Shown: piece by piece, positions 1 through 64,000 of the stretch | Layout: each line of letters begins with the position of its first letter | How positions within the stretch are numbered: the first letter of the stretch is position 1 | IMG/VR virus record: IMGVR_UViG_2839610755_000002 | Source: a virus | Taxonomy: Duplodnaviria; Heunggongvirae; Uroviricota; Caudoviricetes | DNA length: 64,000 nucleotides | Reading direction: 5' to 3' (one strand) | Notes under the pieces: generated by a model | The model's database searches: none | Told to the model about the DNA's origin: nothing | What the model saw: only the letters and a program-made list of their open reading frames with translations | Translations under genes and position numbers: made by a program

Positions 1-2
1 TG

Positions 3-167
3 CGAGTAGAAACGTCCATCCACAAGTGGGCGCAGAAAGGGGAATGGGTGAATATGTGTAACCATCTCCCTGATTTCGTGAACAGTAACGGCGTGCCCCT
101 GCGAGGTTTAAAGATTCGCCGTGAAAAAGAACGCCAGCTTTGCCTGACGGGACTGGTCAATGAATAA
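3..167 (+). CDS. 3' end of a CDS that starts upstream of the window (possible endolysin Lyz C-terminus)
   Basis: Frame open from the window edge to TAA at about 165-167, translating ...NGVPLRGLKIRREKERQLCLTGLVNE. Position next to pro/prt matches the P1 lyz neighbourhood from memory. Not in the ORF track because it has no start. Confidence 0.3.
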   Translation, partial: RVETSIHKWAQKGEWVNMCNHLPDFVNSNGVPLRGLKIRREKERQLCLTGLVNE

Positions 168-195
168 ACTCCGGCAGCTCCGCCGACTTTCGACA

Positions 196-414
196 ATGAA
201 GTTATCGCTGGCGGCGATAGTTTTCGACTCGATTTTCATGGCGGTATATGTGCTCAATGAGACGTGGCCACTGGAACCGCTATTGTATGCCGGGCTTCGG
301 CTGTGCCTGACATTTTTGAGCATGGCTGCAAGATTGATGCAGCAGAAAGAAACCGCTTCAGATTGTCCACGCCGCGCGGTGCGCAAATATATGGCACGCA
401 GGCGAAGGCGATAA
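196..414 (+). CDS. small hydrophobic protein
   Basis: Part of track ORF 160..414. Internal start MKLSLAAIVFDSIFMAVYVL is hydrophobic; followed by a stem-loop terminator. Confidence 0.3.
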   Translation: MKLSLAAIVFDSIFMAVYVLNETWPLEPLLYAGLRLCLTFLSMAARLMQQKETASDCPRRAVRKYMARRRRR

Positions 415-423
415 TAGTTAACG

Positions 424-448
424 AGAACCCCGGCAGCCGCCGGGGTTA
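424..448 (+). terminator. intrinsic terminator (CCCCGGC-agc-GCCGGGG then TTATTTTT)
   Basis: GC-rich inverted repeat followed by a T-run, between convergent genes. Confidence 0.4.
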
Positions 449-458
449 TTTTTGGTGG

Positions 459-3189
<2,731 letters not shown>

Positions 3190-3255
3190 TTAATTAGAAT
3201 AATTCGCATCGTGTTTGAACGGAATTTAACACTAGTCACTTGTTAAGGATTACCA

Positions 3256-4119
3256 ATGAACAAGCTATCTATGGGGGTGTTTCGCTGTTCAAGTGTCAGC
3301 GAAATATTGAAATACATTAGGGCAATAACATCTCACCGGGCGCCGATTAAATACGGCGTGGAAAAGGTGGAAGGCAAAAGCTATGACCGACTGCGCCGGG
3401 AGGCGAATCAGAAGGCGATAGATTTGCTTAATTCGCTGGTGGACGGCGCGACACTGACAGATGAACAGCGCCAGATCCTGGCTGGGTACACCGGTGAAGG
3501 TGGCATTGGCGGGGCCGTCTCCGAATATTACACACCAAAGCCGATCGCTGAAGGCGTCTGGGAGATCATGAAGCTCTACGGCGCGGACGTAGGTAACACT
3601 CTGGAACCATCGGCGGGAACCGGCGTTTTTAATGAGACAAAACCGGTTGGTACGGTGATGACCGCGACTGAGATCAGCAGTGTTTCCGGTCGTATAAACC
3701 AGTTGTTACACCCGGAAGACAGCGTACAGATTTCCCCGTTCGAACAGCTGGCTATAAGCACGCCTAACGATTCATTCGACCATGTTGTGGGTAACGTTCC
3801 GTTCGGCGGTCGTGATAACACACGCAACATCGATAAGCCTTACGCAGAAGAAACGGACATGGGTTCTTACTTCATGCTCCGCATGCTGGACAAGATAAAG
3901 CCTGGCGGATTCATGTGTGTGATTGTGCCGCCGTCCATTGTTTCAGGTTCAAACATGAAGCGGTTACGCCTGCGCCTATCCCGTAAAGCTGAATTTCTTG
4001 GCGCTCACCGCTTGCCTACCGGTACTTTTGACGCAAACGGGACCAGTACGGTCGTTGATGTGGTGCTGATGCGTAAACATCCGGCAGAGATGGCTGAGAA
4101 AATCCCCCCTGGTGGATGA
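3256..4119 (+). CDS. darB: DarB N-terminal segment (N6-adenine methyltransferase domain), ends at a frameshift
   Basis: MTase motif I-like LEPSAGTGVF and motif IV-like VVGNVPFGG. The ORF stops at 4117-4119 just after a C6 tract while the next frame continues. Confidence 0.75.
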   Translation: MNKLSMGVFRCSSVSEILKYIRAITSHRAPIKYGVEKVEGKSYDRLRREANQKAIDLLNSLVDGATLTDEQRQILAGYTGEGGIGGAVSEYYTPKPIAEGVWEIMKLYGADVGNTLEPSAGTGVFNETKPVGTVMTATEISSVSGRINQLLHPEDSVQISPFEQLAISTPNDSFDHVVGNVPFGGRDNTRNIDKPYAEETDMGSYFMLRMLDKIKPGGFMCVIVPPSIVSGSNMKRLRLRLSRKAEFLGAHRLPTGTFDANGTSTVVDVVLMRKHPAEMAEKIPPGG

Positions 4120-7100
4120 AGGCACTCTTGAATCGGCAAATGTGCTTTGGCCAACGTTTATTTCTGGCAAGTGGTTCGAAAAGGACGGCCGCCGGTTTGT
4201 TCATGGCACCCAGGAGAAGGGTTTCCAGGGGCGTATTGAGGTTCGTGCCGACGGGCAGATTGATAACCTGGCTCTTAAAGCGAAGCTGATTCATCGTTTC
4301 GAAAGTCGTATCGACTGGTCTTTGCTCGATATGGCTGAACCGTCACCGACCGCAGATGTTGTTGATGAAGGGGAAATGCGCCTGATTAATGGCGTATGGC
4401 AAAAATATGCTGGTGGTCGCTGGATTGAAGCTGATGCCGGGAAGGAGCTGAAGATTGATGTTGCCAGTTATGGCGCGGATAGCTGGGAGGCTCTTCAGCG
4501 TAACCTGACTACCACAGAAGGTCGTCTCGGCATGACATTTACCCAGATGGCAAATGTCCGCGATAAGTACACCACATCAATCAGCGACGATATGGTGCAG
4601 CTGGTGGACTGGATTAACAGCCAGCCTGAAAAATACCGTGAACGCTTGTATCGCGGGGCGATGATTGGCCGGATGTTAATTGAATATCAGGATATGAAGG
4701 CCGCCGGGCATAGTGCTGAACAAATCGAACAGCAGCGCCTTTCTCTGGTATCCCGTTTGCAGGCAGAGATTGACCGCTTTGGTAATCCTGGTCGCGGTCC
4801 TATAGCGAAATTGTCGGGGAGCGGTGCGCGCGCCTGGTTTGCTTTCCGTGGTGCGATTAAGCTGGATGGCACTATTTCTGACGAGCTGACAGGAAAGCTG
4901 GTTACGCATGATTCCAGCGCCAGTTATGACTCCACCAGCTATCAGGACATCCTGCGTTATCTCTATAGCGATCTTACCCGCGATCCAATCCAGCTCGATG
5001 ATTTCCGCCTTGCGTTTACCGGCGAACTGCCAGCCAGTGATAAAGAGTTGCTTAATTTATTGGCCAGCACCCCTGGTATTGCGGTTTCACCGTATGGCGG
5101 GATTGTTCCGTTCGCCCGCGCCACCAGCGGCGACATTAACGAGATAGTGGCTCCAAAACAGGAATTCCTCGCCACGCTCCCCGACGGTCCAGTAAAGAAC
5201 AACGTCCTTAATCAGCTGGCAGCGATCGAAGAGAAGCGCATCAAGACGCCAGCAGAGAATATCCGCTTTAAGCTCAATAGCCGTTGGTTCGACCGTTCCG
5301 TCATTCTGGAATTTTTGCAGGAAAACGGCTATCCGGATCTGCGCTATGTGCAGTCAGTGCAGCTGGAAGGCGACGAAATGGTTTCTGACACCTATCACGG
5401 TGGTGATGGTCTGTTCGTCGGACACCGATACGGTGTCGTCCAGCGCAAGGATAAAGAAACAGGCGAGATCCGCTACGAGTGGGACCGTAAATCAGGTGAA
5501 AACGCGACCGGGTTCCCGGCACAGCTGGAAAAGTATCTCAATGGTGCGCGTATCGGTGGCAAAGATAGCGCGACGGCGAACGGCTACCGCGAGCAGATGG
5601 CACTGCTTGAGGACCAGTTCAATAAGTGGCTCAAGACGCACGATCGCTACGATGAGCTGGTTGCCAAATACAACGATGTGTTCAATAGCAATATCCCGTA
5701 TGAACACTCTGGCGATCCGCTTGGGTTGAAGGGATTAAGCGGTAAGCGCCAGCCATTTGATTACCAGAATAGCGAGGTGCGCCGACTGTCCGAAGATGGG
5801 CGCGGCATCCTGGGCTTCGGCACCGGGCTGGGTAAAACGACGACCGCGCTGGCGCTTGAGGCGTTCAACTATGAGAACGGTCGCTCCACCCGTACTGCTT
5901 ATGTAGTGCCTAAAGCAGTGCTGGAAAACTGGTATTACGAAGCAAAAGAGTTCCTGAGTGAAGAGGCATTCAGTAACTACCTGTTCGTCGGTCTTGATGT
6001 GCTGATGGATGGCGATCAGATTCGCCAGGTGCCGGTGCTCGATGAGAACGGTAAACCTGTTCTTGGTACTGATGGCACTCCAGTTATGCGCGATGCTCTT
6101 AAGCTGGCAGATGAAGCCACTATCACGGCGCGGATGAACGCGATCCCGCACTCAAATTACCGTGCAGTCGTGTTTACCAAAGAACAATACGCCCGCATTC
6201 CGCTACGTGATGACACCGTAGATGAGCATGCACAAGACATGCTTTATGACTTCGTTGCTGCCGGGCGTGTGGCCAGCGCAATGGACTCCGATTCCCATCG
6301 CAAAGAGGCGGCGCGTCGCCGGGTATTGTCGGAGTATTCAGATACCGGTACCGAAAAAGCAGAGAAGTATCCGTACTTTGAGGATATGGGCTTCGACAGC
6401 GTGATTGCTGACGAAGGCCACAACTACCGCAATAGCTATAAAAATGGTCGCGAAGCGTCACAACTGGCCTATCTGCCCACCAGCGCGGTGGCGCAATCGG
6501 CGCGGGATATGGCAATCAAAAACGCGTACCTGATGAAAAAGAATGGTGGGCGCGGACCGGTTCTCCTGACTGCAACGCCAGTAGTTAACACCCCGATCGA
6601 TGCATACAACATGCTTTCTCATGTGCTGCCGAAGGAATACTGGCAGAAGATGGGGATCTACGGTCCTGATGACTTCGTTAAATTCTTCGGCAAGACCAGG
6701 CTGGAAACGGTACAGAAAATCAGCGGCGAAGTTGAAGAAAAAATGGCGCTGGTGGGTTTTGAAAACCTTGATGCGCTGCGCGGCATATTCCATCGCTGGA
6801 CAACGCTTAAAACGGCGGAAGACGTTAAGGATACCGTGGAGATCCCGGAACTGGACGAACACCAGCAGGATGCACCACTTACTGAAGAACAACTGGCGGC
6901 GTATGAAGAATTGCGTCAGCAGGCGGAAGCGGCAGCCAAAGCCAACAATGGCGTAACGACCTCGGTCAATGAAGACGGCGTGATTGAGCACGAGAAAGCC
7001 CGTCCGATCTTCTCAATAATCAGGGATATGGACCGCGTATGTACTGACATGGACCTGTACTATCGCCGGATCACCTATCGTTTCCTGCCGGAGTATGCCG

Positions 7101-10024
7101 ATGCGGTGCAGCAGCTGGCGGACAGTTTGCCTAAACAAGCCACCAGCGAAGACGACGACAGTGATGATTCAATCACGCAGCAATCGCAATACTCCCTGAT
7201 AGATAAGGGCGAGTTTATTCAGTTGCAGGTTCCGGAAGCGTTCGAGCAGGAAGTGAATAAGCGCCTGGCCAGGTTTGGCATTGACGAACAGACCGTAACT
7301 CACCCCGTTACGCCCAAATACGCGAAGCTGATTGCCACGCTGAAGGAGTTTTTCCCGGAAGGTAAGCAAATCATCTTCACCGATGAAAAAACGCAGCACC
7401 AGAAGCTCAAGCGCATTATCTGCAATGCTCTTAACCTTGAACCTTCAAAGGTGGGGATCCTGAATGCTCAGACGGTTGCCGAGGCAGGTAAAACCGGTCA
7501 GAAACTGAAAGCTGTTAAACCGCCGAAAGAGCTACCGGATGAACCAACAGATGCGCAGATAGCGAAATACAACGAGCAAATGGCTCGGTATGACGCCTAT
7601 ATCGCGCAGCAAAATGAAATGTCGTTGGGCGGTCTGGAAAAGATTGCAGCCGACTTCCAGGAGGGCCGGACTCCGATCATCATCTGCAACAAAAAGGCAG
7701 AGGTGGGTATCAACCTGCATCGAGGAACGACGGATATCCACCACCTGACGTTGCCGTGGACTCCAGCCAGCATCGCACAACGTAACGGTCGCGGTGCACG
7801 AGTTGGCTCCAACCGTGCAAGCGTTCGCGTTCACTACTACTGCGGCAAGGGGTCTTTCGATGAATACCGACTGAAGACGCTGAAGCGTAAAGCAGGCTGG
7901 ATCTCCGATATCCTCCGTTCAGATAAGTCAGAAATGGAGAACGCCGACGCCAATGACATGATCGAAATGCAGATGTATACCGCGAAGGATGACGGCGAAC
8001 GTCTGGCAATGATGCAGGTTCAAATGGATAAGGCGAAAGCTGCGAAACGCGCTCGCCAGAAAGAACAGGCTACTATCGACCTTCAGAACTACATCAAGGC
8101 GCAGCACGCAGCTGGTGAGGATGTGGAGGTACTTACCGCTGAATTGGAGCGAAGCAAAGCGGAACTTGAAAAGACCACCGCCGACGTCGCCAAATTCAAA
8201 CAGGCGGTAATGGCCAAAGCAGCTGATAACGCAGACTGGAAAGCCCGCTGGGGTAGCGTCCATCACACAGACCGTATGTTGTTAGCACAGTATCGCGCGT
8301 CGTTGAAAAGCGCCATTCAGCGCAAGGCTAATATCTCTCAGGCCATCTCCCGCTATGAGAAATTATTGAACCGTACTCAGAAGGCCGCGACGGATATCAA
8401 ACGCCTGCGCCCGCTGGTGGAGGATGCAATAAATAAAGGCATTCTGGATGTTGATCCTGATCTGGTTAACCATGCGAATGAGTTCCTTGTTATCGGCGAT
8501 CGCTCATGGCGTGTAGGCCAATACTATGATTGTGCCGGTGATATCGTTCGCATTAAGTCGCTGGACTTCGACAGCCAGCGCGCAGACGTGGAGATCATCT
8601 TTACCTTCAAAGGTACCAAATCGGGTAACTGGGATGTGAAGACGCTGGATAAACAGGTTGATGTAACTCCCGATGAAGATGCTGTTATGCAGAAAATCAG
8701 TGGTGGCGTCTCCATCGCCGGGATTAACGACATCATTTCCTGTGACGATTTCTACCGTTTCCAGCAGCGCGGCATGATCAAAATCACTGACTCATACGGC
8801 GTTCAGACTACAGAGTCAGGCTATAGCATTGATTTTGTTGGTACCTATACGTACCCACTGAAGCATGCGGTTTACCCGGATCGCCGTGACGGCGCGCTGA
8901 AGTCGTCAATTGCAAAATGGGTGCTTGGTATGATGTCGGAAGGGAATAACCGCCAGATCCGTTCGGCAGAAACATTCCTGGTTGAACTGTTTGGCTCCAA
9001 TTATGGCGATGTAATCGCGTCATACGGAGATACGCTATCCCCTGAAGCAATTCAGGAGAAAATAGCGGATGCGATCGCCAGAATGCCGGAAAAAACAAAC
9101 CAGGGGGCTACTCGTAACGGGGATTCTGAACTTGAGGTCACCAATGCTATTTTCGGTACCAATGAGTTCCGGGCGTCAGATTATGAGATCACCACAGCAC
9201 AGTTTGGCACCATTGGCATTTACAGCAATAAAGACGAGATCAAGCAGGCAATGGACGCAGCAAGCGCGCGCATTGCAGCAGAACGGAAAGCCAATCTGAA
9301 TCATGCAGTCGCCGCGCTGACTCAATCGTGGGTAACAGCAATCAGGGAGGCCGCCACCACAGGAAAAATCACACCGGCAATTGCGGATGTCGTAAACGAC
9401 GGCTCTAAATTTATGGATGCCTATAAAATGGATGCGATGAAGTTGCCATCAGCCTATGGTCAACTCAGCTATCGCATGACCTACAACCTGGTATCAATGT
9501 TTTCCGACCTTGCCATCCTTGGGCTGGTGGATCTTAACGAGGTTACGCCGGACTTGCTCAGCATGCGCAAGAATCATGTGGAGATATTGCAGAGAATTAA
9601 CACGGTTCTTGCCGGGCGCACCGATGAAGAGAAACAGGCCGACGCTGATCGGATAAACCTGGCCCTTGGCAACATCACGGAGGAAGAAATTGCCGCCAGA
9701 AACGAGAAACAAGAAGAGTTATCATCAATACAGGGTGATGCCACCAGCATAGCTCAGTCTCTTGGTCTGAATTATCGCGTATCCACTGCCGACCTGAAGA
9801 TGATGTACGCACCAAAATTCGCCGCTGGAGAGGTATTTGGGCTTCAGGAGGCGTCCGGCATGAAAGGCGTTCTTTTCCGTGCTAAAGACGCAATCAAGGA
9901 AAAATTCGGCGCTCGCTGGCTGCCAGCGAAGGCGAAGAACAGCGATTTCCCGGGTAACTGGTGGATTATCGAGACAAAACACAACGTGGCGGACGTTCTG
10001 GCCGTCATCCAACAATACGCATAA
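4112..10024 (+). CDS. darB: DarB C-terminal segment (helicase-like large protein)
   Basis: 1970-aa ORF overlapping the previous one by 8 nt in another frame. 287+1970 aa is about the recalled 2255-aa P1 DarB. Walker-like GFGTGLGKTT and DEGHN motifs. Confidence 0.75.
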   Translation: MDEGTLESANVLWPTFISGKWFEKDGRRFVHGTQEKGFQGRIEVRADGQIDNLALKAKLIHRFESRIDWSLLDMAEPSPTADVVDEGEMRLINGVWQKYAGGRWIEADAGKELKIDVASYGADSWEALQRNLTTTEGRLGMTFTQMANVRDKYTTSISDDMVQLVDWINSQPEKYRERLYRGAMIGRMLIEYQDMKAAGHSAEQIEQQRLSLVSRLQAEIDRFGNPGRGPIAKLSGSGARAWFAFRGAIKLDGTISDELTGKLVTHDSSASYDSTSYQDILRYLYSDLTRDPIQLDDFRLAFTGELPASDKELLNLLASTPGIAVSPYGGIVPFARATSGDINEIVAPKQEFLATLPDGPVKNNVLNQLAAIEEKRIKTPAENIRFKLNSRWFDRSVILEFLQENGYPDLRYVQSVQLEGDEMVSDTYHGGDGLFVGHRYGVVQRKDKETGEIRYEWDRKSGENATGFPAQLEKYLNGARIGGKDSATANGYREQMALLEDQFNKWLKTHDRYDELVAKYNDVFNSNIPYEHSGDPLGLKGLSGKRQPFDYQNSEVRRLSEDGRGILGFGTGLGKTTTALALEAFNYENGRSTRTAYVVPKAVLENWYYEAKEFLSEEAFSNYLFVGLDVLMDGDQIRQVPVLDENGKPVLGTDGTPVMRDALKLADEATITARMNAIPHSNYRAVVFTKEQYARIPLRDDTVDEHAQDMLYDFVAAGRVASAMDSDSHRKEAARRRVLSEYSDTGTEKAEKYPYFEDMGFDSVIADEGHNYRNSYKNGREASQLAYLPTSAVAQSARDMAIKNAYLMKKNGGRGPVLLTATPVVNTPIDAYNMLSHVLPKEYWQKMGIYGPDDFVKFFGKTRLETVQKISGEVEEKMALVGFENLDALRGIFHRWTTLKTAEDVKDTVEIPELDEHQQDAPLTEEQLAAYEELRQQAEAAAKANNGVTTSVNEDGVIEHEKARPIFSIIRDMDRVCTDMDLYYRRITYRFLPEYADAVQQLADSLPKQATSEDDDSDDSITQQSQYSLIDKGEFIQLQVPEAFEQEVNKRLARFGIDEQTVTHPVTPKYAKLIATLKEFFPEGKQIIFTDEKTQHQKLKRIICNALNLEPSKVGILNAQTVAEAGKTGQKLKAVKPPKELPDEPTDAQIAKYNEQMARYDAYIAQQNEMSLGGLEKIAADFQEGRTPIIICNKKAEVGINLHRGTTDIHHLTLPWTPASIAQRNGRGARVGSNRASVRVHYYCGKGSFDEYRLKTLKRKAGWISDILRSDKSEMENADANDMIEMQMYTAKDDGERLAMMQVQMDKAKAAKRARQKEQATIDLQNYIKAQHAAGEDVEVLTAELERSKAELEKTTADVAKFKQAVMAKAADNADWKARWGSVHHTDRMLLAQYRASLKSAIQRKANISQAISRYEKLLNRTQKAATDIKRLRPLVEDAINKGILDVDPDLVNHANEFLVIGDRSWRVGQYYDCAGDIVRIKSLDFDSQRADVEIIFTFKGTKSGNWDVKTLDKQVDVTPDEDAVMQKISGGVSIAGINDIISCDDFYRFQQRGMIKITDSYGVQTTESGYSIDFVGTYTYPLKHAVYPDRRDGALKSSIAKWVLGMMSEGNNRQIRSAETFLVELFGSNYGDVIASYGDTLSPEAIQEKIADAIARMPEKTNQGATRNGDSELEVTNAIFGTNEFRASDYEITTAQFGTIGIYSNKDEIKQAMDAASARIAAERKANLNHAVAALTQSWVTAIREAATTGKITPAIADVVNDGSKFMDAYKMDAMKLPSAYGQLSYRMTYNLVSMFSDLAILGLVDLNEVTPDLLSMRKNHVEILQRINTVLAGRTDEEKQADADRINLALGNITEEEIAARNEKQEELSSIQGDATSIAQSLGLNYRVSTADLKMMYAPKFAAGEVFGLQEASGMKGVLFRAKDAIKEKFGARWLPAKAKNSDFPGNWWIIETKHNVADVLAVIQQYA

Positions 10025-10057
10025 CAGGAGCGCCCGGTTCGCCGGGCGTCGCATAAT

Positions 10058-10498
10058 ATGGCCACACTATCTGATACAATAAAACCGAATAAAACATATC
10101 TTGAGGCGGTACTCCGTACAGCGTTGTTAGGAAAGACAGAAGACGAATACGTTGATTTCTTCCTGTCAGGGCTACGCGGGCGATTACTGAAAAATCCCCG
10201 CCTGTACCGCAGCTATGGCCCATACTGGCCGGAAATTAAAAAATTATTACTGGAGCGCGGTTATGGTAATTTGGGTCGTCTCGTTGACCGTGACGTTCGC
10301 AAAATTTACCGTTATGACCGCCCGGCGCTGACGCTCATAGCTGCGACGCTCTACAGCCAGGAGCGTTTTGATAACGGTCAGATATACTCAGCCTGGCATT
10401 TATTGCCAGTGCCTGAAGAAGTTGACGACCAGGACTATGAGTTTGAGTCTTACGATTTGGAAGTTGAAGCCTTAGCACAGGCTGGAGAGAAAACTTGA
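10058..10498 (+). CDS. Ulx-like hypothetical protein
   Basis: 146-aa ORF between darB and lxc, the position of P1 ulx (recalled). Confidence 0.45.
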   Translation: MATLSDTIKPNKTYLEAVLRTALLGKTEDEYVDFFLSGLRGRLLKNPRLYRSYGPYWPEIKKLLLERGYGNLGRLVDRDVRKIYRYDRPALTLIAATLYSQERFDNGQIYSAWHLLPVPEEVDDQDYEFESYDLEVEALAQAGEKT

Positions 10499-10743
10499 AA
10501 AAGCGATACTACACAGTAAAGCATGGGACGCTACGAGCATTACAAGAGTTTGCTGATAAGCATAACGTTGAGGTGCGCAGGGAAGGGGGAAGTAAAGCTC
10601 TGCGCATGTACCGTCCGGACGGGAAATGGCGTACGGTCGTCGATTTCAAAACTAACAGCGTTCCCCAGGGCGTCCGCGACCGGGCATTCGAAGAATGGGA
10701 GCAGATCATCATAGATAACGCATTGCTCCTGAATGCTGATTGA
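10495..10743 (+). CDS. lxc: Lxc-like small protein (C1 corepressor)
   Basis: 82-aa ORF overlapping the ulx stop by 4 nt; size and position as P1 lxc (recalled). Confidence 0.5.
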   Translation: MKKRYYTVKHGTLRALQEFADKHNVEVRREGGSKALRMYRPDGKWRTVVDFKTNSVPQGVRDRAFEEWEQIIIDNALLLNAD

Positions 10744-10804
10744 TTTCCTGTTAGGTCACTTTATTTTTTAGAGTGGCCTAAATTACTCTTAATGAGGATG
10801 TGAT

Positions 10805-11755
10805 ATGAATGTTTTTATTGATACAAATCTATATTTAGAATTTTACAGGATGGGTAGAGATAAACTAGATGAGCTGGATAAAGTATTTGCCTTACATCAA
10901 TATGGTCGTTTAAAACTTTGGTTACCAGAGCTTTTAGTGAATGAGTTCTGGAGAAATCGTTCTAAAGTTCTCTCTGAAACCATAAAGGAAATAACAAAAG
11001 ATTATAAGCCCGCGCTTCCCCAGATTTTTAGGCAACATGAAAAGCATTCACAATTTAATGATAAGGTTATAGAAGCAGGTAGGTTAAAGAATGAAATTAT
11101 TACAGATATCCAGAAATTGTTTAAAGAGGAGGCTTTGGCTGCCGATATTGTAATTAAAAGGATTTTTGATGCAGCATCTAAAATAGAGGCTGATGATGAA
11201 ACAATAGATAAGGGGAAACTTCGATTTGATCTTGGAAACCCGCCAGGCAAAAATAAATCATATGGTGACGCAGTTAATTGGGAATGTTTGCTAAAAGCGA
11301 TACCAGACGGTGAGGATATATATATCATAACTGAAGATGGTGATTATAAAAGTGCCTTTATAAAGGATGATATGAATGAATATTTGAAGCATGAGTGGAA
11401 AAAAAAGAAAAATTCAGAACCACATATCTATTCCCGCTTATCAGAGTTTATAGGCGAGCACTTTCCTCAAGCTAGTAACTTGGTGGAAATGGAAGTTAAT
11501 CTCACTATAGATGAATTACGACACTCTGGCAGTTTTGCTACAACACATCGAGTTGTAGCAAAATTATTAAAGCTCACTCACTTTACACAAGAGCAAATCC
11601 TAAAAATAATTGATATTTATTTTGAAAATGATCAGGTTGGTTACATCAAAGATGATGATGATGTGAAACTTCTTGCCAGAAGACTAATATCATTAGGTGA
11701 CGAGGATAAAGATCCTGAAGGGATGCTGGAGACATTCCGTGTATTTATTGATTAG
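10805..11755 (+). CDS. PIN-like nuclease-domain protein with uncharacterised C-terminal domain; candidate stand-alone defence/abortive-infection gene
   Basis: 316-aa ORF in a visibly AT-rich cassette. N-terminus MNVFIDTN plus GDAVNWE and IITEDGDY give a PIN-like acidic pattern. Sits where P1 has res/mod. Confidence 0.6.
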   Translation: MNVFIDTNLYLEFYRMGRDKLDELDKVFALHQYGRLKLWLPELLVNEFWRNRSKVLSETIKEITKDYKPALPQIFRQHEKHSQFNDKVIEAGRLKNEIITDIQKLFKEEALAADIVIKRIFDAASKIEADDETIDKGKLRFDLGNPPGKNKSYGDAVNWECLLKAIPDGEDIYIITEDGDYKSAFIKDDMNEYLKHEWKKKKNSEPHIYSRLSEFIGEHFPQASNLVEMEVNLTIDELRHSGSFATTHRVVAKLLKLTHFTQEQILKIIDIYFENDQVGYIKDDDDVKLLARRLISLGDEDKDPEGMLETFRVFID

Positions 11756-11761
11756 TATAAT

Positions 11762-11780
11762 GGGCGCATAGTTAGCGCCC
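11762..11780. terminator. stem-loop GGGCGC-atagtta-GCGCCC between convergent genes
   Basis: Perfect 6-bp GC stem directly after the PIN-like gene stop and the mat-like gene end. Confidence 0.4.
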
Positions 11781-11787
11781 AATAAGT

Positions 11788-12429
11788 TTAAAGATAATTA
11801 TCTTTACCAGTTAATGAACCTTTAGGCACTTTCCGCGCGGCAATTTCATGAGTAGCTTGAATTATATTCACTAGGGGACTTAGTAACGACGTATCCTGAT
11901 TGGCCTCAACTTCTCCAGCCATTGCCCTGATGTAGTCGGCGCTGGCAACGTTGTTGTATTCCGTCGCAAAGCAACATAGTAACGTCAGAACATGTTCTGT
12001 CGTTATTTCGCTCCAGTTGATGTTGAAAAATTCATCGCCTTTTTTATCGTGTTCGGAATCGAAGATGCTTTTGTGAAGGATGTATTTGCCGGATTCCTTG
12101 CGCGGTAACTTGATTGCTTTCTGGCGTTCCAGCTCCTTATAAATCTGCATTGCCTCAATTAGTACCGGCCTGCTGTTCATGAAGGGATCGCGCAACCTTA
12201 CACGCTGGCCAACTCGACCAGTAATAAAGCTGTTTTCCTCTTCCACCAGCACGATAAAACCCTTTTCCTCTTTTTCTCGCAATTCGCGCAGCAGCTGGAG
12301 TTCCATATCGCGGCGGCGTTCAGGGTAGCTGGTCCGCTCAGCCATTATCAGCTCGTTATTGATCCATGCAGCAGTCATTGACGCCGGTTTGCCGACGCTC
12401 ATCGAAACAACGCATATTTTCTTATCCAT
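11788..12429 (-). CDS. Mat-like protein (position of P1 mat)
   Basis: Track ORF 11788..12576; start moved to internal ATG (MDKKICVV) preceded by AGGGGG. Confidence 0.4.
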   Translation of the reverse strand: MDKKICVVSMSVGKPASMTAAWINNELIMAERTSYPERRRDMELQLLRELREKEEKGFIVLVEEENSFITGRVGQRVRLRDPFMNSRPVLIEAMQIYKELERQKAIKLPRKESGKYILHKSIFDSEHDKKGDEFFNINWSEITTEHVLTLLCCFATEYNNVASADYIRAMAGEVEANQDTSLLSPLVNIIQATHEIAARKVPKGSLTGKDNYL

Positions 12430-12618
12430 AGCGCCCCCTACAAAAAAGAAAAGCCACCAGCGGCGGCTTAGCAATACAACTGAAGGTAGCGCCCGGTACT
12501 CAGACTGTGCCGTCCATGGAATATTTGAAAAGGGATCCATCCGTACCGGGCGTGTGATGATTCTGACTGAAGTCACTTGTCAGTTGTCAATCATTTATCA
12601 TTAAAAATAATATATTTA

Positions 12619-13179
12619 TTAGTGCATGATGTTTGCCATCTCATAGGCGTCAGCCAGTAACTCCATCTCTGACTTGTTCAGCAGGGTGAATTCTTTCTTG
12701 CCTCCAACCACACCATCGGCATGAACAGGGACCAGCCAGGGGTATTTTGCTCTTACTTCAGCCGGTGCTGCATGCTGGTGGTGCCATCTACAAAGTGGCA
12801 ATTGCTTTTTATGACAACCCGGCGCGGTACGACCGGCGATATGGTGCAGAGACACCTCATTAGATATTACTCCATGCATATAGCAGGCAATGCAGGGGAG
12901 AGCGCCAAGAGCATTGGCGATGCGCCGTTCCTCCGCCGTTGGTGTTCTCCCCTTCAAGCCACGAGATTTTATTTTTACCGCGCTTTTCCGCGTTTTGCTA
13001 GCTGGTGGGCGCTCTTTCTGTTTAGCGATACGGCGGTCGATAGTATCCCGCATTTTCTGATATTGAAATTCTCGCCAGACCGGATCAGCCAACTTCTCCC
13101 GTTGCCGAGCGATCGCTCGTTCTCTGGCTGCCTTCTGCCACTTGCGGCACTGTTCAATTTTTTGTTCGATTGTTTTCAT
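12619..13179 (-). CDS. ref: Ref, HNH-type recombination enhancement endonuclease
   Basis: 186 aa with Cys/His-rich HNH-like core (CIACYMH...HH...CRWHH); size and position match P1 Ref (recalled). Confidence 0.8.
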   Translation of the reverse strand: MKTIEQKIEQCRKWQKAARERAIARQREKLADPVWREFQYQKMRDTIDRRIAKQKERPPASKTRKSAVKIKSRGLKGRTPTAEERRIANALGALPCIACYMHGVISNEVSLHHIAGRTAPGCHKKQLPLCRWHHQHAAPAEVRAKYPWLVPVHADGVVGGKKEFTLLNKSEMELLADAYEMANIMH

Positions 13180-13278
13180 ATGGTCAAAAAAAAGGCGGCC
13201 TAATGGCCGCCAATGATGTCAAGGAGTGAAGTAATGGCAACGTCTTCGTAGTTGACAAAAACTGCGGCTCAATTATAT

Positions 13279-13295
13279 CAATTAATTAGAGCAAT
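13279..13295. promoter_or_regulatory. C1 operator-like site upstream of ref
   Basis: ATTAATTAGAGCAAT matches the reverse complement of the recalled C1 operator consensus ATTGCTCTAATAAATTT. Confidence 0.55.
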
Positions 13296-13426
13296 GATAG
13301 ATATTTTATTTATCGTGAGTCACATTTTTTCACTTCAGTATCTGTCTGCTATACTCCTTCTTGATTGATTGGATGCGGAATACAAACCCGCTCTTTTGTG
13401 CAGCCTGGCTCCTTGCCAGGCTTTTT

Positions 13427-13738
13427 TTATTTCATCATGGAAGCTGTTAATGCTTTGGACCTTGCTGAACTGATTGAAAGGACATTGTTAACCTTACCCA
13501 AGAGTTCGCCAAACTCAGACATCACTTTAGCAAAACCTCGCCGTGCTTCTTCCTCGGTAGCATTCATCACGAAATGTTCAGCACTACGCATACTTTTGAC
13601 AGGAAACGCAACGGATATTGAGTCAATATCAGGCATTCTATCGCTCAGCTTTACAGTGACAATGACGGCTGGCGACTGAATATTAGTGCTTACAGACAGC
13701 ACTACATATTTTCCGTCGATGTTGAAATCCTTTCTCAT
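13427..13738 (-). CDS. Cra-like small protein
   Basis: ORF immediately downstream of cre, preceded by GGTGG; position of P1 cra (recalled). Confidence 0.4.
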   Translation of the reverse strand: MRKDFNIDGKYVVLSVSTNIQSPAVIVTVKLSDRMPDIDSISVAFPVKSMRSAEHFVMNATEEEARRGFAKVMSEFGELLGKVNNVLSISSARSKALTASMMK

Positions 13739-13754
13739 ATGCCACCATAAATAT

Positions 13755-13771
13755 CAAATAATTAGAGCAAT
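13755..13771. promoter_or_regulatory. C1 operator-like site between cre and cra
   Basis: Core ATTAGAGCAAT present with flanking mismatches. Confidence 0.45.
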
Positions 13772-13788
13772 TTATTATACATTGACGG

Positions 13789-14820
13789 CTAATCACCATC
13801 TTCCAGCAGGCGCACCATTGCCCCCGTTTCACTATCCAGATTACGGATATAGTTCATGACAATATTTACGTTGGTCCAGCCACCAGCTTGCATGATCTCC
13901 GGTATTGAAACTCCGGCGCGGGCCATATCTCGCGCGGCTCCGACACGGGCACTGTGTCCAGACCAGGCCAGGTACCTCTGACCAGAGTCATCCTTAGCCC
14001 CGTAAATCAATCGGTGAGTTGCTTCAAAAATCCCTTCCAGGGCGCGAGTTGATAGCTGGCTGGTGGATGATGGCGAGGCAACACCATTTTTTCTGACCCG
14101 GCAAAACAAGTAGTTATTCGGATCATCAGCCACACCAGAGACAGAAATCCATCGCTCGACCAGTTTAGTTACCCCCAGGCTAAGTGCCTTCTCTACACCT
14201 GCGGTGCTAACCAGCGTTTTCGTTCTGCCAATATGGATTAACATTCTCCCACCGTCAGTACGTGAGATATCTTTAACCCTGATCCTGGCAATTTCGGCTA
14301 TACGTAACAGGGTGTTATAAGCAATCCCCAGAAATGCCAGATTACGTATATCCTGGCAGCGATCGCTATTTTCCATGAGTGAACGAACCTGGTCGAAATC
14401 AGTGCGTTCGAACGCTAGTGCCTGTTTTGCACGTTCACCGGCATCAACGTTTTCTTTTCGGATCCGCCGCATGACCAGTGAAACAGCGTTGCTGTCACTT
14501 GGTCGTGGCAGCCCGGACCGCCGATGAAGCATGTTTAGCTGGCCCAAATGTTGCTGGATAGTTTTTACTGCCAGACCGCGCGCCTGAAGATATAGAAGAT
14601 AATCGCGAACATCTTCAGGTTCTGCGGGAAACCATTTCCGGTTATTCAACTTGCACCAAGCCGCCCATGACCGGCAAACGGACAGAAGCATTTTCCAGGT
14701 ATGCTCAGAAAACGCCTGGCGATCCCTGAACATATCCATCAGGTTCTTGCGAACCTCATCACTCGTTGCCTCGACCGGCAATGCAGGCAAATTTTGGTGT
14801 ACGGTCAGTAAATTGGACAT
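13789..14820 (-). CDS. cre: Cre tyrosine recombinase
   Basis: 343 aa, MSNLLTVHQNLPALP...MVRLLEDGD; near-identical to the canonical Cre sequence from memory, with a few substitutions. Confidence 0.97.
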   Translation of the reverse strand: MSNLLTVHQNLPALPVEATSDEVRKNLMDMFRDRQAFSEHTWKMLLSVCRSWAAWCKLNNRKWFPAEPEDVRDYLLYLQARGLAVKTIQQHLGQLNMLHRRSGLPRPSDSNAVSLVMRRIRKENVDAGERAKQALAFERTDFDQVRSLMENSDRCQDIRNLAFLGIAYNTLLRIAEIARIRVKDISRTDGGRMLIHIGRTKTLVSTAGVEKALSLGVTKLVERWISVSGVADDPNNYLFCRVRKNGVASPSSTSQLSTRALEGIFEATHRLIYGAKDDSGQRYLAWSGHSARVGAARDMARAGVSIPEIMQAGGWTNVNIVMNYIRNLDSETGAMVRLLEDGD

Positions 14821-15229
14821 TTGACACTCAGATAATGGTTTTAAGTAAAGTGTACAGGATCGGCTCTGCCTTTACCTGTTTATGATTCTCGTCATAGAAA
14901 CGCCAACGACCGCGACTGCGTTCTATCTTTTCTTCACCGCGCGATAATGACAGTTGACAACTATCACGATCAAACCCTTTTGCCCGCCAGTAACCACGAT
15001 TTTTCTCAAGCTCAAGATGAGTGGACCTTTAGCAGCTGAATATCCCATTTTTCACCTCTGATTGATTGGTGGTGCTAAGTGCGCTACGCGAAATCTGGAG
15101 CACTAACACTGCCAACATTTCGCAGATTTTACGTAGCGCAACCTTGATCAAATGATCACTATTTGACCTGATAAGGTATTGAACTGTATGGATTTACAGG
15201 TAAATTAATCATGTTCAATAACCCTTAAG

Positions 15230-15263
15230 ATAACTTCGTATAATGTATGCTATACGAAGTTAT
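15230..15263. other. loxP: loxP recombination site
   Basis: Exact 34-bp ATAACTTCGTATA-ATGTATGC-TATACGAAGTTAT (13-bp inverted repeats, 8-bp spacer). Confidence 0.97.
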
Positions 15264-15305
15264 CAGATCCGAAGAGGAGTTTACGTCCAGCTGCGCACAA
15301 AAATC

Positions 15306-15322
15306 AAGAATTATTAGAGCAA
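15306..15322. promoter_or_regulatory. C1 operator-like site (Op99 region)
   Basis: GAATTATTAGAGCAAT, reverse-orientation match to the consensus. Confidence 0.55.
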
Positions 15323-15383
15323 TAAATTTAGAGAGAAAAATCCCACTCCACCAGCTAAAAACTGGATTGTTTTTCATAGTTGT

Positions 15384-15410
15384 TTGACAATTGCTCTAAT
15401 AAATTATAGT
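15384..15410 (+). promoter_or_regulatory. C1 operator (ATTGCTCTAATAAATTA) overlapping a promoter-like -35 TTGACA / -10 TATAGT
   Basis: 16/17 match to the consensus immediately after a TTGACA hexamer, upstream of coi/c1. Confidence 0.6.
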
Positions 15411-15644
15411 TTTGCCGTCGTTACGTAATACGACTTTGGATTCACTATTTAATGTGTCTTCAGCGTTGTAGAGCGGCTCAGAAGGAAATGAGCAAACAGG
15501 GAAACCTTATACAACGGCATTACAGCTATGCATTGCTCATCTTACACACAGCGCAATGTTGTTAGATTACCCCAGCATGGATCATGGGTGAAACAGTAGG
15601 TCAGAGCTTCAGGCTCTGTGTTGTCAATACAGTGAGGCATAATT

Positions 15645-15854
15645 ATGGCTTTCATTCAACCAACCATCGACGACGTTAGACATTGCTCTAACGCTTTATC
15701 TGTAGACCCTGCCGAAACCGACGCTGCCCGCGCCATTGCTGAACACTACTCAAAGATATCCAATCAGGAGTACCGCATCACCCAAGACGACCTGGATGAC
15801 CTCACTGACACAATCGAATATCTCATGGCAACTAACCAGTTAGACTCACAATAA
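15645..15854 (+). CDS. coi: Coi, C1 inactivator
   Basis: 69-aa ORF directly upstream of c1; size and position as P1 Coi (recalled). Confidence 0.75.
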   Translation: MAFIQPTIDDVRHCSNALSVDPAETDAARAIAEHYSKISNQEYRITQDDLDDLTDTIEYLMATNQLDSQ

Positions 15855-15870
15855 ATGCACTAATAAATCT
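15854..15870. promoter_or_regulatory. weak operator-like site AATGCACTAATAAATCT between coi and c1
   Basis: 14/17 match to the C1 operator consensus; carries the TGCACTAAT variant core. Confidence 0.35.
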
Positions 15871-15964
15871 ATTATTTTTGTTTGATCCCTCTATAATATA
15901 GGTCAGTAATGACCGGTTTTCTCAGCCGGGCGTTATTGACCATGTCAATTCTGGAGGAGGATCA

Positions 15965-16816
15965 ATGATAAATTATGTCTACGGCGAACAACTGTACCAG
16001 GAGTTCGTCAGCTTCAGGGATCTCTTTCTAAAAAAAGCTGTTGCACGCGCCCAACACGTTGATACAGCCAGCGACGGTCGTCCTGTACGCCCGGTTGTCG
16101 TTCTACCGTTCAAAGAAACTGACAGCATTCAGGCTGAAATTGATAAATGGACTTTAATGGCGCGGGAACTGGAACAGTACCCAGACCTCAATATCCCAAA
16201 GACTATTTTATATCCAGTGCCTAACATCCTTCGCGGTGTGCGTAAGGTTACAACTTATCAGACAGAAGCTGTGAACAGCGTCAACATGACCGCTGGCCGC
16301 ATTATTCATCTGATTGATAAGGACATTCGCATCCAAAAAAGCGCGGGGATCAATGAGCACAGTGCGAAATACATAGAGAACCTGGAAGCAACAAAAGAGC
16401 TAATGAAGCAGTACCCGGAGGATGAAAAATTCCGTATGCGCGTACACGGCTTTAGCGAAACAATGCTGCGCGTCCACTACATTTCCAGTAGCCCTAACTA
16501 CAATGATGGTAAATCAGTTAGTTACCATGTGCCACTGTGTGGCGTGTTTATCTGCGATGAAACTCTCCGTGATGGAATTATCATCAACGGTGAATTCGAA
16601 AAAGCAAAATTTAGCCTTTATGACTCCATAGAACCGATCATCTGCGACCGCTGGCCGCAAGCAAAAATATATCGCCTGGCAGATATTGAAAATGTAAAAA
16701 AACAAATTGCCATCACTCGCGAAGAGAAAAAGGTTAAGTCAGCCGCATCAGTTACGCGCAGCCGTAAAACCAAGAAGGGGCAGCCAGTAAACGACACCCC
16801 CGAAAGCGCGCAATAA
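15965..16816 (+). CDS. c1: C1 master repressor of lysogeny
   Basis: 283 aa, MINYVYGEQLYQEFVSF...; matches the recalled P1 C1 sequence and length. Confidence 0.9.
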   Translation: MINYVYGEQLYQEFVSFRDLFLKKAVARAQHVDTASDGRPVRPVVVLPFKETDSIQAEIDKWTLMARELEQYPDLNIPKTILYPVPNILRGVRKVTTYQTEAVNSVNMTAGRIIHLIDKDIRIQKSAGINEHSAKYIENLEATKELMKQYPEDEKFRMRVHGFSETMLRVHYISSSPNYNDGKSVSYHVPLCGVFICDETLRDGIIINGEFEKAKFSLYDSIEPIICDRWPQAKIYRLADIENVKKQIAITREEKKVKSAASVTRSRKTKKGQPVNDTPESAQ

Positions 16817-16821
16817 ATTAT

Positions 16822-16846
16822 GCCCGGCATCAACCGGGCATTCTTC
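16822..16846. terminator. stem-loop GCCCGG-catcaa-CCGGGC after c1
   Basis: Inverted repeat immediately after the c1 stop; the same hairpin recurs at 45243..45268. Confidence 0.4.
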
Positions 16847-16848
16847 CA

Positions 16849-17966
16849 TTATTCAGCTGCCACCGGTTTTAACAAGCCAGCATCGAGCAGTTTACGCGTC
16901 AACCACTGCTGGCCTTTACCCGTTAATTGAGGCGTCAACCGTATCTGGTAGCCATCTTCATCATCCAGCACCACTTCTTTCACCGTGAAATACCCCGCGT
17001 TGATGTACTGCTGGAACGGCACATTTTTACGTCCACCGGACGCTATCAGGATGCCGTTCTCCCGTAACCAGACAAACAGCGCGTTTTGCTTAAGTCCAAC
17101 AACCTTTGCAAAATTCCCAATCAGGATCCCTTTAGCTACTGATACCCGGTCGGCAAAATCGACTTTAGGAGCGGCGGCCACCAGCTGCTGATTTAGCTGG
17201 TGGGCTTTCTGTTCCAGAAGTTGCTTTTGTTCAGCCAGTTCGGCAGCCAGGCGTAGGGCTTCAGGAAGCGTCTGGGGGATTGCGATCGGTTGCTGTTCTT
17301 TTTGTCGGAAGTAGCTGTCTTCCAGTTTTTCAAAGAATGCCCATGCCTGATCGGTTTCGAGCATTTTAGCGTGGCGGGCTGCGCCGCGTTCTGTCCAGAG
17401 GGGAGTGAGCGAACATTGCGAGCAATTTTTACAGAGTAGTTTAAAGCTACTCTGTGCTTCAACTCGCGCAATGATTCTCCTTCAACTTTGAAAAAGTGCT
17501 TCCCTTCAACAAAGCGTACTTTGTTCTCATGATGATTTTGGCGAATACGGATTGTTTCTGTCCCATACCCTCTAGCAAGAGTCTCGGTTGTCACTACACG
17601 CACTCCCTGCCATTCCAGAACGGGAATTTCATCAGACTGATTCTGAACAACCACCAGCTCCGATTCCTGAACTGAAGGTGCATGAATTTTTTCTGATTTA
17701 ACGTTAGTTGCTTTCATTCTGTGTGCCTCCTTGCGTGCTTCGGCTGCGACGGTTGCGTAATTCAGATGACCCTGTTCGAGCAGGTATTCGCGGATATCAG
17801 ACAACAGGATACGGTGAACCGCGTTCTTGTCCTTTCTCCGGTAAAGTTGTTTGGTGATCATGAAGTAGTTGGCAATAACGCCTGGTATATCCCTGGTACT
17901 GATACAGGCAGTGTGCTGTTCAATTGCCTCGATCATCTCTTCACGGGTGACTAATGACGTTCTCAT
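16849..17966 (-). pseudogene. antirepressor-like gene, copy A (shared N-terminus, ORF6N/Rha-like middle, KilAC-like C-terminus), split across two frames
   Basis: Track ORFs 17193..17966 and 16849..17364 overlap in different frames. C-terminal part has the KilAC-like motif NVPFQQYINAGYF; first 77 aa are near-identical to the 45268..46302 protein. Confidence 0.5.
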
Positions 17967-18184
17967 AGTCCCTCCTGAGCAGAAGCGTTAACAGGGAGGC
18001 ACCAGTAACTGAGAGAATTGCGTGAATCAGTGGAAAAACGGGCAGAGAAAATACATGGGGCGTCAGGAAGCTGAGAGCGGGCCTCATCTTCTGTTGGTGC
18101 AATAACGAAGTGATAGTGACGTTTTTGGCAGGAGTAAAAGCGCCAGATAAATTCAGGATGAGTTGGGGTAGGGATAGTAGCCAT
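17963..18184 (-). CDS. Icd-like small protein, copy A
   Basis: 73-aa ORF (MATIPTPTHPEFIWRFYSC...) with AGGAGG upstream; overlaps the antirepressor start by 4 nt (ATGA). Arrangement and size resemble P1 icd-ant (recalled). Confidence 0.5.
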   Translation of the reverse strand: MATIPTPTHPEFIWRFYSCQKRHYHFVIAPTEDEARSQLPDAPCIFSARFSTDSRNSLSYWCLPVNASAQEGL

Positions 18185-18502
18185 ATTGGCAGCCTCCTTA
18201 GACGTTGGTATGTAACCACCGCAGAAGAGACCAATCTTGCTGGCGGTGGACTGTACGGAGTTGGCCTTACTGGCGTCCAAGGTAACCAGCCTACCCGAAG
18301 GTAGCCCCATACAGCCCACCATTGTAGAGGTGTGCGTGTACGCCGATACAAAAAAAGACGCGAGCGGCGTCTGTATCGCCTTAGACTTAAGCGGGAGGCC
18401 AATCCCGGCACCCGTTTTAATGAGGTGCCTGATAAGCATAAACCGAAAATGCCTCAAGGCGCAAGAGGTCAGGTTCAATGTAACATCGGTAGCTAAAAAA
18501 CA

Positions 18503-18519
18503 CAATTTATTAGAGCAAA
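18503..18519. promoter_or_regulatory. C1 operator-like site upstream of icd/ant-like module A
   Basis: CAATTTATTAGAGCAAA, 15/17 match in reverse orientation. Confidence 0.55.
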
Positions 18520-18522
18520 TAT

Positions 18523-20007
18523 TCATTCATTAAGCCATGCCAGAGCTTCATCAACCTGCGCTTCGTCTTCGACGCTAAGCACTTCATCCTGGGGAACATA
18601 ATCAGCCAGCATAGCGAAACAATATGTATCCCAATGGTCTGGTGAGTGCAGGTTGAGTTTTTTCTTCATATCCTCCTTACTCATCACTTTCCATTGACCT
18701 GCGGAGTTAATCCCTACAGGGATTTTCGACGCTTCCTCAATAGTTTCATTACCCTTATCCAGTCTCATACGACCAGATTTTACGGCCTCTGCGGCTTGAA
18801 CGTTGGCATAAGCACGTTTATCAAAGTACAGGCTCTTATCTTCACGGCTATGCATCTTTTTACCCCAGCGTATACGCTGTACGGTAATACCATAATACTC
18901 GTACATCAGATCCGCCGTTGCTTTACCCAGGCCATCGCCGTCTATCGCTATGGTGATATTTGGGAATCGCTCAGGATTACATTCTGCGAAAATTTTGGCG
19001 GCAAGCTGCGTTTCTGTAACGTCTGTGTATTCCAGCATTCGATAGTTGATTACACGGCGTTTATTTCGCTGGCCGGACACCATCATGATATTGATAACGG
19101 ACTTATCCCGTCCCGTACCACCAGCAACGTCCACACATGCAAGCCAGCCCCATCCTTTTGCAATCTTGACTTTCCGCCGCGTTGCACGTTCAACCTCATC
19201 ACGTCCAAGAAGGAAGCCATCCTGTGATTTAGGGAATAGGCCGCGTACCTTAATCATGTACATAGGGTTATCGCGCCCGCCGTACTCCGCCAGCTTCATT
19301 TTGATAAATGCTGGCGTTACCAGCGGTGATTCCTCACTGTTAAGCGTGATCGCCGTATAAACGCCATCAGGGTTACCAGGACGCTTGGCCAGTTTATGGT
19401 GAGTATCGTAGAAATAGCCGCTTGGGCGTGTAGGCTGTGACAGTAATAAGATGCGGTTATCCTGTCCGGTAAGAGCACCGGTGATGATACCGAAAGCTCT
19501 ATCACTGACACCGGAGGCTTCATCGATAATATACAGAAGATGATCTGCGTGTTCACCGGCGAGAGCTTCTTCACTTCCCAGACGAAAGCCCTTCGGTACT
19601 ACAGTCCATACACCTTTACCAGTAACCTCATAGAAAGCGGTTTCTGTCAGAACAAAATAATCAGCAAGCCATGGGAAACGGCTGGTGGCAGTAGCCCAGT
19701 TTATCTTGATGTACTTGAATATACCGGTCATTACCTGCTGAATTTTGTTCGCAACGATAATGGCTCGGGCACCGGGATACATGATTATGAACAACATGAT
19801 CATGATAGAAGTCATGTCTGATTTCCCGGTACCGTGACCAGACGAAACAGATGTCTTGCTACCCTGTTCCTGCACAGACTCAATAATCAGATCCTGCTGC
19901 CAGGTAGGTGTTTTGCCGAACAAAACATCAGCGGCCGCAATCCAGTCATAACGATATAGCGCCACCAGCTCGCGCCAACGTGGATCCGTTACGCAACTTC
20001 TGGCCAT
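18523..20007 (-). CDS. pacB: terminase large subunit PacB
   Basis: 494 aa with a Walker A-like [10 protein letters not shown]; adjacent to pacA. Confidence 0.8.
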
Positions 20008-21200
20008 TAATCATCATCCCCGTATAGCTTGCGGGTAACTTCTTCGTCTTCCTCCTCGTCTTCGTCCAGGTCTTGTTCCAGCCATGGGTCGTTTGATGCA
20101 CCTTCAGTATCAACATCTCCATAACCGCCTGTATCAACGATATCGGCGATTTCTTCCCTACGCTGCTCAATCCACAATGCGGCATCCGCGCGGCGGTTGG
20201 CGGCCCGTTCTCGCGCAACTTTGTCCAGATCTTCAAGAGAAGGGCCACCGACGGCTGTTTGCCTTTCCTCATCATCGGTATTGGTCTTAGGAGCACGCAG
20301 ATCGGCTTTGATTTGCTCCAGCATCAGGGGCGGCACTTTCCCGCCATGCGCCTCGATGAATTCAGCTGCTTCCAGCACTGACCAGTTATTTTCACGCTTT
20401 CGTTCGTATGCCAGCTTAACAATGCCAGCTTGCCCCATAGATAAAGCGTGCTTTTCCGCCTCCCGGCTTTCTTTTCGATAGTTATTCCGGATGCTGTAAA
20501 TGGTGTTGATCAGGCTGCTTATCTGCGCGGAACAGCTGTTTAGCATGCTCGCGATACGATATTCAGGCGGAGTCCCTTCATCATCGTCTTTTTGCTGATC
20601 GCGCATTTCCTGCACCAGACGAATACACGTATCCCTGGCGTTCTCCAGCATAAGGAGATGAGAAAGAGACTTTTCCAGAAGAGTGGTTTCCAGAACATCG
20701 GCCCCGGACCGACGCAACATAGCGCGCGCGGCCTTCCGCGCTTCAACGTTATCTATCAGGTAATCGCCAGCTTCGAATTCAAAGCGTTCACCATCATCAT
20801 CCAGGGTGTCGCGTTCCAGGCGATCACGTAAGGTCCGGTGGGCGCGGGTGATCACGTCATGATCATCAGAACGATCATTTATGCGCTTATTTTGGCGCTT
20901 CGCATTCTCGACTGCGGCACTGACAACGGCATTAACCCTTTGTTTTTCCGCTATTTCAGCCGCAATGTGATTACCTGCATGTTGATCATTAGAGTGATCA
21001 ATGATCATGCTTTTTAGTGGCTTCCTGACTGGCTTATTTGGCTTGCGGCTGTCCGCTGTCCTGGTGTCTTCTTTGAAGGCACGGAGATAACGACGTGCAG
21101 TATTAGGGTTAAGATTAAACTCGGCGGCATACTGTGCGATGGTGTAACCACCATCTCGCGCCAGGCGAGCAAAATTCTTCTTGTGATCGTCCCAGGTCAC
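20007..21200 (-). CDS. pacA: terminase small subunit PacA (contains pac)
   Basis: 397 aa with acidic C-terminus; contains clustered TGATCA hexamers typical of the P1 pac site. Confidence 0.8.
20849..21008. other. pac: pac packaging site (two clusters of GATC-containing TGATCA/G hexamers)
   Basis: TGATCAC/TGATCA/CGATCA at about 20849-20877 and three TGATCA at about 20984-21008, roughly 110 bp apart within the 5' part of pacA. Confidence 0.75.
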
Positions 21201-21285
21201 TTATGCTTCCTTTCGTAAAAACTCTTTTTGACGCGAGGGTAACGAAAGTCACATGTCAAAAGGCCCGGAACGGGCAAGCAATCAA

Positions 21286-21738
21286 TCAGATACGTGCGGA
21301 TGTGGCATTACCGTAATGACGGTGCTGACGGGCCACCTTATTGAAAAGTTGACGCGCCATTACCCAAGGCTGGTGCTCCCGGCGTTCCTTTTCGTCCTGC
21401 GTCATATAGAGTTCGTTCTGGAGTTTTTCATCAAACCGGCGCGGAGCGCGGCTACGGCGAAAGAATTCAGGATTCAGAGAGTGGATCTGAAATCTACGTG
21501 GGCGTGTACTGTCATCAATCAAAACAGACGAATACTTAGACACAGCGATAGCCTTTAAGCGCAGATAAACATCGCGCTTATCGACATCCAGATGCGGGTA
21601 TTCCTTTTCAAGAATTGCTGCGAGTTCTTTCGCTGATAGAAGAGATTTAGTGCGGATCATGTAATCCGCAATCTCGTACGATGTTATTCGTGAGTGATTT
21701 ATTTCCATGAAGTGGCGTCCCTGCCAGTTAAGTAACAT
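21286..21738 (-). CDS. lpa: Lpa, late promoter activator
   Basis: 150-aa ORF immediately upstream of pacA with an operator-like site upstream; position as P1 lpa (recalled). Confidence 0.6.
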   Translation of the reverse strand: MLLNWQGRHFMEINHSRITSYEIADYMIRTKSLLSAKELAAILEKEYPHLDVDKRDVYLRLKAIAVSKYSSVLIDDSTRPRRFQIHSLNPEFFRRSRAPRRFDEKLQNELYMTQDEKERREHQPWVMARQLFNKVARQHRHYGNATSARI

Positions 21739-21808
21739 CCTGTCACCTACTGATTAGCCCATGTCAACTAATCAACGTGGAATATAATACCCTCGATTAA
21801 AGAAATAG

Positions 21809-21825
21809 CAATACATTAGAGCAAT
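21809..21825. promoter_or_regulatory. C1 operator-like site upstream of lpa
   Basis: CAATACATTAGAGCAAT, 14/17 match in reverse orientation. Confidence 0.5.
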
Positions 21826-21826
21826 T

Positions 21827-22870
21827 TTATCTAACGCTCGACGAGTGACTTGTGATAGCGCCGACTCCAAGCGCGTAATCAAAGAACAATCGTTGATGCA
21901 TCGCCAGCCTGCCGTGCGTCTTCTCCCAATTATCGCGGTCACGCTCAATATCACGCTGGCATGACTGGCACAGAGGAATTGCGTAAATGTCATGCGCGCA
22001 TAATCGACTATGACGAACGATATAAGGCGTAATGCGAGCGCCAGCTCCCGCAGCTCCACATCCACAGCACGGACGGGAAGCAACAAAGTCCATGTACTCG
22101 GGTAATTTTAGCGATTGCAGTTTTGGTATTTTGAAATGCGCCATGCCAGGGTCGGAGTCAACATCCACAGGGCATACTTTTGCACGCATCGGCGCGGCGC
22201 GTTCTTCCATCATCTGAACATATGCTGTAGCACGATCGTCGTACGGGCGAATATCCGCCTCTTTCAAAGGTCCGCTATCCTGCGGAGCAGCCTTCATCTT
22301 ATTTATTGATATGCGGCAAACTTCTTCCGGCATCAGGTGCATCATGTTGCGCATGAAAGCCCACCAGCACAGTTCCTGAATACTTAAATCATGGCCATCT
22401 GAAAGCCCCATTTCCTGACGGGCGACATCCAGTATCCAGTTAACGCGATTATTATGCAGCGTTTCTTTCAGCTCATTAAAACCACGCATCCGGTAATGGT
22501 TATCGTGATGCCAGCACAACAACACCGCGCTATTGTCTCGTTCTGCGTGGACAATATGGTTGTCACACCAGCTACGATCTGCGGCCTGGCATTGCCCCTC
22601 TTTCCTGCGCAACCACGCCACCAGCGCGTCAATTCCACCAATACGGCGAAACAGTTCATCGCTGTTAAAAAACGGCTGCAACGCCTCATTTGTTGCCATA
22701 GTTTGCTCGGAAACAACGAGGCCGTCGTCCATGTGCTCGATTAACTCACGCGGCACCGGCTCCATAATAAATTTACGGCCAGCCTCCACCAGCTTTCTGA
22801 CTTCCTGATCCACTTTGAATGTGGCGACGCCAAGCTCTTTTTGTACAAAGGGAGTAATTACGGCTTTCAC
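21827..22870 (-). CDS. PdcB-like protein with Cys/His-rich segments
   Basis: 347-aa ORF between doc/pdcA-like and lpa; contains CWHHDNH and CQSC motifs. Confidence 0.4.
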
Positions 22871-22897
22871 ATCACACCTTTCATCACTGATTGGGCT

Positions 22898-23098
22898 TTA
22901 TCTGCTGCCCGGCATTCTCTGTTTAAGCACAACCATTTCCTGACGGCATAACACAGCAATAGCAGTCCTGGCTCTAATTTGCTTACCAACCAGGTATTGC
23001 TTTACCTCGCGGCGACTCACGCCATCAAGAAGCATCTTTAACGCTTCACGGGACAATTTGTTGTATTTGCGTGCCATTAATCTACTCCGCAGAACCAT
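22898..23098 (-). CDS. PdcA-like small protein
   Basis: Small ORF immediately downstream of doc. Confidence 0.3.
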
Positions 23099-23462
23099 AC
23101 AATCTACGTAACGTGGCGGCGACAGAAGATACAGATATCTCGCCAGTCGCAGCCCCTACGGTAAGGTCTGCCAGTTCAGGTGAATCAAATACCTGCACCC
23201 CGTTACGGCGTAGAAATAACAGCGCACTGTTTAGCGCGGTACGCTTATTGGCATCATTGAATATATGCCCTCTCGCCGTAGCCACCAGGTAGGTGGCGGA
23301 GACTTCGAAAAGGTCGGTGATCTCTTCGTAGGCAACTCTGGCCTGAACTCTCCCGATAATGGCCTCTGCCCTACCCGGATCTGACATTCCCGGCAGGCCG
23401 CCGTAGCGGCTTATATTCGCATCATGAAGCGCAATAAGTTCTTCCGGTGATATATGCCTCAT
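23082..23462 (-). CDS. doc: Doc toxin (Fic-fold kinase)
   Basis: 126 aa with Fic-like motif [11 protein letters not shown]; matches recalled P1 Doc. Confidence 0.92.
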
Positions 23463-23683
23463 TATCGGTTAACCAGTTCCTTGTTGGTGGAGTCCAGGGT
23501 GTCAAACAGGGATGCAAATTCAGCATCCAGCGCCGCTTTTTTGTAGGCTTCGAAAGTAGCCTTGCTGACAATTACTGCTGGCTCACGGCCTCTGCGGGTG
23601 ATTTCAACCTCTTCCCCGGCTTCAACATTGTTAAGCACTTCAGAAAGGTTGCCACGCGCGGTACGGAAGTTAATGGATTGCAT
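23462..23683 (-). CDS. phd: Phd antitoxin
   Basis: [26 protein letters not shown]...; 73 aa from the internal ATG with GAGGTG upstream; overlaps the doc start. Confidence 0.92.
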
Positions 23684-23692
23684 AAACACCTC

Positions 23693-23713
23693 GTGTACTC
23701 GTTATGTGTACAC
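23693..23713. promoter_or_regulatory. phd-doc operator palindromes (GTGTACTC ... GTGTACAC)
   Basis: Two GTGTAC-containing half-palindromes immediately upstream of phd. Confidence 0.6.
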
Positions 23714-23755
23714 AATTATAAACTTCACAGGCATAAAGCACCAGCACTTTGCAGC

Positions 23756-24145
23756 TTAAATGATCGGACAATCATCAAACTCCCCACATCGGGCATCATT
23801 GATGACATGAGTGATCACACCAAAAACAGCATTACTACCCGTGTAACCATCGTCATCTACTGGTAACGCCTCTTTCTTCCCGGTGCTTAAATCCTCCAGG
23901 TGCTGGCGCGGATACTTTCGGTATCTCTTTATGCGATATTCACCCTCCATAGCGCAGACAAGCAGCGAACCATCAACCGGAGTAAGCGAGGAATCAACCA
24001 CCAGCAAAGCACCCTGCAATATTCCCTCACGGTGATGGCTGTCTGCCGCCCGCATGAAGTAGGTCGCTGATGGATGCCTGATTAGTTGCTGATCAAGAGA
24101 AATTCTGCTTTCAACATAATCCGCCGCAGGAGAAGGGAAGCCCAT
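23756..24145 (-). CDS. humD: HumD (UmuD-like S24 peptidase)
   Basis: 129-aa ORF with a LexA box 20 bp upstream; position as P1 humD (recalled). Confidence 0.75.
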   Translation of the reverse strand: MGFPSPAADYVESRISLDQQLIRHPSATYFMRAADSHHREGILQGALLVVDSSLTPVDGSLLVCAMEGEYRIKRYRKYPRQHLEDLSTGKKEALPVDDDGYTGSNAVFGVITHVINDARCGEFDDCPII

Positions 24146-24164
24146 AGCGTTTTCACCTCAATAA

Positions 24165-24184
24165 TACTGTTCATTTACACAGTA
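24165..24184. promoter_or_regulatory. LexA (SOS) box TACTGTTCATTTACACAGTA
   Basis: CTGT-N8-ACAG palindrome with TA flanks, upstream of humD. Confidence 0.8.
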
Positions 24185-24319
24185 TACATTAAAGAGACAC
24201 CTTTGGTGCAAACGCGTTATGTACATCAACCACCGCAGATGATTTTGTGCGCTTTGCTACTATTCATCACCAACGGATCAGCGTAACCTCATTGCCAATC
24301 AGTTAATAAGGAATTAGCT

Positions 24320-24892
24320 ATGCCTAATCGCATTCCTCTCGATCCTGTATTGCCCAAAAATTTTGACTGCACTCCTAACGAGAGACGCTCTAAAGCTCAG
24401 CTGGACGCCTGGTGGGACCATCCCTATGGGGTTACAGAACATGACGGGAAAATTGTTGTTTATTGTCTGAATGGTGGCGCGTGGGACCGTCCATCCGTGC
24501 TGGGTTTGGCAAATAACTATGATGAAGCCTGTGAACTTGCCGAAAGACAGCAGGCTAGATGGGTAAAAACGCGGTCACAGCCGATATTTATGTACTCACA
24601 GGAACCTCCATTTGTGCTGGCGAGAATGCCGCAGCGACCGGATCATCAACAAGAAATTGTTGCTGAATTTTCCTCAATGGATGAGATGAATCTCTTCTCA
24701 TTAAAGCAGGAAGAAAGGGATCGCGTCGAAGTGTCTCCAACTCTCGACCACAACCGGATGAACCTGGCCCAACTCGCCTGGTACAGCAAAGAATTGGAGA
24801 TGTCTATTGCCCGGCTTGAAAACGAAAAAGCCGCTATCCAAGCCCAGCATGAAGCTGTCATTGCCAGGATACGAGAAGTTCAAAACGGTTAA
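24320..24892 (+). CDS. hypothetical protein (position of P1 lxr)
   Basis: 190-aa ORF divergent from humD. Confidence 0.4.
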   Translation: MPNRIPLDPVLPKNFDCTPNERRSKAQLDAWWDHPYGVTEHDGKIVVYCLNGGAWDRPSVLGLANNYDEACELAERQQARWVKTRSQPIFMYSQEPPFVLARMPQRPDHQQEIVAEFSSMDEMNLFSLKQEERDRVEVSPTLDHNRMNLAQLAWYSKELEMSIARLENEKAAIQAQHEAVIARIREVQNG

Positions 24893-24898
24893 CTACCG

Positions 24899-25150
24899 CT
24901 ATTTCTTTACGGCATCATCTTTCTGATATGCCGGATCGCTCCCTTTTGGCAACTGGAGGCTTAACTGCCGGTAGTGCCGTAGCCGTTCCATGAAATAGGT
25001 GCGCAGATTCTCTGGTTGATCGCGGGCTACCTGTTCAGCTATGACTGGTATGTTCAATCGCTCTTTGTACGCCACACCGCTGGCAGCCAGATCAACGTTA
25101 ACCTTATCCCGTTCTTCCTGACTTTTAGCTGCAATATTCCAGTCGCTCAT
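24899..25150 (-). CDS. hot: Hot, homolog of DNA polymerase III theta subunit
   Basis: 83 aa; [27 protein letters not shown] resembles E. coli HolE (recalled). Confidence 0.75.
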
Positions 25151-25152
25151 AT

Positions 25153-25425
25153 TTAAGGCTCACATTTCCAGATGGTATTCTGAACACCCGAACCGGGCGC
25201 TAGATGAGGGTTAGCGTTCGCGCTATGCTGATATACTGCTTTAGACTTCCCATATTGCTGACAGGCTTTATCTGCGGTTTTTTGCAGGCTATCCAGGCCA
25301 TACCAACCATCTGACTGTATGCTTACCTTTTCACCGTCGTTGTATTGCACCATTGCACACCCAGATATAGCCAGTATCGCGCCGACAATAACGCTTTTCC
25401 ATAAAACTCTATGCAACATAGACAA
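25153..25425 (-). CDS. putative lipoprotein
   Basis: N-terminal signal with lipobox-like AISGC. Confidence 0.45.
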
Positions 25426-25997
25426 AAATCCCCTCTGTGAATTGAGGGGATTTTAGCATGGTGATCAGAGATCAGCTTTATGCAGAATTTTATCCACCAG
25501 CGATGTGATTTTTTCTGCCAGGTCATCATTACTTACCCAATCCTGGCGGGCAGCCAGAACGGGCGACAAGGCTAATATTAACTCTCGTCGTAATGATACG
25601 TTCCTTGCTACAGGCGGAATACGTGGTGCTGGTGGTGGTTTAAGCCCCTCGCTCCCTTGTATTTCTGGAGTATTCGGCTGATAGCCATTAGTTATTTTCG
25701 GCGGTATTGGACGAGGACGAAACATCGCGCTACCTCCTACACTCAGGGCAGGTGTTCCCTTCCGCAAAGTAGGGGAAACTGCTATCAAGTTCATCACACC
25801 ATCTGCGATGCTCGTAGCACCAAAAAGCCTCCCACGGTAAACCAAAAGACTTCATCCACCGGGACACTCGATCTGGTATATCTGCTGGTGGCAGTTCTTC
25901 TGGCAATAATTTGCCTGATAATTCCCTTTCCGCCCGCGCCAGCATTCCTTTTAGACTCGCATTCTCTTTTTCAAGAATCTCTATGCGCGCCTGTAAC

Positions 25998-26648
25998 TCA
26001 GCTTTCGTTGGCATGGCCCGCCTCATGCTTATCAGCCACCAGCGGCAATAAAGCCCTGGCCATCTTATGAACCAATAGTGCATCAATAATGCCAAGCGTA
26101 TGCCCCGGCTTAATGTTTAATGCCGCCTCAAGGTGACACCTTTCCAGGCCACTTTTCTCGGCTTGTTTATGATGATCTGGCGTAATAACGTCGCCCAAAA
26201 CACGGCTAATTTTTTCTCGTAATTGCTGGGTGCCAGCACACTTGATCGCTGTATCGTGGATGCGGTTAACCAGTTCGCGATAAACATGCGGCTTAATTCG
26301 GATACGTTCACCGGTGACGCCCTTTCCTGGCGCTGGCACCGAACTATCCGGAATATCCGGATAGTTGCCAGCCTCGTAAGCTACCCGCAGCCAGTGCATG
26401 AATGTTTCAGTGGACACACAACCGCAGTCCACATCGATTTTCGCGCGTTGCTGTTCCAGCCACTGCTCAAAATTCAATCTACACGTATTACTTTCATGTT
26501 GCTCTTTTTGTCTCAAGGCCAGCATCTGCTGGGCTATTTCCAATACTTCATCTGCCGTATATCCAGCACCGTGACCATACATTTCGATACGGGAAATAAT
26601 CTCTGATATACGCTCTTCAGTTATTCTGGTCATTTCTTTTTGCGCCAT
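25998..26648 (-). CDS. hypothetical protein
   Basis: 216-aa ORF; no recognisable motif. Confidence 0.35.
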   Translation of the reverse strand: MAQKEMTRITEERISEIISRIEMYGHGAGYTADEVLEIAQQMLALRQKEQHESNTCRLNFEQWLEQQRAKIDVDCGCVSTETFMHWLRVAYEAGNYPDIPDSSVPAPGKGVTGERIRIKPHVYRELVNRIHDTAIKCAGTQQLREKISRVLGDVITPDHHKQAEKSGLERCHLEAALNIKPGHTLGIIDALLVHKMARALLPLVADKHEAGHANES

Positions 26649-27004
26649 TTCTTTTCACATTCCTTAGTCCATTTTTCAATGTTCATTTTGGCAATATCAG
26701 TCATTCCATCACCTAAGAAATACTTTCTCCGGTACGTCTTGCACTTAAACCACACTACAACAGCCACCAGCCAGAAAATAAAAGGCCATACAGCAATACC
26801 AACTCCAGCCGCGATAAAGCACAATAGCCATAAATGAAGCTCTCCAACTTCTGTTTGCGGCAATATTCTTAAAGAATTAAGCAGCAGACTGAAGGAATGG
26901 TCGTATGCATTGGCGGTATAAGACATGCAATCCATATAATTAAAGTCATAGCCTGCGGCTGCCGCCCATAATGGGCGGTCAAGAAAATGTTTTAGTGTCA
27001 TCAT
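26630..27004 (-). CDS. predicted membrane protein
   Basis: 124 aa with two hydrophobic segments and a basic C-terminus; AT-rich block. Confidence 0.4.
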   Translation of the reverse strand: MMTLKHFLDRPLWAAAAGYDFNYMDCMSYTANAYDHSFSLLLNSLRILPQTEVGELHLWLLCFIAAGVGIAVWPFIFWLVAVVVWFKCKTYRRKYFLGDGMTDIAKMNIEKWTKECEKKWRKKK

Positions 27005-27010
27005 ATAAAT

Positions 27011-27304
27011 TTAAGGTTCAGACCAGTTATCTTCAATAGCAATGCTTAATCTTTGTAGCCATTCTGCTAATTTCAGCATTGCTTCTCTTTCGCTTAAACC
27101 ACGAGGAAAATCATCAAGCGAAATTGTTGGCTTGAAGCCCCCGTAATTATCCATTTCAACAGTCAGATTTTGCTCCAGCACGGTATTCCTTACGCGGCTG
27201 TTGTGTCGAAGCAAATATACTGAACGTGATTTATTGGTTTTATGGTCAAACTGATATTCGGTAAGTATCATCTGGCTTTTGCCATGACTATTACCTCTCC
27301 ACAT
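27011..27304 (-). CDS. hypothetical protein
   Basis: Track ORF 27011..27391 trimmed to the internal start MWRGNSHGK. Confidence 0.3.
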   Translation of the reverse strand: MWRGNSHGKSQMILTEYQFDHKTNKSRSVYLLRHNSRVRNTVLEQNLTVEMDNYGGFKPTISLDDFPRGLSEREAMLKLAEWLQRLSIAIEDNWSEP

Positions 27305-27311
27305 ACTTACC

Positions 27312-27434
27312 TCACTTAATAAAACAACTCCATACGTAGTTGATGATTTTTTCCCACGTAATATAAATATGCACTCCAGCAGAAAAACCAAAACCTACAA
27401 TTACTGAAAAAATCAAAACATTTACTTTTGACAT
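27312..27434 (-). CDS. very small hydrophobic protein (about 40 aa, one predicted transmembrane helix)
   Basis: Hand translation MSKVNVLIFSVIVGFGFSAGVHIYITWEKIINYVWSCFIK in an AT-rich block; below the track size cut-off; coordinates approximate. Confidence 0.25.
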   Translation of the reverse strand: MSKVNVLIFSVIVGFGFSAGVHIYITWEKIINYVWSCFIK

Positions 27435-27482
27435 TATAAATTTTCTCTCGGTGTCGTAGGTGATAGCACCATAATTGATAAT

Positions 27483-27716
27483 TTAGTGAGTTAGCAGTTC
27501 CATTTTTTGGATGATTTCCGCATGAGCATCATCGTTATCAACACTTAACTCGTTTAATGCCTCTCGCACCACATCAACTTCTTCTGGTTGGAAGAAATCA
27601 TCTCGGTAGTCACCAAATAGAACCGAAACAAGCCTGCCACCAGCAACATCAAGATTGGCGCTAACAGGTGGCTCTTTACCATCCTCAAATTCGACTACAA
27701 AAGTTATTTTTCCCAT
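27483..27716 (-). CDS. small acidic hypothetical protein
   Basis: Track ORF 27483..27734 with internal ATG preceded by GGTGG. Confidence 0.35.
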   Translation of the reverse strand: MGKITFVVEFEDGKEPPVSANLDVAGGRLVSVLFGDYRDDFFQPEEVDVVREALNELSVDNDDAHAEIIQKMELLTH

Positions 27717-27801
27717 CGTTACCACCAGCGACAAATTGAATACAAACCCAGTGCTGCCGCCATCACAATTCCTACCGTGGTGAATGCTTCAGGCCAGCTC
27801 A

Positions 27802-28062
27802 TTATCTCACCTCCAGTCTCCATACCGCCTGACCAATCCGGCTGGCATGGGTATCTTTGGATGCTGTTCCGTCTTTAGCCATCTCCATAAGAATTTTGCG
27901 CAAATCTGCCGAACGCCATTCTTCATCAGGAAATTCCTTCTCCATTGCCAACCGCAGATTCCAGGTTGCCATCCTGAATGGATATTCCCCGCCGAGAGCT
28001 TTATCTTGCAGGGCAGCCCGGGAACGCATCACCTGCAAAACCTTCTCTTTTACATCCATCAT
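27802..28062 (-). CDS. hypothetical protein
   Basis: Internal start MMDVKEK overlaps the upstream stop (ATGA), suggesting translational coupling. Confidence 0.35.
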   Translation of the reverse strand: MMDVKEKVLQVMRSRAALQDKALGGEYPFRMATWNLRLAMEKEFPDEEWRSADLRKILMEMAKDGTASKDTHASRIGQAVWRLEVR

Positions 28063-29279
28063 TTCGCCCCCTTCGGAGGTTCTGGCAACGGCATCCAGAA
28101 CAAGACGTTCCCTAACCACGATAAAGTGCCGTCGCTCAACTCCACGTATTCCCCTTGCACCTGTCCTGCCATATACTCGCCGTGCTTTGAATAAATTAAA
28201 ATCCAATCATCTTGAGGGGGCATTCGCTCACTACAGCTTATCCAACCATCCTGAGTTACCGGAAGCGAGAACGGCAGCACATCTCTGTGAACAAGTTTTT
28301 GCTGTGACAGGTTATCCAGAACTTTCTGTACTGCTGCATCACCGAATACACCAAGCGCATCTGCCATAACTCCTACAACCTGATAAGCCTCAGCGCATAC
28401 CGTGGATAAACCATCCTGAGTTACCGGAGAGTTGCCGTGTTCTTTAATGTGCAAGCGAGGTTCACCATCTTTTGGCTCAGGCCACTGGCGCTCCATGTTG
28501 ATCTTCAATTTATCTTCCATAGCAGCGGTAATTTCAGCATCGCTGATGCCAGCACGGCGCTGTGCATCCCACAACAGAAACTGCATATCAGCCCACTCGC
28601 TAAGATCGTCTGGTTCGGCTGCGGCTTCCAGTGCCTCTTTTGAGAGATGTTTCAGCGGGCCAACTGGACCAACACAGCCAAACGTCTTATCTGACCATTC
28701 AGCATGGCGCTGCCGGATTAAATTGCGCAATTGAAGCGATGATCCGTTCTCCTCTGACAACTCTTCATGATTACTTGCAGGTTCGACACCCTGAAGCATA
28801 TCCGCGCGGCAGGCGTTAAGCGCGTTTTGCACGCGTTTAGCGTTCTGTACTTCGTATTTAGGTGCGGCTGCCAATGCCCATAGCCAACCAATTTCATAGC
28901 TATCAGCTTTTGATAGAGCACATTCCATTTCCAGTGTTATTTTCTTAGGTACGAGTTGCCAATCATCTGGCACTACTGGCGCTGGCGGGGCGGTGTAAAG
29001 CGGTGTTATTTCTACCCGAAAATCACCGACTTTATGCAGTCGCCCCCACCGTTCGGCTTCTGCTTTGTCAGAATACATAGCGGTGAACGTATTATATTCA
29101 TGGTCAATTTGCGTGAAGGTTGCCTTCCACGCCACTGGCTCTGCTTCCAGCGATGCCAGCGCGATACGAAACACATTGGCAAGCAGGCTGTCTGAAGATT
29201 GGTTATCGTGCGCCGCATCGCTCAGAAAGCCAGTGATGAATGATTTAATCTCTGCGCTTTCTCTGGTAATAGTTGCCAT
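28059..29279 (-). CDS. DUF550/DUF551-like protein (MazG-like dNTP pyrophosphohydrolase-type, phage-associated)
   Basis: Start MATITRESAE with AAGGAAA upstream; C-terminal WISCSERMPP...VLFWMPLPEPPK resembles the DUF551 signature (recalled). Confidence 0.45.
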   Translation of the reverse strand: MATITRESAEIKSFITGFLSDAAHDNQSSDSLLANVFRIALASLEAEPVAWKATFTQIDHEYNTFTAMYSDKAEAERWGRLHKVGDFRVEITPLYTAPPAPVVPDDWQLVPKKITLEMECALSKADSYEIGWLWALAAAPKYEVQNAKRVQNALNACRADMLQGVEPASNHEELSEENGSSLQLRNLIRQRHAEWSDKTFGCVGPVGPLKHLSKEALEAAAEPDDLSEWADMQFLLWDAQRRAGISDAEITAAMEDKLKINMERQWPEPKDGEPRLHIKEHGNSPVTQDGLSTVCAEAYQVVGVMADALGVFGDAAVQKVLDNLSQQKLVHRDVLPFSLPVTQDGWISCSERMPPQDDWILIYSKHGEYMAGQVQGEYVELSDGTLSWLGNVLFWMPLPEPPKGAK

Positions 29280-29849
29280 ATCTGTTTCCTTATGTGGGTT
29301 AATTTTATTGTGTAGCTTCCTGAATAGTGTAGGCACCTCACTCTCCTTTAGTGCGCAAGTAGTTTTTCCAGCGGTTTTGCGCCGCGCTGCGCTTATCTCG
29401 GACTCCCTCTCTGGCAATTCCAGAAAATGAAAACAACACCACACGGCGATTGCTAACTCTCAACCACTGGCTGGGGTAGCAAAATCTGTATACACGGGAG
29501 ATAAGCATCTTAGCTTTACGGTTTTTCATCGTTTTGTTCTCCGATTAGTTCAGCCATTTTTATTACCGCCCTTTCGGGCGGCATCCCGACATTAATCGTT
29601 GTGGTAACTCATGGCTTCATTTGCAGCATCAACCGGATCAACCTCCCACCAGCAATAATTTGGGTCGGTTCCTTCAGGTGTCCACGGCTCTAATTCATTT
29701 TTTGCTACATTCTCGTCAGCAGTAATTTTAAAAATCTGCTCAGAGAATTTTTTTACCCACTCGTTATATTTTTCCGCGTTAATGGTTTTCTGTGTATTTA
29801 ACATAGATATACCTCCGGTTAAGGATTAAATTTTATTTACAGTGCTGAT

Positions 29850-30209
29850 TTAATATTCAGTTCTGGATTTTGTCGCTCTGCGTATCCGCGCTTTCGCGTT
29901 ACGCTCAATCTGAATTAGCTTTTCTATATTTTTTCGCCTTTCCTGTTCCTCCTGGCGCAATAGTTTTACATCATCTGCCAGCCTGGTTTCTCTTTTCGCA
30001 ACAGAGAGCATCCAGTCAAATGGCTCCACAACTGCACCGCAGATTTTACAGCGGACCTGACGCTCTTTTTCATCAACCCGGACAGAGGCATGATGGCAAT
30101 ATGGTCTTTCCGATGGTTCATAAAGAAAATTAACCTGATTACGTGGGTCATCCTCTTTTACCGGAAATAAAACAATATTACTTAACTCATCTTCTGGTTT
30201 TATTTCCAT
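29850..30209 (-). CDS. small Cys-containing hypothetical protein
   Basis: Internal start MEIKPEDEL with AAGGAG upstream; CHH...CKICG motif. Confidence 0.35.
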   Translation of the reverse strand: MEIKPEDELSNIVLFPVKEDDPRNQVNFLYEPSERPYCHHASVRVDEKERQVRCKICGAVVEPFDWMLSVAKRETRLADDVKLLRQEEQERRKNIEKLIQIERNAKARIRRATKSRTEY

Positions 30210-30879
30210 GCTCTTCTCCTTTGATGTGAATGCCAGCGTCAAACATCATATGCAGCTCTCCTTTTCGAAGCTGGGCGGCTAACTCATCACATATGTGCGT
30301 CAAAGAGCAAAGTTTGATTGATGGGTGTTCGCGCATCATCTCTACCCCCTGCGCCCGAGCTTCAGCCAGGAAAGCGTCGGTGGCTGGAATTTGCGGCATC
30401 CCTCCGTCTGTTGCGCAGATATACGCATCAGATATTTCATCCTGCTGGCCATCAAACACGTAGCAACAGCCCCTGATAAACAGCTTCATTGAGGCATTCT
30501 CCACTGCCAGCGCCGTGCGATTACCATCCAGCTCTGCAATGCGCTGTTTTGCGGCATCCAGTTCAATCGACAATTTTTCCAACTGCTCTTGATGCTTCTT
30601 GTATTCCTGATATGCGTGCCAAGACTGACCTTTGCGCACACTATCAGTGATATCAGTAATCTGTTCTGGTGTTAGCGTGGTCAGTGGCTGTGATGGGAAA
30701 ATAAGCACTTTCCCGGAATCCCAATCAAAACCAGCGTGAATTGACTGAACCTCAACTGAAGGTGTTGAACCAATGCTGCCAGGCGAATGAACAACGATCG
30801 TTACATCCATATCGCGACGATGGCTGTGGTTGTTGGACAAAATACGATTCACCAACTCAGAAAATTTGGAAAATTTCAT
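30187..30879 (-). CDS. Ea22-like coiled-coil protein (paralog 1)
   Basis: Shares IPATDAFLAEARA with the 31163..31900 protein. Confidence 0.4.
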   Translation of the reverse strand: MKFSKFSELVNRILSNNHSHRRDMDVTIVVHSPGSIGSTPSVEVQSIHAGFDWDSGKVLIFPSQPLTTLTPEQITDITDSVRKGQSWHAYQEYKKHQEQLEKLSIELDAAKQRIAELDGNRTALAVENASMKLFIRGCCYVFDGQQDEISDAYICATDGGMPQIPATDAFLAEARAQGVEMMREHPSIKLCSLTHICDELAAQLRKGELHMMFDAGIHIKGEEHGNKTRR

Positions 30880-31162
30880 GCTGATTCCCCTTTCTCTGCT
30901 CTCTCCTGTCGGAACATCACTATCATCAGGTCGCCTTTTGTCGCTATCCTGGCTGTTGTACCTGGTTCAATGCGGCTAAGCTCAAATGCGTCATAGAACG
31001 CTTCTAATGCCTTCTGGCGTAGTTCCTGTTTGCGCCGTTTTTTCCACTGTTTTAGGAAAATGGAACCCAGCCATCGCCATGTACGGGACATGATGTAAAG
31101 CCAACCGAGAAGTGCCAGACCGGTATTTAGGAGCGTATCGATCGTTATTGTCGTGTCGATAT

Positions 31163-31900
31163 TCACTGGCTGCTTCCTTTGCGAATCTGTTCCGCCCATT
31201 CTTCAAGGGATTTCTCCGCATATTCACCAGACAGGCCATCAATCGGGTACGGTTCATTAGCCAACTCTTCTTTCGCTGACAAAATCATGCGTGTAACGTC
31301 GAAAACTTCACGCAAAGACTTATTGATAAATCCGTGATTGAACGCAGCAGCAAGACGGCTGGCGGTATAGTTAATCCCCTCGTTGCGTGCTTCCGCACGA
31401 ATTTCAGCCAGAAAAGCATCGGTAGCTGGAGTTTCGCTGTGGTGTAGGGCATCGTTGATAATCATTGCAGCAACACCAGCCTGCCCTGCATCCGTGACCG
31501 ACACATGCTCAAGAGTTACGGCCATTGCGTGTTTCAGCCCGGCGTTCTCTGCCACCAGCGCCGCGAGATTAGTCTCAAGCTCTGAAATTCGGCACGTGGC
31601 ATCAATATTTGTGTCCTCCAAGCACTTAATTTCACCAAGCAGCTCCAGTGCAACCTTTGGGTTGAACGCGGCAACATGACGAGCGTTGTTCTCTGCATTT
31701 TTCTGTCCATCAAAGCCGGTCCATTTGATAACGTCTTCACATCGTTCATCACCGGGCGTGTGCACCGCATACGTACCAGTACCCGGCGAAATAAATGCGA
31801 CCCATTCGCCCTGTGTTGCCTGTTTTGCTATCTCACGCAGTGCCCGGTAATTAATTTCGCTCACTGGCTGCCTCCTTTGCGGAGTTGCGCTTCGATGCAC
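31163..31900 (-). CDS. Ea22-like coiled-coil protein (paralog 2)
   Basis: Shares TPATDAFLAEIRAEA with the 30187..30879 protein. Confidence 0.4.
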   Translation of the reverse strand: MHRSATPQRRQPVSEINYRALREIAKQATQGEWVAFISPGTGTYAVHTPGDERCEDVIKWTGFDGQKNAENNARHVAAFNPKVALELLGEIKCLEDTNIDATCRISELETNLAALVAENAGLKHAMAVTLEHVSVTDAGQAGVAAMIINDALHHSETPATDAFLAEIRAEARNEGINYTASRLAAAFNHGFINKSLREVFDVTRMILSAKEELANEPYPIDGLSGEYAEKSLEEWAEQIRKGSSQ

Positions 31901-32379
31901 GAAAAAAAAGACTCCCGAGTATGACTGTTAAGAGCTGGTGCGAACGCCGCGTTAAGAACGGCAGCATCACAGCCGTCATCAATATAGAGCGCAATTTTTT
32001 TCTCCAGGCGCGCTTTGGCTTCCTGCAACTGCATACCCCGGCACGCACGCGGGATATAATCAGCAATTTGAGCGATAGCTTTTTCGTTCTGTTTAAACAT
32101 GCTTCACCTCGATAGGCTTGATGGTGTCTAACAGCAGTCGACGGCGCGTATTTTCTGCAAAGTGGCGGCGTCCGGTATCTTTGTGGTAAAACTCATTTTT
32201 GCCGACGACCCACATCCGCTCTGTTTGGTGCAGTTTTTTTACCTGCGGCCCGTCTTTGGTGATCACGGTGCCGGTATGGGTTTTTACGATTGTCATGCCA
32301 CTACCTCTTCGAACAGATGAACGAGACAGGCCGATGCTCGTCCACCTGAAAAACTGACGATTTGATGCATACTCACGGT

Positions 32380-32844
32380 TTATTCCTGAATGCGCTTAAA
32401 CTCGATTACCCACACCAAGGGATTAGCGTTCCAGCTTTCTTCACCATAGATGGATTCCCACAGGCGCTGGAACGCAACCTTGGCCATTGCGAAATCCCCC
32501 TTGGGAGTAAGGAATGTTCCCGGGTGATCAGGAAGCAAACTCCCAGCAGGCGGAACGCCCTCAGCCCTTGCATCGCATTCGCTGATATCGTTCAACCGTT
32601 CAACGCGCACGTTGGTAATTTCCAACAGAATGCGTGATGCCCATCGCGGCATGTGAATTGATGGACGCCACCCACCATCAAACTTTTCATTCACAGTGTG
32701 AGGTTTCCAGTCGGCATCATCGGGTATCGACCATAAGCCGTAATCACCAGGTTTTTGCTCGCAACTGGCCCGATAAATCCTTGCTGCGTTCTTCTCATCG
32801 CCACGACAAAGGTTGTCGTTCCAGTACACTGCAACCATCCTCAT
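32380..32844 (-). CDS. hypothetical protein
   Basis: 154-aa ORF overlapping the 3' end of 32795..33100 in another frame. Confidence 0.3.
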   Translation of the reverse strand: MRMVAVYWNDNLCRGDEKNAARIYRASCEQKPGDYGLWSIPDDADWKPHTVNEKFDGGWRPSIHMPRWASRILLEITNVRVERLNDISECDARAEGVPPAGSLLPDHPGTFLTPKGDFAMAKVAFQRLWESIYGEESWNANPLVWVIEFKRIQE

Positions 32845-33100
32845 TGCCTAATATCGCCAACGCTTCACGGACCCATATGCGATCACCAACGTTACCGAAC
32901 GGGCATAAACCATGTTCAGGTGCATCCATAACGTGGGTATAGACACCATTGCGTTTCTTTGTCGGTTTACGGATAACCAGGCAGTTATCGGCCCTGACAT
33001 TTTTTACAGGTCGGCGAGTCTGCGTCTTCCTTCCTTCAAGGATGGCCCGGACCATCTCATCGTTGAAAATCATGCCGCGCTCTTTCACTTCGCCTTTCAT
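32795..33100 (-). CDS. hypothetical protein
   Basis: 101-aa ORF; first gene downstream of the operator-like site at 33279. Confidence 0.3.
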   Translation of the reverse strand: MKGEVKERGMIFNDEMVRAILEGRKTQTRRPVKNVRADNCLVIRKPTKKRNGVYTHVMDAPEHGLCPFGNVGDRIWVREALAILGNEDGCSVLERQPLSWR

Positions 33101-33278
33101 GCATCCCCCTTACCCATGTGCGACGATGCCGCCAAAAGTGATAGAGAACAGCCAGAAATAGATCGCGGCCATAATGATTTTGAATGCCGTGTTCATATTT
33201 TCAGCTCCTGTGATTGATTGGATACATGCCGCGCCTTGCGGCATGTTTTTATTTTCACTTCCCCTGCCTTAAAAATCA

Positions 33279-33295
33279 AGATTTATTAGAGCAAT
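33279..33295. promoter_or_regulatory. C1 operator-like site
   Basis: AGATTTATTAGAGCAAT, 16/17 match; overlaps the stop of the HAD-like gene and precedes the next minus-strand operon. Confidence 0.55.
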
Positions 33296-46853: not shown

Positions 46854-46899
46854 AAGCGGTATCGTAAAAATCAATACAATCGCAATCATATGAATAGAA

Positions 46900-47898
46900 T
46901 CAATCATTACCGCGCGACGGTTTCTGCGTGATAAACGTTTCAAGCATCTTTTCCGCAATTGCCGACCAGGTGTGACACTGGACCTTTTCAGCATTTTTCA
47001 CGCGATCAACGCGAGCAATAACCTCATCCCAATCAATCCGCGACTTGATAACCATATGGTTCACCAAAGCCAGGCGATCTGGCGGAAGGCAATCTGGCGG
47101 CGTTAATATCAACGCCCCACACATTGCCGCCTCAAGAACAGTTAATCCAAGGCTTTCGGGATGCGTAACGATAAAAACGTCACTCTTACGCAATTCAGCT
47201 GCAAATTCGGTTGCTGGTACCGGCGTCCGTCTGTATGGAGTTACCGAAATATTCCCCGGATCAATGGTAACCAATCCGTCATCGGTCAACGTTCTGGCCT
47301 CATACGGAACGGGCAGACGCTGAAGGTTCATAAGGATACTTAAGGAGTGATCAAACCCACTAACATCAAATGCAGCGTGGTCTACAAAAATACGCAGAAC
47401 ATCGTCTGTCTTGGTTTCCAGATGGAACAGTTCCTGATTCGCTGCCCATCCAACATGTTTGTTAAAGCGATTATGACGCTCTAACCTGCCGGGATTATCC
47501 AGGTACCGCCAGGTATCATCGCGGACAGTAAAAGTAATATCGACTGGTGCCGAATCCAGCATAGAACCGTCATATACCTGGGCTACCCATCCAGAGAATC
47601 GGCGACACAGTTGCATGCCTATTTCCCTGGGTACCGTAGTAAAATACCTCAATCCTGGTGCCAAAATGGCCTTCGCAGAACATGCGGTCGCAGCAGTCAA
47701 CACAGCTTCAACATAATCCTCCGGGCTTTCGACGCCAGGGGAATATGGACGATGGTATTGCAATGTTACCCCTGCCTCACTAAAGGCGCAGGCCAGGTTA
47801 TAAGCCCACATTTCCGTATATGTTTTCACATCACTGATGGCTTCAAATTTTCGCCCAATGATCAGGATGTTCATCGGCTTTTCCTCATTCCATTGCAT
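46900..47898 (-). CDS. GT-B-fold glycosyltransferase-like protein
   Basis: C-terminal HPESLGLTVLEAAMCGALIL resembles the GT1/GT4 E-x7-E region; immediately downstream of ban. Confidence 0.5.
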   Translation of the reverse strand: MQWNEEKPMNILIIGRKFEAISDVKTYTEMWAYNLACAFSEAGVTLQYHRPYSPGVESPEDYVEAVLTAATACSAKAILAPGLRYFTTVPREIGMQLCRRFSGWVAQVYDGSMLDSAPVDITFTVRDDTWRYLDNPGRLERHNRFNKHVGWAANQELFHLETKTDDVLRIFVDHAAFDVSGFDHSLSILMNLQRLPVPYEARTLTDDGLVTIDPGNISVTPYRRTPVPATEFAAELRKSDVFIVTHPESLGLTVLEAAMCGALILTPPDCLPPDRLALVNHMVIKSRIDWDEVIARVDRVKNAEKVQCHTWSAIAEKMLETFITQKPSRGND

Positions 47899-49268
47899 TA
47901 ATAATCCTCTTGCCAGTCAGCACCGGCATAGTTATCAAACCGTGAGTATTGGCCGTTAAAAGCCAATCTCACCGTGCCAATTGGGCCATTTCGTTGCTTT
48001 CCGATAATTACCTCGGCAATGCCCTTCATTTCGCTATCCGGGTGATAAACTTCGTCGCGATACAGAAACATGATCAGGTCTGCGTCCTGCTCAATTGCTC
48101 CTGATTCACGTAAATCTGAATTTACCGGTCGTTTGTCCGCACGCTGTTCAAGCGATCGATTAAGTTGTGACAATGCCACCACCGGTACTTGTAATTCCTT
48201 CGCCAAAGCCTTCAGTGAGCGAGAAATCTCGGCAATTTCCAGCGTTCGGTTATCTTGCAGCTCGGGGACGCGCATAAGTTGCAGGTAGTCGATCATAATC
48301 ATGCTCAAACCACCATTTTCTTTATAAACACGACGAGCGCGGGAACGAAGCTCTGTAGGTGTCAGGGCGCTTGAGTCATCAATAAAAATATTCTGCTTGT
48401 CCAACAGAATCCCCATTGCGCCAGAAACCCGCGCCCAATCCTCGTCGTTAAGTTGCCCTGTTCGAATACGAGTCTGATCAACGCGTGCAAGAGAAGCCAG
48501 TGAGCGCATCATCAGTTGGTGGCTCGGCATCTCAAGGCTAAAAACCAATACGGGCTTATCGTTACGGACTGCGGCATTTTCGACGAGATTCATCGCAAAC
48601 GTAGTCTTCCCCATCGATGGGCGGGCGGCGACAATAATGAGATCGGACGCCTGAAGTCCTGCCGTCTTCTTATTGAGATCGGTAAATCCGGTATCAAGCC
48701 CCGTTACACCATCATGCGGTCGCTGAAACAACTCTTCTATGCGAGATACCGTTGCATCGAGAATGCTGGCGATATCTTTTGGACCACTACCGCTCTTTTG
48801 TCGTTTTTCAGCTATTTCAAAAACGCGGCGCTCGGCCATATCCAGCAATTCATTGCTGCCCCTGCCATCCTGCGCATATCCAGCTTCAGCTATTTCATTT
48901 GCGACGGAAATCATTTCACGAACAACCGCGCGTTCACGAACGATATCCGCATAAGCACAAATATTTGCCGCGCTGGGCGTGTTCTTTGACATCTCCGCAA
49001 GGTACGCAAAACCACCGGCGCGTTCTAATTTACCGTTCTGTTCAAGTGCTTCAGCAAGTGTTATCAAATCAATCGGTTTGCCATGACTTAATAACCTCTC
49101 CATCTCACTGAAAATTTCACGATGAGCACTGGTATAAAAATCATCAGCAACTATACGATCTGCAACTTCATCCCAGCGGCAGTTATCAAGCATTAAGCCA
49201 CCAAGTACAGCTTGTTCTGCACTAAGGGAATTTGGCATGGATTCAAGAGGGGATGCAGACATTAGCAC
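47898..49268 (-). CDS. ban: Ban, DnaB-family replicative helicase
   Basis: 456 aa with DnaB-like N-terminus (SAEQAVLGGLMLD) and Walker A (ARPSMGKTTFAMN). Confidence 0.85.
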   Translation of the reverse strand: MLMSASPLESMPNSLSAEQAVLGGLMLDNCRWDEVADRIVADDFYTSAHREIFSEMERLLSHGKPIDLITLAEALEQNGKLERAGGFAYLAEMSKNTPSAANICAYADIVRERAVVREMISVANEIAEAGYAQDGRGSNELLDMAERRVFEIAEKRQKSGSGPKDIASILDATVSRIEELFQRPHDGVTGLDTGFTDLNKKTAGLQASDLIIVAARPSMGKTTFAMNLVENAAVRNDKPVLVFSLEMPSHQLMMRSLASLARVDQTRIRTGQLNDEDWARVSGAMGILLDKQNIFIDDSSALTPTELRSRARRVYKENGGLSMIMIDYLQLMRVPELQDNRTLEIAEISRSLKALAKELQVPVVALSQLNRSLEQRADKRPVNSDLRESGAIEQDADLIMFLYRDEVYHPDSEMKGIAEVIIGKQRNGPIGTVRLAFNGQYSRFDNYAGADWQEDY

Positions 49269-49542
49269 TCCACCCAGGCGTGCTGAATGTCAGATATAAT
49301 CGGCATACTCAAATCACTCCTAACGATATGAGTCATCACCAGAAAATCAGGATTAATGCGCCGGACTCTTCCCGGCTGTCACACCGAATCGCCAGGATGG
49401 TGAATCCGCAGTCCGACGCTATGAACGGGGCTTGCACATTCCGGCTACCTGGTTTGTTGCCTGAGCTAGGGGAAAGGTTACCCCTTTAACGTCACCAGAC
49501 CGCTAACGACGCATGTGCCAGACGCCGTGTTACAACCAAATA

Positions 49543-49618
49543 TGGTGGCCCCTACCGGACTTGAACCGGTGACCGTGCGATTATGAGTCGCCAGCTCTAA
49601 CCACTGAGCTAAAGGGCC
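49543..49618 (-). tRNA. tRNA with CAU anticodon (Ile2/Met-type; ileX-like acceptor stem)
   Basis: Hand-folded cloverleaf: acceptor GGCCCTT/AGGGGCC, anticodon loop CTCATAA, T-loop TTCAAGT, encoded CCA; coordinates approximate. Confidence 0.7.
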
Positions 49619-49645
49619 GGATTACTGCCAATTTTGCTTACGCTT

Positions 49646-50473
49646 TTATTTCACCGGAACAAACGGAACAGCGGTATTACTGGTCATATACTGCGGTAAT
49701 GTACCGTTCCATTTGTTGATCGCTTCCAAGTCCATAACACCGGGGTTCTGGCGCAGAGCTTCACCACGTAAACGAATGGCATCAGCTTCGGCCTGGGCTT
49801 TTGTGCGAATAGCATCAGCCTGTCCGGCAGCTTCCGCGCGCAGCATGTTGGCCTCTGCTTCACGTTGTTTGACCTCTTGCTCGCGTTGCAGGGTTTTTTG
49901 GTTTGCCGTGACTTTGGCGTTAATACTGTCAATAACTGTTGGCGGGTATTCTGGCTTACCTACATAAGAGAGGCTCATCACCTGAATGCCGATTGGCGTC
50001 ATTTCTTCCTGAATGTCTTTAAGGGCTGCATCAAGCAATTCAGATTTGCCACCGTCGATAAATTTGTCGGTGGTCATTTTGCTGGCTAATCGGTTCAGAG
50101 CATCTGCAACCTTCTGGCGTAGATCGGTATCAGTAATATCATCTACACCTTTGCGATAGGTCTGAAATACCGTTGTGACTTTTGCTGGATCAACCTTGTA
50201 GGCTACGCCGATGTGGTAACCAATGGTTGTTCCGTCGCTCATCTGGAAGCTGAACGGCTCATCGTATGTCTTCATTTGCTTAAAGGTCGGGAAGATATAA
50301 ACTTCAGTATTCAAGCCTGTCCAGTAGCGACCAACGCCAACTACTTCACCGATACCTTTATCATCCCCCAGCTTATTTACTTTGATCCCTACGTTACCTG
50401 GCTCTACCCGATCGCATCCGGTCAGACATAAAGAACCCAAAATAATCGCTGCACTAATCAACGTTTTTTTCAT
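49646..50473 (-). CDS. SPFH/band-7 family lipoprotein (Plp-like)
   Basis: Signal peptide with lipobox LTGC, then a prohibitin-like domain and Ala/Glu-rich coiled coil. Confidence 0.55.
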   Translation of the reverse strand: MKKTLISAAIILGSLCLTGCDRVEPGNVGIKVNKLGDDKGIGEVVGVGRYWTGLNTEVYIFPTFKQMKTYDEPFSFQMSDGTTIGYHIGVAYKVDPAKVTTVFQTYRKGVDDITDTDLRQKVADALNRLASKMTTDKFIDGGKSELLDAALKDIQEEMTPIGIQVMSLSYVGKPEYPPTVIDSINAKVTANQKTLQREQEVKQREAEANMLRAEAAGQADAIRTKAQAEADAIRLRGEALRQNPGVMDLEAINKWNGTLPQYMTSNTAVPFVPVK

Positions 50474-50690
50474 TAATTAATTTCCTGGTTTTTTCACGAA
50501 AAAAGACTACTGCGAAAGCCGGGTAAATGAGCGCGAGAAGGACTCCCAACAATACAAGTATTGTGCTGTTAGATGAGATCATATTTGGCAAAAGCCAAAC
50601 ATACAGAACCAGTGACACAATCAAACAGAGGACGGCATAAATATATAACCGCACCCATAGCGTTCGACATTTGTTCGGATTGTTCTGCAT
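50454..50690 (-). CDS. small membrane protein (Upl-like)
   Basis: 78 aa with two hydrophobic helices, overlapping the plp-like start. Confidence 0.4.
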   Translation of the reverse strand: MQNNPNKCRTLWVRLYIYAVLCLIVSLVLYVWLLPNMISSNSTILVLLGVLLALIYPAFAVVFFREKTRKLINEKNVD

Positions 50691-51563
50691 CCTCTCACTC
50701 CATTATTTAACGAATAAAAAAGCTGCGGTGCCGGGTTCCTCCCGGTGTCCTTTGGCTGGTTATCCACCGTGGACGTGGAAACAAGGAGAAATAATGGACA
50801 GATATAACCATTTCCCCGCGTGCGCTTAGCCGCATTCACCGCAACGGAAAGAGCATTCTTGGTGGACCTGTAGATTGGGATATGAACCCGTTACAGGAGA
50901 ATGCTCTTACCTGTTACGTGCTCCGTTTCGTGGAGCTAACGGCGGGTGATCAGACCGCACCAGACTGGACTTATTTCAGCGTTATGCTCATGCCAGAGAA
51001 TCAAACTGTGATGGTCGGTGCTGAACTCCGACACAGGGTTGTAGCAAGCCCCGCAAAGCGCGCACTACTGTAGTTGCGGCACATCAGCCTGTGCATTCAC
51101 CACAATGTTGAGAACACTGGTTGTCACGCGGCAACGCAACATTTATTCGTAGATTGGGATATGACCCCGTTACGCCAGTGTTCTCAACGTTGTAGTTGTT
51201 ATGCGTATTCTCTTACTAACCGCACACCAATACATTTCCCATCACGTTCATTTGTCTCGAAACGTGAATACTTAAGTTCGCCGTTAATAATCGCTGTTAC
51301 AACCCGTATCCCGTTAAACGCCCACATATTTCGCTCCATTTACACACATTACCAGTCGCCGGTTACGGTTCCGGCCAGGCCTCTTCCTCAACGGGGTGTT
51401 CTCCATACGGACTACCGTTTATTGGTCGTTCCTGCGGTTTATGTTGTGAAGCCAGATGCTTATCTTCTGGTTGCTTCTAAGATCTGCACTTCATCACAAC
51501 GGTAAGAGCACTCGATGCATTTAAGCCAGGCCCCATAAGGGAGAATGCTCTTACCTGTTATGT

Positions 51564-51639
51564 TGGTGCCGATTAACGGGATCGAACCGCTGACCATTCG
51601 CTTACAAAGCGACTGCTCTACCAACTGAGCTAAATCGGC
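51564..51639 (-). tRNA. tRNA-Thr (UGU)
   Basis: Hand-folded: acceptor GCCGATT/AATCGGC, anticodon loop TTTGTAA, T-loop TTCGATC, encoded CCA; coordinates approximate. Confidence 0.8.
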
Positions 51640-51643
51640 AATG

Positions 51644-51730
51644 TGGTGGGGAGTGATGGAGTCGAACCACCCGAGTCGCAATGACAGTAGATTTACAGTC
51701 TACCCCGCTACCCCTACGGACTAACTCCCC
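51644..51730 (-). tRNA. putative class II tRNA, Tyr-like (GUA anticodon, long variable arm)
   Basis: 87 nt: acceptor GGGGAGT/ACTCCCC, anticodon arm GTAGA-CTGTAAA-TCTAC, 15-nt variable arm, T-arm GGTGG-TTCGACT-CCATC, CCA. D-arm pairing is irregular. Confidence 0.45.
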
Positions 51731-51735
51731 TAAAG

Positions 51736-51810
51736 TGGCGATGGTGGGTGGATTCGAACTACCGACCAGTTGGTTAACAGCCAACTGCTCTACCGCTGAG
51801 CTACACCATC
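51736..51810 (-). tRNA. tRNA-Asn (GUU)
   Basis: Hand-folded: acceptor GATGGTG/CACCATC, anticodon arm GTTGG-CTGTTAA-CCAAC, T-loop TTCGAAT, CCA; coordinates approximate. Confidence 0.75.
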
Positions 51811-52273
51811 ACTTGCCGGGTACGTCTCCGGCGAGGGCTTCCACCTCCGTATGCTTTTCGGCGCACCGCGCCCTGGCTGCAATTCGGTAACAGGGGATGC
51901 ATAACCCTGGCTTCCAGCGTGATTAGCGCCTTCAGCATGACGGGATATACCCGTAAATTCGTGGAACTGTACCCAAAGTGCTGTTAAGCACCGCTGTTAC
52001 GCTGAAAAGAAAACGCAACAGGAAAGGACGCTGACCAACAGATGGCCCCTTCTCGTTCATCTGGTTAATCACACCAGCGCCCTTACCTGTTGTGCCTCCC
52101 CGTTCCCTAATACACAGACGGGGACACTCTGCGGTCGATTTTTTGACGGGGGACGACTCATACCCCATGGCATCTGGCTTCTTAGGCCGCTACCATCATC
52201 AGATCATCGTTTGCATTTACTTTAATGGTCAGTTTCTAAACCGCCGCAAAGTCGCTAACCATGACGAAAACCC

Positions 52274-52301
52274 TGAAAAAAACGCCCACCCGAAGATGGG
52301 C
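52274..52301 (-). terminator. intrinsic terminator downstream of dmt (GCCCATC-TTCG-GGTGGGC then T7)
   Basis: 7-bp stem with a UUCG tetraloop and a run of 7 T on the minus strand, about 190 nt after the dmt stop. Confidence 0.6.
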
Positions 52302-52475
52302 AAACTGGACGCTCGTAACGCACTTCGGCGTTGCCACTTAGGCGCATGGTCAACCTGGCAACTCGGTGGTTTGTCTGGGAGGACTAGGCCCAGCCATGCT
52401 TACCGCCGCGCCTGTCGCGGCTAACAGCTAAATCGCTCTATAAATCACGATTCATTGAGGTGATATTACACTAAT

Positions 52476-52492
52476 AAATTTATTAGAGCAAT
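52476..52492. promoter_or_regulatory. C1 operator, perfect consensus match, overlapping the dmt stop codon
   Basis: AAATTTATTAGAGCAAT is the exact reverse complement of ATTGCTCTAATAAATTT; preceded by ACACTAATAAATTT giving a near-palindromic double site. Confidence 0.7.
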
Positions 52493-55400
52493 ATACCCAA
52501 AACGTCATGAGCTACACCTCGAGTGTCCCCCTTACAAGACACAGAACGTCTGGCAAAAAGAGGTTCCACTCTGAAGCCACTGTCATGATAAAGCTCTCTG
52601 ATGTTTGGCGCGCCACTGTTAGTAATGAGAACCTTTGCACCTCGACGATGAGCATCCGTCAACAGAGACACCAGGCGTTTTTGCTCTTCAAACTTAAAGT
52701 CATGACCGGAATAGTTCGTGAATCCCTCTGTATTTGGAAGCGGTTCATACGGCGGATCGCAAAAGATGACATCTCCTTCTCCGGCAGCTTCAATCACCGC
52801 TGCAAAATCACCGCATACAAACTCAGACCGCCCTTCCGCACCGAGGAAGGCTTCCATCTCCTGTAATGGGAAATACGGAGTTTTATACTTCCCATAACCG
52901 ACATTGAACTCACCGGCCTGGTTGTAACGCGTCAATCCGTTAAAACAATGTCGGTTCAGGAACAAAAACGCCGCTGCGCGATGTAAATCATCATAGACTT
53001 GTTTGTTAAACGCATTCCGTACTGCCAGGTATCCTTCCTGTGTGTTGTAGTCCTGGAAGAAACGATGTGCCAGAGTGATAAGTGAATGCGCCTCGCGTTG
53101 CAGAGTCTTGTAAAAGTTAATCAGGTCAGCATTCACATCATTTAGCAGATTTTCCTGGTATCCGGCATTCATGAAGACAGCTCCGCCACCAACGAAAGGT
53201 TCAATCAGGCGCTTCCCTTCTGGCAAATAGCGAAAGATTTGTTCCAGAACACCAAATTTTCCACCAGCCCATTTGAATATGGACCGTTCGAATTCTGCCG
53301 CTGGTTTAACTTTTCGCTCTTTTGTTTCACTTCCTTCTTTCTGCCGACATACGGCCTTAGTAATCCGATCGCCAATCCAGCGCATTACTGGTATTGCCAT
53401 ACTATTGCCGATCGCTTTGTAACGCGGTCCGTCAGCTGCAAGCATTGCGGCCTCTTCTTCGCTTAAATCTGGATAGTGATTGTGCAGATATGCCAGTTCA
53501 TCTGAATTAACTTTTTTACGCTTTTCCGTAGGGATCAACGTATGCCAATCAGGAAAACCTTGCAGCCTTTCACATTCGACAGGGGTAAGACGGCGCATTC
53601 TACCGTCGCCGAGCAATACAATTGGTGCTTCATGGTTACATGTCAAAGTTGGTGCCGAATTATCGGTTTTTATCTCAGCCCCTCCTTGCCCATGTGCCAT
53701 GGCAATTATGTTTGTATCATCGCAAGTTCTGATAGCGATGTTTGAAGTATATCTGGTAGTTTCCTTCCCCTCGCCTCTGCTCGGCGCAATATTCCGGCGC
53801 ACGCCTTCGAACTCAAAAAGTACCGTTGCGGGATCGAGATCTGTTCGAGCACTTGCGACAACAAACACGCGTCGGCGTCGTTGTGCCACTCCGAAGTATT
53901 GGGCATCAAGGATTCTCCAGGCCACTTTTCGCTGCGGTCCATAAATACAACCACACTGCGGCCACTTTGGAACATGGCAACCGGTTTTGCCATCCCACCG
54001 CCAGAACGCGTTGCTTTTTCCTGATTCAGGTCGATCACCTGGTTCAAATGGCACATCTTCTCCAGCCAATCCGGCAAGGAAACATCCGAAGGCGTTATCT
54101 GCCGATGACAAGACTCCTGGGACATTTTCCCAGACGATAACGGCTGGTTTGAGAAATGACTCAGCCCGTTTGTCGTCAATTGCATTTGCAAGCTCCACAT
54201 ACTTTAAAGTTAGCGCGCCACGCTCATCATCAAGCCCACCACGTAATCCCGCGATACTGAATGCCTGACAGTTATGGACCACCGCACCATTGAGGATATA
54301 GGAATGATCACCTTCGACTTCTATGTTGTATACAGTATCTAGGCCTACCGATTTAAACTCTTTGACTGTTCGTAAAAGCATTCCATGAGCCAATCTTGAT
54401 TTACGTGACAATTTCTGCGGGCAGATTGTTACCTGATAATAATTCCGTTGATTTACCACGCGATCCTCGATCACTTTTTTGGGCTCAACTTCAATAAAGC
54501 TGACCGAAGAAACATAACCACAAGTCTGTGACAACCCCGCAACGCCCCAAGCAAGCGCAGAACTAACACTATTAATTCTAAATCCCGCTTTACCACTTGG
54601 TGTCCCATCAGTATCAAGATAGCCTTGTAAAAACACATGACGCAATGGATGCGACATCACCCATGCAGGGATACGCTTAGCATGGCTTAACTCGCCAAAA
54701 TGTTCATTAAGCCAATTGGCATAACACGTATCATTCAAGGTTACTTTGATGCTCCCTCGGATTTCGCTTGCCACGGAAAATATGTTTTCTGGTATGCGGC
54801 AATGAAACTTTCTCAATTTCTGGCAATTTATGCCAAAAACAACCGCCTTCTTAGATTTACCTCTCCATCTCCTAATATATCCATCGCCAACATAAGCGCC
54901 CGCAAGATACATAGCCTGTTCTTCAGACAAGAACCGAGAACAAATATCTGGAAATGCAATATTGAAATTAGTTAGAGCGCACCATTGATATCCCGGCATA
55001 TCACATGCTGCTCGCCATTCCGGTTCAGACAACAACTCTCTCTTAAAATATGTGCCATTTTTCCGGGTGTTTTGGGCTTTCCACCGAACAGCCAGGAAGG
55101 GATGGTCATTGGTTGTTCTTATACCTAAAGGCTGCCCAACGGCATTAAGTAACCCCGTATTAGCTATTTTTGAACCAACTCTTTTTACTTGTTGTAACCG
55201 CCCGAGATGACTGACTACGTAATCACCAGGGCAAACATTTTCTATTGGTTTATAGCCATTTTTACAAAGAACCATATGCCCCGCGGTAAAACATGGTGTT
55301 CCCCCGACGAGCACGTCAGGGGATTCGATTTCCCCAGCCAAGACTTTTTTGGCAAGTTTTTTCATGTCGCCAAGGTTGGCAACATGGGGCCAGCGGAGCG

Positions 55401-55524
55401 CAAGAACGGCCGATGGAAAAGGCTCGATTTCAGCAAACCACGCCGGACGCATACCCAACGGTTCCCAGGCAATACTCGCGGCTTCAATTCCACTGCAAAC
55501 AGATCCATAGCACAGCTCTTTCAC
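52483..55524 (-). CDS. dmt: Dmt bifunctional DNA methyltransferase (N-terminal C5-cytosine MTase interrupted by an intein; C-terminal Dam-like N6-adenine MTase)
   Basis: C5 motifs I ([11 protein letters not shown]), IV (GGTP|CQAFSIAG, split by the intein) and VI (VIVWENVPG); Dam-like KWAGGK and DPPY in the C-terminal half. Confidence 0.8.
54271..55293 (-). other. intein (341 aa) with LAGLIDADG homing-endonuclease domain inside dmt
   Basis: Starts with Cys (CFTAGHMVL), has TTNDHPF (block B-like), [12 protein letters not shown] and [11 protein letters not shown], ends ...NGAVVHN followed by Cys; excision restores [12 protein letters not shown]. Confidence 0.7.
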
Positions 55525-56426
55525 TGCTTAGCCTCTCCGCCAAGGGCATTTACCAGAGCATCAACCAGGCACGAAATTTCACTGGTCAACAGGAAGAAAT
55601 CTGCGTCCAGTCGCTGCGCAACATCTTCACTATCAATATCAGAGTTCTGCTCAAGCAATTCATCCGCAAATTTGACGCTGGTAAGGCTGAAGTTATGGTC
55701 CAGTGTAAATTTAATGCGGTTCTGCCAGTCGAGTGCCAACTTAGTGACGAGCTTGCCAGCTTCCAGGTGTGTGGAAATTTCATCGCTTCCCAAATCCTGC
55801 TTTTTCACTCGGGCAATACCGCCATCCTCAAGCACTGCCTTAAGTTCTGCCGCATCCCCCATTTGAAATCCCTGTGGAGCACTACCATCACGTACCCAGT
55901 CGGTCAGCGTTAATTCAATGGGATTTTCAACACTCAGGGGAACAGCAGGAAGAGAACCCAGAGACTTACGCATAAGCGCGAGCATATCCTCTGCCTGCCG
56001 CGCGCTGGCATTGATATAGATACGTTTAGTTGAACCGTCGTAGATCGCCTGGATAACAGAAAACTTTGAAAAAGCCCGTGGCAGAAGAGAATGCAGAACT
56101 TCGTCTTTCAGGGAGTCCTTCTCTGTTTTCTTCAGTTTACGCGCTTGTTCTTGCTGAAGTTTTTCAATTTTTTCTTGAATAGCTCGCTGGATAACCGGCG
56201 GGGGAAGAATTTTTGTTTCGCGCTTTGCTTCAACAAGGATAAAACCATTTCCATGCATAGCGATAACTTCAGAATTATCACCAAATGGCGATACAAAACC
56301 GAACTTGGCCATATCCTGACTACCGCATGGCGTGAAAAGGATCATTTTCTTTTTATCTTCTAAGTCGGTCAGATCCGCCTCACGAGAAAGTTTATAAATA
56401 GTAATGTTTTTCCAGTGCTTAAACAT
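55521..56426 (-). CDS. hrdC: HrdC, RdgC-like recombination-associated protein
   Basis: Internal start [13 protein letters not shown] resembles the RdgC N-terminus (recalled); about 301 aa. Confidence 0.6.
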
Positions 56427-56775
56427 GTTGTAACCCTTGAATATCAACCACAGAAAGCTCGTCTTTGTAGAAAAAGGCCAGGTTGTGGCACCCCCTCGTT
56501 TGAGCGTATGAGCTGGGACCAATTTCGTTCTTCCAGACAAATGGCTTCAAATCCGTACGGCGAAGCATAAAAACGCGATTTATTCCGCTCTGATTCCCAA
56601 TGAGGCAAAAGCCTTCTTTCACCTTGATAGCCTGCAAGTTGTCGAGTTCACCGCTGGTTACACGGCTATCGAACTCTTTGCGGCTTATTAGCTCCATCTG
56701 CATCTGACGACTCCAAACAAATGCCCATTGAAGGGCGATGGCTGAATGGTACCGAAAATACGACATAAAAAACAA
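56419..56775 (-). CDS. Uhr-like small protein (upstream of hrdC)
   Basis: 118-aa ORF with alternative start; first gene after the operator-like site at 56775. Confidence 0.35.
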
Positions 56776-56791
56776 TATTTATTAGAGCAAT
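56775..56791. promoter_or_regulatory. C1 operator-like site upstream of the uhr-hrdC-dmt operon
   Basis: ATATTTATTAGAGCAAT, 16/17 match. Confidence 0.6.
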
Positions 56792-56872
56792 TTTGCGATA
56801 AGTAAACGCCATACAGACCACAAATAACCTAAGTTAAAATAACGAAAATCAGAGCAAATAATTGGTGATGGC

Positions 56873-57157
56873 GTGGCAAGCATTGCAACAAAAGACAGCA
56901 TTTGTTCGGGGCACGGAGGATTCCCATCCAGGCCTCCTGTAGAGAGTGAACCACTACTTAAAGTCAACGGAGTCGAAGTGTTAGTTGATGGTAAGCAATA
57001 TGCACAGCATACCGATGGAAACAGTACGCACGGTGGGCAAGCTATATCAACCAGGGCATGGTTTACCGTCAATGGTAAAGGGATCGTATGCGTTGGTGAC
57101 CCTGTTTCATGCGGATCTACCGTAGCGTCCGGAGACGGCCTGGTTCAGGTAAGTTAG
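56873..57157 (+). CDS. PAAR-like repeat protein
   Basis: ICSGHGG, STHGG and CVGDPVSCGSTV motifs typical of PAAR-type spike-tip proteins; start codon uncertain. Confidence 0.45.
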   Translation: MASIATKDSICSGHGGFPSRPPVESEPLLKVNGVEVLVDGKQYAQHTDGNSTHGGQAISTRAWFTVNGKGIVCVGDPVSCGSTVASGDGLVQVS

Positions 57158-57165
57158 GAGATATC

Positions 57166-57954
57166 ATGCTGGAAAAAGACTACCAGTTATCCGCATATAA
57201 AAAATTGGCCGCCGCCGGTGGGATGAAAACACCTGGTGCCATAACATCGGCACGAAACAGTGCTAACACAGCAAAACTGCTTGCAGAAGAATTGACCGGA
57301 TTAATTCTGGATACAATTGTCTATCCCGACACTATTACCAGCTATGTTTCAACGATCAGAACAACCACAACCGGCTTAACGAACATTGGAGAACTGGCAA
57401 CTAAGCACGCGGACCTGTTGGCTGGTTATGCAGATCTGTCAATGCTGCTTCAACTCGATATTGGTTGGGATGTTTACTGCCGTGCTAATGAGCGAGAAGT
57501 TTCAGAACTGCCGATCTCTATTGCCATTGGTGATGTGAATATTACTAAATCGCTTGAGGACGCTGTTAACGCGCTTAATACATCAAGTTTAGTCGCTGCA
57601 ATGGGGGAGATTAACCAGGCCCTTAACACTGGCTCAGAAAGCTCGTCAGGCTCTGGTTCAGGCGGCGGCACTGCCACTCCCCCACCAGCACTAACAGAAG
57701 AGCAAATTGAATCTCTGAAAGTAGCAACTGAACAGTTTGGGGTTGTTTTCAACCAGACAACAGCACCCACAACTGCGTTACAACAGCAGTATGAACGAGC
57801 GAATGAAAGCGCCAACGTAGCCATAACTGCTTATAACCATGCTATCGGTACCGCGCTTGCGGAAGCATCAGCAAATAAGGCCAGCACAGCCAGCGCAGTC
57901 GCCGCTTTGGTTCCTGATTCTGTTCTTGATGAATTAAACAAAGCGGCACGGTAA
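57166..57954 (+). CDS. hypothetical protein with Ser/Gly-rich linker
   Basis: Internal start MLEKDYQL preceded by AGGAG; track ORF 57109..57954. Confidence 0.4.
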   Translation: MLEKDYQLSAYKKLAAAGGMKTPGAITSARNSANTAKLLAEELTGLILDTIVYPDTITSYVSTIRTTTTGLTNIGELATKHADLLAGYADLSMLLQLDIGWDVYCRANEREVSELPISIAIGDVNITKSLEDAVNALNTSSLVAAMGEINQALNTGSESSSGSGSGGGTATPPPALTEEQIESLKVATEQFGVVFNQTTAPTTALQQQYERANESANVAITAYNHAIGTALAEASANKASTASAVAALVPDSVLDELNKAAR

Positions 57955-57993
57955 CAAAGGACTTCATTGATAATTTTTCTTCAGGAGGAAGAC

Positions 57994-58154
57994 ATGTCAT
58001 TCTTTTCTACGTTAAAAACAGCTTTGTCTTTGAAGGAGAAACTTGCTGCTACTGGTGTTCTTGTTCTGATTTGCGCACTTGTTGGTGCTGGGTTTGCATG
58101 GGAACGTCATCAGCTAAAGCAAGCCATGGAGAAAATTGGCAGTCTTGATCAGGC
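57994..58154 (+). pseudogene. 5' fragment of a transmembrane/coiled-coil gene interrupted by IS copy 2
   Basis: MSFFSTLKTALSLKEKLAATGVLVLICALVGAGFAW... with AGGAGG upstream; the frame runs into the IS. The same frame resumes after the IS (about 59468-59654). Confidence 0.45.
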
Positions 58155-58196
58155 TGAACCGCCCCGGGTTTCCTGGAGAGTGTTTTATCTGTGAAC

Positions 58197-59087
58197 TCAG
58201 GCTGCCAGATCATCGTTTCCGATGGAAGCATAATAAGCTTTTTCTGCTTCTGCCGGAGGAGTATGGCCCAGCCTTCCCAGCAATCGTCGATTGTTATACC
58301 AGTCCACCCACGTTAGTGTGGCCAGTTCCACTTCTGCACGGTTTTTCCAGCTCTTACGGTGTATTACCTCCGCTTTGTAAAGACCATTGATGCTCTCAGC
58401 CATCGCGTTGTCATACGAGTCGCCTGTACTCCCTGTTGATGCCAGTAATCCGGCTTCTTTTAGTCGCTCCGTATAGGCCAGTGACACATACTGAGAGCCT
58501 TTATCGCTGTGATGGATGGTGCCAGACGGACGACGGGCCCACAACGCCTGCTCCAGCGCATCCAGCACGAATGTCGTTTCCATAGACGATGAGACCCGCC
58601 ACCCCACGATGTATCCGGCAAACACATCAATGATAAACGCCACATAGACGAAGCCCTGCCATGTGCTGACGTAAGTAAAATCAGCCACCCACAGCTGGTC
58701 AGGTCGTTCTGCCACGAACTGACGGTTTACGCGGTCGCCTGCGGCAACGGCTTTCCGGCTGATGGTCGTACGGACCTTTTTACCCCGGAGAACACCGGCA
58801 AGTCCCATAACCGCCATGAGACGTGCCACTGTACATCTGGCCACCCTGATTCCTTCCCGTAACAACTGACGCCAGACTTTACGCACACCGTACACCTGAT
58901 GATTTTCATCGTATACGCGCTGTATCTCTCTCTTCAGCCAGTCGTCGTGCTGCGCACGGGCACTGCGTTTATCCGGATGATGTCGCTGTTGCTGACAATG
59001 GTAATACGTTGACGGGGCAATATGCAGTTCGCTGCATACCGGTCCGACCCCGTACTGCTCACGCAGCTTATCCAGCAGTGGCATCAT
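58197..59087 (-). CDS. IS3-family transposase OrfB
   Basis: Identical to the 41784..42674 protein. Confidence 0.85.
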
Positions 59088-59410
59088 TTTTTCCAGAGGC
59101 GGTCGAACTCCGCCTTCGCAAAATAAGCGGAAGCCTGGCGAAGGATATCGTTACTGCGGCGCAGTTCACGATTTTCACGTTCCAGCTCTTTCAGACGCTG
59201 ACGTTCAGCGCTGGTGAGCCCACCATCACCGCCCCCGGTATCCCGCTCATGCTGGCGAACCCAGACACGCAGAGTCTCCGGCGTACAGCCAATCTTTGGG
59301 GCAATGGAACAAATTGCCGCCCACTGTGAGTCATATTCATCCTGACTTTCCAGAACCATACGAATCGCCCGCTGACGGACTTCGGGGGAAAAACGAGTAT
59401 TTTTAGTCAT
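59084..59410 (-). CDS. IS3-family transposase OrfA
   Basis: Identical to the 41461..41787 protein. Confidence 0.85.
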
Positions 59411-59562
59411 CCTGTTTACCTCTTTCTCAGGGAGTTTAGTCTCCAGGATTTCCGGGGCGGTTCAGGCTGTTAAGGAACGTGATAAGTCAATAATGGATCT
59501 TAACCAGACCATTGAGACGATGAACAAAGCAGAGCAACATTTTCACAGCCAGGAAGTGAAAA

Positions 59563-59895
59563 ATGAATCAGAACAAGCCAAATATGCTGACAGGCAAATG
59601 GAACGAAAAGCTGAAGTTCAGAAACAACTGGTTGCGGCGGGTAATGTTCGCTAGCGCATTCCTGCTGACACTCAGCGGTTGCTCCGGGAGTCGATCAGCG
59701 AATTTAACGCCGACGCCGACAAAGGTTAACCACCCTGCCCCCAAAAGTGCGTTTATGTGCAGGATGCCAGAGTTTAGCAGTGAATATTTTGATGATCTGC
59801 CAGCGTATATCCTCGATACAGAAACGATGCTGATGGGGATTAACAGGAAGAATCGCAACGTTAATGATTACAACCGCGCTATCAGCGGTAACTAA
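59563..59895 (+). CDS. lipoprotein (Mlp-like); likely start at internal Met about 59644
   Basis: MFASAFLLTLSGC lipobox followed by a Pro/Thr-rich segment; overlaps the 3' end of the IS-interrupted upstream gene. Confidence 0.5.
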   Translation: MNQNKPNMLTGKWNEKLKFRNNWLRRVMFASAFLLTLSGCSGSRSANLTPTPTKVNHPAPKSAFMCRMPEFSSEYFDDLPAYILDTETMLMGINRKNRNVNDYNRAISGN

Positions 59896-59906
59896 AAGGG
59901 ATTTTT

Positions 59907-60299
59907 ATGTCTGATAAAGTAACAGTAAAGCAAACTATCAACAAAGCGACTTCAATCTACAAAATTGAGCACATCACTGTTGGCAAGCCAGGATCTGAAC
60001 AATACCGTCATGCTTTCGAGCTTGCCGATCAGCTTGGTTTAAAACACCCGGATTGCATCGAGCATGTATTTCCGACCTATGCTGATGAGCAATGTACTCA
60101 TGTTCTTACCGAAGAGGATTTTTTCAGCACTGAAGAACGAGAAGGCGTTGATCGCTGCATTGGTGTGATTTGCTCTTCAGTGAGTTATGAGTTATTCCCT
60201 AATGTCCATGAAAATGGTGGTATTGGATACCAATTCCTGTACGAAGGCGATGAGCTTAAATGTTATGAACATGGTCTTCTTATCGAAAGCGTAGAATAA
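59907..60299 (+). CDS. hypothetical protein
   Basis: 130-aa ORF followed by a stem-loop and the oriR elements. Confidence 0.4.
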   Translation: MSDKVTVKQTINKATSIYKIEHITVGKPGSEQYRHAFELADQLGLKHPDCIEHVFPTYADEQCTHVLTEEDFFSTEEREGVDRCIGVICSSVSYELFPNVHENGGIGYQFLYEGDELKCYEHGLLIESVE

Positions 60300-60312
60300 T
60301 ACCCTTCCTTCC

Positions 60313-60337
60313 AACCGGCTATGTTGGCCGGTTTATT
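60313..60337 (+). terminator. stem-loop CCGGC-tatgtt-GCCGG then TTTATT
   Basis: After the 59907..60299 stop. Confidence 0.4.
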
Positions 60338-60341
60338 CAAC

Positions 60342-60350
60342 TTATCCACA
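60342..60350. promoter_or_regulatory. DnaA box TTATCCACA (oriR)
   Basis: Perfect 9-mer DnaA box adjacent to a GATC cluster and iterons. Confidence 0.65.
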
Positions 60351-60355
60351 GCATA

Positions 60356-60412
60356 GATCCAATAAACAGATCCTAAAGAGAACCCAGGAAGATCCAAAGA
60401 AGATCCCGGATC
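60356..60412. repeat. cluster of five GATC (Dam) sites in AGATCC-type short repeats (oriR)
   Basis: GATC at about 60356, 60369, 60391, 60402 and 60409. Confidence 0.65.
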
Positions 60413-60451
60413 GCTGTAAGCCGCGCCATTTCTGGCCTGAAATGGGATCAA

Positions 60452-60557
60452 CATTGACTATACGCGATTTTATGTTGACTGTGCACGATTTATTGTTGAC
60501 TGCACGCGATTTATTGTTGACTATATGCGACAGAAACATTGACTGTACGCGATTTTA
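60452..60557. repeat. incC: five direct iterons (TTGACTRYRCGCGATTT-like, about 21-bp period) upstream of repA
   Basis: TTGACTATACGCGATT, TTGACTGTGCACGATT, TTGACTGCACGCGATT, TTGACTATATGCGACA, TTGACTGTACGCGATT. Confidence 0.8.
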
Positions 60558-60632
60558 GAGCCTGACTATTCACAGTTGTTGATAACTGCAATCCAGATGA
60601 CGCCAGGCCGCGCCACATATGGAGAAACCACG

Positions 60633-61517
60633 ATGCTGGAAGAAAATAAAGGCTTCCTTAGCGTTGAAGAAGTTGCAGGAAATACAGGAGAAATCCACAG
60701 CCTGAAACCCAATAACAATAGCACTATACAACCCATTGCTTTGTTGCGCTTAGGTGTGTTTGTGCCAACCTTAAAATCTACCAATGTGGCACTACGTCGC
60801 GGATCGTCAGTTACTACAAACACAACGAACGCAACCGAAGAACTATCAAGCCTCAAAATTGTTGAGCAGGAAGGCTATGAGGGAATTGAAATTCATGGTC
60901 CACGCCTGGATATGGATACTGATTTTAAGGTGTGGGTGGGCATAACCTCCGCGTTGTTTGACTACGCACCTGATGATGACGGCATAATCACCCTGCCATT
61001 CTCCGAGTTTGCCGATCGATGCGGCTATCCACGTAAGCGCCTTTCAAAGGCGTTCCGTAAAAGTATTGATGACTCTCTGACACGCATTCAGCAGACAGTT
61101 GTCAAATTCCGCTTCCCGGCGGCAAAAGGTCATCTCAATAACATTAACGTCAACTTGTTGGCATATAGCAGCCTGAATACCGAGCTTGATGTTATCGAGA
61201 TCCAGCCGCAGAAACAGCTATCTGAACTTTACTATGTTGACTATAAGCGAATCCTGAAGCTGAAGATGCTGGATAAGCTCGGGCGCAAAGAGACGGCCAA
61301 GGTACTGTATACATTCTTTGAGGCTCTACCCGCCAACCCGGCACCTGTCAGCATTGAGCGCCTTAGAGCAAGGCTTAATCTCAAATCATCCGTTAGCGTG
61401 CAAAATAGCGTTATCAGAAAAGCCATGAAAGATTTGGAAGCTATTGAATATCTTAAATTTTCAGAGATAAAAAACGGCAGGAAAATCGGCTTTCAGATCC
61501 ATAAGCGCAATCCATAA
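60633..61517 (+). CDS. repA: RepA plasmid replication initiator (P1 R-replicon type)
   Basis: Start MLEENKGF after GGAGA; TIQPIALLRLGVFVP, GPRLDMDTDFKVW and LYTFFEALPANPAPVSIERLRARLNLKS resemble recalled P1 RepA. Confidence 0.85.
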   Translation: MLEENKGFLSVEEVAGNTGEIHSLKPNNNSTIQPIALLRLGVFVPTLKSTNVALRRGSSVTTNTTNATEELSSLKIVEQEGYEGIEIHGPRLDMDTDFKVWVGITSALFDYAPDDDGIITLPFSEFADRCGYPRKRLSKAFRKSIDDSLTRIQQTVVKFRFPAAKGHLNNINVNLLAYSSLNTELDVIEIQPQKQLSELYYVDYKRILKLKMLDKLGRKETAKVLYTFFEALPANPAPVSIERLRARLNLKSSVSVQNSVIRKAMKDLEAIEYLKFSEIKNGRKIGFQIHKRNP

Positions 61518-61776
61518 TATTGACTATATGCGATAGCGAGAAGTTGACTATAGGCGACATTCGTTGACGCTGGTGGATTTTTGCTGGCGTCAATATTCTG
61601 CAAGTCGCTATTGAGATGGCTTTTAGGGTCATTTCATCGCGTATAGTCAACGTTTCTCCCGACAATATCTTACATAGTCGATCTTTGGTGGAGTTAAATC
61701 GACTACAGTCAACTTTTGACTGTAGTCACATCGCGCATAGTCAACTATTCACATTAACTTTCGCGCATAGTCAACA
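61518..61776. repeat. incA: about 8-9 iterons in both orientations downstream of repA
   Basis: Repeated TTGACTATATGCGAT / ATCGCGCATAGTCAA-type units. Confidence 0.75.
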
Positions 61777-61809
61777 TTTGCGCGGTTCTCATCAAGCAGT
61801 GGTATTGAT

Positions 61810-62145
61810 ATGCAAGAAGAGAAACAACACTACCTCTACGTTCTGGTGCCGGAGAACGGAGATACTTTTAAAATCGGCATTTCATGTGGTCCATTGGCAC
61901 GGTTTAAAGGGCTACAAGTGAGTCCCGATTTTGCGCTTTCACGGGTCTATCGTGGTACGCGTTTGGCAATGGTTAATCTTGAGCGGGCTTTACACGCAAC
62001 CTTTTTCCCCTGGAATGCGCCGTGGGAGAAAAGCGCCGGTGGCGGGCATACTGAATGGTTTACACGAGAGTGTCTTGATAAGGTTTTGGCTCATATCGAA
62101 TATCTAAATGATATGTGGGGAGGGATTCTCGAGCGCATTAAGTAG
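61810..62145 (+). CDS. T5orf172/GIY-YIG-like small protein
   Basis: YLYVLVPENGDTFKIGIS and GGGHTEWF resemble the T5orf172 domain pattern (recalled). Confidence 0.4.
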   Translation: MQEEKQHYLYVLVPENGDTFKIGISCGPLARFKGLQVSPDFALSRVYRGTRLAMVNLERALHATFFPWNAPWEKSAGGGHTEWFTRECLDKVLAHIEYLNDMWGGILERIK

Positions 62146-62214
62146 AATGATTTACTTCAGCGTCCAGTAGATGCTGCTCGCTCTTTCGAAAAAGAACTGG
62201 ATGTTACTTCTATC

Positions 62215-62619
62215 GTGACTTTCAAAGATGACGCAGGAATGAGGGACGTGGCTTATGTCTCCATATCTGGCTATGAACCGGACGCGATCCGCGCTCAATG
62301 TGAATTGCTGAAAGCAATGTTTATGCTTCGGACTAAATATCCCTGGGAGACAGGGCGGGTGTGCTTCCCTATGGAAGAGTTAACCGCCACCATTGATTCT
62401 CAGCTTTACCACGATAATCCAGAGAAGTTTTTTAGCCTTTTAGCCGGTAATGGGCTTAACTGTGTGTCCGGGCTGGGGCGAAGTAGAATCCAACATGCCT
62501 CGCTCTTCGGTCCCTTCTTTTACGATCGACACGGGTACTTTGAGGCTGAACTTCCGGCGCTTACGCGTGCTATAGATACTATCGATTTCGAACGATTATT
62601 CGCTGCTCTTAGCAAATAA
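62215..62619 (+). CDS. hypothetical protein
   Basis: 134-aa ORF followed by a clear intrinsic terminator. Confidence 0.4.
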   Translation: MTFKDDAGMRDVAYVSISGYEPDAIRAQCELLKAMFMLRTKYPWETGRVCFPMEELTATIDSQLYHDNPEKFFSLLAGNGLNCVSGLGRSRIQHASLFGPFFYDRHGYFEAELPALTRAIDTIDFERLFAALSK

Positions 62620-62626
62620 CACTGAT

Positions 62627-62648
62627 GCCCCTGAACGGGGCTTTTTTG
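62627..62648 (+). terminator. intrinsic terminator GCCCC-tgaac-GGGGC then TTTTTTG
   Basis: GC stem with T-run directly after the 62215..62619 stop. Confidence 0.6.
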
Positions 62649-62735
62649 TGCCTTTCTTGTAACTCTCAATCGTGCAAAATGAACAAAACATGCAGAGAAT
62701 GCCATGTACAAGCATCTACGCATACATTATTATTT

Positions 62736-62773
62736 TATGCAGCATTTTTAATTAAATTCAAAAATACAGCATA
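62736..62773. promoter_or_regulatory. parA promoter-operator imperfect palindrome (TATGCAGCATTTTT ... AAAAATACAGCATA)
   Basis: 14-bp arms matching 12/14 around an AT-rich centre, 15 bp upstream of parA. Confidence 0.5.
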
Positions 62774-62787
62774 AAGGATGACTTTCG

Positions 62788-63984
62788 ATGAGTGATTCCA
62801 GCCAGCTTCACAAGGTTGCTCAAAGAGCAAACAGAATGCTCAATGTTCTGACTGAACAAGTACAGTTGCAAAAGGATGAGCTACACGCGAACGAGTTTTA
62901 CCAGGTCTATGCGAAAGCGGCACTGGCAAAATTGCCTCTACTGACTCGAGCGAACGTTGACTATGCCGTAAGTGAAATGGAAGAAAAGGGTTATGTTTTC
63001 GATAAACGCCCTGCTGGCTCTTCAATGAAATATGCGATGTCAATTCAGAACATCATTGACATATATGAACATCGCGGAGTGCCAAAATACCGGGATCGCT
63101 ACAGCGAAGCGTATGTGATTTTCATCTCCAATCTTAAAGGCGGTGTGTCAAAAACTGTATCGACGGTTTCTCTGGCGCATGCAATGCGTGCTCACCCTCA
63201 TCTTCTGATGGAAGATTTAAGGATTCTGGTTATTGACCTTGATCCGCAATCTTCAGCAACGATGTTTTTAAGCCATAAACACTCTATTGGTATCGTAAAC
63301 GCAACATCTGCACAGGCTATGTTGCAGAATGTAAGCCGTGAAGAGCTGTTAGAGGAGTTTATTGTTCCTTCTGTTGTACCTGGGGTTGACGTTATGCCTG
63401 CGTCGATTGACGATGCCTTTATTGCATCCGATTGGAGAGAGCTGTGCAATGAGCATCTACCGGGTCAGAACATCCATGCTGTCCTGAAAGAAAATGTGAT
63501 TGATAAGCTGAAGAGCGATTATGACTTTATCCTCGTTGATAGTGGTCCTCACCTTGACGCCTTCCTGAAAAATGCTTTGGCCTCGGCCAATATACTGTTT
63601 ACACCTCTGCCGCCAGCAACTGTCGATTTCCACTCATCGCTTAAATACGTTGCCCGCCTTCCTGAGTTGGTGAAACTCATTTCGGATGAAGGCTGCGAGT
63701 GCCAGCTTGCGACTAACATTGGTTTTATGTCCAAGTTGAGTAACAAGGCAGATCATAAGTATTGCCATAGCCTGGCTAAAGAAGTGTTCGGTGGGGATAT
63801 GCTCGATGTCGTCCTCCCTCGCCTTGACGGTTTTGAACGTTGCGGCGAGTCTTTTGACACTGTTATTTCAGCTAACCCGGCAACGTATGTTGGTAGTGCT
63901 GATGCATTGAAGAACGCGCGAATTGCCGCGGAAGATTTTGCTAAAGCAGTTTTTGACCGTATTGAATTTATCAGATCTAACTGA
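62788..63984 (+). CDS. parA: ParA partition ATPase
   Basis: 398 aa with deviant Walker A ISNLKGGVSKTVSTVSLAH; size and position match P1 ParA (recalled). Confidence 0.88.
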   Translation: MSDSSQLHKVAQRANRMLNVLTEQVQLQKDELHANEFYQVYAKAALAKLPLLTRANVDYAVSEMEEKGYVFDKRPAGSSMKYAMSIQNIIDIYEHRGVPKYRDRYSEAYVIFISNLKGGVSKTVSTVSLAHAMRAHPHLLMEDLRILVIDLDPQSSATMFLSHKHSIGIVNATSAQAMLQNVSREELLEEFIVPSVVPGVDVMPASIDDAFIASDWRELCNEHLPGQNIHAVLKENVIDKLKSDYDFILVDSGPHLDAFLKNALASANILFTPLPPATVDFHSSLKYVARLPELVKLISDEGCECQLATNIGFMSKLSNKADHKYCHSLAKEVFGGDMLDVVLPRLDGFERCGESFDTVISANPATYVGSADALKNARIAAEDFAKAVFDRIEFIRSN

Positions 63985-64000
63985 GGAGTAAGAAACCCCC

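Follow-up and report, generated by a model that had tools for sequence, protein, structure and literature searches.

Organization of the spacer beside the tRNA genes

The DNA analysed here (the window) is a stretch of 64,000 nucleotides from the Caudoviricetes record IMGVR_UViG_2839610755_000002 of IMG/VR. The spacer under study lies between the gene for a 78-aa protein and an array of tRNA genes, and it carries long hairpins (H1) and second domains (D2) that are arranged as cassettes A, B and C. Its features are listed below in window coordinates.

50454-50690, minus strand: 78-aa gene, not P1 upl
50711-50847, minus strand: D2A, STnc100-like domain; closing stem GUUGCGGUG/CACCGCAGC, then a U-tract (50711-50721)
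50839-50919, minus strand: H1-A, long hairpin; its 5' arm carries one copy of the 21-mer described below
50882-51505, plus strand: ORFs 50882..51073 and 51074..51505, homologues of P1 upl and plp
50920-51004, minus strand: pre-H1 module, ending in hairpin GCUCCACGAAACGGAGC (50920-50936)
51005-51108, minus strand: D2B, complete D2 domain; closing stem AUUGUGGUG/CAUCACAGU in the fold
51100-51196, minus strand: H1-B, long hairpin; arms wholly different from the others yet complementary
51197-51357, minus strand: lineage-specific insertion of 161 nt between the small hairpin and H1-B, with a 46-aa ORF
51358-51442, minus strand: conserved inter-cassette spacer, ending in small hairpin GGCCGGAACCGUAACCGGC at 51358-51376
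51443-51500, minus strand: D2C, short second domain; closing stem GUUGUGA/UCACAAC in the fold
51492-51563, minus strand: H1-C, long hairpin beginning right behind the CCA end of tRNA-Thr; the 21-mer lies in its 5' arm
51564-51810, minus strand: tRNA array found by ARAGORN, co-oriented with the cassettes
51564-51639, minus strand: tRNA-Thr(TGT), ARAGORN
51644-51730, minus strand: tRNA-Tyr(GTA), ARAGORN, missing in P1
51736-51810, minus strand: tRNA-Asn(GTT), ARAGORN
52014-52094, minus strand: H1-D, fourth long hairpin of the H1 type, upstream of tRNA-Asn; arms CACAACAGGUAAGGGCGCUG/CAGCGUCCUUUCCUGUUGCG

The genes of the tRNA array scored 41.9-69.9 bits against the Rfam tRNA model, and P1 has only tRNA-Asn and tRNA-Thr at this place. 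The ORFs within 49.5-53 kb encode an SPFH lipoprotein, the 78-aa membrane protein and Dmt. An earlier note made from the sequence had named the gene at 50454-50690 upl, which is wrong: the homologues of P1 upl and plp are the two plus-strand ORFs that it had called spurious. The U-tract behind D2A adjoins, on the 5' side, the ribosome-binding site of the 78-aa gene, whose start codon lies at 50690.

When the minus strand of the 64-kb window was searched with a covariance model of the long hairpins (R1), cassettes A, B and C and H1-D were matched and nothing else. H1-D (match at 51998-52097, 27.4 bits, E 0.0056) folds at -56.9 kcal/mol with a z-score of -4.65 and has no D2 domain on its 3' side.

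The pre-H1 module also stands 5' of H1 in lambdoid loci, where the upstream contexts are homologous. A small hairpin of the 51358-51376 type precedes H1 in many loci, and the inter-cassette spacer is kept in D6 and in viral loci. The 161-nt insertion is missing in D6, in which the small hairpin adjoins the 5' arm of H1-B, and the 46-aa ORF within it (51199..51339, minus strand) matches phrog_8025 with an E-value of 9e-25. The match to P1 amounts to 72% of the spacer and is split in two pieces.

The repeats are arms and loops of three paralogous hairpins

The repeats and the T-arm-like string described in the earlier note are real, each feature lying at most 3 nt from where it had been reported. 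The 21-mer GGAGAATGCTCTTACCTGTTA occurs at 50896-50916 and 51540-51560, and the second copy stops 3 nt short of the tRNA-Thr 3' end (51564). The two copies of the 25-nt repeat GTAGATTGGGATATGA(A/C)CCCGTTAC, at 50870-50894 and 51149-51173, agree in 96% of positions; the arms of the inverted pair, 22 nt long and 91% complementary, lie at 51099-51120 and 51175-51196, and the minus-strand string ...GGGTTCATATCCCAATCTACAGGTCCACCA was found at about 50861-50890. These repeats are not due to chance: for a degenerate 21-nt arm pattern, 0.06 occurrences would be expected in the window and three are present (0 of 100 shuffles).

Two inverted repeats had been missed, at 50846-50859/50898-50911 and at 51501-51513/51543-55. 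Once these are added every repeat group proves to be a hairpin, and we therefore see three paralogous modules, not scattered repeats; what had been noted as direct and inverted repeats are arms and loops that are paralogous between cassettes A, B and C. Folding of the three hairpins gave z-scores between -4.1 and -6.4. H1-A (z -4.14; R1 match 50820-50921, 60.4 bits) contains in its loop the first copy of the T-arm-like segment (50870-50894) together with the string ...GGUCCACCA. H1-B, whose arms are the inverted pair of the earlier note, folds at -50.2 kcal/mol (z -6.40; R1 match 51077-51197, 81.6 bits) and contains in its loop the second copy of this 25-nt segment (51149-51173). H1-C is likewise an inverted repeat (z -4.83; R1 match 51476-51565, 44.0 bits), and its arms show compensatory changes in D6 and P1 (GGUAAGGGUA/UACCCUUACC).

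Covariation supports the H1 hairpin on the minus strand

H1 is a hairpin of about 19 bp with a variable apical loop. In a mixed MAFFT alignment (A1) RNAalifold gave no pairs, because arm classes of unlike bulge geometry were out of register; the structure was therefore set by hand on a better-registered seed (A2), followed by covariance model R1. The covariation set comprised 118 distinct sequences. In this set 91.5% of the H1 cells were paired, compared with 71.2% in shuffles and 27-55% in slid controls; fitting the alignment to the model inflates the paired percentage, and the slid and shuffle controls argue that the fit is not the whole effect. Changes on both sides of a pair numbered 437 (108 in shuffles), and compensatory changes were seen at all 20 of the 20 modelled pairs. 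None of 500 shuffles reached the observed paired percentage, the number of double-change cells or the covariation score. Among the pairs, G·U outnumbered A·C by 178 to 26, which points to an RNA on the minus strand. These data show selection on the structure as an RNA of the minus strand.

Across loci the H1 stems are unrelated in sequence while their pairing is kept. The outer helix has a median length of 19 bp and measures 16-21 bp in 45 of 55 cases. H1 thus has the shape of an RNase III substrate, with about two turns of mostly unbroken double-stranded RNA and a length that is kept independently of sequence. A resemblance of the H1 3' arm UGCUCUUU to the boxA of rrn and lambda was considered and dropped, the motif being missing from many covarying arm classes. 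No antisense target of the H1 loops above chance was found in the 64-kb window, where the matches were 10-mers at chance level and one 13-mer (H1-D).

The D2 domain has the fold of known prophage sRNAs

D2 is a multi-helix domain, in which a closing stem of 7-9 bp is followed by a GAAU joint, a small hairpin of 5 bp, a variable core and, next to the closing strand, a terminal hairpin. On a plain MAFFT alignment this skeleton was 94.1% paired, compared with 85.2% in shuffles (reached by 0 of 500), with 50 double-change cells against 12.8. With an independent anchor, 8.08 of the 9 positions of the closing stem were paired, compared with 7.03 when partners were permuted. D2B, one row of the D2 alignment (A4), has the small hairpin GCACA-GGCUGA-UGUGC, a variable core and the 3' hairpin GUCGG-AGUUCAGCA-CCGAC adjoining the closing strand; its stability does not exceed that of shuffled sequence (z 0.07). 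The short D2 of the D2C type recurs in many loci.

The sRNAs STnc100 and PasD1/PasD2 come from prophages of Salmonella, EHEC and EPEC; expression is known for both STnc100 and PasD, and PasD is associated with Hfq (PMC5331693; PMC8550237; bioRxiv 10.64898/2026.05.13.724894), the expression and Hfq data coming from the EHEC and EPEC copies only (PMC5331693, PMC8550237). D2A was matched by the Rfam STnc100 model (RF02076) at 50724-50843 with 38.0 bits (E 5e-6, model positions 31-147 of 206), short of the gathering score (38 vs 47 bits), and its homologue in D6 scored 39.6 bits. For D2B and D2C no Rfam match was obtained when the window was scanned at E<=10, and none was obtained for the lambdoid GCGCAGGCUGAUGCGC type either (13 lambdoid loci at gathering thresholds; L027 at E<=10). 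The fold topology of STnc100/PasD was found in D2 by the cmscan alignment, the folds and the covarying skeleton, and both PasD2 and the STnc100 of phage 933W have the same fold as D2.

H1 and D2 share a strand

The two domains of a cassette overlap. The strand that we call X' (GUUGYGGUG) has two alternative partners, the 5' foot of H1 and the 3' end of D2, and covariation was seen in both helices. A three-way covariation connects the 5' foot, the central strand and the 3' closing strand. The H1 foot and the D2 closing helix have about 6 nt in common, and the H1 5' foot and the D2 3' end are direct repeats. In cassette C the shared strand of D2C and the H1-C foot is GUUGUGAUG. In the minimum-energy fold of the full length, D2A is closed and the foot of H1-A is lost; when H1-A is folded alone, its foot forms.

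The cassette recurs in hundreds of phage loci

The cassette architecture was present in hundreds of phage and prophage loci, including P1-like, lambdoid and Beta- and Gammaproteobacterial ones. Matches to the H1 arm pattern lay on at least 120 viral contigs, and about 85 of their loop sequences were unrelated to one another; an independent anchor in D2 gave at least 120 further viral matches. Among the instances anchored by D2 the arms were very diverse, and a long upstream hairpin beat every shuffle in 106 of 149. A 41-nt stretch running from the H1 3' arm into the start of D2 was found in 628 of 5,426 complete E. coli genomes, with no annotated feature beneath it among the matches listed. 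In P7 and D6 a tRNA-Ser lies within this spacer, and the cassettes are, as far as such comparisons of relatives indicate, interchangeable with tRNA genes. Our sequence comparison shows the cassette to be part of a large family whose structure is conserved and whose members occur in phages of Enterobacterales and of further Proteobacteria.

Neither H1 nor the H1+D2 composite is covered in Rfam 15, and our literature search turned up no account of the composite. Rfam scans of the window and of D6 gave only tRNAs and the sub-threshold STnc100 as matches of note. Matches to microRNA families reflect a long hairpin and no more, and those to YrlA and tmRNA-like models overlap true tRNAs or are weak. 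The modules were also compared with PasA, PasC and PasD through partial published sequences and the E2348/69 locus, and an identity with these was rejected: PasD2 has the D2 fold but no H1, and PasA is unrelated.

A proposed processing hairpin followed by an sRNA-like domain

We read the spacer as three tandem H1+D2 RNA cassettes, plus a fourth hairpin, on the tRNA strand, with H1 as a probable processing or insulating element and D2 as an sRNA-like domain, and we put the probability of this reading at roughly 0.6. The spacer is neither junk nor an integration scar. RNA processing signals, the last of three options offered in the earlier note, come nearest to what the evidence favours.

The cassettes would be transcribed with the tRNAs, probably from the C1-controlled ban promoter region. 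No sigma-70-like promoter was found on either strand of the region, and according to the P7 record the ban operator controls the tRNA genes. Because a terminator-like site (52283-52302) intervenes between the ban promoter region and the tRNAs, such co-transcription needs read-through. H1 could then act as a double-strand-specific processing or insulating hairpin of the RNase III type, and would separate the upstream tRNA or mRNA from D2. Once the foot of H1 had been cut or opened, X' might close D2 and give a stable sRNA-like molecule, which in cassette A would end in the U-tract directly 5' of the next gene. D2 would in this way be an sRNA released from the transcript of the tRNA/ban operon, with the variable loop and the core as its likely specificity-bearing parts.

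A bolder version, which we hold only tentatively, takes H1+D2 for a previously undescribed modular phage RNA system across Proteobacteria, in which a processing-triggered switch, with D2 folding once the hairpin foot is cut or opened, would release programmable regulatory RNAs, and in which cassettes would be exchanged between phages alongside tRNA genes. The H1 foot and the D2 closing helix, each covarying independently, would be mutually exclusive states. The variable loop and core may set target specificity as the loops of the C4/CI immunity RNAs do; the H1 hairpin is constrained in length, and its apical domain is hypervariable and sometimes tRNA-elbow-like.

A cis-acting riboregulator, that is, an attenuator or antiterminator switch, would use the same elements: D2 closed before the U-tract would terminate transcription, and the H1 foot holding the shared strand would allow read-through into accessory genes. 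The two covarying helices with their common nucleotides suit this proposal, as do the UUUUUU that follows D2A directly 5' of the 78-aa gene and the position of the cassette in many loci, where it either shortly precedes accessory or lysis genes or comes right behind a terminator. We consider it unlikely all the same, since the U-tract after D2 is absent in most members, which usually continue with CMAAUCAC... (P1 has CACCGCAACCUUAUU), since cassettes also stand in tandem or directly 5' of tRNAs with no gene there to regulate, and since no ligand or sensor is evident. The riboregulator overlaps with the processing reading and does not exclude it.

The hairpins could also work at the DNA level, as attC-like sites or homologous linkers for recombination and cassette exchange that are recognized as cruciforms or single-stranded DNA and by which phages would trade tRNA genes and accessory cassettes. 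Their flanks do vary by locus and may be a tRNA 3' end, a terminator, a small hairpin or a further cassette. A slot that holds a tRNA gene in one phage can hold a cassette in another, the H1 foot and the D2 end are direct repeats, and in natural deletion variants the junction between cassettes falls exactly on the 25-nt and 21-nt repeats. For such deletions, though, general homologous recombination between the repeats suffices, and no dedicated recombinase was linked to the cassettes in the contexts examined. A hairpin acting as DNA would not be predicted to have G·U exceed A·C by 7:1, whichever strand is read, the T-arm motifs are strand-specific, and the fold of D2 is that of sRNAs known to be expressed, all of which makes this explanation quite improbable. 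YrlA, retron, CRISPR-repeat, MITE and integron-attC identities were rejected as well, where a model match or a linked reverse transcriptase, transposase or integrase was lacking, or where the strand asymmetry of G·U spoke against them.

The plus-strand ORFs are probably antisense artefacts

In the P1 annotation upl and plp are plus-strand ORFs with predicted promoters. Were this correct, the strand opposite to the tRNAs would encode Upl (63 aa) and Plp, a putative lipoprotein, and the repeats would be incidental. Upl does match phrog_14500 and phrog_7444, PHROG families being built from annotated ORFs, and the upl ORF is intact in the nearest P1 group. In other relatives the frames are not conserved: Ro157c2YLVW (L002) and loci L139 and L213 have lost the upl start codon through deletion or change, the N-terminal half is replaced by unrelated sequence in at least five loci, and stop codons occur there in several relatives. 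Full-length homology to plp was found in only 2 of 43 loci, with others having just nt 285-432 in common.

Substitutions at the three codon positions numbered 16/24/30 in upl, a mild excess at the third position, and 9/10/11 in plp; synonymous and non-synonymous changes stood at 25:45 and 9:21, respectively. The excess of third-position and synonymous changes that marks purifying selection was not found for upl and plp. Neither protein had a match in Pfam, no promoter-like site was found, and the P7 record has no CDS annotated in the interval. Conserved sequence follows the RNA modules, not the ORFs. We regard the annotation as very unlikely to be right, and the two ORFs are probably antisense artefacts of the RNA cassettes. 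The earlier view that the spacer is non-coding and its plus-strand ORFs are probably spurious holds in practice, with neither ORF conservation nor protein-level constraint to be seen.

Degenerate tRNA fragments or att-site scars are largely refuted

The earlier note had suggested degenerate tRNA fragments or att-site scars left by integrase events beside the tRNA cluster. Its tRNA flavour is real: the cassettes lie within tRNA arrays, adjoin tRNA genes and are on the tRNA strand, the H1-A loop holds a T-arm-like hairpin with a CCACCA string, and the variable regions of some family members contain canonical T-arms (6 of 88 H1 loops in sense, 1 in antisense, 0.015 in shuffles) or even, as in the D2 core of locus L223, a D-arm and a T-arm. 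The loops in the window form a GGG-UUCAUAU-CCC or GGGG-UCAUAU-CCC hairpin with a 3-bp G/C stem, which is non-canonical compared with a T-arm (5-bp stem, loop UUCRANY).

The spacer itself holds no tRNA or pseudo-tRNA, as ARAGORN and the Rfam tRNA model returned four true tRNAs only and none in 50711-51563. The T-arm-like segment matches no E. coli tRNA gene. A 45-nt segment of the loop was matched 973 times across 5,426 E. coli genomes; plasmid records accounted for 957 of these, and among the matches listed the carriers were plasmids of about 90-105 kb with no annotated tRNA beneath. No tyrosine or serine integrase gene was present among the ORFs within 49.5-53 kb, and the modules are not decaying but are conserved structured units with strong covariation over hundreds of phages, which leaves fragments or scars as a highly implausible and largely refuted origin.

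Significance

Two genes of the P1 reference record, upl and plp, are probably artefacts antisense to structured RNAs, and about 0.9 kb of the ban/tRNA operon would have to be annotated anew, both in P1 and in the many plasmid records of the P1-like kind with a match to the spacer. The family is large, shows strong covariation, is missing from Rfam 15 and reaches prophages well beyond Enterobacterales. The cassette also connects phage tRNA arrays with the STnc100/PasD sRNAs of pathogenic E. coli, which are poorly understood. Its competing helices and hypervariable modules could account for the excision of such sRNAs from long phage transcripts and for their diversification. At present the result amounts to a solid RNA motif that is new and to a corrected annotation, and not yet to a new mechanism; the biochemical role is one that we infer.

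Comparison with known RNA systems

RNase III hairpins occur in phage polycistronic RNAs (T7 R1-R5, the lambda N-leader, sib) and in the processing stems of rRNA operons. H1 resembles them in shape and setting: the helix of about 20 bp is free in sequence and constrained in length, it often has one internal irregularity, and it stands at boundaries between functional RNAs (tRNA, H1, D2, mRNA). Unlike RNase III sites, H1 has large hypervariable apical domains, sometimes with a T-arm, and its foot competes with a helix farther downstream, something not known from such sites.

The C4 antisense RNA of P1 and P7 and the CI RNA of P4 (Rfam RF01695) are processed by RNase P, and the loop sequences of C4, which set its specificity, differ between related phages. 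Like the cassettes, they are phage non-coding RNAs with a long closing stem around small apical hairpins, and C4 therefore provides a precedent in P1 for a non-coding RNA processed by a tRNA enzyme. The region had no match to RF01695, and no loop-complementary targets were found in the window.

STnc100 and PasD have the fold plan of D2. The closing stem, starting with ..UGGUGAAU in each, encloses a 5-bp hairpin whose loop has 6 nt, a variable core and, at the 3' closing strand, a terminal hairpin, and they are alike in place, lying in phages or prophages near Q, tRNAs and accessory genes (bioRxiv 10.64898/2026.05.13.724894). The STnc100/PasD2 loci examined had no H1 upstream, and PasD2 follows promoter-like sequence; the composite is for this reason not simply a member of the STnc100/PasD family. 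In the window each D2 is preceded by H1, with no promoter-like site that would give it a 5' end of its own. Unlike STnc100 and PasD, D2 would here lie inside a longer transcript and have a strand in common with the upstream hairpin.

Non-tRNA structured RNAs in or beside phage tRNA arrays are known from several other systems: the T4 species 1 and 2 RNAs are stable tRNA-like RNAs in phage tRNA clusters, YrlA is a bacterial Y-RNA-like RNA, and GOLLD and ROOL are large, ornate phage RNAs beside tRNAs. The cassettes gave no Rfam match to YrlA, GOLLD or ROOL, the YrlA matches overlapping true tRNAs only. They resemble this group in their setting, and the tRNA-elbow and T-arm modules inside some members of the cassette family recall it as well.

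Tandem structured-RNA cassettes beside tRNA-Thr

The window is a P1-like (Punavirus) plasmid-prophage. Over the 881 bases at 50690-51570, identity is 100% with two E. coli plasmids and 98.5% with phage vB_EcoM-Ro157c2YLVW; P1, P7 and D6 have only parts of this region in common with it. Every feature named in the earlier note was recovered within 3 nt of its reported position. The degenerate arm pattern occurred three times in the window against 0.06 expected, and the hairpins of the spacer gave fold z-scores of -4.1 to -6.4, so the repeats are not due to chance. Further inverted repeats join them into three paralogous hairpin modules, and the spacer consists of conserved structured-RNA cassettes arranged in tandem along the strand of the tRNAs. 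Each cassette (A, B and C) consists of a long hairpin with a variable apical loop (H1) and, 3' of it, a multi-stem domain (D2); a fourth hairpin, H1-D, lies upstream of tRNA-Asn.

Features of the spacer and the four tRNA genes, all on the minus strand
52014-52094, minus: H1-D hairpin
51564-51810, minus: tRNA-Asn, tRNA-Tyr, tRNA-Thr array
51736-51810, minus: tRNA-Asn
51644-51730, minus: tRNA-Tyr(GTA), 87 nt, between tRNA-Asn and tRNA-Thr
51564-51639, minus: tRNA-Thr
51492-51563, minus: H1-C (cassette C)
51443-51500, minus: short D2C (cassette C)
51358-51442, minus: conserved spacer, small hairpin at its end
51197-51357, minus: 161-nt lineage-specific insertion
51100-51196, minus: H1-B (cassette B)
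51005-51108, minus: D2B (cassette B)
50920-51004, minus: pre-H1 module
50839-50919, minus: H1-A (cassette A)
50722-50847, minus: D2A (cassette A)
50711-50721, minus: U-tract
50690, minus: start codon of a 78-aa gene
49543-49618, minus: tRNA-Ile(CAU)

The 21-mer repeat forms the 5' arm in both H1-A and H1-C, the 25-mer corresponds to a sub-hairpin common to the loops of H1-A and H1-B, and the inverted pair is H1-B itself. The arms of H1-A and H1-C (GGUAAGAGCA/UGCUCUUWCC) differ in sequence from those of H1-B (GUUGAGAACACUGG/CCAGUGUUCUCAAC), but complementarity is kept in each pair. The 161-nt insertion separates the small hairpin from H1-B. D6 lacks it, and the P1 match covers only 72% of the spacer. 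The insertion contains a 46-aa minus-strand ORF matching phrog_8025 (E 9e-25) and could be either a genuine small gene or a further RNA module.

The upl and plp ORFs

The gene called upl in the earlier note, at 50454-50690, proved to be the minus-strand 78-aa gene and not P1 upl. The upl and plp annotated in P1 are plus-strand ORFs, and their counterparts here, 50882..51073 and 51074..51505, are the two ORFs that had been set aside as spurious. Only the closest P1 group keeps the upl ORF whole: a 13-nt deletion takes out its start codon in Ro157c2YLVW, the start codon is altered in two further loci, and several more loci carry unrelated sequence with stop codons in place of the N-terminal half. 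Lambdoid loci also contain fragments of 'Upl', with no continuous ORF, since what recurs there is the H1 arm and the pre-H1 hairpin. Full-length homology to plp was found in 2 of 43 loci. Unique substitutions at the three codon positions numbered 16/24/30 in upl and 9/10/11 in plp, with synonymous:non-synonymous counts of 25:45 and 9:21. Neither ORF matched Pfam; Upl matches two PHROGs, which are made from annotated ORFs. No sigma-70-like promoter was found on either strand of 50400-52600. The earlier note's reading of the spacer as non-coding is supported. The two plus-strand ORFs are probably spurious, a correction to the annotation of a reference phage genome, that of P1.

Covariation and competing helices

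A well-registered seed alignment of 21 sequences with the structure specified by hand, in which 13 pairs had both partners changed (0 of 500 shuffles), was used to build R1, a covariance model of H1 that gave 126 matches in the 938 kb searched. Within the window R1 scored 81.6 bits on cassette B, 60.4 on A, 44.0 on C and 27.4 on H1-D, and no other minus-strand match was found there. The resulting alignment of 118 distinct H1 sequences had 91.5% of cells paired, compared with 71.2% in shuffles and 27-55% in slid controls, and 437 cells with double-sided changes compared with 108 in shuffles; compensatory changes occurred at all 20 of its 20 pairs. A model-fitted alignment is biased toward pairing, but we argue that fitting does not explain the pairing of H1, given these controls and an independent duplex-energy test. 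For the latter, a second sampling was anchored in the small hairpin of D2, against the bias of the arm pattern. The long hairpin directly upstream had a duplex energy better than all shuffles in 106 of 149 distinct instances (mean -25.2 versus -17.5 kcal/mol), and its arms were very diverse.

H1 helix length is constrained (median 19 bp; 16-21 bp in 45 of 55). In a plain MAFFT alignment, the D2 skeleton was 94.1% paired versus 85.2% in shuffles, with 50 double-change cells versus 12.8 (0 of 500 shuffles). Using an independent anchor, the nine bases 3' of the D2 3' hairpin paired with the central strand at 8.08 of 9 positions (7.03 with permuted partners). G·U pairs exceeded A·C in H1 (178 versus 26), and canonical T-arm motifs occurred in six of the 88 unique loops in sense and in one in antisense (0.015 in shuffles). 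Both findings indicate that selection acts on the structure of an RNA from the tRNA strand.

The central strand, X' (GUUGYGGUG), pairs both with X at the 5' foot of H1, for example CCACAAC, and with a second X at the 3' end of D2, CACCACAAC; where X' varies (GUGUUGGUG, GUGAUGGUG, UUGUUAGUG), both partners change too. The two helices overlap by about 6 bases, so the H1 foot and the D2 closing helix cannot both be complete. The full-length minimum-energy fold of the window region closes D2A and loses the foot of H1-A, which forms when H1-A is folded in isolation.

Family size and distribution

The cassettes are members of a large family that carries no annotation, and its second domain, D2, is a relative of STnc100 and PasD. 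An arm-pattern scan of viral contigs yielded at least 120 loci, with arms conserved around about 85 unrelated loops of 33-226 nt and highly varied flanks (tRNA 3' ends, terminators, small covarying hairpins, another cassette). The hairpin is always followed 3' by GGUGAAU, a small hairpin, a variable core, a hairpin such as GCCGG-AGAUCAGCA-CCGGC and then CACCACAAC, which make up D2. A 41-nt stretch from the H1 3' arm into the start of D2 is present in 628 of 5,426 complete E. coli genomes, with no annotated feature under it among the matches listed. In species-representative genomes R1 gave strong matches in many Enterobacterales and clear ones in Beta- and Gammaproteobacteria too (e.g. Pandoraea, Comamonas, Thauera, Marinobacterium and Chromohalobacter); since by our own estimate the raw pattern would give a few tens of chance matches there, only R1-confirmed loci were counted. 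At three loci with Enterobacterales-like arms (L255, L254 and L267) the R1 matches were very strong (79-89 bits), but the contigs bear the labels Geobacteraceae MAG, Martelella alba and Acidobacteriota MAG; these contigs may be contaminated or mis-binned, and the named taxa not the true hosts.

On lambdoid contigs two placements were seen: in the interval from Q or tR' to the lysis genes, where tRNAs often accompany the cassette, and, in opposite orientation, between the terminase and portal genes, where the cassette makes up the 5' part of a small inserted accessory unit. Further conserved modules, such as CMAAUCACG-UAGCCAG-CGUGGUA..., then a terminator, follow D2 in lambdoid loci (e.g. L016, L080, L007, L066; L027 at 6205-6290), and upstream of H1 comes another conserved module, of about 80 nt. 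Counting these, the functional unit may reach about 300 nt or more.

tRNA links and neighboring genes

The earlier note had also offered degenerate tRNA fragments or att remnants beside the tRNAs as a reading of the spacer. This reading is not supported, as the 45-nt T-arm-like loop segment has 957 of its 973 matches in complete E. coli genomes on plasmid records (plasmids of about 90-105 kb among the matches listed, none with a tRNA annotated under the segment), and no tRNA or pseudo-tRNA was found in the spacer. The cassettes are nevertheless genuinely linked to tRNAs. The module upstream of tRNA-Asn in the window is the one upstream of an H1 in another locus, and in P7 and D6 a tRNA-Ser(UGA) lies inside the spacer, directly followed by an H1. 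The tRNA-Tyr(GTA) at 51644-51730 is present in Ro157c2YLVW and absent from P1, P7 and D6, so tRNA content varies cassette-like among P1-like phages. A C1-controlled ban operator lies upstream of these tRNAs in P1 and P7, and the P7 record states that it controls the tRNA genes. Parts of tRNAs are present in some D2 variable cores (L223 around 3949-4060; L200; L053, L064, L092, L118, L123): that of L223 has a canonical D-arm (UAGCUCAGUUGGUAGAGC) and T-arm, and in several other loci a true T-arm replaces the D2 terminal hairpin and a D-arm-like GCUCAAUGGCGAGC the first hairpin.

Natural deletion variants (L035, L115; L049-type) join loop A to the H1-B arm through the 25-nt repeat or, in another, H1-A directly to tRNA-Thr through the 21-nt repeat, so cassette number varies from one to three among P1-like elements. 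The repeats thus drive rearrangement, which general homologous recombination suffices to explain.

Downstream on the minus strand (49646-50690), the 78-aa membrane protein (phrog_1130) and a 275-aa SPFH/Band-7 lipoprotein stand in place of P1 tciA-tciB-tciC (TerB-like); viral locus L036 likewise has these two genes, after two cassettes. Upstream of the tRNA array, minus-strand 52182-52312 corresponds to the P1-annotated 'dicF-like region', with a terminator-like hairpin at 52283-52302 and weak Rfam matches to the permuted and beta tmRNA models (24.1 and 11.6 bits). The Dmt methyltransferase ORF (52483-55524, minus strand, 1013 aa) has Hint, intein-splicing and LAGLIDADG homing-endonuclease domains at about aa 77-418, within its C5-methylase part, and by this domain content looks intein-bearing.

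Proposed function and comparison with known RNAs

The suggestion of RNA processing signals is supported for the spacer, and we infer that H1 itself serves in double-strand-specific processing or in insulation. If the foot of H1 were opened or cut, D2 could fold. D2, above all D2A with its U-tract, would be released as an sRNA, and the variable parts would bear the specificity. A riboswitch-like attenuator and a DNA-level cassette exchange are less likely readings, which we rank below RNA processing.

The commonest H1 3' arm (window 50839-50859; the majority class in viral loci) has UGCUCUUU, and some other classes CGCUCUUUUUGA, resembling the boxA antitermination motif (rrn UGCUCUUUAACAA, lambda CGCUCUUA). 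As many covarying arm classes are without it, the resemblance may be coincidence or a single-lineage trait. In the H1-D loop (52048-52066), 13 nt are exactly complementary to 32314-32326, possibly by chance (about 0.1 expected per loop).

D2A matched STnc100 (RF02076) partially, at 38.0 bits, below the gathering score of 47; Rfam scans gave no match on H1, D2B, D2C or lambdoid cassettes. STnc100, a prophage sRNA present in multiple copies, has been detected in EHEC (PMC5331693, PMC12370729) and structurally linked to PasD in a 2026 preprint (bioRxiv 10.64898/2026.05.13.724894); PasD is Hfq-associated in EPEC (PMC8550237). STnc100 of 933W and PasD2 of E2348/69 have the D2 fold in common but, unlike the cassettes, are without an upstream H1, and a promoter-like sequence precedes PasD2. 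We place the element described here in the STnc100/PasD superfamily, as a form that adds a hairpin module, new and covarying, and an architecture of competing helices.

Follow-up and report, generated by a model that had tools for sequence, protein, structure and literature searches.

A tyrosine-type tRNA gene between tRNA-Asn and tRNA-Thr

The window (the whole 64,000-nt stretch of DNA that was analysed) holds four tRNA genes according to ARAGORN: tRNA-Asn(gtt), tRNA-Tyr(gta) and tRNA-Thr(tgt), which lie side by side, and a tRNA with the anticodon CAU further along the same strand (Table 1). The tRNA-Tyr gene is separated by 5 nt (CUUUA) from tRNA-Asn and by 4 nt (CAUU) from tRNA-Thr. A first-pass annotation had pointed to this site, describing an 87-nt element 4-5 nt from the Thr(UGU) and Asn(GUU) genes with a 7-bp acceptor stem, a perfect 5-bp anticodon stem closed by the loop CUGUAAA, a 15-nt variable arm, a T-arm with TTCGACT and an encoded CCA. 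It had proposed an extra class II Tyr(GUA) tRNA gene and named a tRNA predictor as one way to check it. ARAGORN makes the same call, and each of these elements can be read on the minus strand with the dimensions given.

Table 1. Positions of the features discussed, counted from the first nucleotide of the window
Feature	Position	Strand	Basis
C4 antisense RNA, two matches	18239-18428 and 46568-46773		75.9 and 70.7 bits
isrK-like RNA adjoining one C4 match	18351-18428
a1/b1 target element adjoining the other C4 match	46721-46773
1315-nt inverted copies (two)	41403-42717 and 58154-59468		100% complementary; each with an ALIL pseudoknot (Rfam, 121.5 bits)
ban, DnaB-like helicase gene, distal in the Pban operon	47898-49268	-	Pfam DnaB_C 1.1e-107, DnaB 2.8e-35
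CAU-anticodon tRNA, downstream in the same operon	49543-49618	-	ARAGORN Met, but 100% identical to P1 trnI (tRNA-Ile2)
275-aa ORF, SPFH/Band 7 family	49646-50473	-	Pfam 9.7e-31
78-aa ORF	50454-50690
tRNA-Thr(UGU), 76 nt, third gene of the cassette	51564-51639	-	ARAGORN, Rfam; 82% identical to P1 trnT
tRNA-Tyr(GUA), class II, 87 nt, encoded CCA	51644-51730	-	ARAGORN, Rfam alignment, annotation in MH160767 and by PGAP on E. coli plasmids, family covariation
tRNA-Asn(GUU), 75 nt, first gene of the cassette	51736-51810	-	ARAGORN, Rfam; 86% identical to P1 trnA
DicF-like part of the Pban leader, closed by a terminator-like hairpin (52302-52283)	52266-52368	-	P1 annotation transferred by alignment; hairpin identified in the window sequence
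C1 repressor operator Oban(ab), overlapping promoter P1ban; contains ATTGCTCTAATAAATTT at 52492-52476	52463-52492	-	Identical to annotated P1 features, transferred by alignment

Divided by structural element, the gene reads GGGGAGU (acceptor stem), UAGU (connector), CCGU AGGGGUA GCGG (D-arm), G, GUAGA CUGUAAA UCUAC (anticodon arm), UGUCAUUGCGACUCG (variable region), GGUGG UUCGACU CCAUC (T arm), ACUCCCC (acceptor stem), A and CCA. The acceptor strands form 7 bp and the anticodon strands 5 bp, and the 7-nt anticodon loop, with the anticodon GUA at 51696-51694, is identical to that of E. coli tyrU. The 15-nt variable region (51686-51672) contains a 3-bp stem, GUC/GAC, with a 5-nt loop, and the discriminator A is followed directly by the encoded CCA (A84, then C85 C86 A87 in gene numbering). 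E. coli TyrRS recognizes its tRNA through G1:C72, A73, G34-U35 and the long variable arm. All of these determinants are found in the phage gene (G1:C72 and A73 being G1, C83 and A84 in gene numbering), together with the A36-A37-A38 context.

All four tRNAs of the window match the Rfam tRNA model (RF00005). The tRNA-Tyr gene reaches 41.9 bits, where the gathering score is 29, and spans model positions 1-71 of 71 (E = 1.7e-5 in a search of the whole 64-kb window against 4227 families); its neighbours score 64.7-69.9 bits, 26-28 bits higher. Every helix is recovered in the alignment, and the low score arises because the alignment has to accommodate two extra bases, 'gu', between positions 9 and 10 and counts the long variable arm as inserted sequence. 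The observation of a tRNA gene at this site is confirmed, and from its sequence it is very probably a functional tRNA-Tyr gene.

The D-arm is shifted, and the shift is conserved

The D-arm begins further from the acceptor stem than in a canonical tRNA. Its stem (51719-51716 paired with 51708-51705) is a regular 4-bp helix, CCGU/GCGG, with the 7-nt loop AGGGGUA, and it is preceded by a connector of 4 nt (UAGU, 51723-51720) in place of the canonical 2 nt (U8, N9). A single base follows the D-stem; the distance from acceptor stem to anticodon stem is 20 nt, as in E. coli tRNA-Tyr, and is split differently. The first-pass annotation had been unable to fold this arm canonically by hand, and the D-stem that starts 4 nt past the acceptor stem, with the two bases that Rfam has to insert, bears this out. 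Two other registers were considered and rejected, one pairing 10:25, 11:24 and 12:23 after a 2-nt connector and one with an E. coli-like 'CCCG' D-arm. Both create G.G and C.C mismatches and conflict with the covariation of CCG/CGG to CUG/CAG seen in T5-type genes.

The predicted folding energy of the single sequence was no better than that of shuffled sequences (z = -0.67), and the minimum free energy structures of the tRNA-Tyr genes of T6 and of the rV5-like phage LL12 were not cloverleaves. Folding of single sequences is uninformative for tRNAs, so covariation within the family was used instead. Family members were taken from IMG/VR and duplicates removed, leaving 28 distinct sequences, which were aligned and compared with a cloverleaf in which the D-stem pairs gene positions 12-15 with 23-26 and encloses a 7-8-nt loop holding the usual A, GG and A. 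In this alignment 99.1% of cells were paired; shuffles gave 85.5%, and sliding the partners gave 44-57%. Changes on both sides were observed in 15 of the 24 pairs, and none of 500 shuffles reached the observed values on any measure. The shifted D-stem itself is 100% paired, with compensatory changes from CG to UA in five sequences and from GC to UA in one, and all four stems and the variable stem are maintained across the 28 sequences. Because this covariation supports the full cloverleaf, the unusual D-arm is a conserved trait of the lineage under purifying selection, and not a sign of decay.

The connector is 4 nt long across the lineage and 5 nt in one subfamily (GGGGAGU UAAUU/UAUUU CCGU...). 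This subfamily was found at ten IMG/VR loci, in large T4-like and CR3-like phage contigs, and its members are not called by ARAGORN.

The gene belongs to a lineage of phage tRNA-Tyr genes

A search of phage records with the 87-nt gene gave 1524 records with a match. The full-length matches listed are mostly annotated as tRNA-Tyr and come from Tequatrovirus, Vequintavirus, CR3-like phages, Tequintavirus, Felixounavirus and other phages; some homologues in phage records are labelled tRNA-Val or tRNA-OTHER, or have no annotation. Identity to the window gene is 93.1% for rV5-like LL12, 89.7% for T6, 79.5% for a T5-like phage, 75% for a FelixO1-like phage and 63.6% for E. coli tyrU. The phage members all have the variable arm GUCAUUG(C/A)GAC and the same arrangement of the D-arm, and the copy of the lineage variable arm in the window (GUCAUUGCGAC) is identical to those of T6 and of the T5-like phage.

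The T6 gene (Tequatrovirus; NC_054907 66468-66554) is also 87 nt long and shares with the window gene the anticodon loop, the variable arm including the C48 cleavage context, the T arm, the encoded CCA, the 4-nt connector and the shifted D-stem. Nine substitutions separate the two, located in the connector, the D-loop, position 26, the anticodon stem and one T-stem pair. Their settings differ: in T6 the gene lies in a tRNA-rich region of a virulent phage beside the homing endonuclease SegB, which amplifies it, whereas the window gene is present once, in a temperate phage-plasmid, and is controlled by C1/Pban. No homing endonuclease is annotated in the 8.6-kb stretch examined of MH160767, a phage record described below. 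The T5-like genes (Tequintavirus; SP15 and T5) belong to the same lineage by their variable arm and D-arm register, the latter preserved by the compensatory change CCG/CGG to CUG/CAG, but their acceptor and anticodon stems differ from those of the window gene, and they are transcribed from a strong promoter of their own inside a region of many tRNA genes. E. coli tRNA-Tyr (tyrU/tyrT/tyrV) shares class II architecture, the loop CUGUAAA, G1:C72, A73, CCA and the variable stem GUC/GAC. It has a 2-nt connector, a 3-bp D-stem with a large D-loop and a 3-nt variable loop, in contrast to the 4-nt connector, 4-bp D-stem with 7-nt loop and 5-nt variable loop (AUUGC) of the window gene.

A scan of 185,579 species-representative bacterial and archaeal genomes for the exact anticodon-loop-plus-variable-arm pattern gave three matches, none of which is a tRNA, and no cellular donor was identified among them. 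Within what this exact pattern can detect, the lineage thus appears to be confined to phages and phage-plasmids.

The 87-nt query also matches PLSDB plasmid records of Clostridioides (17), Clostridium, Bacteroides and Phocaeicola; identity between 80 and 90% is found for 19 PLSDB records, and Enterococcus phages match at 77-79%. The lineage, or relatives of it, may extend to phages of Gram-positive and Bacteroidota hosts.

The Asn-Tyr-Thr cassette replaces the two-gene arrangement of P1

The cassette occupies the locus of the P1/P7 tRNA operon (trnA-trnT-...-trnI), downstream of Pban/Op72 and with ban downstream, and trnI is identical. The 750 nt upstream of tRNA-Asn, including Pban, the C1 operator and the dicF-like leader, are 98% identical to P1; inside the tRNA genes the identity falls (Table 1), and the Asn allele is nearer to an N4-type Asn gene than to P1 trnA. 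Reference P1 (NC_005856) and P7 (AF503408) have only tRNA-Asn and tRNA-Thr here, 2 nt apart, in agreement with the statement in the first-pass annotation that P1 carries no tRNAs other than Asn, Thr and Ile, while the window has Asn-5-Tyr-4-Thr with divergent Asn and Thr alleles. Since these alleles diverge from P1 next to a nearly identical upstream region, the whole three-gene cassette was exchanged, and the tRNA-Tyr gene did not arrive by simple insertion. The replacement probably occurred by recombination within or beside the tRNA genes. Across P1-like contigs tRNA-Tyr is 97-100% identical amid mosaic flanks and Thr alleles; a multi-way alignment of cassette and flanks confirmed the mosaic pattern and was too gappy to give exact recombination junctions.

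Several versions of the cassette occur among P1-like contigs in IMG/VR. Asn-5-Tyr-4-Thr is the commonest, and Arg(UCU)-5-Tyr-4-Thr is also seen (five loci), each with or without a tRNA-Ser(UGA) 195-320 nt beyond. The presence of Arg(UCU) in place of Asn indicates that the first slot of the cassette is exchangeable. Arg(UCU)-Tyr adjacency also occurs in rV5-like phages, LL12 among them. The tRNA-Ser(UGA) follows tRNA-Thr in many P1-like contigs and is not found in the window; in P7 (AF503408, locus positions 1291-1377) some 450 nt beyond tRNA-Thr ARAGORN calls a tRNA-Ser(tga), which the P7 record leaves without annotation. N4-like phages have a cluster of the same layout (for example MK931297 32441-32690, and phage 3HA13 at locus positions 1001-1250), namely Asn, 5 nt, a class II tRNA, 4 nt and Thr, which is 76% identical to the window over 248 nt. 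The middle gene of that cluster, however, is a 90-nt tRNA-Ser(UGA), where that of the window is tRNA-Tyr.

Between the tRNA cluster and trnI, where P1 has tciA-tciB-tciC, the window instead has the 78-aa ORF and the SPFH/Band 7 ORF, the latter described as 'putative serine protease' in MH160767.

A gene with existing annotations, common in P1-like phage-plasmids

Over 601 nt around the tRNA cluster the window matches Escherichia phage vB_EcoM-Ro157c2YLVW (MH160767 / NC_050153; genus Punavirus, host STEC O157) at 100% identity, and the three genes, tRNA-Asn(gtt), tRNA-Tyr(gta) and tRNA-Thr(tgt), are annotated in MH160767 at the matching positions. Of 5426 complete E. coli genomes, 269 carry the gene at an identity of at least 95%, in 272 plasmid records and in no chromosome; nearly all of the plasmid records listed annotate it as tRNA-Tyr (PGAP). 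Among the 576 E. coli records with a P1-type upstream region, 272 (~47%) carry tRNA-Tyr, and the same comparison in PLSDB gives 243 of 589, the carriers including plasmids of Shigella, Salmonella, E. albertii and E. fergusonii. The gene is thus known, annotated and common in natural P1-like phage-plasmids.

A literature search returned no relevant description of a tRNA-Tyr in P1-like phages or in phage Ro157c2YLVW, the P1 and D6 genome papers probably lying beyond its reach. As annotation, the present analysis adds nothing to what the identical GenBank record and the listed E. coli plasmid records already state. Only mildly new are the prevalence figure, the cassette variants at the tRNA locus of P1 and the conserved displacement of the D-arm by 2 nt throughout the lineage. 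They do correct the textbook picture drawn from reference P1, with Asn, Thr and Ile tRNAs only: a fourth is present in about half of natural P1-like elements.

The tRNA genes lie in the C1-repressed Pban operon

The order of the operon is leader, tRNAs, trnI and ban. Its start is presumed to be at Oban(ab)/P1ban. The records of both P1 and P7 describe C1 control of the operon at Op(ban), and in that of P7 the tRNA genes and ban are named as its targets. The C1-controlled Pban, about 650 nt upstream, is the sole promoter identified for the single-copy tRNA-Tyr gene, and between the two stands the terminator-like hairpin of the dicF-like leader, about 470 nt upstream of the gene. The dicF-like region has no Rfam match at the gathering score. 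A sigma-70 promoter scan of 51300-52700 returned no site, but the scan is insensitive and also missed the annotated Pban. Because the gene belongs to a C1-repressed operon, tRNA-Tyr is probably expressed during lytic growth, after infection or induction; read-through from Pban past the hairpin to the tRNA genes is assumed here.

A proposed role in counter-defence

Studies of the closest characterized homologues suggest what the gene may be for. The Septu system EcB88 stops T6 through cleavage of the variable arm of tRNA-Tyr, at C48/A49 in the host tRNA and at C48 in the T6 tRNA; overexpression of T6 tRNA-Tyr rescues the phage, deletion of the T6 tRNA region sensitizes it, and T4, which has no tRNA-Tyr gene, cannot escape (Chihara et al, 2026; PMC13096335). 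The PtuAB effectors of retron-Eco7 likewise deplete tRNA-Tyr, and the tRNA-Tyr of T5-like SP15 and that of T5 rescue phage from this defence (Azam et al, 2024; PMC11555353). Rescue by the SP15 gene requires the Tyr anticodon and intact stems and varies in strength with the promoter, and E. coli tRNA-Tyr expressed from the strong phage promoter is as effective as the phage tRNA (PMC11555353). A structural study did not reproduce direct cleavage of tRNA-Tyr by PtuAB of retron Ec78 in vitro (PMC12819146), which leaves part of the published mechanism unsettled.

According to the model that we propose, tRNA-Tyr would be co-transcribed with tRNA-Asn and tRNA-Thr from Pban, silent in the plasmid prophage and made on infection or induction. 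Host tRNA-processing enzymes would excise it from the precursor and, since the CCA is encoded, none would have to be added. Host TyrRS would then charge the tRNA, which would decode UAU and UAC. Its selective value would lie in sustaining the decoding of tyrosine codons when the infected host depletes its own tRNA-Tyr, as with Septu PtuAB or retron-Eco7 PtuAB. Since Septu still cuts the T6 tRNA at C48 and the two genes have identical variable arms, the tRNA of the window would be expected to act as added supply or as a competing substrate and not by being uncleavable.

We consider it rather probable that a functional tRNA-Tyr of a phage-restricted lineage entered the P1 family in an exchanged Asn-Tyr-Thr cassette and was favoured for counter-defence; that counter-defence is its main benefit, judged by analogy with T6 and the T5-like phages, we put at an even chance. 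Protection in the T5/SP15 and T6 work depended on high dosage, achieved by a strong promoter or by gene amplification (PMC11555353, PMC13096335), and a single copy in the P1 operon may give little protection. Should the proposed role apply, carriage of the gene, seen in 269 of 5426 complete E. coli genomes, would equip P1-like phage-plasmids in advance against immunity directed at tRNA-Tyr, with a bearing on the efficiency of P1 transduction and on the spread of these plasmids.

Cleavage of tRNA-Asn and tRNA-Thr as well by PARIS would tie the whole cassette to one defence; this idea was set aside, no mention of such cleavage having been found in PMC11464382.

Alternative explanations

The gene might simply add to translational supply in late gene expression, so as to meet the demand of the phage for amino acids and codons, together with the Asn, Thr and Ile2 tRNAs and with no link to defence. 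Comparing the ORFs of the window with a 50-kb sample of E. coli, we found ACA enriched 2.6-fold, AUA 3.4-fold, AGA 2.5-fold and UCA 2.1-fold. These codons fit Thr(UGU), Ile2(CAU) and the cassette variants Arg(UCU) and Ser(UGA), making codon compensation a good explanation for the other tRNAs of the locus. The Tyr codons (UAU and UAC) are also enriched, but only 1.23-fold, which makes it a weak explanation for tRNA-Tyr. In E. coli a single Tyr isoacceptor, with one anticodon, reads both Tyr codons; there is thus no rare Tyr codon to serve. Moreover, reference P1, P7 and about half of natural P1-like elements manage without the gene, and counter-defence has been demonstrated for its closest characterized homologues. 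A modest general benefit from added tRNA-Tyr is possible, but supply as the only function we hold to be a doubtful account, one that should be entertained tentatively.

A broader proposal, which we regard as unlikely, is that the locus downstream of Pban is a site for swappable counter-defence cassettes and that the D-arm shift alters how tRNA-targeting nucleases, but not TyrRS, see the tRNA. The variants at the site (Asn or Arg(UCU), Tyr or nothing, Thr, with or without Ser(UGA)) have tRNA modules in common with virulent T-even, rV5-like and N4-like phages, and on this view the Tyr module may give a temperate plasmid-prophage resistance to tRNA-Tyr depletion of the Septu or retron-Eco7 type.

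The shifted D-arm and the 5-nt variable loop, AUUGC against 3 nt in the host, could also point to a replacement tRNA that protects by resisting the nuclease and not by dosage, and Chihara et al (PMC13096335) cite earlier work in which T5 tRNA-Tyr resists retron-Eco7 through its distinctive variable loop. However, EcB88 still cuts the T6 tRNA, whose variable arm is that of the window gene, and the equal rescue by E. coli tRNA-Tyr from a strong phage promoter argues for dosage. We therefore find nuclease resistance improbable as the basis of any protection by the window gene.

The first-pass annotation had left three readings of the element standing: a divergent tRNA, a pseudo-tRNA or a processing spacer. 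Only the divergent tRNA survives: that the element is a pseudo-tRNA, spacer or hitch-hiking remnant, never aminoacylated and at most guiding by its shape the cut of the Asn-Thr precursor by RNase P or RNase E, is very hard to credit, for although the 4-nt connector, the low Rfam score, the unremarkable single-sequence fold, a sister subfamily that escapes ARAGORN and the unannotated or otherwise labelled homologues could be taken that way, all stems are kept by many compensatory changes, the shifted D-stem included, the anticodon loop, A73, G1:C72 and CCA are intact, the gene is conserved amid mosaic flanks and has annotated homologues among its many phage matches, those of T6 and the T5 family are expressed and biologically active (PMC13096335, PMC11555353), with the Tyr anticodon needed in SP15, and a spacer is unnecessary because reference P1 processes its Asn and Thr tRNAs with just 2 nt between them.

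Other features of the window

The two 1315-nt inverted copies (Table 1) look like two copies of an insertion sequence, probably of the IS3 family. Between them lie 15.4 kb with the tRNA locus, ban and dmt. The two matches to C4 antisense RNA, one adjoining an isrK-like RNA and the other an a1/b1 target element, suggest either two immunity-I-type regions or a duplication.

Follow-up and report, generated by a model that had tools for sequence, protein, structure and literature searches.

A P1-type bivalent C1 operator on the predicted ban operon promoter, and a conserved, putatively pseudoknotted leader RNA ahead of the first downstream terminator

Positions 52465-52492 of the 64,000-nucleotide stretch of phage DNA that we analysed (the window) very probably constitute the bivalent C1 operator Op72ab (Oban) of a P1-type phage, located on the sigma-70 promoter P1ban. 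The same high confidence applies, jointly with the operator assignment, to the mechanism proposed below, in which a C1-controlled P1ban would give rise to a structured leader RNA, with partial read-through of a terminator to tRNA genes and ban. Judged by sequence comparison, the operator, the promoter and the terminator are the Op72ab, P1ban and 'dicF-like' features of P1 and are as such already known. Between promoter and terminator the DNA would encode a pseudoknotted RNA of ~95 nt that may be previously undescribed, as far as the searched literature and Rfam go.

The segment from 51500 to 53000 is 100% identical to Escherichia phage vB_EcoM-Ro157c2YLVW (Punavirus, P1-like) and ~98.7% identical to phage P1 across the shared part. 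The gene for the DNA methyltransferase, dmt, was located in the ORF list at 52483..55524 on the minus strand and carries this name in the annotation of NC_050153 and NC_005856. Its product is 1013 aa long in the window, 754 aa in P1 and 1095 aa in the Ro157c2YLVW record, and the length of the methyltransferase gene is thus variable between close relatives; because gene lengths differ from the Ro157c2YLVW record, the window must come from a close relative and not from that exact record. The gene of the repressor that would act in trans on the operator, c1, was identified by a tblastn search with P1 C1 at 15965..16813 on the plus strand (283 aa, 98.9% identity). When up to three mismatches to the 17-bp asymmetric C1 consensus ATTGCTCTAATAAATTT are allowed, the window contains 17 matches, as compared to 0.35 expected from shuffles (~50-fold enrichment), which characterizes it as a C1-regulated genome. 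Clusters of operator-like sites are found at 13279-15870 and at 46821-46853; several such sites lie just 5' of c1 (compare Op99a-e in P1), and the two sites at 46821-46853, which are inverted and overlap, look like a further bivalent operator.

The consensus is matched without a single mismatch at 52476-52492 on the minus strand, and this is the sole perfect match within the window, as the earlier note on this DNA had claimed. This operator half, Op72a (Oban a), is homologous to the P1 protein_bind feature Obana and covers both the -35 element of P1ban and the dmt stop codon (52483-52485), the latter overlap having also been recognized previously. The other half, Op72b (Oban b), reads ATTACACTAATAAATTT at 52465-52481 on the plus strand, has two mismatches, covers most of the -10 element and is homologous to P1 Obanb. 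It is inverted relative to Op72a and overlaps it by 6 bp, and the joint 28-bp near-palindrome (52465-52492) bears out the proposal of a fused second half-site. The P1ban annotation was transferred from P1 through a locally identical alignment to 52463..52491 on the minus strand, with a -35 element TTGCTC (52491-52486), a spacer of 17 bp and a -10 element TAATAT (52468-52463), so that transcription is predicted to start near 52456 on the minus strand. A generic promoter consensus scan did not call P1ban because its -35 element matches at only 3/6 positions. With Op72a positioned on the -35 and Op72b on the -10 element, the layout points firmly to repression by occlusion of P1ban by C1.

The annotation of related phages leads to the same assignment. 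In the P1 record (NC_005856) the homologous 28 bp are described as 'divalent C1-controlled operator Obanab; corresponds to former Op72ab; controls expression of ban', overlapping with 'sigma 70 promoter P1ban' and the dmt stop; a predicted P2ban is annotated as well, and a 'dicF-like region' and then trnA are found further on from the operator. The same operator is annotated in the P7 record, where it 'controls expression of trnRNA, ...'. The window and P1 are identical in the operator and in both promoter hexamers (99% identity over 311 nt), have the same overlap of hexamers and dmt stop, the same flanking genes and a cognate C1 of 98.9% identity, and share the order dmt stop, operator, tRNAs, ban. 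We found no material difference from P1 in the operator; there is one A/G change just after the -10 element, the terminator discussed below ends in U7 in the window and in U6 in P1, and downstream the window has an extra tRNA-Tyr and a different gene block replacing plp/upl/tciABC. A comparison with P1 Op72 positions, which had been suggested before, therefore identifies the site as Op72, and the idea that C1 regulates a promoter from which the tRNA-ban operon is transcribed agrees with the P1 Obanab/P1ban and P7 annotations at homologous positions. Since the site is the annotated P1 Op72ab, the interpretation given in the earlier note is the established one; the note had missed the 'dicF-like region' label of P1 and the conserved pseudoknotted RNA predicted in the interval. 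Footprinting and operator/bac mutations in late-1980s work of Velleman 1987, Lurz 1987 and Heinzel 1989, and of Schuster, reportedly established that Op72 controls ban. Bof acts as a co-repressor at Op72.

The UUCG-tetraloop terminator that had been noticed downstream on the same strand was located as well. Its minus-strand hairpin GCCCAUC-UUCG-GGUGGGC (52301-52284) is followed by a G (52283) and U7 (52282-52276), that is, a G+C-rich hairpin with a stem of 7-8 bp and a UUCG loop precedes the U-tract directly. The terminator begins ~175 nt and finishes ~200 nt past the operator, or ~155-180 nt past the predicted start. A 10.5-kb scan ranked it first among terminator-like sites and gave no second strong one on the minus strand, nor is there any other in the stretch from P1ban to ban; it is also the first terminator after the dmt stop. 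The hairpin is present in the minimum-free-energy fold of the leader. Loose terminator patterns overall are not enriched in comparison to shuffles (17 found, 12 expected); the case for the terminator therefore depends on this individual hairpin being of high quality and being conserved in P1, P7 and D6. Together with ~26 nt of single strand ending in UUU, the hairpin and the G+U7 form the 3' module of the leader (52276..52327, minus strand), which on sequence grounds is a predicted intrinsic terminator laid out like the 3' end of an Hfq-type sRNA. In D6 (positions 1440-1560 of locus L166, minus strand) the same UUCG terminator and tRNA block as in P1 are found without the C1 operator and without the pseudoknot domain. 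The terminator and the downstream genes are therefore not dependent on this promoter in every relative, and the terminator is separable from the fold. D6 also has a second hairpin with a T-rich tail ~30 nt upstream of the UUCG terminator, which looks like an arrangement of tandem terminators.

The 'dicF-like region' of P1 maps to ~52266-52368 of the window. The Rfam DicF model (RF00039) gave no match at 52230-52500 even at E<=10, while the true DicF of the K-12 Qin prophage scores 76.7 bits with it (gathering score 48). When the 3' module of P1 was paired with the ftsZ start region, 479 of 500 shuffles paired as well in this rather crude duplex-energy test. Homology to the dicF locus is nevertheless found, in the preceding sequence: a blastn search of complete E. 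coli genomes with the segment 52326-52420 gave matches of 77-80% identity in 4421 of 5426 genomes (~81%), at 8908 chromosomal and 589 plasmid places. In K-12 and O157 the homologous segment is part of the untranslated region between ydfC and dicB, and ~25 nt separate its end from dicF, which lies downstream, so that the homology is to the region ahead of dicF and not to DicF. We therefore rejected a literal 'dicF-like' identity, the Qin homology being upstream of dicF and the complementarity to ftsZ not special. In the DicF literature searched, the region ahead of dicF is referred to only as 'a long untranslated region' (PMC5069750).

Comparative analysis of this segment revealed a conserved RNA fold. 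The predicted leader RNA of ~95 nt (52328..52421, minus strand), defined by homology to the region upstream of dicF, by covariation and by a covariance model, consists of a P2 hairpin (52421-52405), a P3 hairpin with a pyrimidine-rich loop (52393-52375) and a P4 stem (52364-52356 paired with 52336-52328) that closes a 19-nt loop. The linker between P2 and P3 (52404-52402 and 52399-52394) pairs with the P4 loop (52349-52341) in a 9-bp long-range helix, the putative pseudoknot. The fifth helix of the family fold, an outer closing stem, is present in most lambdoid copies and missing from P1-type and a few other copies. Among 70 distinct copies 95.2% of the cells are paired, as compared to 34-53% when partners are slid, and eight pairs show compensatory changes. 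For 27 diverse copies, in an alignment that was fitted to the nested helices, the corresponding values are 92.9% and 32-51%; compensatory changes at 14 of 36 pairs in that alignment were reached by none of 500 shuffles. The pseudoknot helix, although it lies outside the covariance model, is paired in every sequence (100%), an invariance partly imposed by the degenerate search pattern, and has a single variable pair (U-A, C-G or U-G). Loops and junctions are highly conserved. The G-U pairs, of which there are many, fit only the transcribed strand, to which the structure is therefore assigned; a protein-coding reading of the leader by the antisense ORF 52092-52424 was set aside in favour of the RNA fold. 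The window itself matches the covariance model at 52304-52440 with 97 bits. Folding of the single leader sequence was uninformative (z = -0.71), and the fold becomes visible only by comparative analysis. No family of Rfam 15 matches the leader, in searches of 49000-53500 at E<=1 and of 52230-52500 at E<=10 that returned only tRNAs and chance-level matches; we found no description of the pseudoknotted fold in the literature searched, in which older P1 and dicF work is incompletely covered.

In order to describe the distribution of the element, 120 IMG/VR loci were gathered with a degenerate pattern and further copies were taken from species genomes. The covariance model gave 146 matches in ~1.5 Mb, one copy per locus, and detected no second, divergent copy in the window or in 160 other loci. 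Members were found in E. coli, E. albertii, E. ruysiae, Shigella, Citrobacter, Trabulsiella, Erwinia, Izhakiella and Serratia symbiotica; the element measures ~95-120 nt across ~150 other loci, the Qin copy of K-12 being located at positions 2491-2610 of its locus (L003). In lambdoid phages and prophages the early-left operon carries it: the repressor gene and small ORFs (ydfABC or none) precede the element, and dicF or a variant of it, dicB/kil and the recombination genes come after. At least eight different 3' modules are joined to the one conserved 5' domain, and an intrinsic terminator follows P4 after 46-93 nt in all eight downstream classes, usually preceded by UUU; the divergent copies from other genera also have an intrinsic terminator downstream. 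The next 2 kb are mostly same-strand coding in 77 of 79 distinct contexts, the exceptions being P1-type loci, where tRNAs come first, which makes the terminator internal to an operon. The context survey thus reveals a conserved fold followed by an intra-operon terminator in every copy examined.

Several features of individual copies were also recorded. In five of them, from Erwinia (L161), Izhakiella (L164), Trabulsiella (L158), Serratia (L144) and Salmonella phage F1055 (L008), a longer terminator hairpin is found 60-110 nt past the element, with a Shine-Dalgarno-like AGGAG plus an ATG or GTG in its loop; these loops may represent a small ORF or a translation-coupled terminator. Many lambdoid copies carry GCTCTYTYCG 5' of the closing stem (columns 1-9 of alignments A3 and A4), which loosely resembles boxA (GCTCTTTA) and is missing in P1-type copies.

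The first genes past the terminator, on the same strand, are those of tRNA-Asn (51736-51810), tRNA-Tyr (51644-51730) and tRNA-Thr (51564-51639), called by both ARAGORN and the Rfam tRNA model. The tRNA-Tyr(GTA) gene is located between the other two, while the annotated blocks of P1, P7 and RCS47 contain only Asn and Thr here. The 465 nt from the terminator to tRNA-Asn (51811-52275) are unannotated in P1, are ~91% conserved in D6 and contain a 78-aa ORF on the minus strand (51932-52168); a 110-aa antisense ORF, the one at 52092-52424, crosses the leader. Further downstream, at 50724-50843 (minus strand), the Rfam model of the gammaproteobacterial sRNA STnc100 scored 38 bits (E = 7e-6), which is below its gathering score of 47. 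In P1 the place of 49646-50690 (minus strand), between the tRNAs and ban, is taken by plp, upl and tciABC; the Ro157c2YLVW record has a lipoprotein (275 aa in the window) and a small membrane protein there. ARAGORN calls the tRNA with anticodon CAT that precedes ban (49543-49618, minus strand) Met(CAT). P1 has trnI in this place, annotated in its record as tRNA-Ile2 (CAT, ileX-like), and the tRNA of the window is probably likewise specific for isoleucine, after lysidine modification. At the distal end of the operon lies ban, which encodes a DnaB-like replicative helicase (47898..49268, minus strand; ORF list, annotation and P1 synteny).

We propose that in the prophage C1 bound to Op72ab would block RNA polymerase at P1ban and keep the promoter off. 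Upon inactivation of C1, transcription would start near 52456 on the minus strand and first produce a leader of ~180 nt, predicted to consist of the ~95-nt pseudoknotted domain, a short single strand and the cUUCGg hairpin with U7. Part of the polymerases would stop at this terminator and release a short RNA; the remaining ones would pass into the tRNA-Asn, tRNA-Tyr and tRNA-Thr genes, further genes and finally ban. The same terminator may also end or attenuate transcripts that arrive from the upstream dmt operon. Of this scheme, the sequence analysis shows the identity to the annotated P1 elements, the c1 gene, the terminator hairpin and the conserved RNA fold; the start site, the partial read-through and any role of the fold are what we infer. 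Read-through has to be assumed because the terminator is located between P1ban and all of its genes. It is made plausible by a promoter scan in which no consensus-like promoter was found from the terminator to the tRNAs, which for that reason probably depend on read-through, and by P1 genetics, which tie ban to Op72.

The main product of P1ban may possibly be a short RNA instead. By analogy, the primary transcript of ~180 nt would be trimmed to a ~50-nt Hfq-binding sRNA, an analogue of DicF with a different seed, and the pseudoknot would serve as a scaffold for processing or stability. The two leaders are indeed similar: the dicF locus of Qin-type lambdoid prophages (ydfC, untranslated region, dicF, dicB) has the homologous ~95-nt domain with the same helices, and in both loci a short, variable single strand and a terminator hairpin with a U-tail follow this untranslated domain inside an operon. 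In P1, as in most of the variants, the hairpin is immediately preceded by a U-rich stretch, and the combination of one 5' domain with its many 3' modules is what would be expected if the 3' part carries variable seeds. DicF itself is produced by termination plus RNase E cutting, and the dicF locus makes both terminated and read-through RNAs (PMC9438474, PMC5069750). However, the P1 domain differs from that of the dicF locus in following directly after a C1-controlled promoter and in having no outer closing stem, and its 3' module is not DicF, given the missing Rfam match and the unremarkable ftsZ pairing described above. D6, moreover, retains the hairpin without the 5' domain. P1 genetics also make ban a target of P1ban, and a short RNA would therefore not be the whole story. 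A short regulated transcript ending at the terminator, which the earlier note had offered as a second option, is compatible with a C1-controlled operon promoter and may be made as well; the interval of ~180 nt from P1ban to the terminator is homologous in architecture to the dicF locus.

Rather unlikely is a role of the leader RNA as a cis-acting antiterminator. It would act like HK022 put, a factor-independent antiterminator RNA, modifying RNA polymerase during elongation, by itself or together with a host factor, and allow transcripts from P1ban and lambdoid early-left transcripts to pass the terminator. In this analogy a processive antiterminator unrelated in sequence to put would allow passage of a DicF-type terminator in the P1 ban operon and in N-less lambdoid prophages. 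The operon-internal terminator that follows every copy at short distance would fit such a role, as would the position of the element, which comes directly after the promoter in P1 and where N/nutL or putL would be in lambdoid genomes. None of eight flanking early-left-operon proteins matches an antiterminator family (only PHROGs of unknown function and one weak protease match were obtained), and the strong conservation of loops and junctions suggests a specific binding partner. The likeness to putL/putR, which are likewise structured nascent RNAs after an early promoter and ahead of intra-operon terminators, is one of position only. Searches of the HK022 immunity region with nhmmer and the covariance model gave no match to the leader RNA, and homology to put was rejected in view of this lack of sequence or model similarity. 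The fold is also different: put consists of two stem-loops with a triplex (PMC9378689), in contrast to three hairpins and a pseudoknot in the leader. HK022 has put copies in both early operons, whereas the leader RNA occurs once per locus and no counterpart in the right operon was found in the ~1.5 Mb searched, a range whose flanks in some cases ended short of the right operon. Finally, D6 manages without the element, and transcripts from dmt would carry it too, so that the two operons would not be separated.

It is more doubtful still that the terminator is a plain end of the dmt operon, at which most P1ban transcripts would die while the tRNAs and ban are expressed from other downstream promoters. 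The place of the hairpin as the first terminator past the dmt stop would fit this, and so would D6, with its hairpin and second upstream hairpin but no operator, and the unannotated 465 nt between hairpin and tRNA-Asn. The lack of a consensus-like promoter between the terminator and the tRNAs argues against it, however, as do the P1 and P7 annotations, which place ban and the tRNAs under control of the operator. In P1, moreover, ban is expressed by operator-constitutive mutants, which such a plain end would not account for. A transcription-attenuating riboswitch, which would share the combination of a conserved pseudoknotted multi-helix domain and an intrinsic terminator, is less likely than either an sRNA scaffold or a cis antiterminator because inspection by eye revealed no conserved alternative pairing between the domain and the variable terminators, the context suggests no ligand and no Rfam family matches.

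Under the preferred reading, a C1-controlled P1ban with partial read-through to the tRNAs and ban, the operator confirms that the classical C1/Op72 control of the ban operon is kept in this P1-like phage. The leader is a useful by-product of the analysis, namely a structured RNA directly ahead of a terminator that is conserved from P1 to Qin-type prophages across Enterobacterales. If this RNA governs read-through or the maturation of an sRNA, this would account for the expression of ban and dicB beyond internal terminators. It would, if true, constitute a new RNA family at the dicF locus, which has been studied since the 1980s; the leader RNA is present in E. coli K-12, and its role is directly testable there.

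Follow-up and report, generated by a model that had tools for sequence, protein, structure and literature searches.

A probable class-1 intein with a nested LAGLIDADG endonuclease at the motif IV cysteine of the Dmt methyltransferase of a P1-like phage-plasmid

The window analysed here (64,000 nucleotides of the IMG/VR virus record IMGVR_UViG_2839610755_000002) contains a dmt gene whose product is interrupted by 341 amino acids in the middle of one of its active sites. This raises the question of what the interrupting block is, whether the enzyme can be restored by its removal, and how the block came to occupy this position.

The dmt gene and the limits of the insertion

The source genome of this dmt is a P1-like phage-plasmid. 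The gene product consists of a C5-cytosine methyltransferase (MTase) domain, interrupted by the block, which is fused to a Dam-type N6-adenine MTase domain, and the whole ORF matches the profiles PF00145 (E 7e-30), PF02086 (E 2e-56) and TIGR00571 (E 6e-74). The limits of the coding sequence are those annotated in OP279344 and NC_013370. In hundreds of records of P1-like phage-plasmids dmt is labeled 'Dam family methyltransferase', and the intein is not mentioned. The features of the gene are as follows, with a slash marking the point of insertion here and below.

52483..55524, minus strand: dmt precursor ORF, 1013 aa plus stop, GTG start (from the ORF listing)
55294..55524, minus strand: N-extein, aa 1-77, with motif I and the first half of motif IV (..VLVGGTP)
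55477..55509, minus strand: C5-MTase motif I, precursor aa 6-16, in the N-extein
55291..55296, minus strand: N-terminal junction, ...CCA/TGT..., with CCA as the proline codon when the site is occupied
54271..55293, minus strand: predicted intein, 341 aa, Cys1 to Asn341, precursor residues 78-418 (from translation, alignment, HMMs and structural model)
54268..54270, minus strand: +1 Cys codon, precursor Cys419, corresponding to Cys78 of spliced Dmt
53290..54270, minus strand: C-extein part 1, the remaining C5-MTase domain (lower limit approximate)
54115..54141, 53863..53883 (QRRRR) and 53386..53409 (GNSMAIPV), minus strand: motifs of C-extein part 1
52486..53289, minus strand: C-extein part 2, Dam-type N6-adenine MTase domain (PF02086, aa 752-984; TIGR00571, aa 748-1007)
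53257..53277 (FKWAGGK) and 52747..52758 (DPPY), minus strand: motifs of the Dam domain

A sequence-only reading of this region had proposed a 341-residue in-frame block, which would leave about 672 residues after splicing. Translation showed the limits of the block to be exact to the base, and all the motifs quoted in that reading (motif I, GGTP/C, TNDH, the two LAGLIDADG motifs, NGAVVHN/ and DPPY) were found in their places. The block runs from CFTAGHMVL... to ...NGAVVHN, in frame within the 1013-aa Dmt. In an alignment with 8-9 intein-less alleles (MH422554, P7, the reference P1 NC_005856 and six plasmids) it stands out as a separate insert, preceded by GGTP and followed by CQAF, as had been anticipated, and subtraction of its length from that of the precursor gives 672 aa, which is the length of Dmt in MH422554 and P7. 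The reference P1 gene has no intein, as the sequence-only reading had also supposed: its Dmt is 754 aa long and lacks the insertion. The predicted ends of the intein thus coincide exactly with a natural presence/absence polymorphism.

Splicing out the block in silico rebuilds the canonical motif, and the +1 Cys then aligns on Cys81 of M.HhaI (GFPCQAFS), which identifies it as the catalytic nucleophile of motif IV (PCQ), in agreement with the earlier proposal. On this alignment the +1 Cys is both the catalytic Cys of motif IV and the predicted second nucleophile of splicing. It is only after this removal that the whole C5-MTase motif set becomes visible: I (FxGxG-like), IV (PCQ with the catalytic Cys), VI (ENV), VIII (QxRxR) and X (GNS).

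The empty site, the presumed target of homing, reads ...GGxACxCCT/TGTCAGGCATTC..., or in a fuller form GGTACGCCT/TGTCAGGC. Two natural empty sites are GTCGGGGGTACGCCT/TGTCAGGCATTCAGTATCGC and GTCGGGGGAACACCT/TGTCAGG... The GC content of the intein is 42.7%, as against 48-55% for the exteins. A scan of positions 53900..55700 with Rfam for an intron or other RNA element returned only a chance match to SAM_alpha (E 0.65).

Splicing and endonuclease domains of the predicted intein

The following elements were located within the block.

55234..55293, minus strand: block A, with Cys1 as the predicted first splicing nucleophile (Hint_2 match, intein residues 1-49)
55102..55113, minus strand: block B, TxxH (T61-N62-D63-H64), placed by motif
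54874..54909, minus strand: LAGLIDADG motif 1, intein residues 129-140, with putative catalytic Asp137 (YLAGAYVGD137G)
54601..54633, minus strand: LAGLIDADG motif 2, intein residues 221-231, with putative catalytic Asp229 (FLQGYLDTD229G)
54271..54333, minus strand: blocks F and G, with penultimate His340 and terminal Asn341 (TIGR01443)

Among 50 relatives Cys1 is almost invariant; in block B the His (precursor H141) is invariant and the Thr (T138) almost so. His340-Asn341 and the +1 Cys, present here as VVHN/C, are likewise conserved in these relatives. Position 4 of block F is Asn (VYNIE) instead of the usual Asp, as it is in most relatives at the site, and the substitution is therefore probably a family trait. 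An Asp at this position is a frequent but not universal feature of inteins, and Asn is not disqualifying.

When profile models were applied, those for Hint, the intein C-terminus and LAGLIDADG all matched the block. The intein C-terminal model TIGR01443 scored 25.9-28.9 bits (cut-off 15.6), and the C-terminus of the block aligns with that of the Spl DnaX mini-intein. The score with Hint_2 was 28.1-28.2 bits for this sequence, slightly under the 28.4 cut-off; for this intein alone both Pfam models, Hint_2 and Intein_splicing, stay below their gathering thresholds, and relatives reach 3e-23 and 2e-20, respectively. Direct sequence matches to solved structures were weak (Spl DnaX mini-intein, E 0.0015; PI-PkoII, 0.024), and for this reason the structural assignment was made by fold comparison. 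An AlphaFold2 model of the intein (pLDDT 92, pTM 0.89) found as its best Foldseek matches in the PDB PI-SceI (E 1e-16), the TliVMA intein, PI-PfuI and PI-PkoII, followed by I-SceI and other LAGLIDADG enzymes; the PI-SceI and TliVMA matches, both with E of about 1e-16, span the full length. As modelled, the intein has the class-1 Hint (Hedgehog/intein) fold, the two Hint halves flanking the endonuclease domain within a continuous reading frame.

The endonuclease domain matches LAGLIDADG_3 (PF14528) above the cut-off (E 3e-8). In homologues of 29-53% identity G132, Y134, D137 and G138 of motif 1 and G224 of motif 2 are invariant, whereas D229 and G230 are at least 90% conserved. The model region of about residues 124-292 resembles I-SceI, I-AniI, I-OnuI and WhiA, and the predicted structure is an alpha-beta-beta-alpha-beta-beta-alpha pseudo-dimer, as in single-chain LAGLIDADG enzymes with two motifs. 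With the LAGLIDADG_3 E value of 3e-8, the TIGR01443 match, the Foldseek E value of 1e-16 and the polymorphism at the boundaries, the original observation is well beyond chance.

Distribution among dmt alleles and signs of horizontal spread

The sequence-only reading had implied that an intein in dmt would be a rarity. On this point it has to be amended: the intein is common, occupying about 24-32% of P1-like dmt alleles, and it belongs to a very large family of inteins at the same site. It was found in 126-129 of 498 dmt-carrying plasmids in PLSDB, in 152 complete E. coli genomes (the Dam-domain segment of dmt being present in 480) and at 25 dmt sites in IMG/VR, as against 78 empty ones. A sequenced P1vir laboratory stock (OP279344) also carries it. 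E. coli genomes with the intein contain one or two copies. The 12 listed E. coli records, which include one of five chromosomal places, are all under dmt-type annotations, and in these records no spread of the intein to host dcm or to other resident C5-MTases was found.

Occupied alleles encode proteins of 1013, 1095 or 1148 aa, the difference being in the variable target-recognition region, which is located in C-extein part 1. At least three target-recognition-domain backgrounds hold the intein, and empty alleles are known for the same backgrounds. Synonymous divergence (pS) of the intein is 0.009-0.035, whereas that of flanking dmt sequence reaches 0.18-0.22 in E. albertii alleles. In one of these (L011) the intein differs at 8/227 and the adjoining N-extein at 10/55 synonymous sites, a 5-10-fold lower divergence in the intein. 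All 32 occupied sites have CCA as the proline codon adjoining the intein; of 86 empty sites, 85 have CCT there. The base at position -1 (A when occupied, T when empty) is the sole consistent difference near the site, wobble positions further upstream being variable in both groups. This association fits co-conversion; it could equally reflect a single ancestral junction inherited by all occupied alleles. Taken together, the partial occupancy of dmt alleles, the low pS of the intein, its presence in several target-recognition backgrounds and the codon marker fit homing-driven horizontal spread, as far as allele comparison can suggest it.

Could the same distribution have arisen with a splicing-competent intein whose endonuclease is already dead, as in a late phase of the homing cycle, with vertical inheritance and general homologous recombination as the sole means of spread? 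The dmt alleles are evidently mosaic, with identical Dam segments beside diverged C5 segments. Since P1-like genomes recombine heavily, ordinary homologous recombination could generate some of this pattern with no need for an endonuclease, and the single CCA junction haplotype of all occupied alleles would fit one origin followed by recombination. We nevertheless consider this explanation unlikely. Both catalytic Asp residues and the motif residues around them are intact here and conserved in the relatives of 29-53% identity, and pN/pS of the intein in seven alleles is 0.21. Neither a stop codon nor a deletion was found in any of the seven fully sequenced intein alleles, and in 153 E. coli records each match spans at least 80% of the intein. 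The L011 allele, with its intein so much less diverged than the N-extein beside it, also speaks against a dead endonuclease. The conservation of the Asp residues and the pN/pS ratio suggest that the endonuclease is kept under selection.

Interpretation and comparison with known inteins

It is also conceivable that the insertion does not splice, in which case the C5 domain would be permanently broken and the 1013-aa protein would be only a Dam-type adenine MTase. The sole documented role of P1 Dmt, methylation of the pac site, belongs to its Dam activity (PMC12707154), annotation credits the enzyme with C5 activity just 'perhaps', and the Asn in block F would suit a defective splicing domain. 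Against this, none of the class-1 residues (Cys1, TxxH, His-Asn and the +1 Cys) is missing and they are conserved, the C5 motifs of the exteins are intact in occupied alleles, and extein conservation in these equals that in empty alleles. Moreover, a dead insertion should gather damage, and the seven full alleles have none. A non-splicing block is thus very improbable. That the block is no intein at all is scarcely credible: group I introns often carry LAGLIDADG ORFs and an in-frame ShiLan domain insertion exists in actinophage methylases (PMC9957025, PMC11855218), but a group I or II intron or an in-frame fused free-standing endonuclease disagrees with a continuous reading frame that has Hint halves on either side of the endonuclease and with full-length structural matches that are inteins (PI-SceI, TliVMA), and a bacterial intein-like (BIL) domain disagrees with the HN/C C-terminal junction and the nested endonuclease.

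We conclude that the block is very probably a class-1 intein with a nested LAGLIDADG homing endonuclease, inserted between Pro77 and the motif IV catalytic Cys of dmt. Its splicing and DNA cleavage are inferred from characterised inteins, by analogy with which the following course can be envisaged. The 1013-aa precursor would be translated with motif IV split, and in this state the C5 domain could not act. Cys1 would undergo an N-S acyl shift, the thioester would be attacked by the +1 Cys (the future active-site Cys), Asn341 would cyclise with the assistance of His340, and an S-N shift would leave a bifunctional Dmt of 672 aa in which GGTPCQAFS is whole again, alongside the free 341-aa intein. 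The latter would act as a site-specific endonuclease cutting the empty dmt site when intein-containing and intein-less P1-like genomes share a cell, and repair from the occupied allele would copy the intein together with at least the neighboring base.

We regard as quite unlikely the further idea that the intein is more than a parasite and serves as a post-translational switch uncoupling the two activities of Dmt. The Dam domain would then work in the unspliced precursor (pac-site methylation, packaging), whereas C5 methylation would have to await splicing. How fast splicing proceeds could vary with conditions; a redox-sensitive Cys1/Cys+1 pair is one conceivable cause, since the +1 Cys doubles as the nucleophile of the enzyme. 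If this were true, P1 lineages with and without the intein would methylate cytosine at different times or to different extents, and hence differ in anti-restriction phenotype.

The practical consequences of the intein reading are several. Because the dmt intein is left out of annotations, comparisons of Dmt length, domains and phylogeny are distorted. A polymorphism of 24-32% in a genetically tractable E. coli phage, together with the presence of the intein in the P1vir stock, makes this a convenient experimental system, in which the homing of an intein in a phage-plasmid, the accompanying co-conversion and the cost in fitness could be measured. The endonuclease may also prove to be a new meganuclease that naturally targets the conserved coding sequence of motif IV.

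That inteins sit at catalytic residues of phage enzymes acting on nucleic acids is textbook knowledge. The dmt intein adds nothing new in kind to intein biology, C-5 methylase inteins being known from actinophages; actinobacteriophage 'C-5 DNA methylase' inteins have already been listed (bioRxiv 10.1101/2025.01.02.630785). A literature search in which few subscription journals were represented found no publication on a dmt intein of P1, P1-like phages or punaviruses, so that this absence is no proof.

Intein relatives fill the same P/CQ site of C5-MTases in more than 120 clusters. Among the best 139 full-length cluster representatives the junction is xP/C in about 127, N/CQ in 121 and HN/CQ in 110, and 44 of 50 sampled relatives are PF00145 proteins. 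The family size derives from an exhaustive phmmer search; a word-indexed homologue search gave 20 matches only. Within this large family of inteins in phage cytosine MTases, most of which are unannotated, the dmt intein is in no way exceptional. The intein of Mannheimia phage vB_MhS_587AP2 (48% identity) belongs to the same family and occupies the same xP/C...HN/CQ site, and further same-site examples are those of Propionibacterium phage B22 gp50, EBPR siphovirus 2 gp44 and Escherichia jumbo phage A4. Identity of the P1-like copy to same-site inteins of other phage and bacterial C5-MTases is only 27-57%, and it differs from them in its host, a fused C5+Dam bifunctional enzyme of a phage-plasmid of Enterobacteriaceae.

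Two other groups of inteins can be compared. The mycobacteriophage DNA methylase inteins DNMT-1/2 are LAGLIDADG inteins of patchy occurrence with evidence of horizontal transfer (Kelley et al. 2016, PMC5050341; PMC9957025). They are distant sequence relatives of the dmt intein (about 27% identity), but they reside in N6/N4 (PF01555) methylases instead of C5 enzymes, and the junction is ...HV/C...KN/CPLQ, not C5 motif IV. PI-SceI (S. cerevisiae VMA1), TliVMA, PI-PfuI and PI-PkoII share with the dmt intein a layout in which a two-motif LAGLIDADG endonuclease interrupts a class-1 Hint domain, as well as Cys1, the terminal His-Asn and the +1 Cys (Foldseek E 1e-16 to 4e-10). In contrast, sequence identity to these is 11-16%, and the host protein and the insertion site are different. 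With 341 aa as against the 454 aa of PI-SceI, the dmt intein is about 100 residues smaller and, judging from this size, probably lacks the extra DNA-recognition region of PI-SceI.

The dmt gene and its inserted block

The translated dmt gene contains the following parts, with intein residues counted from Cys1.

52483..55524, minus strand: dmt, a single long ORF of 1013 aa, starting at GTG
54271..55293, minus strand: intein block of 341 residues, CFTAGHMVL at the start and NGAVVHN at the end
Precursor residues 6-16: C5-MTase motif I
Precursor residues 74-77: GGTP
Intein residues 61-64: TNDH
Intein residues 129-140 and 221-231: two LAGLIDADG-like motifs
Intein residues 321-341: intein blocks F and G
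C-extein, in order: Cys419, QAFSIAG, a further motif, then the Dam motifs FKWAGGK and DPPY
C-terminal 260 residues of Dmt: Dam-family domain (PF02086, E 2e-56; TIGR00571, E 6e-74)

The sequence-only reading had placed a LAGLIDADG intein at the catalytic Cys of the C5 domain. Its coordinates were exact to the base, the translation of the minus strand giving the 341 residues quoted, and all its motifs were found in Dmt. The GC content is 42.7% in the intein, compared with 54.5% and 48.4% in the exteins.

That the block is a discrete insertion at GGTP/C was borne out by alignment of Dmt proteins, first of five and later of fifteen alleles: the 341 residues were present or absent as a single block, and the break was always ...VLVGGTP / CQAFSIAG.... 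In a megablast search of phage genomes, P1-like phages covered 100%, 94%, 66% or 60% of dmt. The empty alleles MH422554 and P7 'Dam' are 672 aa each (1013 - 341), and six plasmid alleles of 672-862 aa are also empty. The 754 aa Dmt of reference P1 (NC_005856), with a different and longer target-recognition region (TRD), is among the empty alleles as well, so the sequence-only reading was right that reference P1 dmt has no intein. Sorted by TRD variant, empty alleles measure 672, 754, 762, 807 or 862 aa and occupied ones 1013, 1095 or 1148 aa, the occupied alleles differing only in this variable region.

The putative TRD (window ~53500-53800, minus strand, between QRRRR and a further motif) is swapped wholesale between alleles. 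At least five cassette variants assort independently of the intein, which suggests that swapping may diversify C5 sequence specificity in P1-like phages.

In Pfam searches the block matched LAGLIDADG_3 above threshold (E 3e-8), Hint_2 just below the cut-off (28.1 vs 28.4 bits) and Intein_splicing and Hom_end weakly; with NCBIfam, TIGR01443 (intein_Cterm) exceeded its cut-off and several 'intein-containing' exception models matched in part. A sequence search of the PDB returned weak matches only, to the C-terminus of the Spl DnaX mini-intein and to PI-PkoII. An AlphaFold2 model of the intein built from an 11-sequence alignment was confident (pLDDT 92.1, pTM 0.89), with beta-rich ends (~1-107 and ~299-341) around an alpha/beta core (~124-292). 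Foldseek matched it over its full length to bifunctional inteins in the PDB (PI-SceI, E 1e-16; TliVMA, PhoVMA, PI-PfuI and PI-PkoII), followed by the free LAGLIDADG enzymes I-SceI, I-AniI and I-OnuI and by mini-inteins. An Rfam scan of 53900..55700 found no intron at the locus.

The residue set for canonical class-1 splicing (Cys1, T61xxH64, His340-Asn341 and the +1 Cys) is complete, and is invariant or nearly so among 50 relatives; the sole departure, Asn instead of Asp at position 4 of block F, is common to most relatives at the same site. Of the two catalytic LAGLIDADG residues, D137 never varies among homologues that share only 29-53% identity, and D229 is kept in at least 90% of them. Judged by alignment, profiles and predicted fold, both the original observation and its interpretation were correct: what interrupts the C5 domain of Dmt at its catalytic Cys is a genuine class-1 LAGLIDADG intein that looks intact.

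The inteins of the window and of phage Ro157c2YLVW have N19, F114 and S245, and those of five other sequenced alleles D19, S114 and P245. The intein thus has two haplotypes, whose differences leave the catalytic residues untouched.

The insertion site in motif IV

After removal of the intein in silico, Dmt was searched against the PDB and aligned with M.HhaI, the +1 Cys falling on HhaI residue 81. Since this Cys is the nucleophile attacking cytosine C6 in C5 methyltransferases, the alignment supports the proposal that the extein +1 nucleophile would be the enzyme's own catalytic Cys. It seems very unlikely that splicing gates the C5 activity of Dmt separately from its Dam activity.

Reference P1 Dmt (L004:1501-3765, L004 being NC_005856) reads VLVWGTPC at codon 74 (~55303-55305, minus strand, in the window); 14/14 other aligned alleles and 103/103 IMG/VR junctions encode VLVGGTPC or a variant of it, synonymous or otherwise of Gly type. 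The substitution of Trp for Gly (GGG>TGG), three positions ahead of the motif IV catalytic Cys, might severely impair C5 activity in the reference laboratory strain, and could account for the annotation of that activity with no more than a 'perhaps'.

Occupancy, mobility and P1 stocks

The dmt gene of the window is 100% identical to that of plasmid NC_013370 from E. coli O111:H- 11128. The intein was present in 126-129 of the 498 PLSDB plasmids with dmt (~25%), in 152 complete E. coli genomes (5426 searched) as against 480 with the dmt Dam segment (~32%), and at 25 IMG/VR junctions as against 78 empty ones (24%). In E. coli genomes it is nearly always plasmid-borne and usually single-copy, and its hosts include E. 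coli, E. albertii, Salmonella and Shigella.

In seven occupied alleles the synonymous divergence of the intein from the window copy was 0.009-0.035, and in the E. albertii alleles that of the N-extein and Dam segment reached 0.18-0.22; one E. albertii allele (L011) differed at 8/227 synonymous sites in the intein but at 10/55 in the adjacent N-extein. Most of the variation among intein copies is synonymous (pN/pS ~0.21). The Pro codon directly upstream of the insertion point was CCA in 32/32 occupied sites examined and CCT in 85/86 empty sites, and wobble positions a few codons further upstream varied in both classes alike. Taken together, occupancy, low divergence, pN/pS, GC content and the CCA/CCT difference indicate that the common ancestor of the intein is probably more recent than that of its host genes and, indirectly, that the intein would move with its immediate flank, as expected of endonuclease-initiated gene conversion. 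General recombination also contributes to the pattern, given the strong mosaicism of P1-like genomes. No empty site with the CCA footprint was seen among those examined, and there is thus no sign of precise intein loss.

Of the 153 copies of the intein across complete E. coli genomes, five are chromosomal, for instance NZ_CP007394.1 2166446-2167468, annotated as 'Dam family'; integration or mis-assembly of P1-like elements is the presumed explanation.

A Dmt of 1013 aa with the intein is encoded by the sequenced P1vir stock of one laboratory (OP279344; bioRxiv 10.1101/2022.09.09.507302). In this record ('P1 isolate del res del mod', 88,362 bp) the short-TRD gene lies at OP279344.1 61684-64725 and is 99.0% identical to the window dmt, compared with 97.9% for reference P1 dmt where it can be aligned; P1 lineages in common laboratory use are thus not alike at this locus. 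Downstream of dmt the window carries four tRNA genes (49543-49618 and 51564-51810, minus strand): clustered Asn-GTT, Tyr-GTA and Thr-TGT, and in addition Met-CAT. Only Asn and Thr tRNAs are annotated in the stretch of reference P1 inspected, and the Tyr gene is common to the window and Ro157c2YLVW.

The only annotation given to full-length P1-like genes is 'Dam family ... methyltransferase' or 'Dmt', and some fragments are auto-named 'Hint domain-containing protein' or 'DOD-type homing endonuclease'. The missing intein annotation affects hundreds of records, and the presence of the intein in a tractable phage, the P1vir stock included, offers a handy experimental system.

Relatives in other methyltransferases

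Related phage inteins were sought by tblastn against phage genomes and their junctions read directly. Same-site inteins were found in the C5 methyltransferases of Mannheimia phage vB_MhS_587AP2 (48% identity; GGTP/C...HN/CQS), Propionibacterium phage B22 (GGSP/C...HN/CQDLS) and Escherichia jumbo phage A4 (GGFP/C...HN/CQAWS), and homologous inteins occupy the same C5 site in EBPR siphovirus 2 and Pseudomonas phage Lana.

The Mannheimia copy (within L005:1264-3584, L005 being vB_MhS_587AP2) is the closest non-enterobacterial relative. Its C5-MTase frame breaks just past the intein, at ...VVHN/CQS, and the annotation gives separate 'hypothetical protein' and 'cytosine-specific DNA methyltransferase' CDSs, then an HNH homing-endonuclease ORF; the break may reflect decay of the host gene or a frameshift introduced in sequencing.

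An exhaustive phmmer search against 1.84 billion cluster representatives gave 4287 matches at E < 1e-3 and 186 at E < 1e-30. In the 139 best full-length matches the N-side junction was xP/C in ~127 and the C-side junction N/CQ in 121, and 44 of 50 sampled relatives were PF00145 proteins. Intein identity (40-57%) goes along with extein identity (~50-75%) in the nearest relatives, which suggests that the lineage has long been resident in this clade of methyltransferases. Junction counts, PF00145 hosts and identity tracking together argue that the motif IV P/C of C5 methyltransferases is a major insertion point for inteins, and one of long standing.

Earlier papers describe inteins in the N6/N4 methylases of mycobacteriophages (PMC5050341, PMC9957025), and in a 2025 survey of actinophages the proteins earlier reported to bear inteins include 'DNA methylase N-6/N-4 and C-5' (bioRxiv 10.1101/2025.01.02.630785). 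No description of an intein in P1 or P1-like dmt turned up in the literature searched, whose incomplete coverage keeps this from being proof of absence. Its biology will be no surprise to specialists. In contrast to the same-site C5 inteins, those of the mycobacteriophage methylases are more distant, reside in N6/N4 enzymes and have the junction ...HV/C...KN/CPLQ; the P1-like dmt intein belongs to a known kind, of which it is best regarded as a new member, or at any rate one not yet described.

Follow-up and report, generated by a model that had tools for sequence, protein, structure and literature searches.

The ppfA-mlp putative spanin pair of a P1-like plasmid prophage, with ppfA very probably inactivated in two steps

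The ppfA and mlp genes of phage P1 are already known, and catalogued, as a putative spanin pair. In Table S1 of Kongari et al. (2018), P1 gp064 is listed as an overlapped i-spanin of 140 aa with a transmembrane domain (TMD) and a 104-aa periplasmic domain, and gp063 as its o-spanin partner; among overlapped two-component spanins the two make up the family named 'P1' (Summer et al. 2007; Kongari et al. 2018 Table S1). Bednarek et al. (2022) also called ppfA and mlp the P1 spanin genes, as a prediction, and placed them in 'yet another unlinked operon'. The LysB/LysC pair of phage P2 is comparable in that it is also overlapped and has similar dimensions (141 and 96 aa with a 146-nt overlap, against 140 and 110 aa with 167 nt for PpfA/Mlp). 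However, P2 lysBC follows the genes for holin and endolysin within a lysis cassette, whereas P1 ppfA/mlp is unlinked to lyz and lydAB. The likeness to lambda Rz/Rz1 is one of predicted topology and presumed mechanism, with a type II inner-membrane coiled-coil protein paired with an outer-membrane lipoprotein whose gene is read in the +1 frame. Lambda Rz1 is wholly embedded in Rz, whereas mlp reaches past the end of ppfA, and Rz features periplasmic cysteines that are absent from PpfA, although such a cysteine is present in most two-component spanins (Kongari et al. 2018).

We analysed a 64,000-nt stretch of DNA (hereafter, the window) that, judged by its sequence, is a P1-like plasmid prophage (genus Punavirus), and whose carrier is Escherichia coli O157:H7 or a close relative. 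On either side of an insertion in ppfA, the DNA matches P1, P7 and further Punavirus genomes at 94-100% identity, ppfA and upfB are annotated under the match, and the gene order upfC-upfB-ppfA-mlp-upfA-oriR-repA matches that of P1. Apart from two insertion sequence (IS) copies, the whole window aligns collinearly, at 99.99% identity, with pF1273-3 (E. coli O157:H7 strain F1273, NZ_CP038378.1). In all likelihood, the locus described here is the ppfA-mlp putative spanin pair of this prophage, with ppfA inactivated by two successive lesions. It shares its gene order, ribosome-binding site, +1-frame overlap and lipobox with P1 ppfA/mlp and is the same gene pair, but P1 ppfA has neither of the two lesions found in the window, a nonsense mutation at codon 116 (Q116*) and an IS629/IS1203 element in codon 54. 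The features of the locus are as follows.

56873-57157, plus strand: upfC, encoding a PAAR-motif protein, T4 gp5.4-like spike tip (Pfam PAAR_motif, 8.5e-06; phrog_281, 2e-30; P1 annotation; Gonzales 2022, PMC9024508)
57109-57954, plus strand: upfB, directly 5' of ppfA (phrog_1559, 1.6e-137; P1 annotation)
57983-57988, plus strand: Shine-Dalgarno sequence AGGAGG of ppfA, with ATG 57994 5 nt downstream (from the sequence; same site in Kongari Table S1)
57994-58154, plus strand: ppfA 5' fragment, codons 1-53 and 2 nt of codon 54, encoding the cytoplasmic N-terminal stub and transmembrane segment
58152-58154, no strand: target-site duplication GGC, left copy (a single GGC at the empty site of pF1273-3, Ro157c2YLVW and P1)
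58155-59464, minus strand: IS629/IS1203-type element of the IS3 family, 1310 bp, inside ppfA (inverted repeats; NCBIfam transpos_IS3, 2.9e-94)
59410-59084, minus strand: orfA, transposase, 108 aa
59087-58197, minus strand: orfB, transposase, 296 aa
59465-59467, no strand: target-site duplication GGC, right copy
59468-59654, plus strand: ppfA 3' fragment, beginning at the third base of codon 54 and running through codon 115 and the premature stop, encoding the periplasmic helical part
59563-59895, plus strand: mlp, intact, predicted o-spanin and outer-membrane lipoprotein precursor (phrog_30284, 1.9e-56; phrog_456, 1.2e-4; gp063 in Kongari Table S1)
59652-59654, plus strand: nonsense mutation CAG to TAG (Q116*) in ppfA (three-way alignment with P1 and Ro157c2YLVW)
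59655-59729, plus strand: former last 24 sense codons of ppfA and the ancestral TAA (59727-59729), encoding a conserved C-terminal helix (RIPADTQRLLRESISEFNADA) and now untranslated in the ppfA frame
59907-60299, plus strand: upfA, followed by oriR and repA (phrog_1453, 2.4e-61; P1 annotation)

A preliminary description of the window had noted, at 57994-59895, an ORF with AGGAGG upstream that runs into an IS, and an overlapping lipoprotein gene, and every coordinate that it gave was correct. The AGGAGG is at 57983-57988 and the ATG of the ORF at 57994, and the lipoprotein gene, read from ATG 59644, ends at 59895. The present ppfA ORF reaches a stop within the IS at 58194 and encodes 66 aa. When the flanks are joined over one GGC, the open frame comprises 115 codons and ends at TAG 59652-59654, as had been reported. 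This length is accurate for the present allele but not for the intact gene: in about 600 E. coli plasmids, as in P1 and phage Ro157c2YLVW, there are 140 codons (423 nt), and the TAG is itself a lesion. The reconstructed PpfA protein shares 99% identity with P1 PpfA and 100% with that of several P1-group phages. Comparison of the IS-free gene with P1 ppfA/mlp and with spanin catalogues, as had been proposed, led to the same genes and to their entry in Table S1 of Kongari et al. (2018).

The transmembrane segment of PpfA covers residues ~17-36 (nt 58042-58101; Kyte-Doolittle 19-residue maximum of 2.35 at residue 17) and is preceded by Lys 8, 14 and 16, while the periplasmic part contains 36% charged residues. 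An AlphaFold2 model (mean pLDDT 70) features helices at residues 13-111 and 120-137, separated by a break at 112-119. Across homologues of 59-100% identity, the best-conserved segment is at residues 115-137. Sequence and model therefore agree with an i-spanin, in that PpfA has a single N-terminal TMD, an N-in/C-out orientation and a mostly alpha-helical periplasmic domain.

From ATG 59563, mlp encodes a protein of 110 aa and has the ribosome-binding site AGGAAG, with alternative starts at 59584 and 59644. The product of ATG 59644 opens MFASAFLLTLSGC, and this short form (MFASAF) has no basic n-region; initiation at ATG 59563 adds ...KLKFRNNWLRRV ahead of the hydrophobic core. Due to the missing n-region of the short form and the AGGAAG site of ATG 59563, the true start probably lies upstream of MFASAF, with ATG 59563 the better supported. 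The lipobox L-S-G-C is encoded at 59671-59682 with Ser at +2, and the mature protein would comprise 71 aa, including 6 Pro and one further Cys. This sequence fits an o-spanin, for which a lipobox with Cys, a residue other than Asp at +2 and a small Pro-rich mature protein are expected. P1 Mlp differs from the window protein at two residues, and PpfA and Mlp are both 98-100% identical to the proteins of P1-group phages.

The two genes have the overlapped architecture, as mlp starts inside ppfA, in the +1 frame, and ends beyond its stop codon. Since the ancestral ppfA stop is the TAA at 59727-59729, the ancestral overlap was 167 nt (ATG 59563) or 86 nt (ATG 59644). In the Q116* allele this is reduced to 92 nt or 11 nt, respectively, so the 11-nt overlap given in the preliminary description applies to the present allele read from ATG 59644 and not to the ancestral gene pair.

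Profile searches supported the i-spanin/o-spanin layout that had been proposed for the pair. PpfA matched phrog_89, 'Rz-like spanin' (1.2e-25 over residues 21-139), to which P2 LysB also belongs (5.8e-61), while Mlp matched phrog_456 (1.2e-4), the family of P2 LysC (1.7e-31). Both partners thus share PHROGs with LysB/LysC, and LysC reciprocally matches the Mlp family phrog_30284. A direct comparison of Mlp with LysC gave 37% identity over 68 aa (BLASTP, E = 5e-8), in an alignment that takes in the signal peptide with its lipobox, the Pro-rich stretch and a conserved Cys. The sole NCBIfam match of PpfA was to phage_LysB and was below threshold (TIGR03495 equivalog, 19 bits against a cut-off of 92.75). 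Pairwise similarity between PpfA and P2 LysB was not significant (BLASTP E = 57; hhalign E = 0.048), so the i-spanin link draws on one broad PHROG profile together with topology. Lambda Rz and Rz1 belong to phrog_13 and phrog_3198, whereas PpfA and Mlp fall into other PHROGs; no match to the Rz/Rz1 profiles (Pfam PF03245 Phage_lysis; phrog_13/phrog_3198) and no sequence relationship to the lambda proteins was detected. A Pfam scan of PpfA, Mlp and UpfA returned sub-threshold coiled-coil noise and no Rz domain.

A tblastn search of 50,697 phage records with PpfA retrieved P1-group phages and Cronobacter phage JK004 (59%) only, so distant homologues provided no independent genome context. A search of a collection of 5.8 billion proteins gave PpfA orthologues (59-100% identity) and their truncated or fused variants only, none with a Pfam domain.

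An alternative is that PpfA and Mlp act in the envelope but not in lysis, for instance in lysogenic conversion, exclusion or a plasmid-associated role, and that their likeness to spanins is purely architectural. This would be compatible with the predictive nature of the assignment by Bednarek et al. (2022), with the absence of a Pfam Rz domain and of significant PpfA-LysB similarity, and with the location of the pair. As the preliminary description had noted, ppfA and mlp lie beside the replicon and outside a lysis cassette, and we confirmed that they are positioned between upfB and upfA, next to oriR/repA, with no linkage to holin or endolysin genes; in P1 they are far from lyz and lydAB, and in pF1273-3 the lyz and holin genes are ~57 and 67 kb away. 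The P1 annotation features predicted sigma-70 promoters (P1ppfA and P2ppfA) 5' of ppfA and no late promoter, while our own promoter and terminator consensus scan returned sites no more frequently than in shuffled sequence. In a genome-wide CRISPRi screen, knock-down left P1 plaquing intact (efficiency of plating of 1.3 and 1.2 for ppfA, 0.24 and 0.19 for mlp) and both genes were scored as non-essential, whereas lambda Rz was scored as essential in the same study. However, the annotation of P2 likewise marks lysB and lysC as non-essential, and spanins are dispensable in shaken laboratory culture (Bednarek et al. 2022), so non-essentiality is no argument against a spanin role. We consider a non-lysis function unlikely, given that Mlp is a sequence homologue of a P2 o-spanin, that both partners belong to the LysB/LysC PHROGs, and that the +1-frame overlap and protein sizes (140/110 versus 141/96 aa) are hard to account for otherwise. 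In addition, the same-strand cluster upfC-upfB-ppfA-mlp-upfA, which ends with upfA, opens with a gene of virion function, as UpfC is a T4 gp5.4-like spike-tip protein (Gonzales 2022, PMC9024508).

As a spanin pair, intact PpfA (140 aa) would sit in the inner membrane as a type II protein, its N-terminus in the cytoplasm, with one transmembrane helix and a periplasmic part of roughly 100 residues. This part is predicted to comprise one long helix, separated by a short break from the conserved C-terminal helix. Mlp would be a small lipoprotein, rich in Pro, that is sorted to the outer membrane. If the pair works as lambda Rz/Rz1 and P2 LysB/LysC do, PpfA and Mlp would form a complex that spans the periplasm. 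Following removal of the peptidoglycan by the P1 endolysin Lyz, this complex would complete lysis by fusing or otherwise disrupting the inner and the outer membrane.

Two lesions are present in ppfA. In the first step, a C to T change turned codon 116 into a stop, which removes the C-terminal helix and leaves Mlp unchanged, as the mutation is silent in the mlp frame (GCC to GCT, Ala). This state is retained in pF1273-3, which carries the same internal stop (labelled 'internal stop' by PGAP) and neither of the two IS copies of the window, and the stop codon is therefore older than the IS. In the second step, the IS629/IS1203 element entered codon 54 with duplication of GGC, which splits the membrane anchor from the periplasmic domain. 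The earlier proposal that the first partner of the pair was knocked out by the IS is thus accurate as to the insertion but incomplete, as the gene had already been truncated.

We infer that Q116* alone already inactivated ppfA, and state this no more strongly because some i-spanin families described by Kongari et al. (2018) naturally lack the C-terminus encoded in the overlap. It is improbable that the Q116* allele is a functional snapshot of an evolutionary transition and/or that spanin loss in the P1-like plasmids of Shiga toxin-producing E. coli (STEC) was selected, as a form of domestication, as opposed to neutral. It is still harder to credit that, before the IS arrived, Q116* ppfA encoded a working spanin in transition from overlapped to separated architecture, with the IS as the sole inactivating event. 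Kongari et al. (2018) did describe three families whose separated-architecture i-spanins lack, or diverge in, the C-terminal part encoded in the overlap, an 8-bp overlap is classed as 'separated' in that study, and the mutation does not alter Mlp. Set against these points, no segment of PpfA is more conserved than the lost residues 116-140, which are predicted to form a discrete helix, and the allele is found, at 100% identity, in a single record (pF1273-3) among 630 E. coli records, where it is called a pseudogene by PGAP. The pF1273-3 lineage also shows other decay, in that a structural gene contains an IS and several genes are frameshifted. The IS3-family insertion that pF1273-3 itself carries (record position 11955-13265) is in another gene, beyond the span covered by the window, and is 95% identical to the IS of the window. 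Inactivation of ppfA in two steps, beginning with the stop codon, is therefore the reading that we retain.

The element in ppfA belongs to the IS629/IS1203 group, based on its length (1310 bp), imperfect inverted repeats (beginning TGAACCGCCCCGG), 3-bp GGC duplication, orfA/orfB organisation and transpos_IS3 match. It is 100% identical to many copies in STEC strains (O157:H7 and others) annotated as 'IS3-like element IS1203 family', and compared with other IS629/IS1203 disruptions in STEC, it has the same length, programmed-frameshift orfA/orfB and 3-bp duplication, and differs solely in its target site. A second, inverted copy of the element (41407-42716) is located in tail gene 7, shows 0/1310 mismatches to the copy in ppfA and is also flanked by a GGC duplication. 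An assembly artefact, by repeat collapse or mis-joining at a multicopy IS, can be set aside, since although there are up to 40 or more IS629/IS1203 copies per STEC genome, and neither the exact ppfA-IS junction (complete E. coli genomes, PLSDB plasmids) nor the chimeric and truncated ppfA ORFs of the window (gene catalogue) were found elsewhere, the element is complete, with both inverted repeats and a perfect duplication of a triplet that is single in the uninterrupted site of pF1273-3, and a mis-join would create no target duplications, here or at the second copy.

We also considered whether ppfA is a hot spot for IS insertion. This was rejected, as 608 of the 630 E. coli records carry an uninterrupted copy, and ppfA and mlp have been listed among the most conserved P1-like genes (Microbiol Spectr 2022).

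With ppfA lost, mlp is intact but would lack a partner, and it is probably poorly expressed because the IS upstream of it faces the opposite way. The element would accordingly be expected to have no spanin, as ppfA is inactivated and mlp has no partner. Induced cells might then end as fragile spheres that do not burst unless sheared. As the second IS disrupts tail gene 7, the whole prophage is probably decaying and defective or non-infective in any case, and the inactivation of ppfA is ordinary prophage decay.

Automatic pipelines mostly label ppfA and mlp as encoding a 'hypothetical protein', and the start of mlp is often wrong. The correct labels in the window are i-spanin pseudogene for ppfA and o-spanin for mlp, and the significance of the locus beyond this annotation is small. 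The double inactivation of ppfA and the disruption of tail gene 7 are relevant to any use of the element as a transducing or inducible phage. This naturally ppfA-null element and pF1273-3, its sibling with Q116* but without the IS, could also provide ready material for testing the predicted spanin role in P1.

Two further observations go with the improbable reading that spanin loss in STEC P1-like plasmids was selected. Besides the nonsense mutation and IS629 of the window, IS91-family insertions at GAAC sites are present in O111:H8 plasmids, and various fused or truncated ORFs occur among public assemblies.

The preliminary description had read an IS-disrupted gene and an overlapping lipoprotein gene at 57994-59895 as a spanin-like pair. 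Its coordinates are correct throughout, since the start, frame and overlap all matched, and the comparison it proposed with P1 ppfA/mlp and a spanin catalogue identified the genes as P1 gp064 and gp063, a listed overlapped pair. The observation is thus confirmed, while the spanin pair itself was already known. Our analysis adds a second lesion, the order of events, a sibling plasmid and a link to LysB/LysC, which are useful for annotation and unsurprising. The locus and the associated insertions comprise the following features:

57983-57988, AGGAGG upstream of the ppfA start
From 57994, plus strand, ppfA, encoding MSFFSTLKTALSLKEKLAATGVLVLICALVGAGFAW... and running into the 1310-bp element
58152-58154 and 59465-59467, GGC direct repeat on both sides of the element
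58155-59464, 1310 bp, IS629/IS1203-type IS3-family element, with minus-strand orfA (108 aa) and orfB (296 aa)
59644 (ATG) to 59895 (stop), plus strand, short form of the lipoprotein ORF (mlp), encoding MFASAFLLTLSGC...
41407-42716, second IS copy, exact reverse complement of the first (0/1310 mismatches), also with a GGC duplication

With the element and one GGC copy removed, the frame stays open for 115 codons up to TAG at 59652-59654, as had been proposed, and shares 11 nt with the ORF starting at 59644. In P1, phage Ro157c2YLVW and nearly all plasmid copies, ppfA is 423 nt long (140 codons), with an ancestral TAA stop at 59727-59729. A C to T change at 59652 of the window converts CAG (Gln116) to TAG (Q116*); in the mlp frame, which overlaps here, it is silent (GCC to GCT). 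The earlier claim that the first partner is knocked out by the IS therefore stands for the split at codon 54, but it missed the earlier nonsense mutation and the ancestral length. Both lesions are directly observed in the window: Q116* takes away the conserved C-terminal helix of PpfA, and the later IS parts the membrane anchor from the periplasmic segment, leaving the anchor fragment as a 66-aa chimeric ORF that ends at 58194.

The flanks of the locus match P1, P7 and further Punavirus genomes at 94-100% identity, and the order upfC-upfB-ppfA-mlp-upfA-oriR-repA is that of P1. The entire window is collinear with positions 30776-92149 of pF1273-3, a plasmid of E. coli O157:H7 strain F1273 (NZ_CP038378.1), with four mismatches in ~61 kb and with the two IS copies, absent from pF1273-3, as the sole structural differences. 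This plasmid is a true empty-site control, so the sequence comparison indicates that the insertion in ppfA is real and recent. Of the 630 E. coli records that contain ppfA, only pF1273-3 is 100% identical to the window allele; it has the same stop (PGAP 'ppfA, internal stop') but no IS, which places the nonsense mutation before the insertion. Searches of 5,426 complete E. coli genomes and of PLSDB did not recover the exact ppfA-IS junction, and the chimeric ORF had no match in the gene catalogue. Decay of the pF1273-3 lineage was under way before the window's two insertions. Outside the window, pF1273-3 carries its own IS3-family insertion in a structural gene (11955-13265; 95% identical to the window IS). 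Its DNA methylase gene (34031-40799) is frameshifted, and several further pseudogenes are present. Between repA and parA (89959-90768), RefSeq annotation places a gene of the GIY-YIG nuclease family and one hypothetical gene, corresponding by collinearity to ~61810-62620 of the window, where P1 has only incA iterons; the annotated product of its repA is a RepB-family initiator, and the gene is 885 nt long, compared with 861 nt in P1.

The termini of the element are imperfect inverted repeats that start TGAACCGCCCCGG, and orfB scores 2.9e-94 against the NCBIfam model for IS3-family transposases. Copies annotated 'IS3-like element IS1203 family' occur in O157:H7 and other STEC genomes, up to 40 or more per genome, and many of them are 100% identical to the whole element. 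The second copy, which pF1273-3 lacks, lies within P1 tail gene 7, ~64 nt 5' of the gene stop, and baseplate gene 24 begins just downstream. Because of this insertion, the prophage is probably unable to form infective particles, regardless of spanin loss.

Disruption of ppfA was also found elsewhere. In the O111:H8 plasmid p7_55_62A-3 (NZ_CP077509.1, 2540-5056), the gene was independently destroyed by IS91-family elements at GAAC sites (nt 169-172 and 295), and nt 173-294 are missing. A public protein collection contains chimeric ORFs (P0021, P0065, P0044, P0067-P0073) in which ppfA is joined, at several of its GAAC sites, to the same IS-derived tails. ORFs of 195 aa that fuse PpfA to Mlp (P0003, P0039, P0046 and others, from Logan and NCBI assemblies) result from 1-nt deletions, located either within the A5 run of the mlp start region (gtgaaaaatg) or just 5' of the ppfA stop, and are either real alleles or homopolymer sequencing errors. 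That ppfA is an IS hot spot was rejected, as the gene is uninterrupted in 608 of the 630 E. coli records and a survey of 77 P1-like phage-plasmids counted both ppfA and mlp in its set of the 21 most conserved genes. Its disruption is sporadic decay.

Published work already reads ppfA/mlp as spanin genes. In Table S1 of Kongari et al. 2018 (PMC6139136), P1 gp064 is listed as an overlapped i-spanin of 140 aa, with a 104-aa periplasmic domain and its only Cys in the TMD, and gp063 as an overlapped o-spanin. Bednarek et al. (PMC9025707, Introduction) also name the P1 spanin genes, but with ppfA as o-spanin and mlp as i-spanin; judged by the sequences and by Table S1, these labels are swapped. PpfA has Lys residues ahead of a hydrophobic stretch (17-36) and no Cys in its periplasmic part. 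AlphaFold2 (19-sequence alignment; mean pLDDT 70) predicts helices at 13-111 and 120-137 separated by a break at 112-119. Residues 115-137 are the most conserved of the protein among homologues of 59-100% identity, to which dual coding with mlp may contribute. In Mlp the lipobox is LSGC and Ser occupies +2, a sign that the predicted lipoprotein is sorted to the outer membrane; the mature form has 71 residues, six of them Pro.

For PHROG assignment, the lambda and P2 genomes were taken as comparison. PpfA matches phrog_89 'Rz-like spanin' (1.2e-25, residues 21-139), as does P2 LysB (5.8e-61), while Mlp falls in its own phrog_30284 and has a weak match to phrog_456, both of which are also matched by P2 LysC (1.7e-31 for phrog_456). 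Mlp and LysC share 37% identity over 68 residues (E = 5e-8), in an alignment that spans the signal peptide, lipobox, Pro-rich stretch and conserved Cys. Pairwise comparison of PpfA with LysB revealed no significant similarity, and the LysB equivalog model gave 19 bits (cut-off 92.75). The two pairs have the same overlapped layout and nearly equal sizes, and PpfA/Mlp is best described, from these similarities, as distantly related to the P2 LysB/LysC type. Together with the catalogue entries, the PHROG matches and the Mlp-LysC alignment support the i-spanin/o-spanin interpretation originally put forward. Membership of the lambda Rz/Rz1 family was rejected, as Rz and Rz1 fall in PHROGs unrelated to those of PpfA/Mlp and a Pfam search found no Rz domain in PpfA.

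By analogy with lambda Rz/Rz1 and P2 LysB/LysC, inner-membrane PpfA and outer-membrane Mlp would join into a periplasm-spanning complex, which would fuse or disrupt both membranes once murein has been degraded by the endolysin Lyz. In the window, mlp is intact but partnerless and lies downstream of an IS whose transposase genes point in the opposite direction, so the element should lack a spanin; this phenotype is visible only in non-shearing conditions (Bednarek et al., PMC9025707). The Q116* allele may still have been active before the IS arrived, given that some i-spanin families naturally lack the overlap-encoded C-terminus (Kongari 2018, PMC6139136). Less probably, ppfA/mlp could have a role other than the putative spanin function. 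CRISPRi knock-down did not impair P1 plaquing (EOP 1.3 and 1.2 for ppfA; 0.24 and 0.19 for mlp), whereas lambda Rz scored as essential in the same study, and the genes lie next to oriR-repA, as previously noted, unlinked to lyz and lydAB and preceded in the P1 annotation by predicted sigma-70 promoters rather than a late promoter. However, P2 lysB and lysC are likewise annotated as non-essential, and the same-strand cluster that holds ppfA/mlp opens with upfC (56873-57157), whose product carries a PAAR motif, is homologous to the T4 gp5.4 spike tip and thus has a virion function. The cluster of the putative spanin genes is therefore headed by a virion gene, yet it adjoins the plasmid replicon.

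The mlp start is ambiguous (59563-59682). ATG 59563 is better supported than ATG 59644: it has an AGGAAG ribosome-binding site, adds the basic n-region (...KLKFRNNWLRRV) missing from the MFASAF start at 59644, and corresponds to the start in the P1 annotation and the spanin catalogue (Kongari et al. 2018, PMC6139136). The ancestral ppfA-mlp overlap is 167 nt from ATG 59563, which yields a 40-aa signal, or 86 nt from ATG 59644. Other candidates are ATG 59584 and a possible TTG at 59632, which would yield MRRVMFASAFLLTLSGC, aligned with the P2 LysC start. In related plasmids, PGAP often calls just a 141-nt internal ORF or the 252-nt form.

Follow-up and report, generated by a model that had tools for sequence, protein, structure and literature searches.

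The window, a stretch of 64,000 nucleotides from an IMG/VR virus record, carries between its replication and partition genes a reading frame of 269 codons plus a stop (810 nt), which we call gene X here (Table 1). The array of incA-type iterons that follows repA ends 30 bp 5′ of the gene X ATG, and an intrinsic terminator closes the transcription unit 5′ of the par promoter; parA starts at 62788. The origin array (60454-60565) is made of the same repeat as the incA iterons (GTTGACTATRCGCGAT). The 111-codon ORF from which the first-pass annotation started (61810-62145, + strand, ATG start) is a real ORF within the window and does lie directly after the incA iterons, as had been claimed. Elsewhere in this region, the homologue of P1 upfA is a 130-aa ORF 5′ of the origin iterons (59907-60299, + strand; phrog_1453, E=2e-61, no Pfam match), and a chance ORF runs across the iterons at 61616-61921.

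Table 1. Features of gene X and the surrounding replicon module (window coordinates).
Feature	Position	Strand	Basis or remark
Replicon module differing from canonical P1 (origin iterons, repA, incA iterons, gene X, terminator)	60437..62685	.	blastn against the P1 locus (L004)
repA, p0111 type (Rep3/RepB family), 41% identical to P1 IncY RepA	60633..61517	+	Pfam Rep3_N and Rep3_C; RefSeq CDS coordinates in L001 and L008; BLASTP
incA-type iteron array, consensus GTTGACTATRCGCGAT, both orientations	61515..61779	.	repeat families D1, D3 and D4; pattern scan
Gene X, full frame, amber-interrupted at codon 112	61810..62619	+	one-frame translation; halves of phrog_2876; intact in L001, L002 and L056
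Codons 1-111, T5orf172 (GIY-YIG superfamily) nuclease domain	61810..62142	+	family-invariant residues all present
Amber TAG in place of Ser112 TCG	62143..62145	+	comparison with L001, L002 and L056
Codons 113-269 and stop: linker and winged-helix-like domain (presumed DNA-binding/specificity)	62146..62619	+	now 3′ of the amber stop
134-aa GTG-start ORF	62215-62619	+	within codons 113-269 of gene X
126-aa CDS from ATG at 62239	inside 62146..62619	+	called by PGAP
Intrinsic terminator GCCCC-TGAAC-GGGGC: 5-bp all-GC stem, 5-nt loop, TTTTTTGT tail	62627..62650	+	terminator scan

The 111-aa ORF had been described as a small protein that forms a cassette with the following 134-aa ORF and a strong terminator. 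The terminator is there, but the two ORFs are not separate genes: they share one frame and one PHROG profile, and they have intact homologues. On translation both proved to be in frame 1 with a single TAG between them, and this TAG is codon 112 when 61810-62619 is translated in one frame. The earliest hint of a split gene came from the PHROG search, in which the 111-aa ORF matched positions 1-111 (E=1e-79) and the 134-aa ORF positions 136-269 of the 269-position profile phrog_2876. In the phages RCS47 and Ro157c2YLVW the same 810 nt form an unbroken 269-codon CDS, annotated ‘GIY-YIG nuclease family protein’, with TCG at codon 112, and the CDS is intact in all three of the reference loci L001, L002 and L056. 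Codon-by-codon comparison with the first two of these placed a C to A transversion at 62144, which turns Ser112 (TCG) into the amber codon. The third, plasmid NZ_CP173116 of E. coli STEC799, differs from the window gene at gene nucleotide 335 only, where it has C and the window has A. RefSeq WP_001154684.1, RCS47 gp090 and JL22 gp57 are the same gene (99-99.9% nucleotide identity), from which the window allele differs by the change of Ser112 to amber. The ORFs do not lie in different frames, and the intact homologues have neither a conserved stop nor a restart, either of which would have spoken against a single gene. The segment 61810-62619 is a single gene broken by a one-nucleotide nonsense mutation, and the window allele is a pseudogene, or truncated allele, of the p0111-type ‘GIY-YIG nuclease family protein’ gene.

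Gene X is common, and the broken form is a minority. PLSDB lists it in 401 records, and among 5426 complete E. coli genomes 412 carry it, with 414 plasmid and 7 chromosomal sites; its carriers are P1-like phage-plasmids with a p0111 replicon, about 400 in number. Among 60 records drawn evenly from the 412, the gene was intact in 53, amber-interrupted in four, frameshifted in one and partial in two, so that about 90% of the homologous copies are one 269-aa CDS. An amber allele 100% identical to that of the window occurs in about 27 of the 5426 genomes, in all of which it is annotated as two CDSs, and in five IMG/VR contigs. Its hosts are P1-like plasmids of STEC serotypes O111:H-/H8 (including pO111_2 of strain 11128), O157:H7 and O103:H2. 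A sequencing error as the source of the TAG was ruled out by the presence of the identical allele in about 27 independently assembled complete genomes of several serotypes. Since all amber copies are 100% identical, the split is recent, and the amber allele is a young clonal allele that marks a pO111_2-like STEC lineage. It is not the only lesion: at least five independent inactivations of gene X were seen, comprising stops at codon 68 (IMG/VR contig L046), codon 112 and codon 228 (Salmonella phage SJ46, L027), a disruption after about residue 100 (IMG/VR contig L049), and frameshifts (phage vB_EcoM-673R5, L003, and NZ_CP123964).

On pO111_2 itself (L008, NC_013370), PGAP gives two ordinary CDSs (6001-6336 and 6430-6810) and makes no pseudogene call. 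Their products are WP_001154680.1 (‘GIY-YIG nuclease family protein’, 111 aa) and WP_001448561.1 (‘hypothetical protein’, 126 aa), as in about 27 other RefSeq plasmids. The window also carries an IS3-family insertion sequence of about 1.3 kb (58157-59461, - strand; orfA 59084-59410, orfB 58197-59087; NCBIfam IS3 transposase, E=3e-94). This element is missing from pO111_2 and interrupts a ppfA homologue (at L008 3653-3660, inside CDS 3498-3920); the window thus comes from a pO111_2-like plasmid and not from pO111_2 itself.

What could still be made from the amber allele? At most, an untargeted 111-aa nuclease domain. No Shine-Dalgarno sequence was found before the start codons downstream of the amber codon, and the window allele is therefore most likely a loss-of-function allele; efficient translation of the C-terminal domain would not be expected. 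In the structural model the amber codon sits at the domain boundary that the low-confidence linker marks. The window copy is most likely a recent loss-of-function variant within a pO111_2-like STEC plasmid lineage.

That the locus holds two small genes after all, a stand-alone 111-aa T5orf172 protein and a 134-aa partner in an accessory or anti-defence cassette, is very improbable. PGAP does annotate the amber allele of pO111_2 as two CDSs, the allele persists in several STEC serotypes, and stand-alone T5orf172 proteins of about 100-130 aa do occur in phages (ranks 1-3 in a structure-library search). Set against this are the shared frame with a single TAG between the ORFs, the predominance of the undivided 269-aa CDS among homologous copies with an intact allele one base away, the complete identity and hence recent origin of the amber copies, and the lack of a Shine-Dalgarno sequence at the downstream starts. 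In addition, neither the intact protein nor its two fragments matched any defence family of PADLOC-DB v2 at E<=1. As the ancestral organisation, the two-gene layout is already refuted, though the truncated 111-aa domain might conceivably retain a function of its own.

The first-pass annotation had also read a GIY-YIG-like N-terminus and a T5orf172-type GGGHTEWF segment in the 111-aa ORF. The ORF contains YLYVLVPENGDTFKIGIS at aa 8-25 and GGGHTEWF at aa 77-84, and the reading held up in the Pfam and PHROG profile matches and in the predicted fold. In the profile search against T5orf172 that had been suggested as a check, run here with Pfam, aa 8-86 of the ORF matched PF10544 over profile positions 2-88 of 101 with 30.3 bits (E=6e-7), compared with a gathering score of 20; the intact gene X protein scored 27.5 bits. 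The core motifs of the family (the first-strand Tyr in Y-x-Y, the second-strand K/Y-I-G, the Arg, and the Glu of T-E-W-F) are all present in the window ORF. Across 17 homologues of 20-44% identity the residues Y10, K21, G23, R31, E58, H62 and E82-W83-F84 are invariant, and the window has every one of them. The modelled N-terminal domain has a GIY-YIG-type fold and, in a viral structure library, matched T5orf172 proteins that include homing endonucleases with CapR homology. Other collections gave little: a PDB sequence search with the family profile found only the GIY-YIG protein 1ywl, which was non-significant (E=0.14), and NCBIfam gave no matches for the intact protein or either fragment. In the T5orf172 nuclease Odn, the Glu was shown to be catalytic with the substitution E180A (PMC8263062). 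By motif position, rather than by direct alignment, E82 would be the equivalent of Odn E180 and of I-TevI E75. The gene X protein thus belongs to the T5orf172 family by the tests applied, with DNA cleavage as its predicted activity.

An AlphaFold2 model of the intact protein, built from a four-sequence alignment (pLDDT 73), showed two domains joined by a linker (residues 115-127) with pLDDT <50. Modelled alone, the C-terminal domain reached a pLDDT of 77.7 and a pTM of 0.75. This domain (residues 128-269) is predicted to be winged-helix-like and is known only from the gene X family. Pfam found nothing in the C-terminal 159 aa (residues 111-269) at E<=10, and neither CapR, DUF723 or DUF4397 zinc-finger modules (Pfam, E<=10) nor a CxxC motif (motif check) was present. 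The longest structural alignments of the domain were to the plasmid initiators MSBI1.176 Rep, RepE, pPS10 RepA and RctB, over their iteron-binding WH1 domains. A borrowed initiator domain in the style of Odn was rejected at the sequence level, as profile-profile comparison (hhalign) with five P1-like RepA proteins gave a probability of 0.3%. The structural scores support a winged-helix DNA-binding fold and not homology to initiators, and the domain is presumed to bind DNA and to confer specificity.

Gene X is part of a replicon module that distinguishes the window from canonical P1. By blastn, identity between the two is 94.5% on the left (up to 60436) and 99.4% on the right (from 62686), with a middle that is unrelated at the nucleotide level; gene X ends 67 bp before the right boundary of this module. 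Canonical P1 (NC_005856) has no CDS between incA and parA, where the spacer is about 270 bp, and searches of this spacer for a remnant of gene X (tblastn with word size 2, blastn-short) returned only noise and iteron matches. The possibility that the ORF is a conserved P1 backbone gene, raised beforehand as a potential refutation, did not apply, P1 having no orthologue at that place. A comparison of the incA-parA spacer across P1-like plasmids, likewise proposed, found P1 without gene X and orthologues in three other lineages.

In a promoter scan, the interval from incA to the gene X ATG had no sigma-70-like site on the + strand (a TTGACT at 61716 has ill-fitting spacers), and no terminator was detected between repA and gene X. 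With no promoter before gene X and no terminator after repA, co-transcription with repA is plausible, and we assume from these signals that gene X would be expressed by read-through from repA. The two genes also occur together: in PLSDB, gene X (401 records) and p0111 repA (399 records) mark practically the same set of plasmids, a ratio of about 1:1. Gene X is a fixed passenger of the iterons-repA-incA-X-terminator module of p0111-type P1-like phage-plasmids. The earlier suggestion of accessory or anti-defence cargo wedged between two modules fits this poorly, given the near 1:1 ratio with p0111 repA, the same slot in other lineages, the movement of the gene together with repA and the iterons, and the negative PADLOC result.

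The wider family was assembled with phmmer over 1.84 billion representatives and a profile search over 5.8 billion proteins. At full length these searches yielded only four lineages: the window type and those of the proteins P0004, P0010 and P0011 (44%, 28% and 25% identical to it, respectively). Each of the latter three lies between a Rep3-family repA and parA (loci L005, L006 and L007), on contigs that keep the P1 order dmt-rdgC-upfC-upfB-ppfA-...-repA-X-parA-parB-gene 23. The GTDB species representatives contained one full-length copy of gene X, IMG/VR held only the E. coli type, and the P0010 type was not found in PLSDB. The database sequence of P0004 (311 aa) begins 41 codons before the true start (L005 6001-6123). 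Its N-terminal extension is read-through of incA iterons, and its real start aligns with the window ATG (‘MENDKKYYLY...’).

The P0010 gene (293 aa) is between incA and parA on L006 (4813-6882), a Logan contig from SRR6505940 whose protein is named as Salmonella enterica in NCBI. The RepA of this contig is 83% identical to canonical P1 IncY RepA, yet the gene X orthologue is present. Gene X beside an IncY-like RepA shows that the gene does not go with a single type of initiator, and its absence from P1 most likely reflects loss in that lineage.

The same contig and L005 provide a second case of module exchange. Their flanks are 96-99% identical and the whole iteron-repA-incA-X module is swapped (L005 4831-7019, L006 4656-6944); within it the RepA proteins are 41% and the gene X proteins 28% identical. 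The breakpoints are common to this pair and to the window and P1: one is in oriR just before the iterons, and the other is 63-84 bp after the gene X stop. In both swaps, which are independent, gene X sits at the right-hand end of the module that was exchanged.

More distant relatives share only the N-terminal T5orf172 subtype. These proteins have about 270-330 aa and unrelated C-termini (L053, L054, L055), and they occur in diverse accessory parts of mobile elements, beside WYL/WCX and Mrr_cat genes (L053), relaxase/TrbM and umuDC-like genes, or toxin-antitoxin-like genes (L055). The remote N-domain relatives P0012, P0013 and P0018 showed no association with replication genes; the link to the replicon is thus specific to the P1-like family.

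Segregating variants of gene X, repA and parA were tallied over one common set of 42 IMG/VR loci. Gene X had 31 synonymous, 34 non-synonymous and three nonsense variants (pN/pS 0.32), compared with 48, three and none in repA (pN/pS 0.02) and 72, one and none in parA (pN/pS 0.00). The gene X ratio was alike in both domains. The window and L005 share one iteron consensus, and their RepA and ParA proteins are 84% and 89% identical, but their gene X proteins only 44%; gene X therefore does not track its own iterons. The high pN/pS, the repeated loss and the existence of P1 without the gene together indicate that gene X is dispensable and fast-evolving. It is functional but weakly constrained.

These data bear directly on the idea that gene X is an accessory factor serving replication or copy number in the p0111 replicon, namely a DNA binder, possibly catalytically domesticated like CapR, that would act on its own iterons or on the par promoter. 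Such a role would fit the 1:1 occurrence with repA, the position right after incA that is conserved in four lineages, the possible co-transcription, and the resemblance of the modelled C-terminal fold to initiator WH1 domains; domesticated T5orf172 regulators, such as CapR, are known. We nevertheless regard it as unlikely. The nuclease-motif residues are invariant across the family, which would not be expected of a pure DNA binder, and gene X has diverged to 44% identity where the iterons are the same and RepA is 84% identical. Furthermore, its pN/pS is at least 16-fold above those of repA and parA, it has been inactivated repeatedly in plasmids that are still maintained, and P1 manages without it.

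Fast evolution and frequent loss are also typical of defence genes, and the accessory regions around remote N-domain relatives abound in defence or toxin-antitoxin genes (L053, L055). Gene X might on these grounds be an anti-phage, anti-plasmid or abortive-infection nuclease that serves the host or superinfection exclusion and has no part in replicon exchange. This, too, is improbable: no PADLOC model matches, the gene stands alone with neither sensor nor partner, and its strict position inside the replicon module, instead of in the known variable regions of P1-like elements, would be unusual for defence cargo.

What, then, does the intact gene do? Its architecture, and the analogy with the homing endonucleases of phage ICP1 and with Odn, make sequence-directed cutting of DNA the most likely activity of the intact protein. 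Overall, gene X is probably a replicon-linked and dispensable gene for a sequence-directed endonuclease similar in kind to homing endonucleases and Odn, and its copy in the window is truncated. Targeting would fall to the winged-helix domain and cleavage to the T5orf172 domain. The intact gene may then act when co-resident P1-like elements conflict or recombine: a cut in a rival that lacks gene X or has a different replicon module, for instance, would be repaired in a way that brings in or favours the X-linked replicon. It would not be needed for plasmid maintenance or phage spread. A more specific version is conceivable, though on balance doubtful: gene X would be a replicon-linked selfish endonuclease whose fast-evolving winged-helix domain is aimed at rivals of the other replicon type or without X, and whose cut eliminates the rival or drives gene conversion of the whole iteron-repA-incA-X module.

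Several observations run counter to these readings. The C-terminal domain lacks the zinc-finger modules typical of T5orf172 homing endonucleases and resembles none of the five RepA proteins in sequence, no promoter was seen directly before the gene, and gene X is essentially always present within the p0111 type, unlike a recently invading homing endonuclease gene. The overall presence/absence pattern is mixed: the gene is missing from P1, where the flanks are 94-99% identical, present with an IncY-like RepA in L006, and about 1:1 with repA in the p0111 type. Its place at the module edge matches the pattern reported for T5orf172 homing endonuclease genes (PMC10448857).

RefSeq and phage records already label gene X as a GIY-YIG or T5orf172 protein. 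We found no characterisation of it in the literature, where one paper mentions it as an unknown gene. The closest characterised systems are instructive in both their likenesses and their differences. The T5orf172-family homing endonucleases of phages, of the ICP1 Gp53/Gp121/Gp130 type (Barth et al. 2023, PMC10448857), have a nuclease domain at one terminus and a DNA-binding region across a linker, as predicted for gene X. They too are encoded by free-standing intergenic genes beside essential genes, at the boundary of exchanged tracts, and they too evolve fast and decay frequently. They differ in that their binding part consists of CapR/DUF723/DUF4397 zinc-finger repeats, whereas gene X has a single winged-helix-like domain. 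Gene X also has its nuclease domain at the N-terminus and is carried by a temperate phage-plasmid, and it is essentially fixed within the p0111 type while the ICP1-type genes are sporadic; homing and cleavage by gene X are putative.

Odn (ICP1 Gp88), an origin-directed T5orf172 nuclease (Barth et al. 2021, PMC8263062), is likewise a fusion of this nuclease domain to a DNA-binding domain, in a setting of replicons and iterons. The domain order differs, and the binding domain of Odn is recognisably homologous to the RepA of its target, whereas that of gene X has no sequence relation to P1-like RepA (the hhalign comparison above). With I-TevI and the free-standing Seg and Mob enzymes of T4, gene X shares an N-terminal catalytic domain of the GIY-YIG superfamily, a flexible linker and a C-terminal DNA-binding domain, a layout in which truncation at the linker would part catalysis from targeting. 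The subfamilies are different, with K-I-G as the second motif of T5orf172 and Y-I-G in those enzymes; the DNA-binding modules are unrelated, and gene X is not in an intron. Gene X is a putative T5orf172 nuclease that is unusual both in its winged-helix partner domain and in residing within a plasmid replicon module.

The result for the window itself is ordinary, a known and annotated gene with a nonsense mutation, and the idea of a replicon-linked nuclease is the part worth testing. In practical terms, a single pseudogene should replace the two entries now given for pO111_2-type plasmids, the ‘111-aa GIY-YIG protein’ and the neighbouring ‘hypothetical protein’. The amber allele offers a clean lineage marker, and natural knock-outs of gene X exist for functional tests. 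Enterobacteriaceae commonly harbour P1-like phage-plasmids, which bring ESBL and mcr genes with them and are typed by their two replicon types, IncY and p0111. A putative nuclease gene in the p0111 module, at the exact edge of the exchanged segment, is an obvious candidate for a driver of replicon replacement, or of exclusion among related phage-plasmids. If this is true, gene X would be an agent of the IncY/p0111 replicon swaps and a nuclease-based layer of plasmid incompatibility, and the logic of homing endonucleases and Odn would extend from lytic phages to plasmid replicons.
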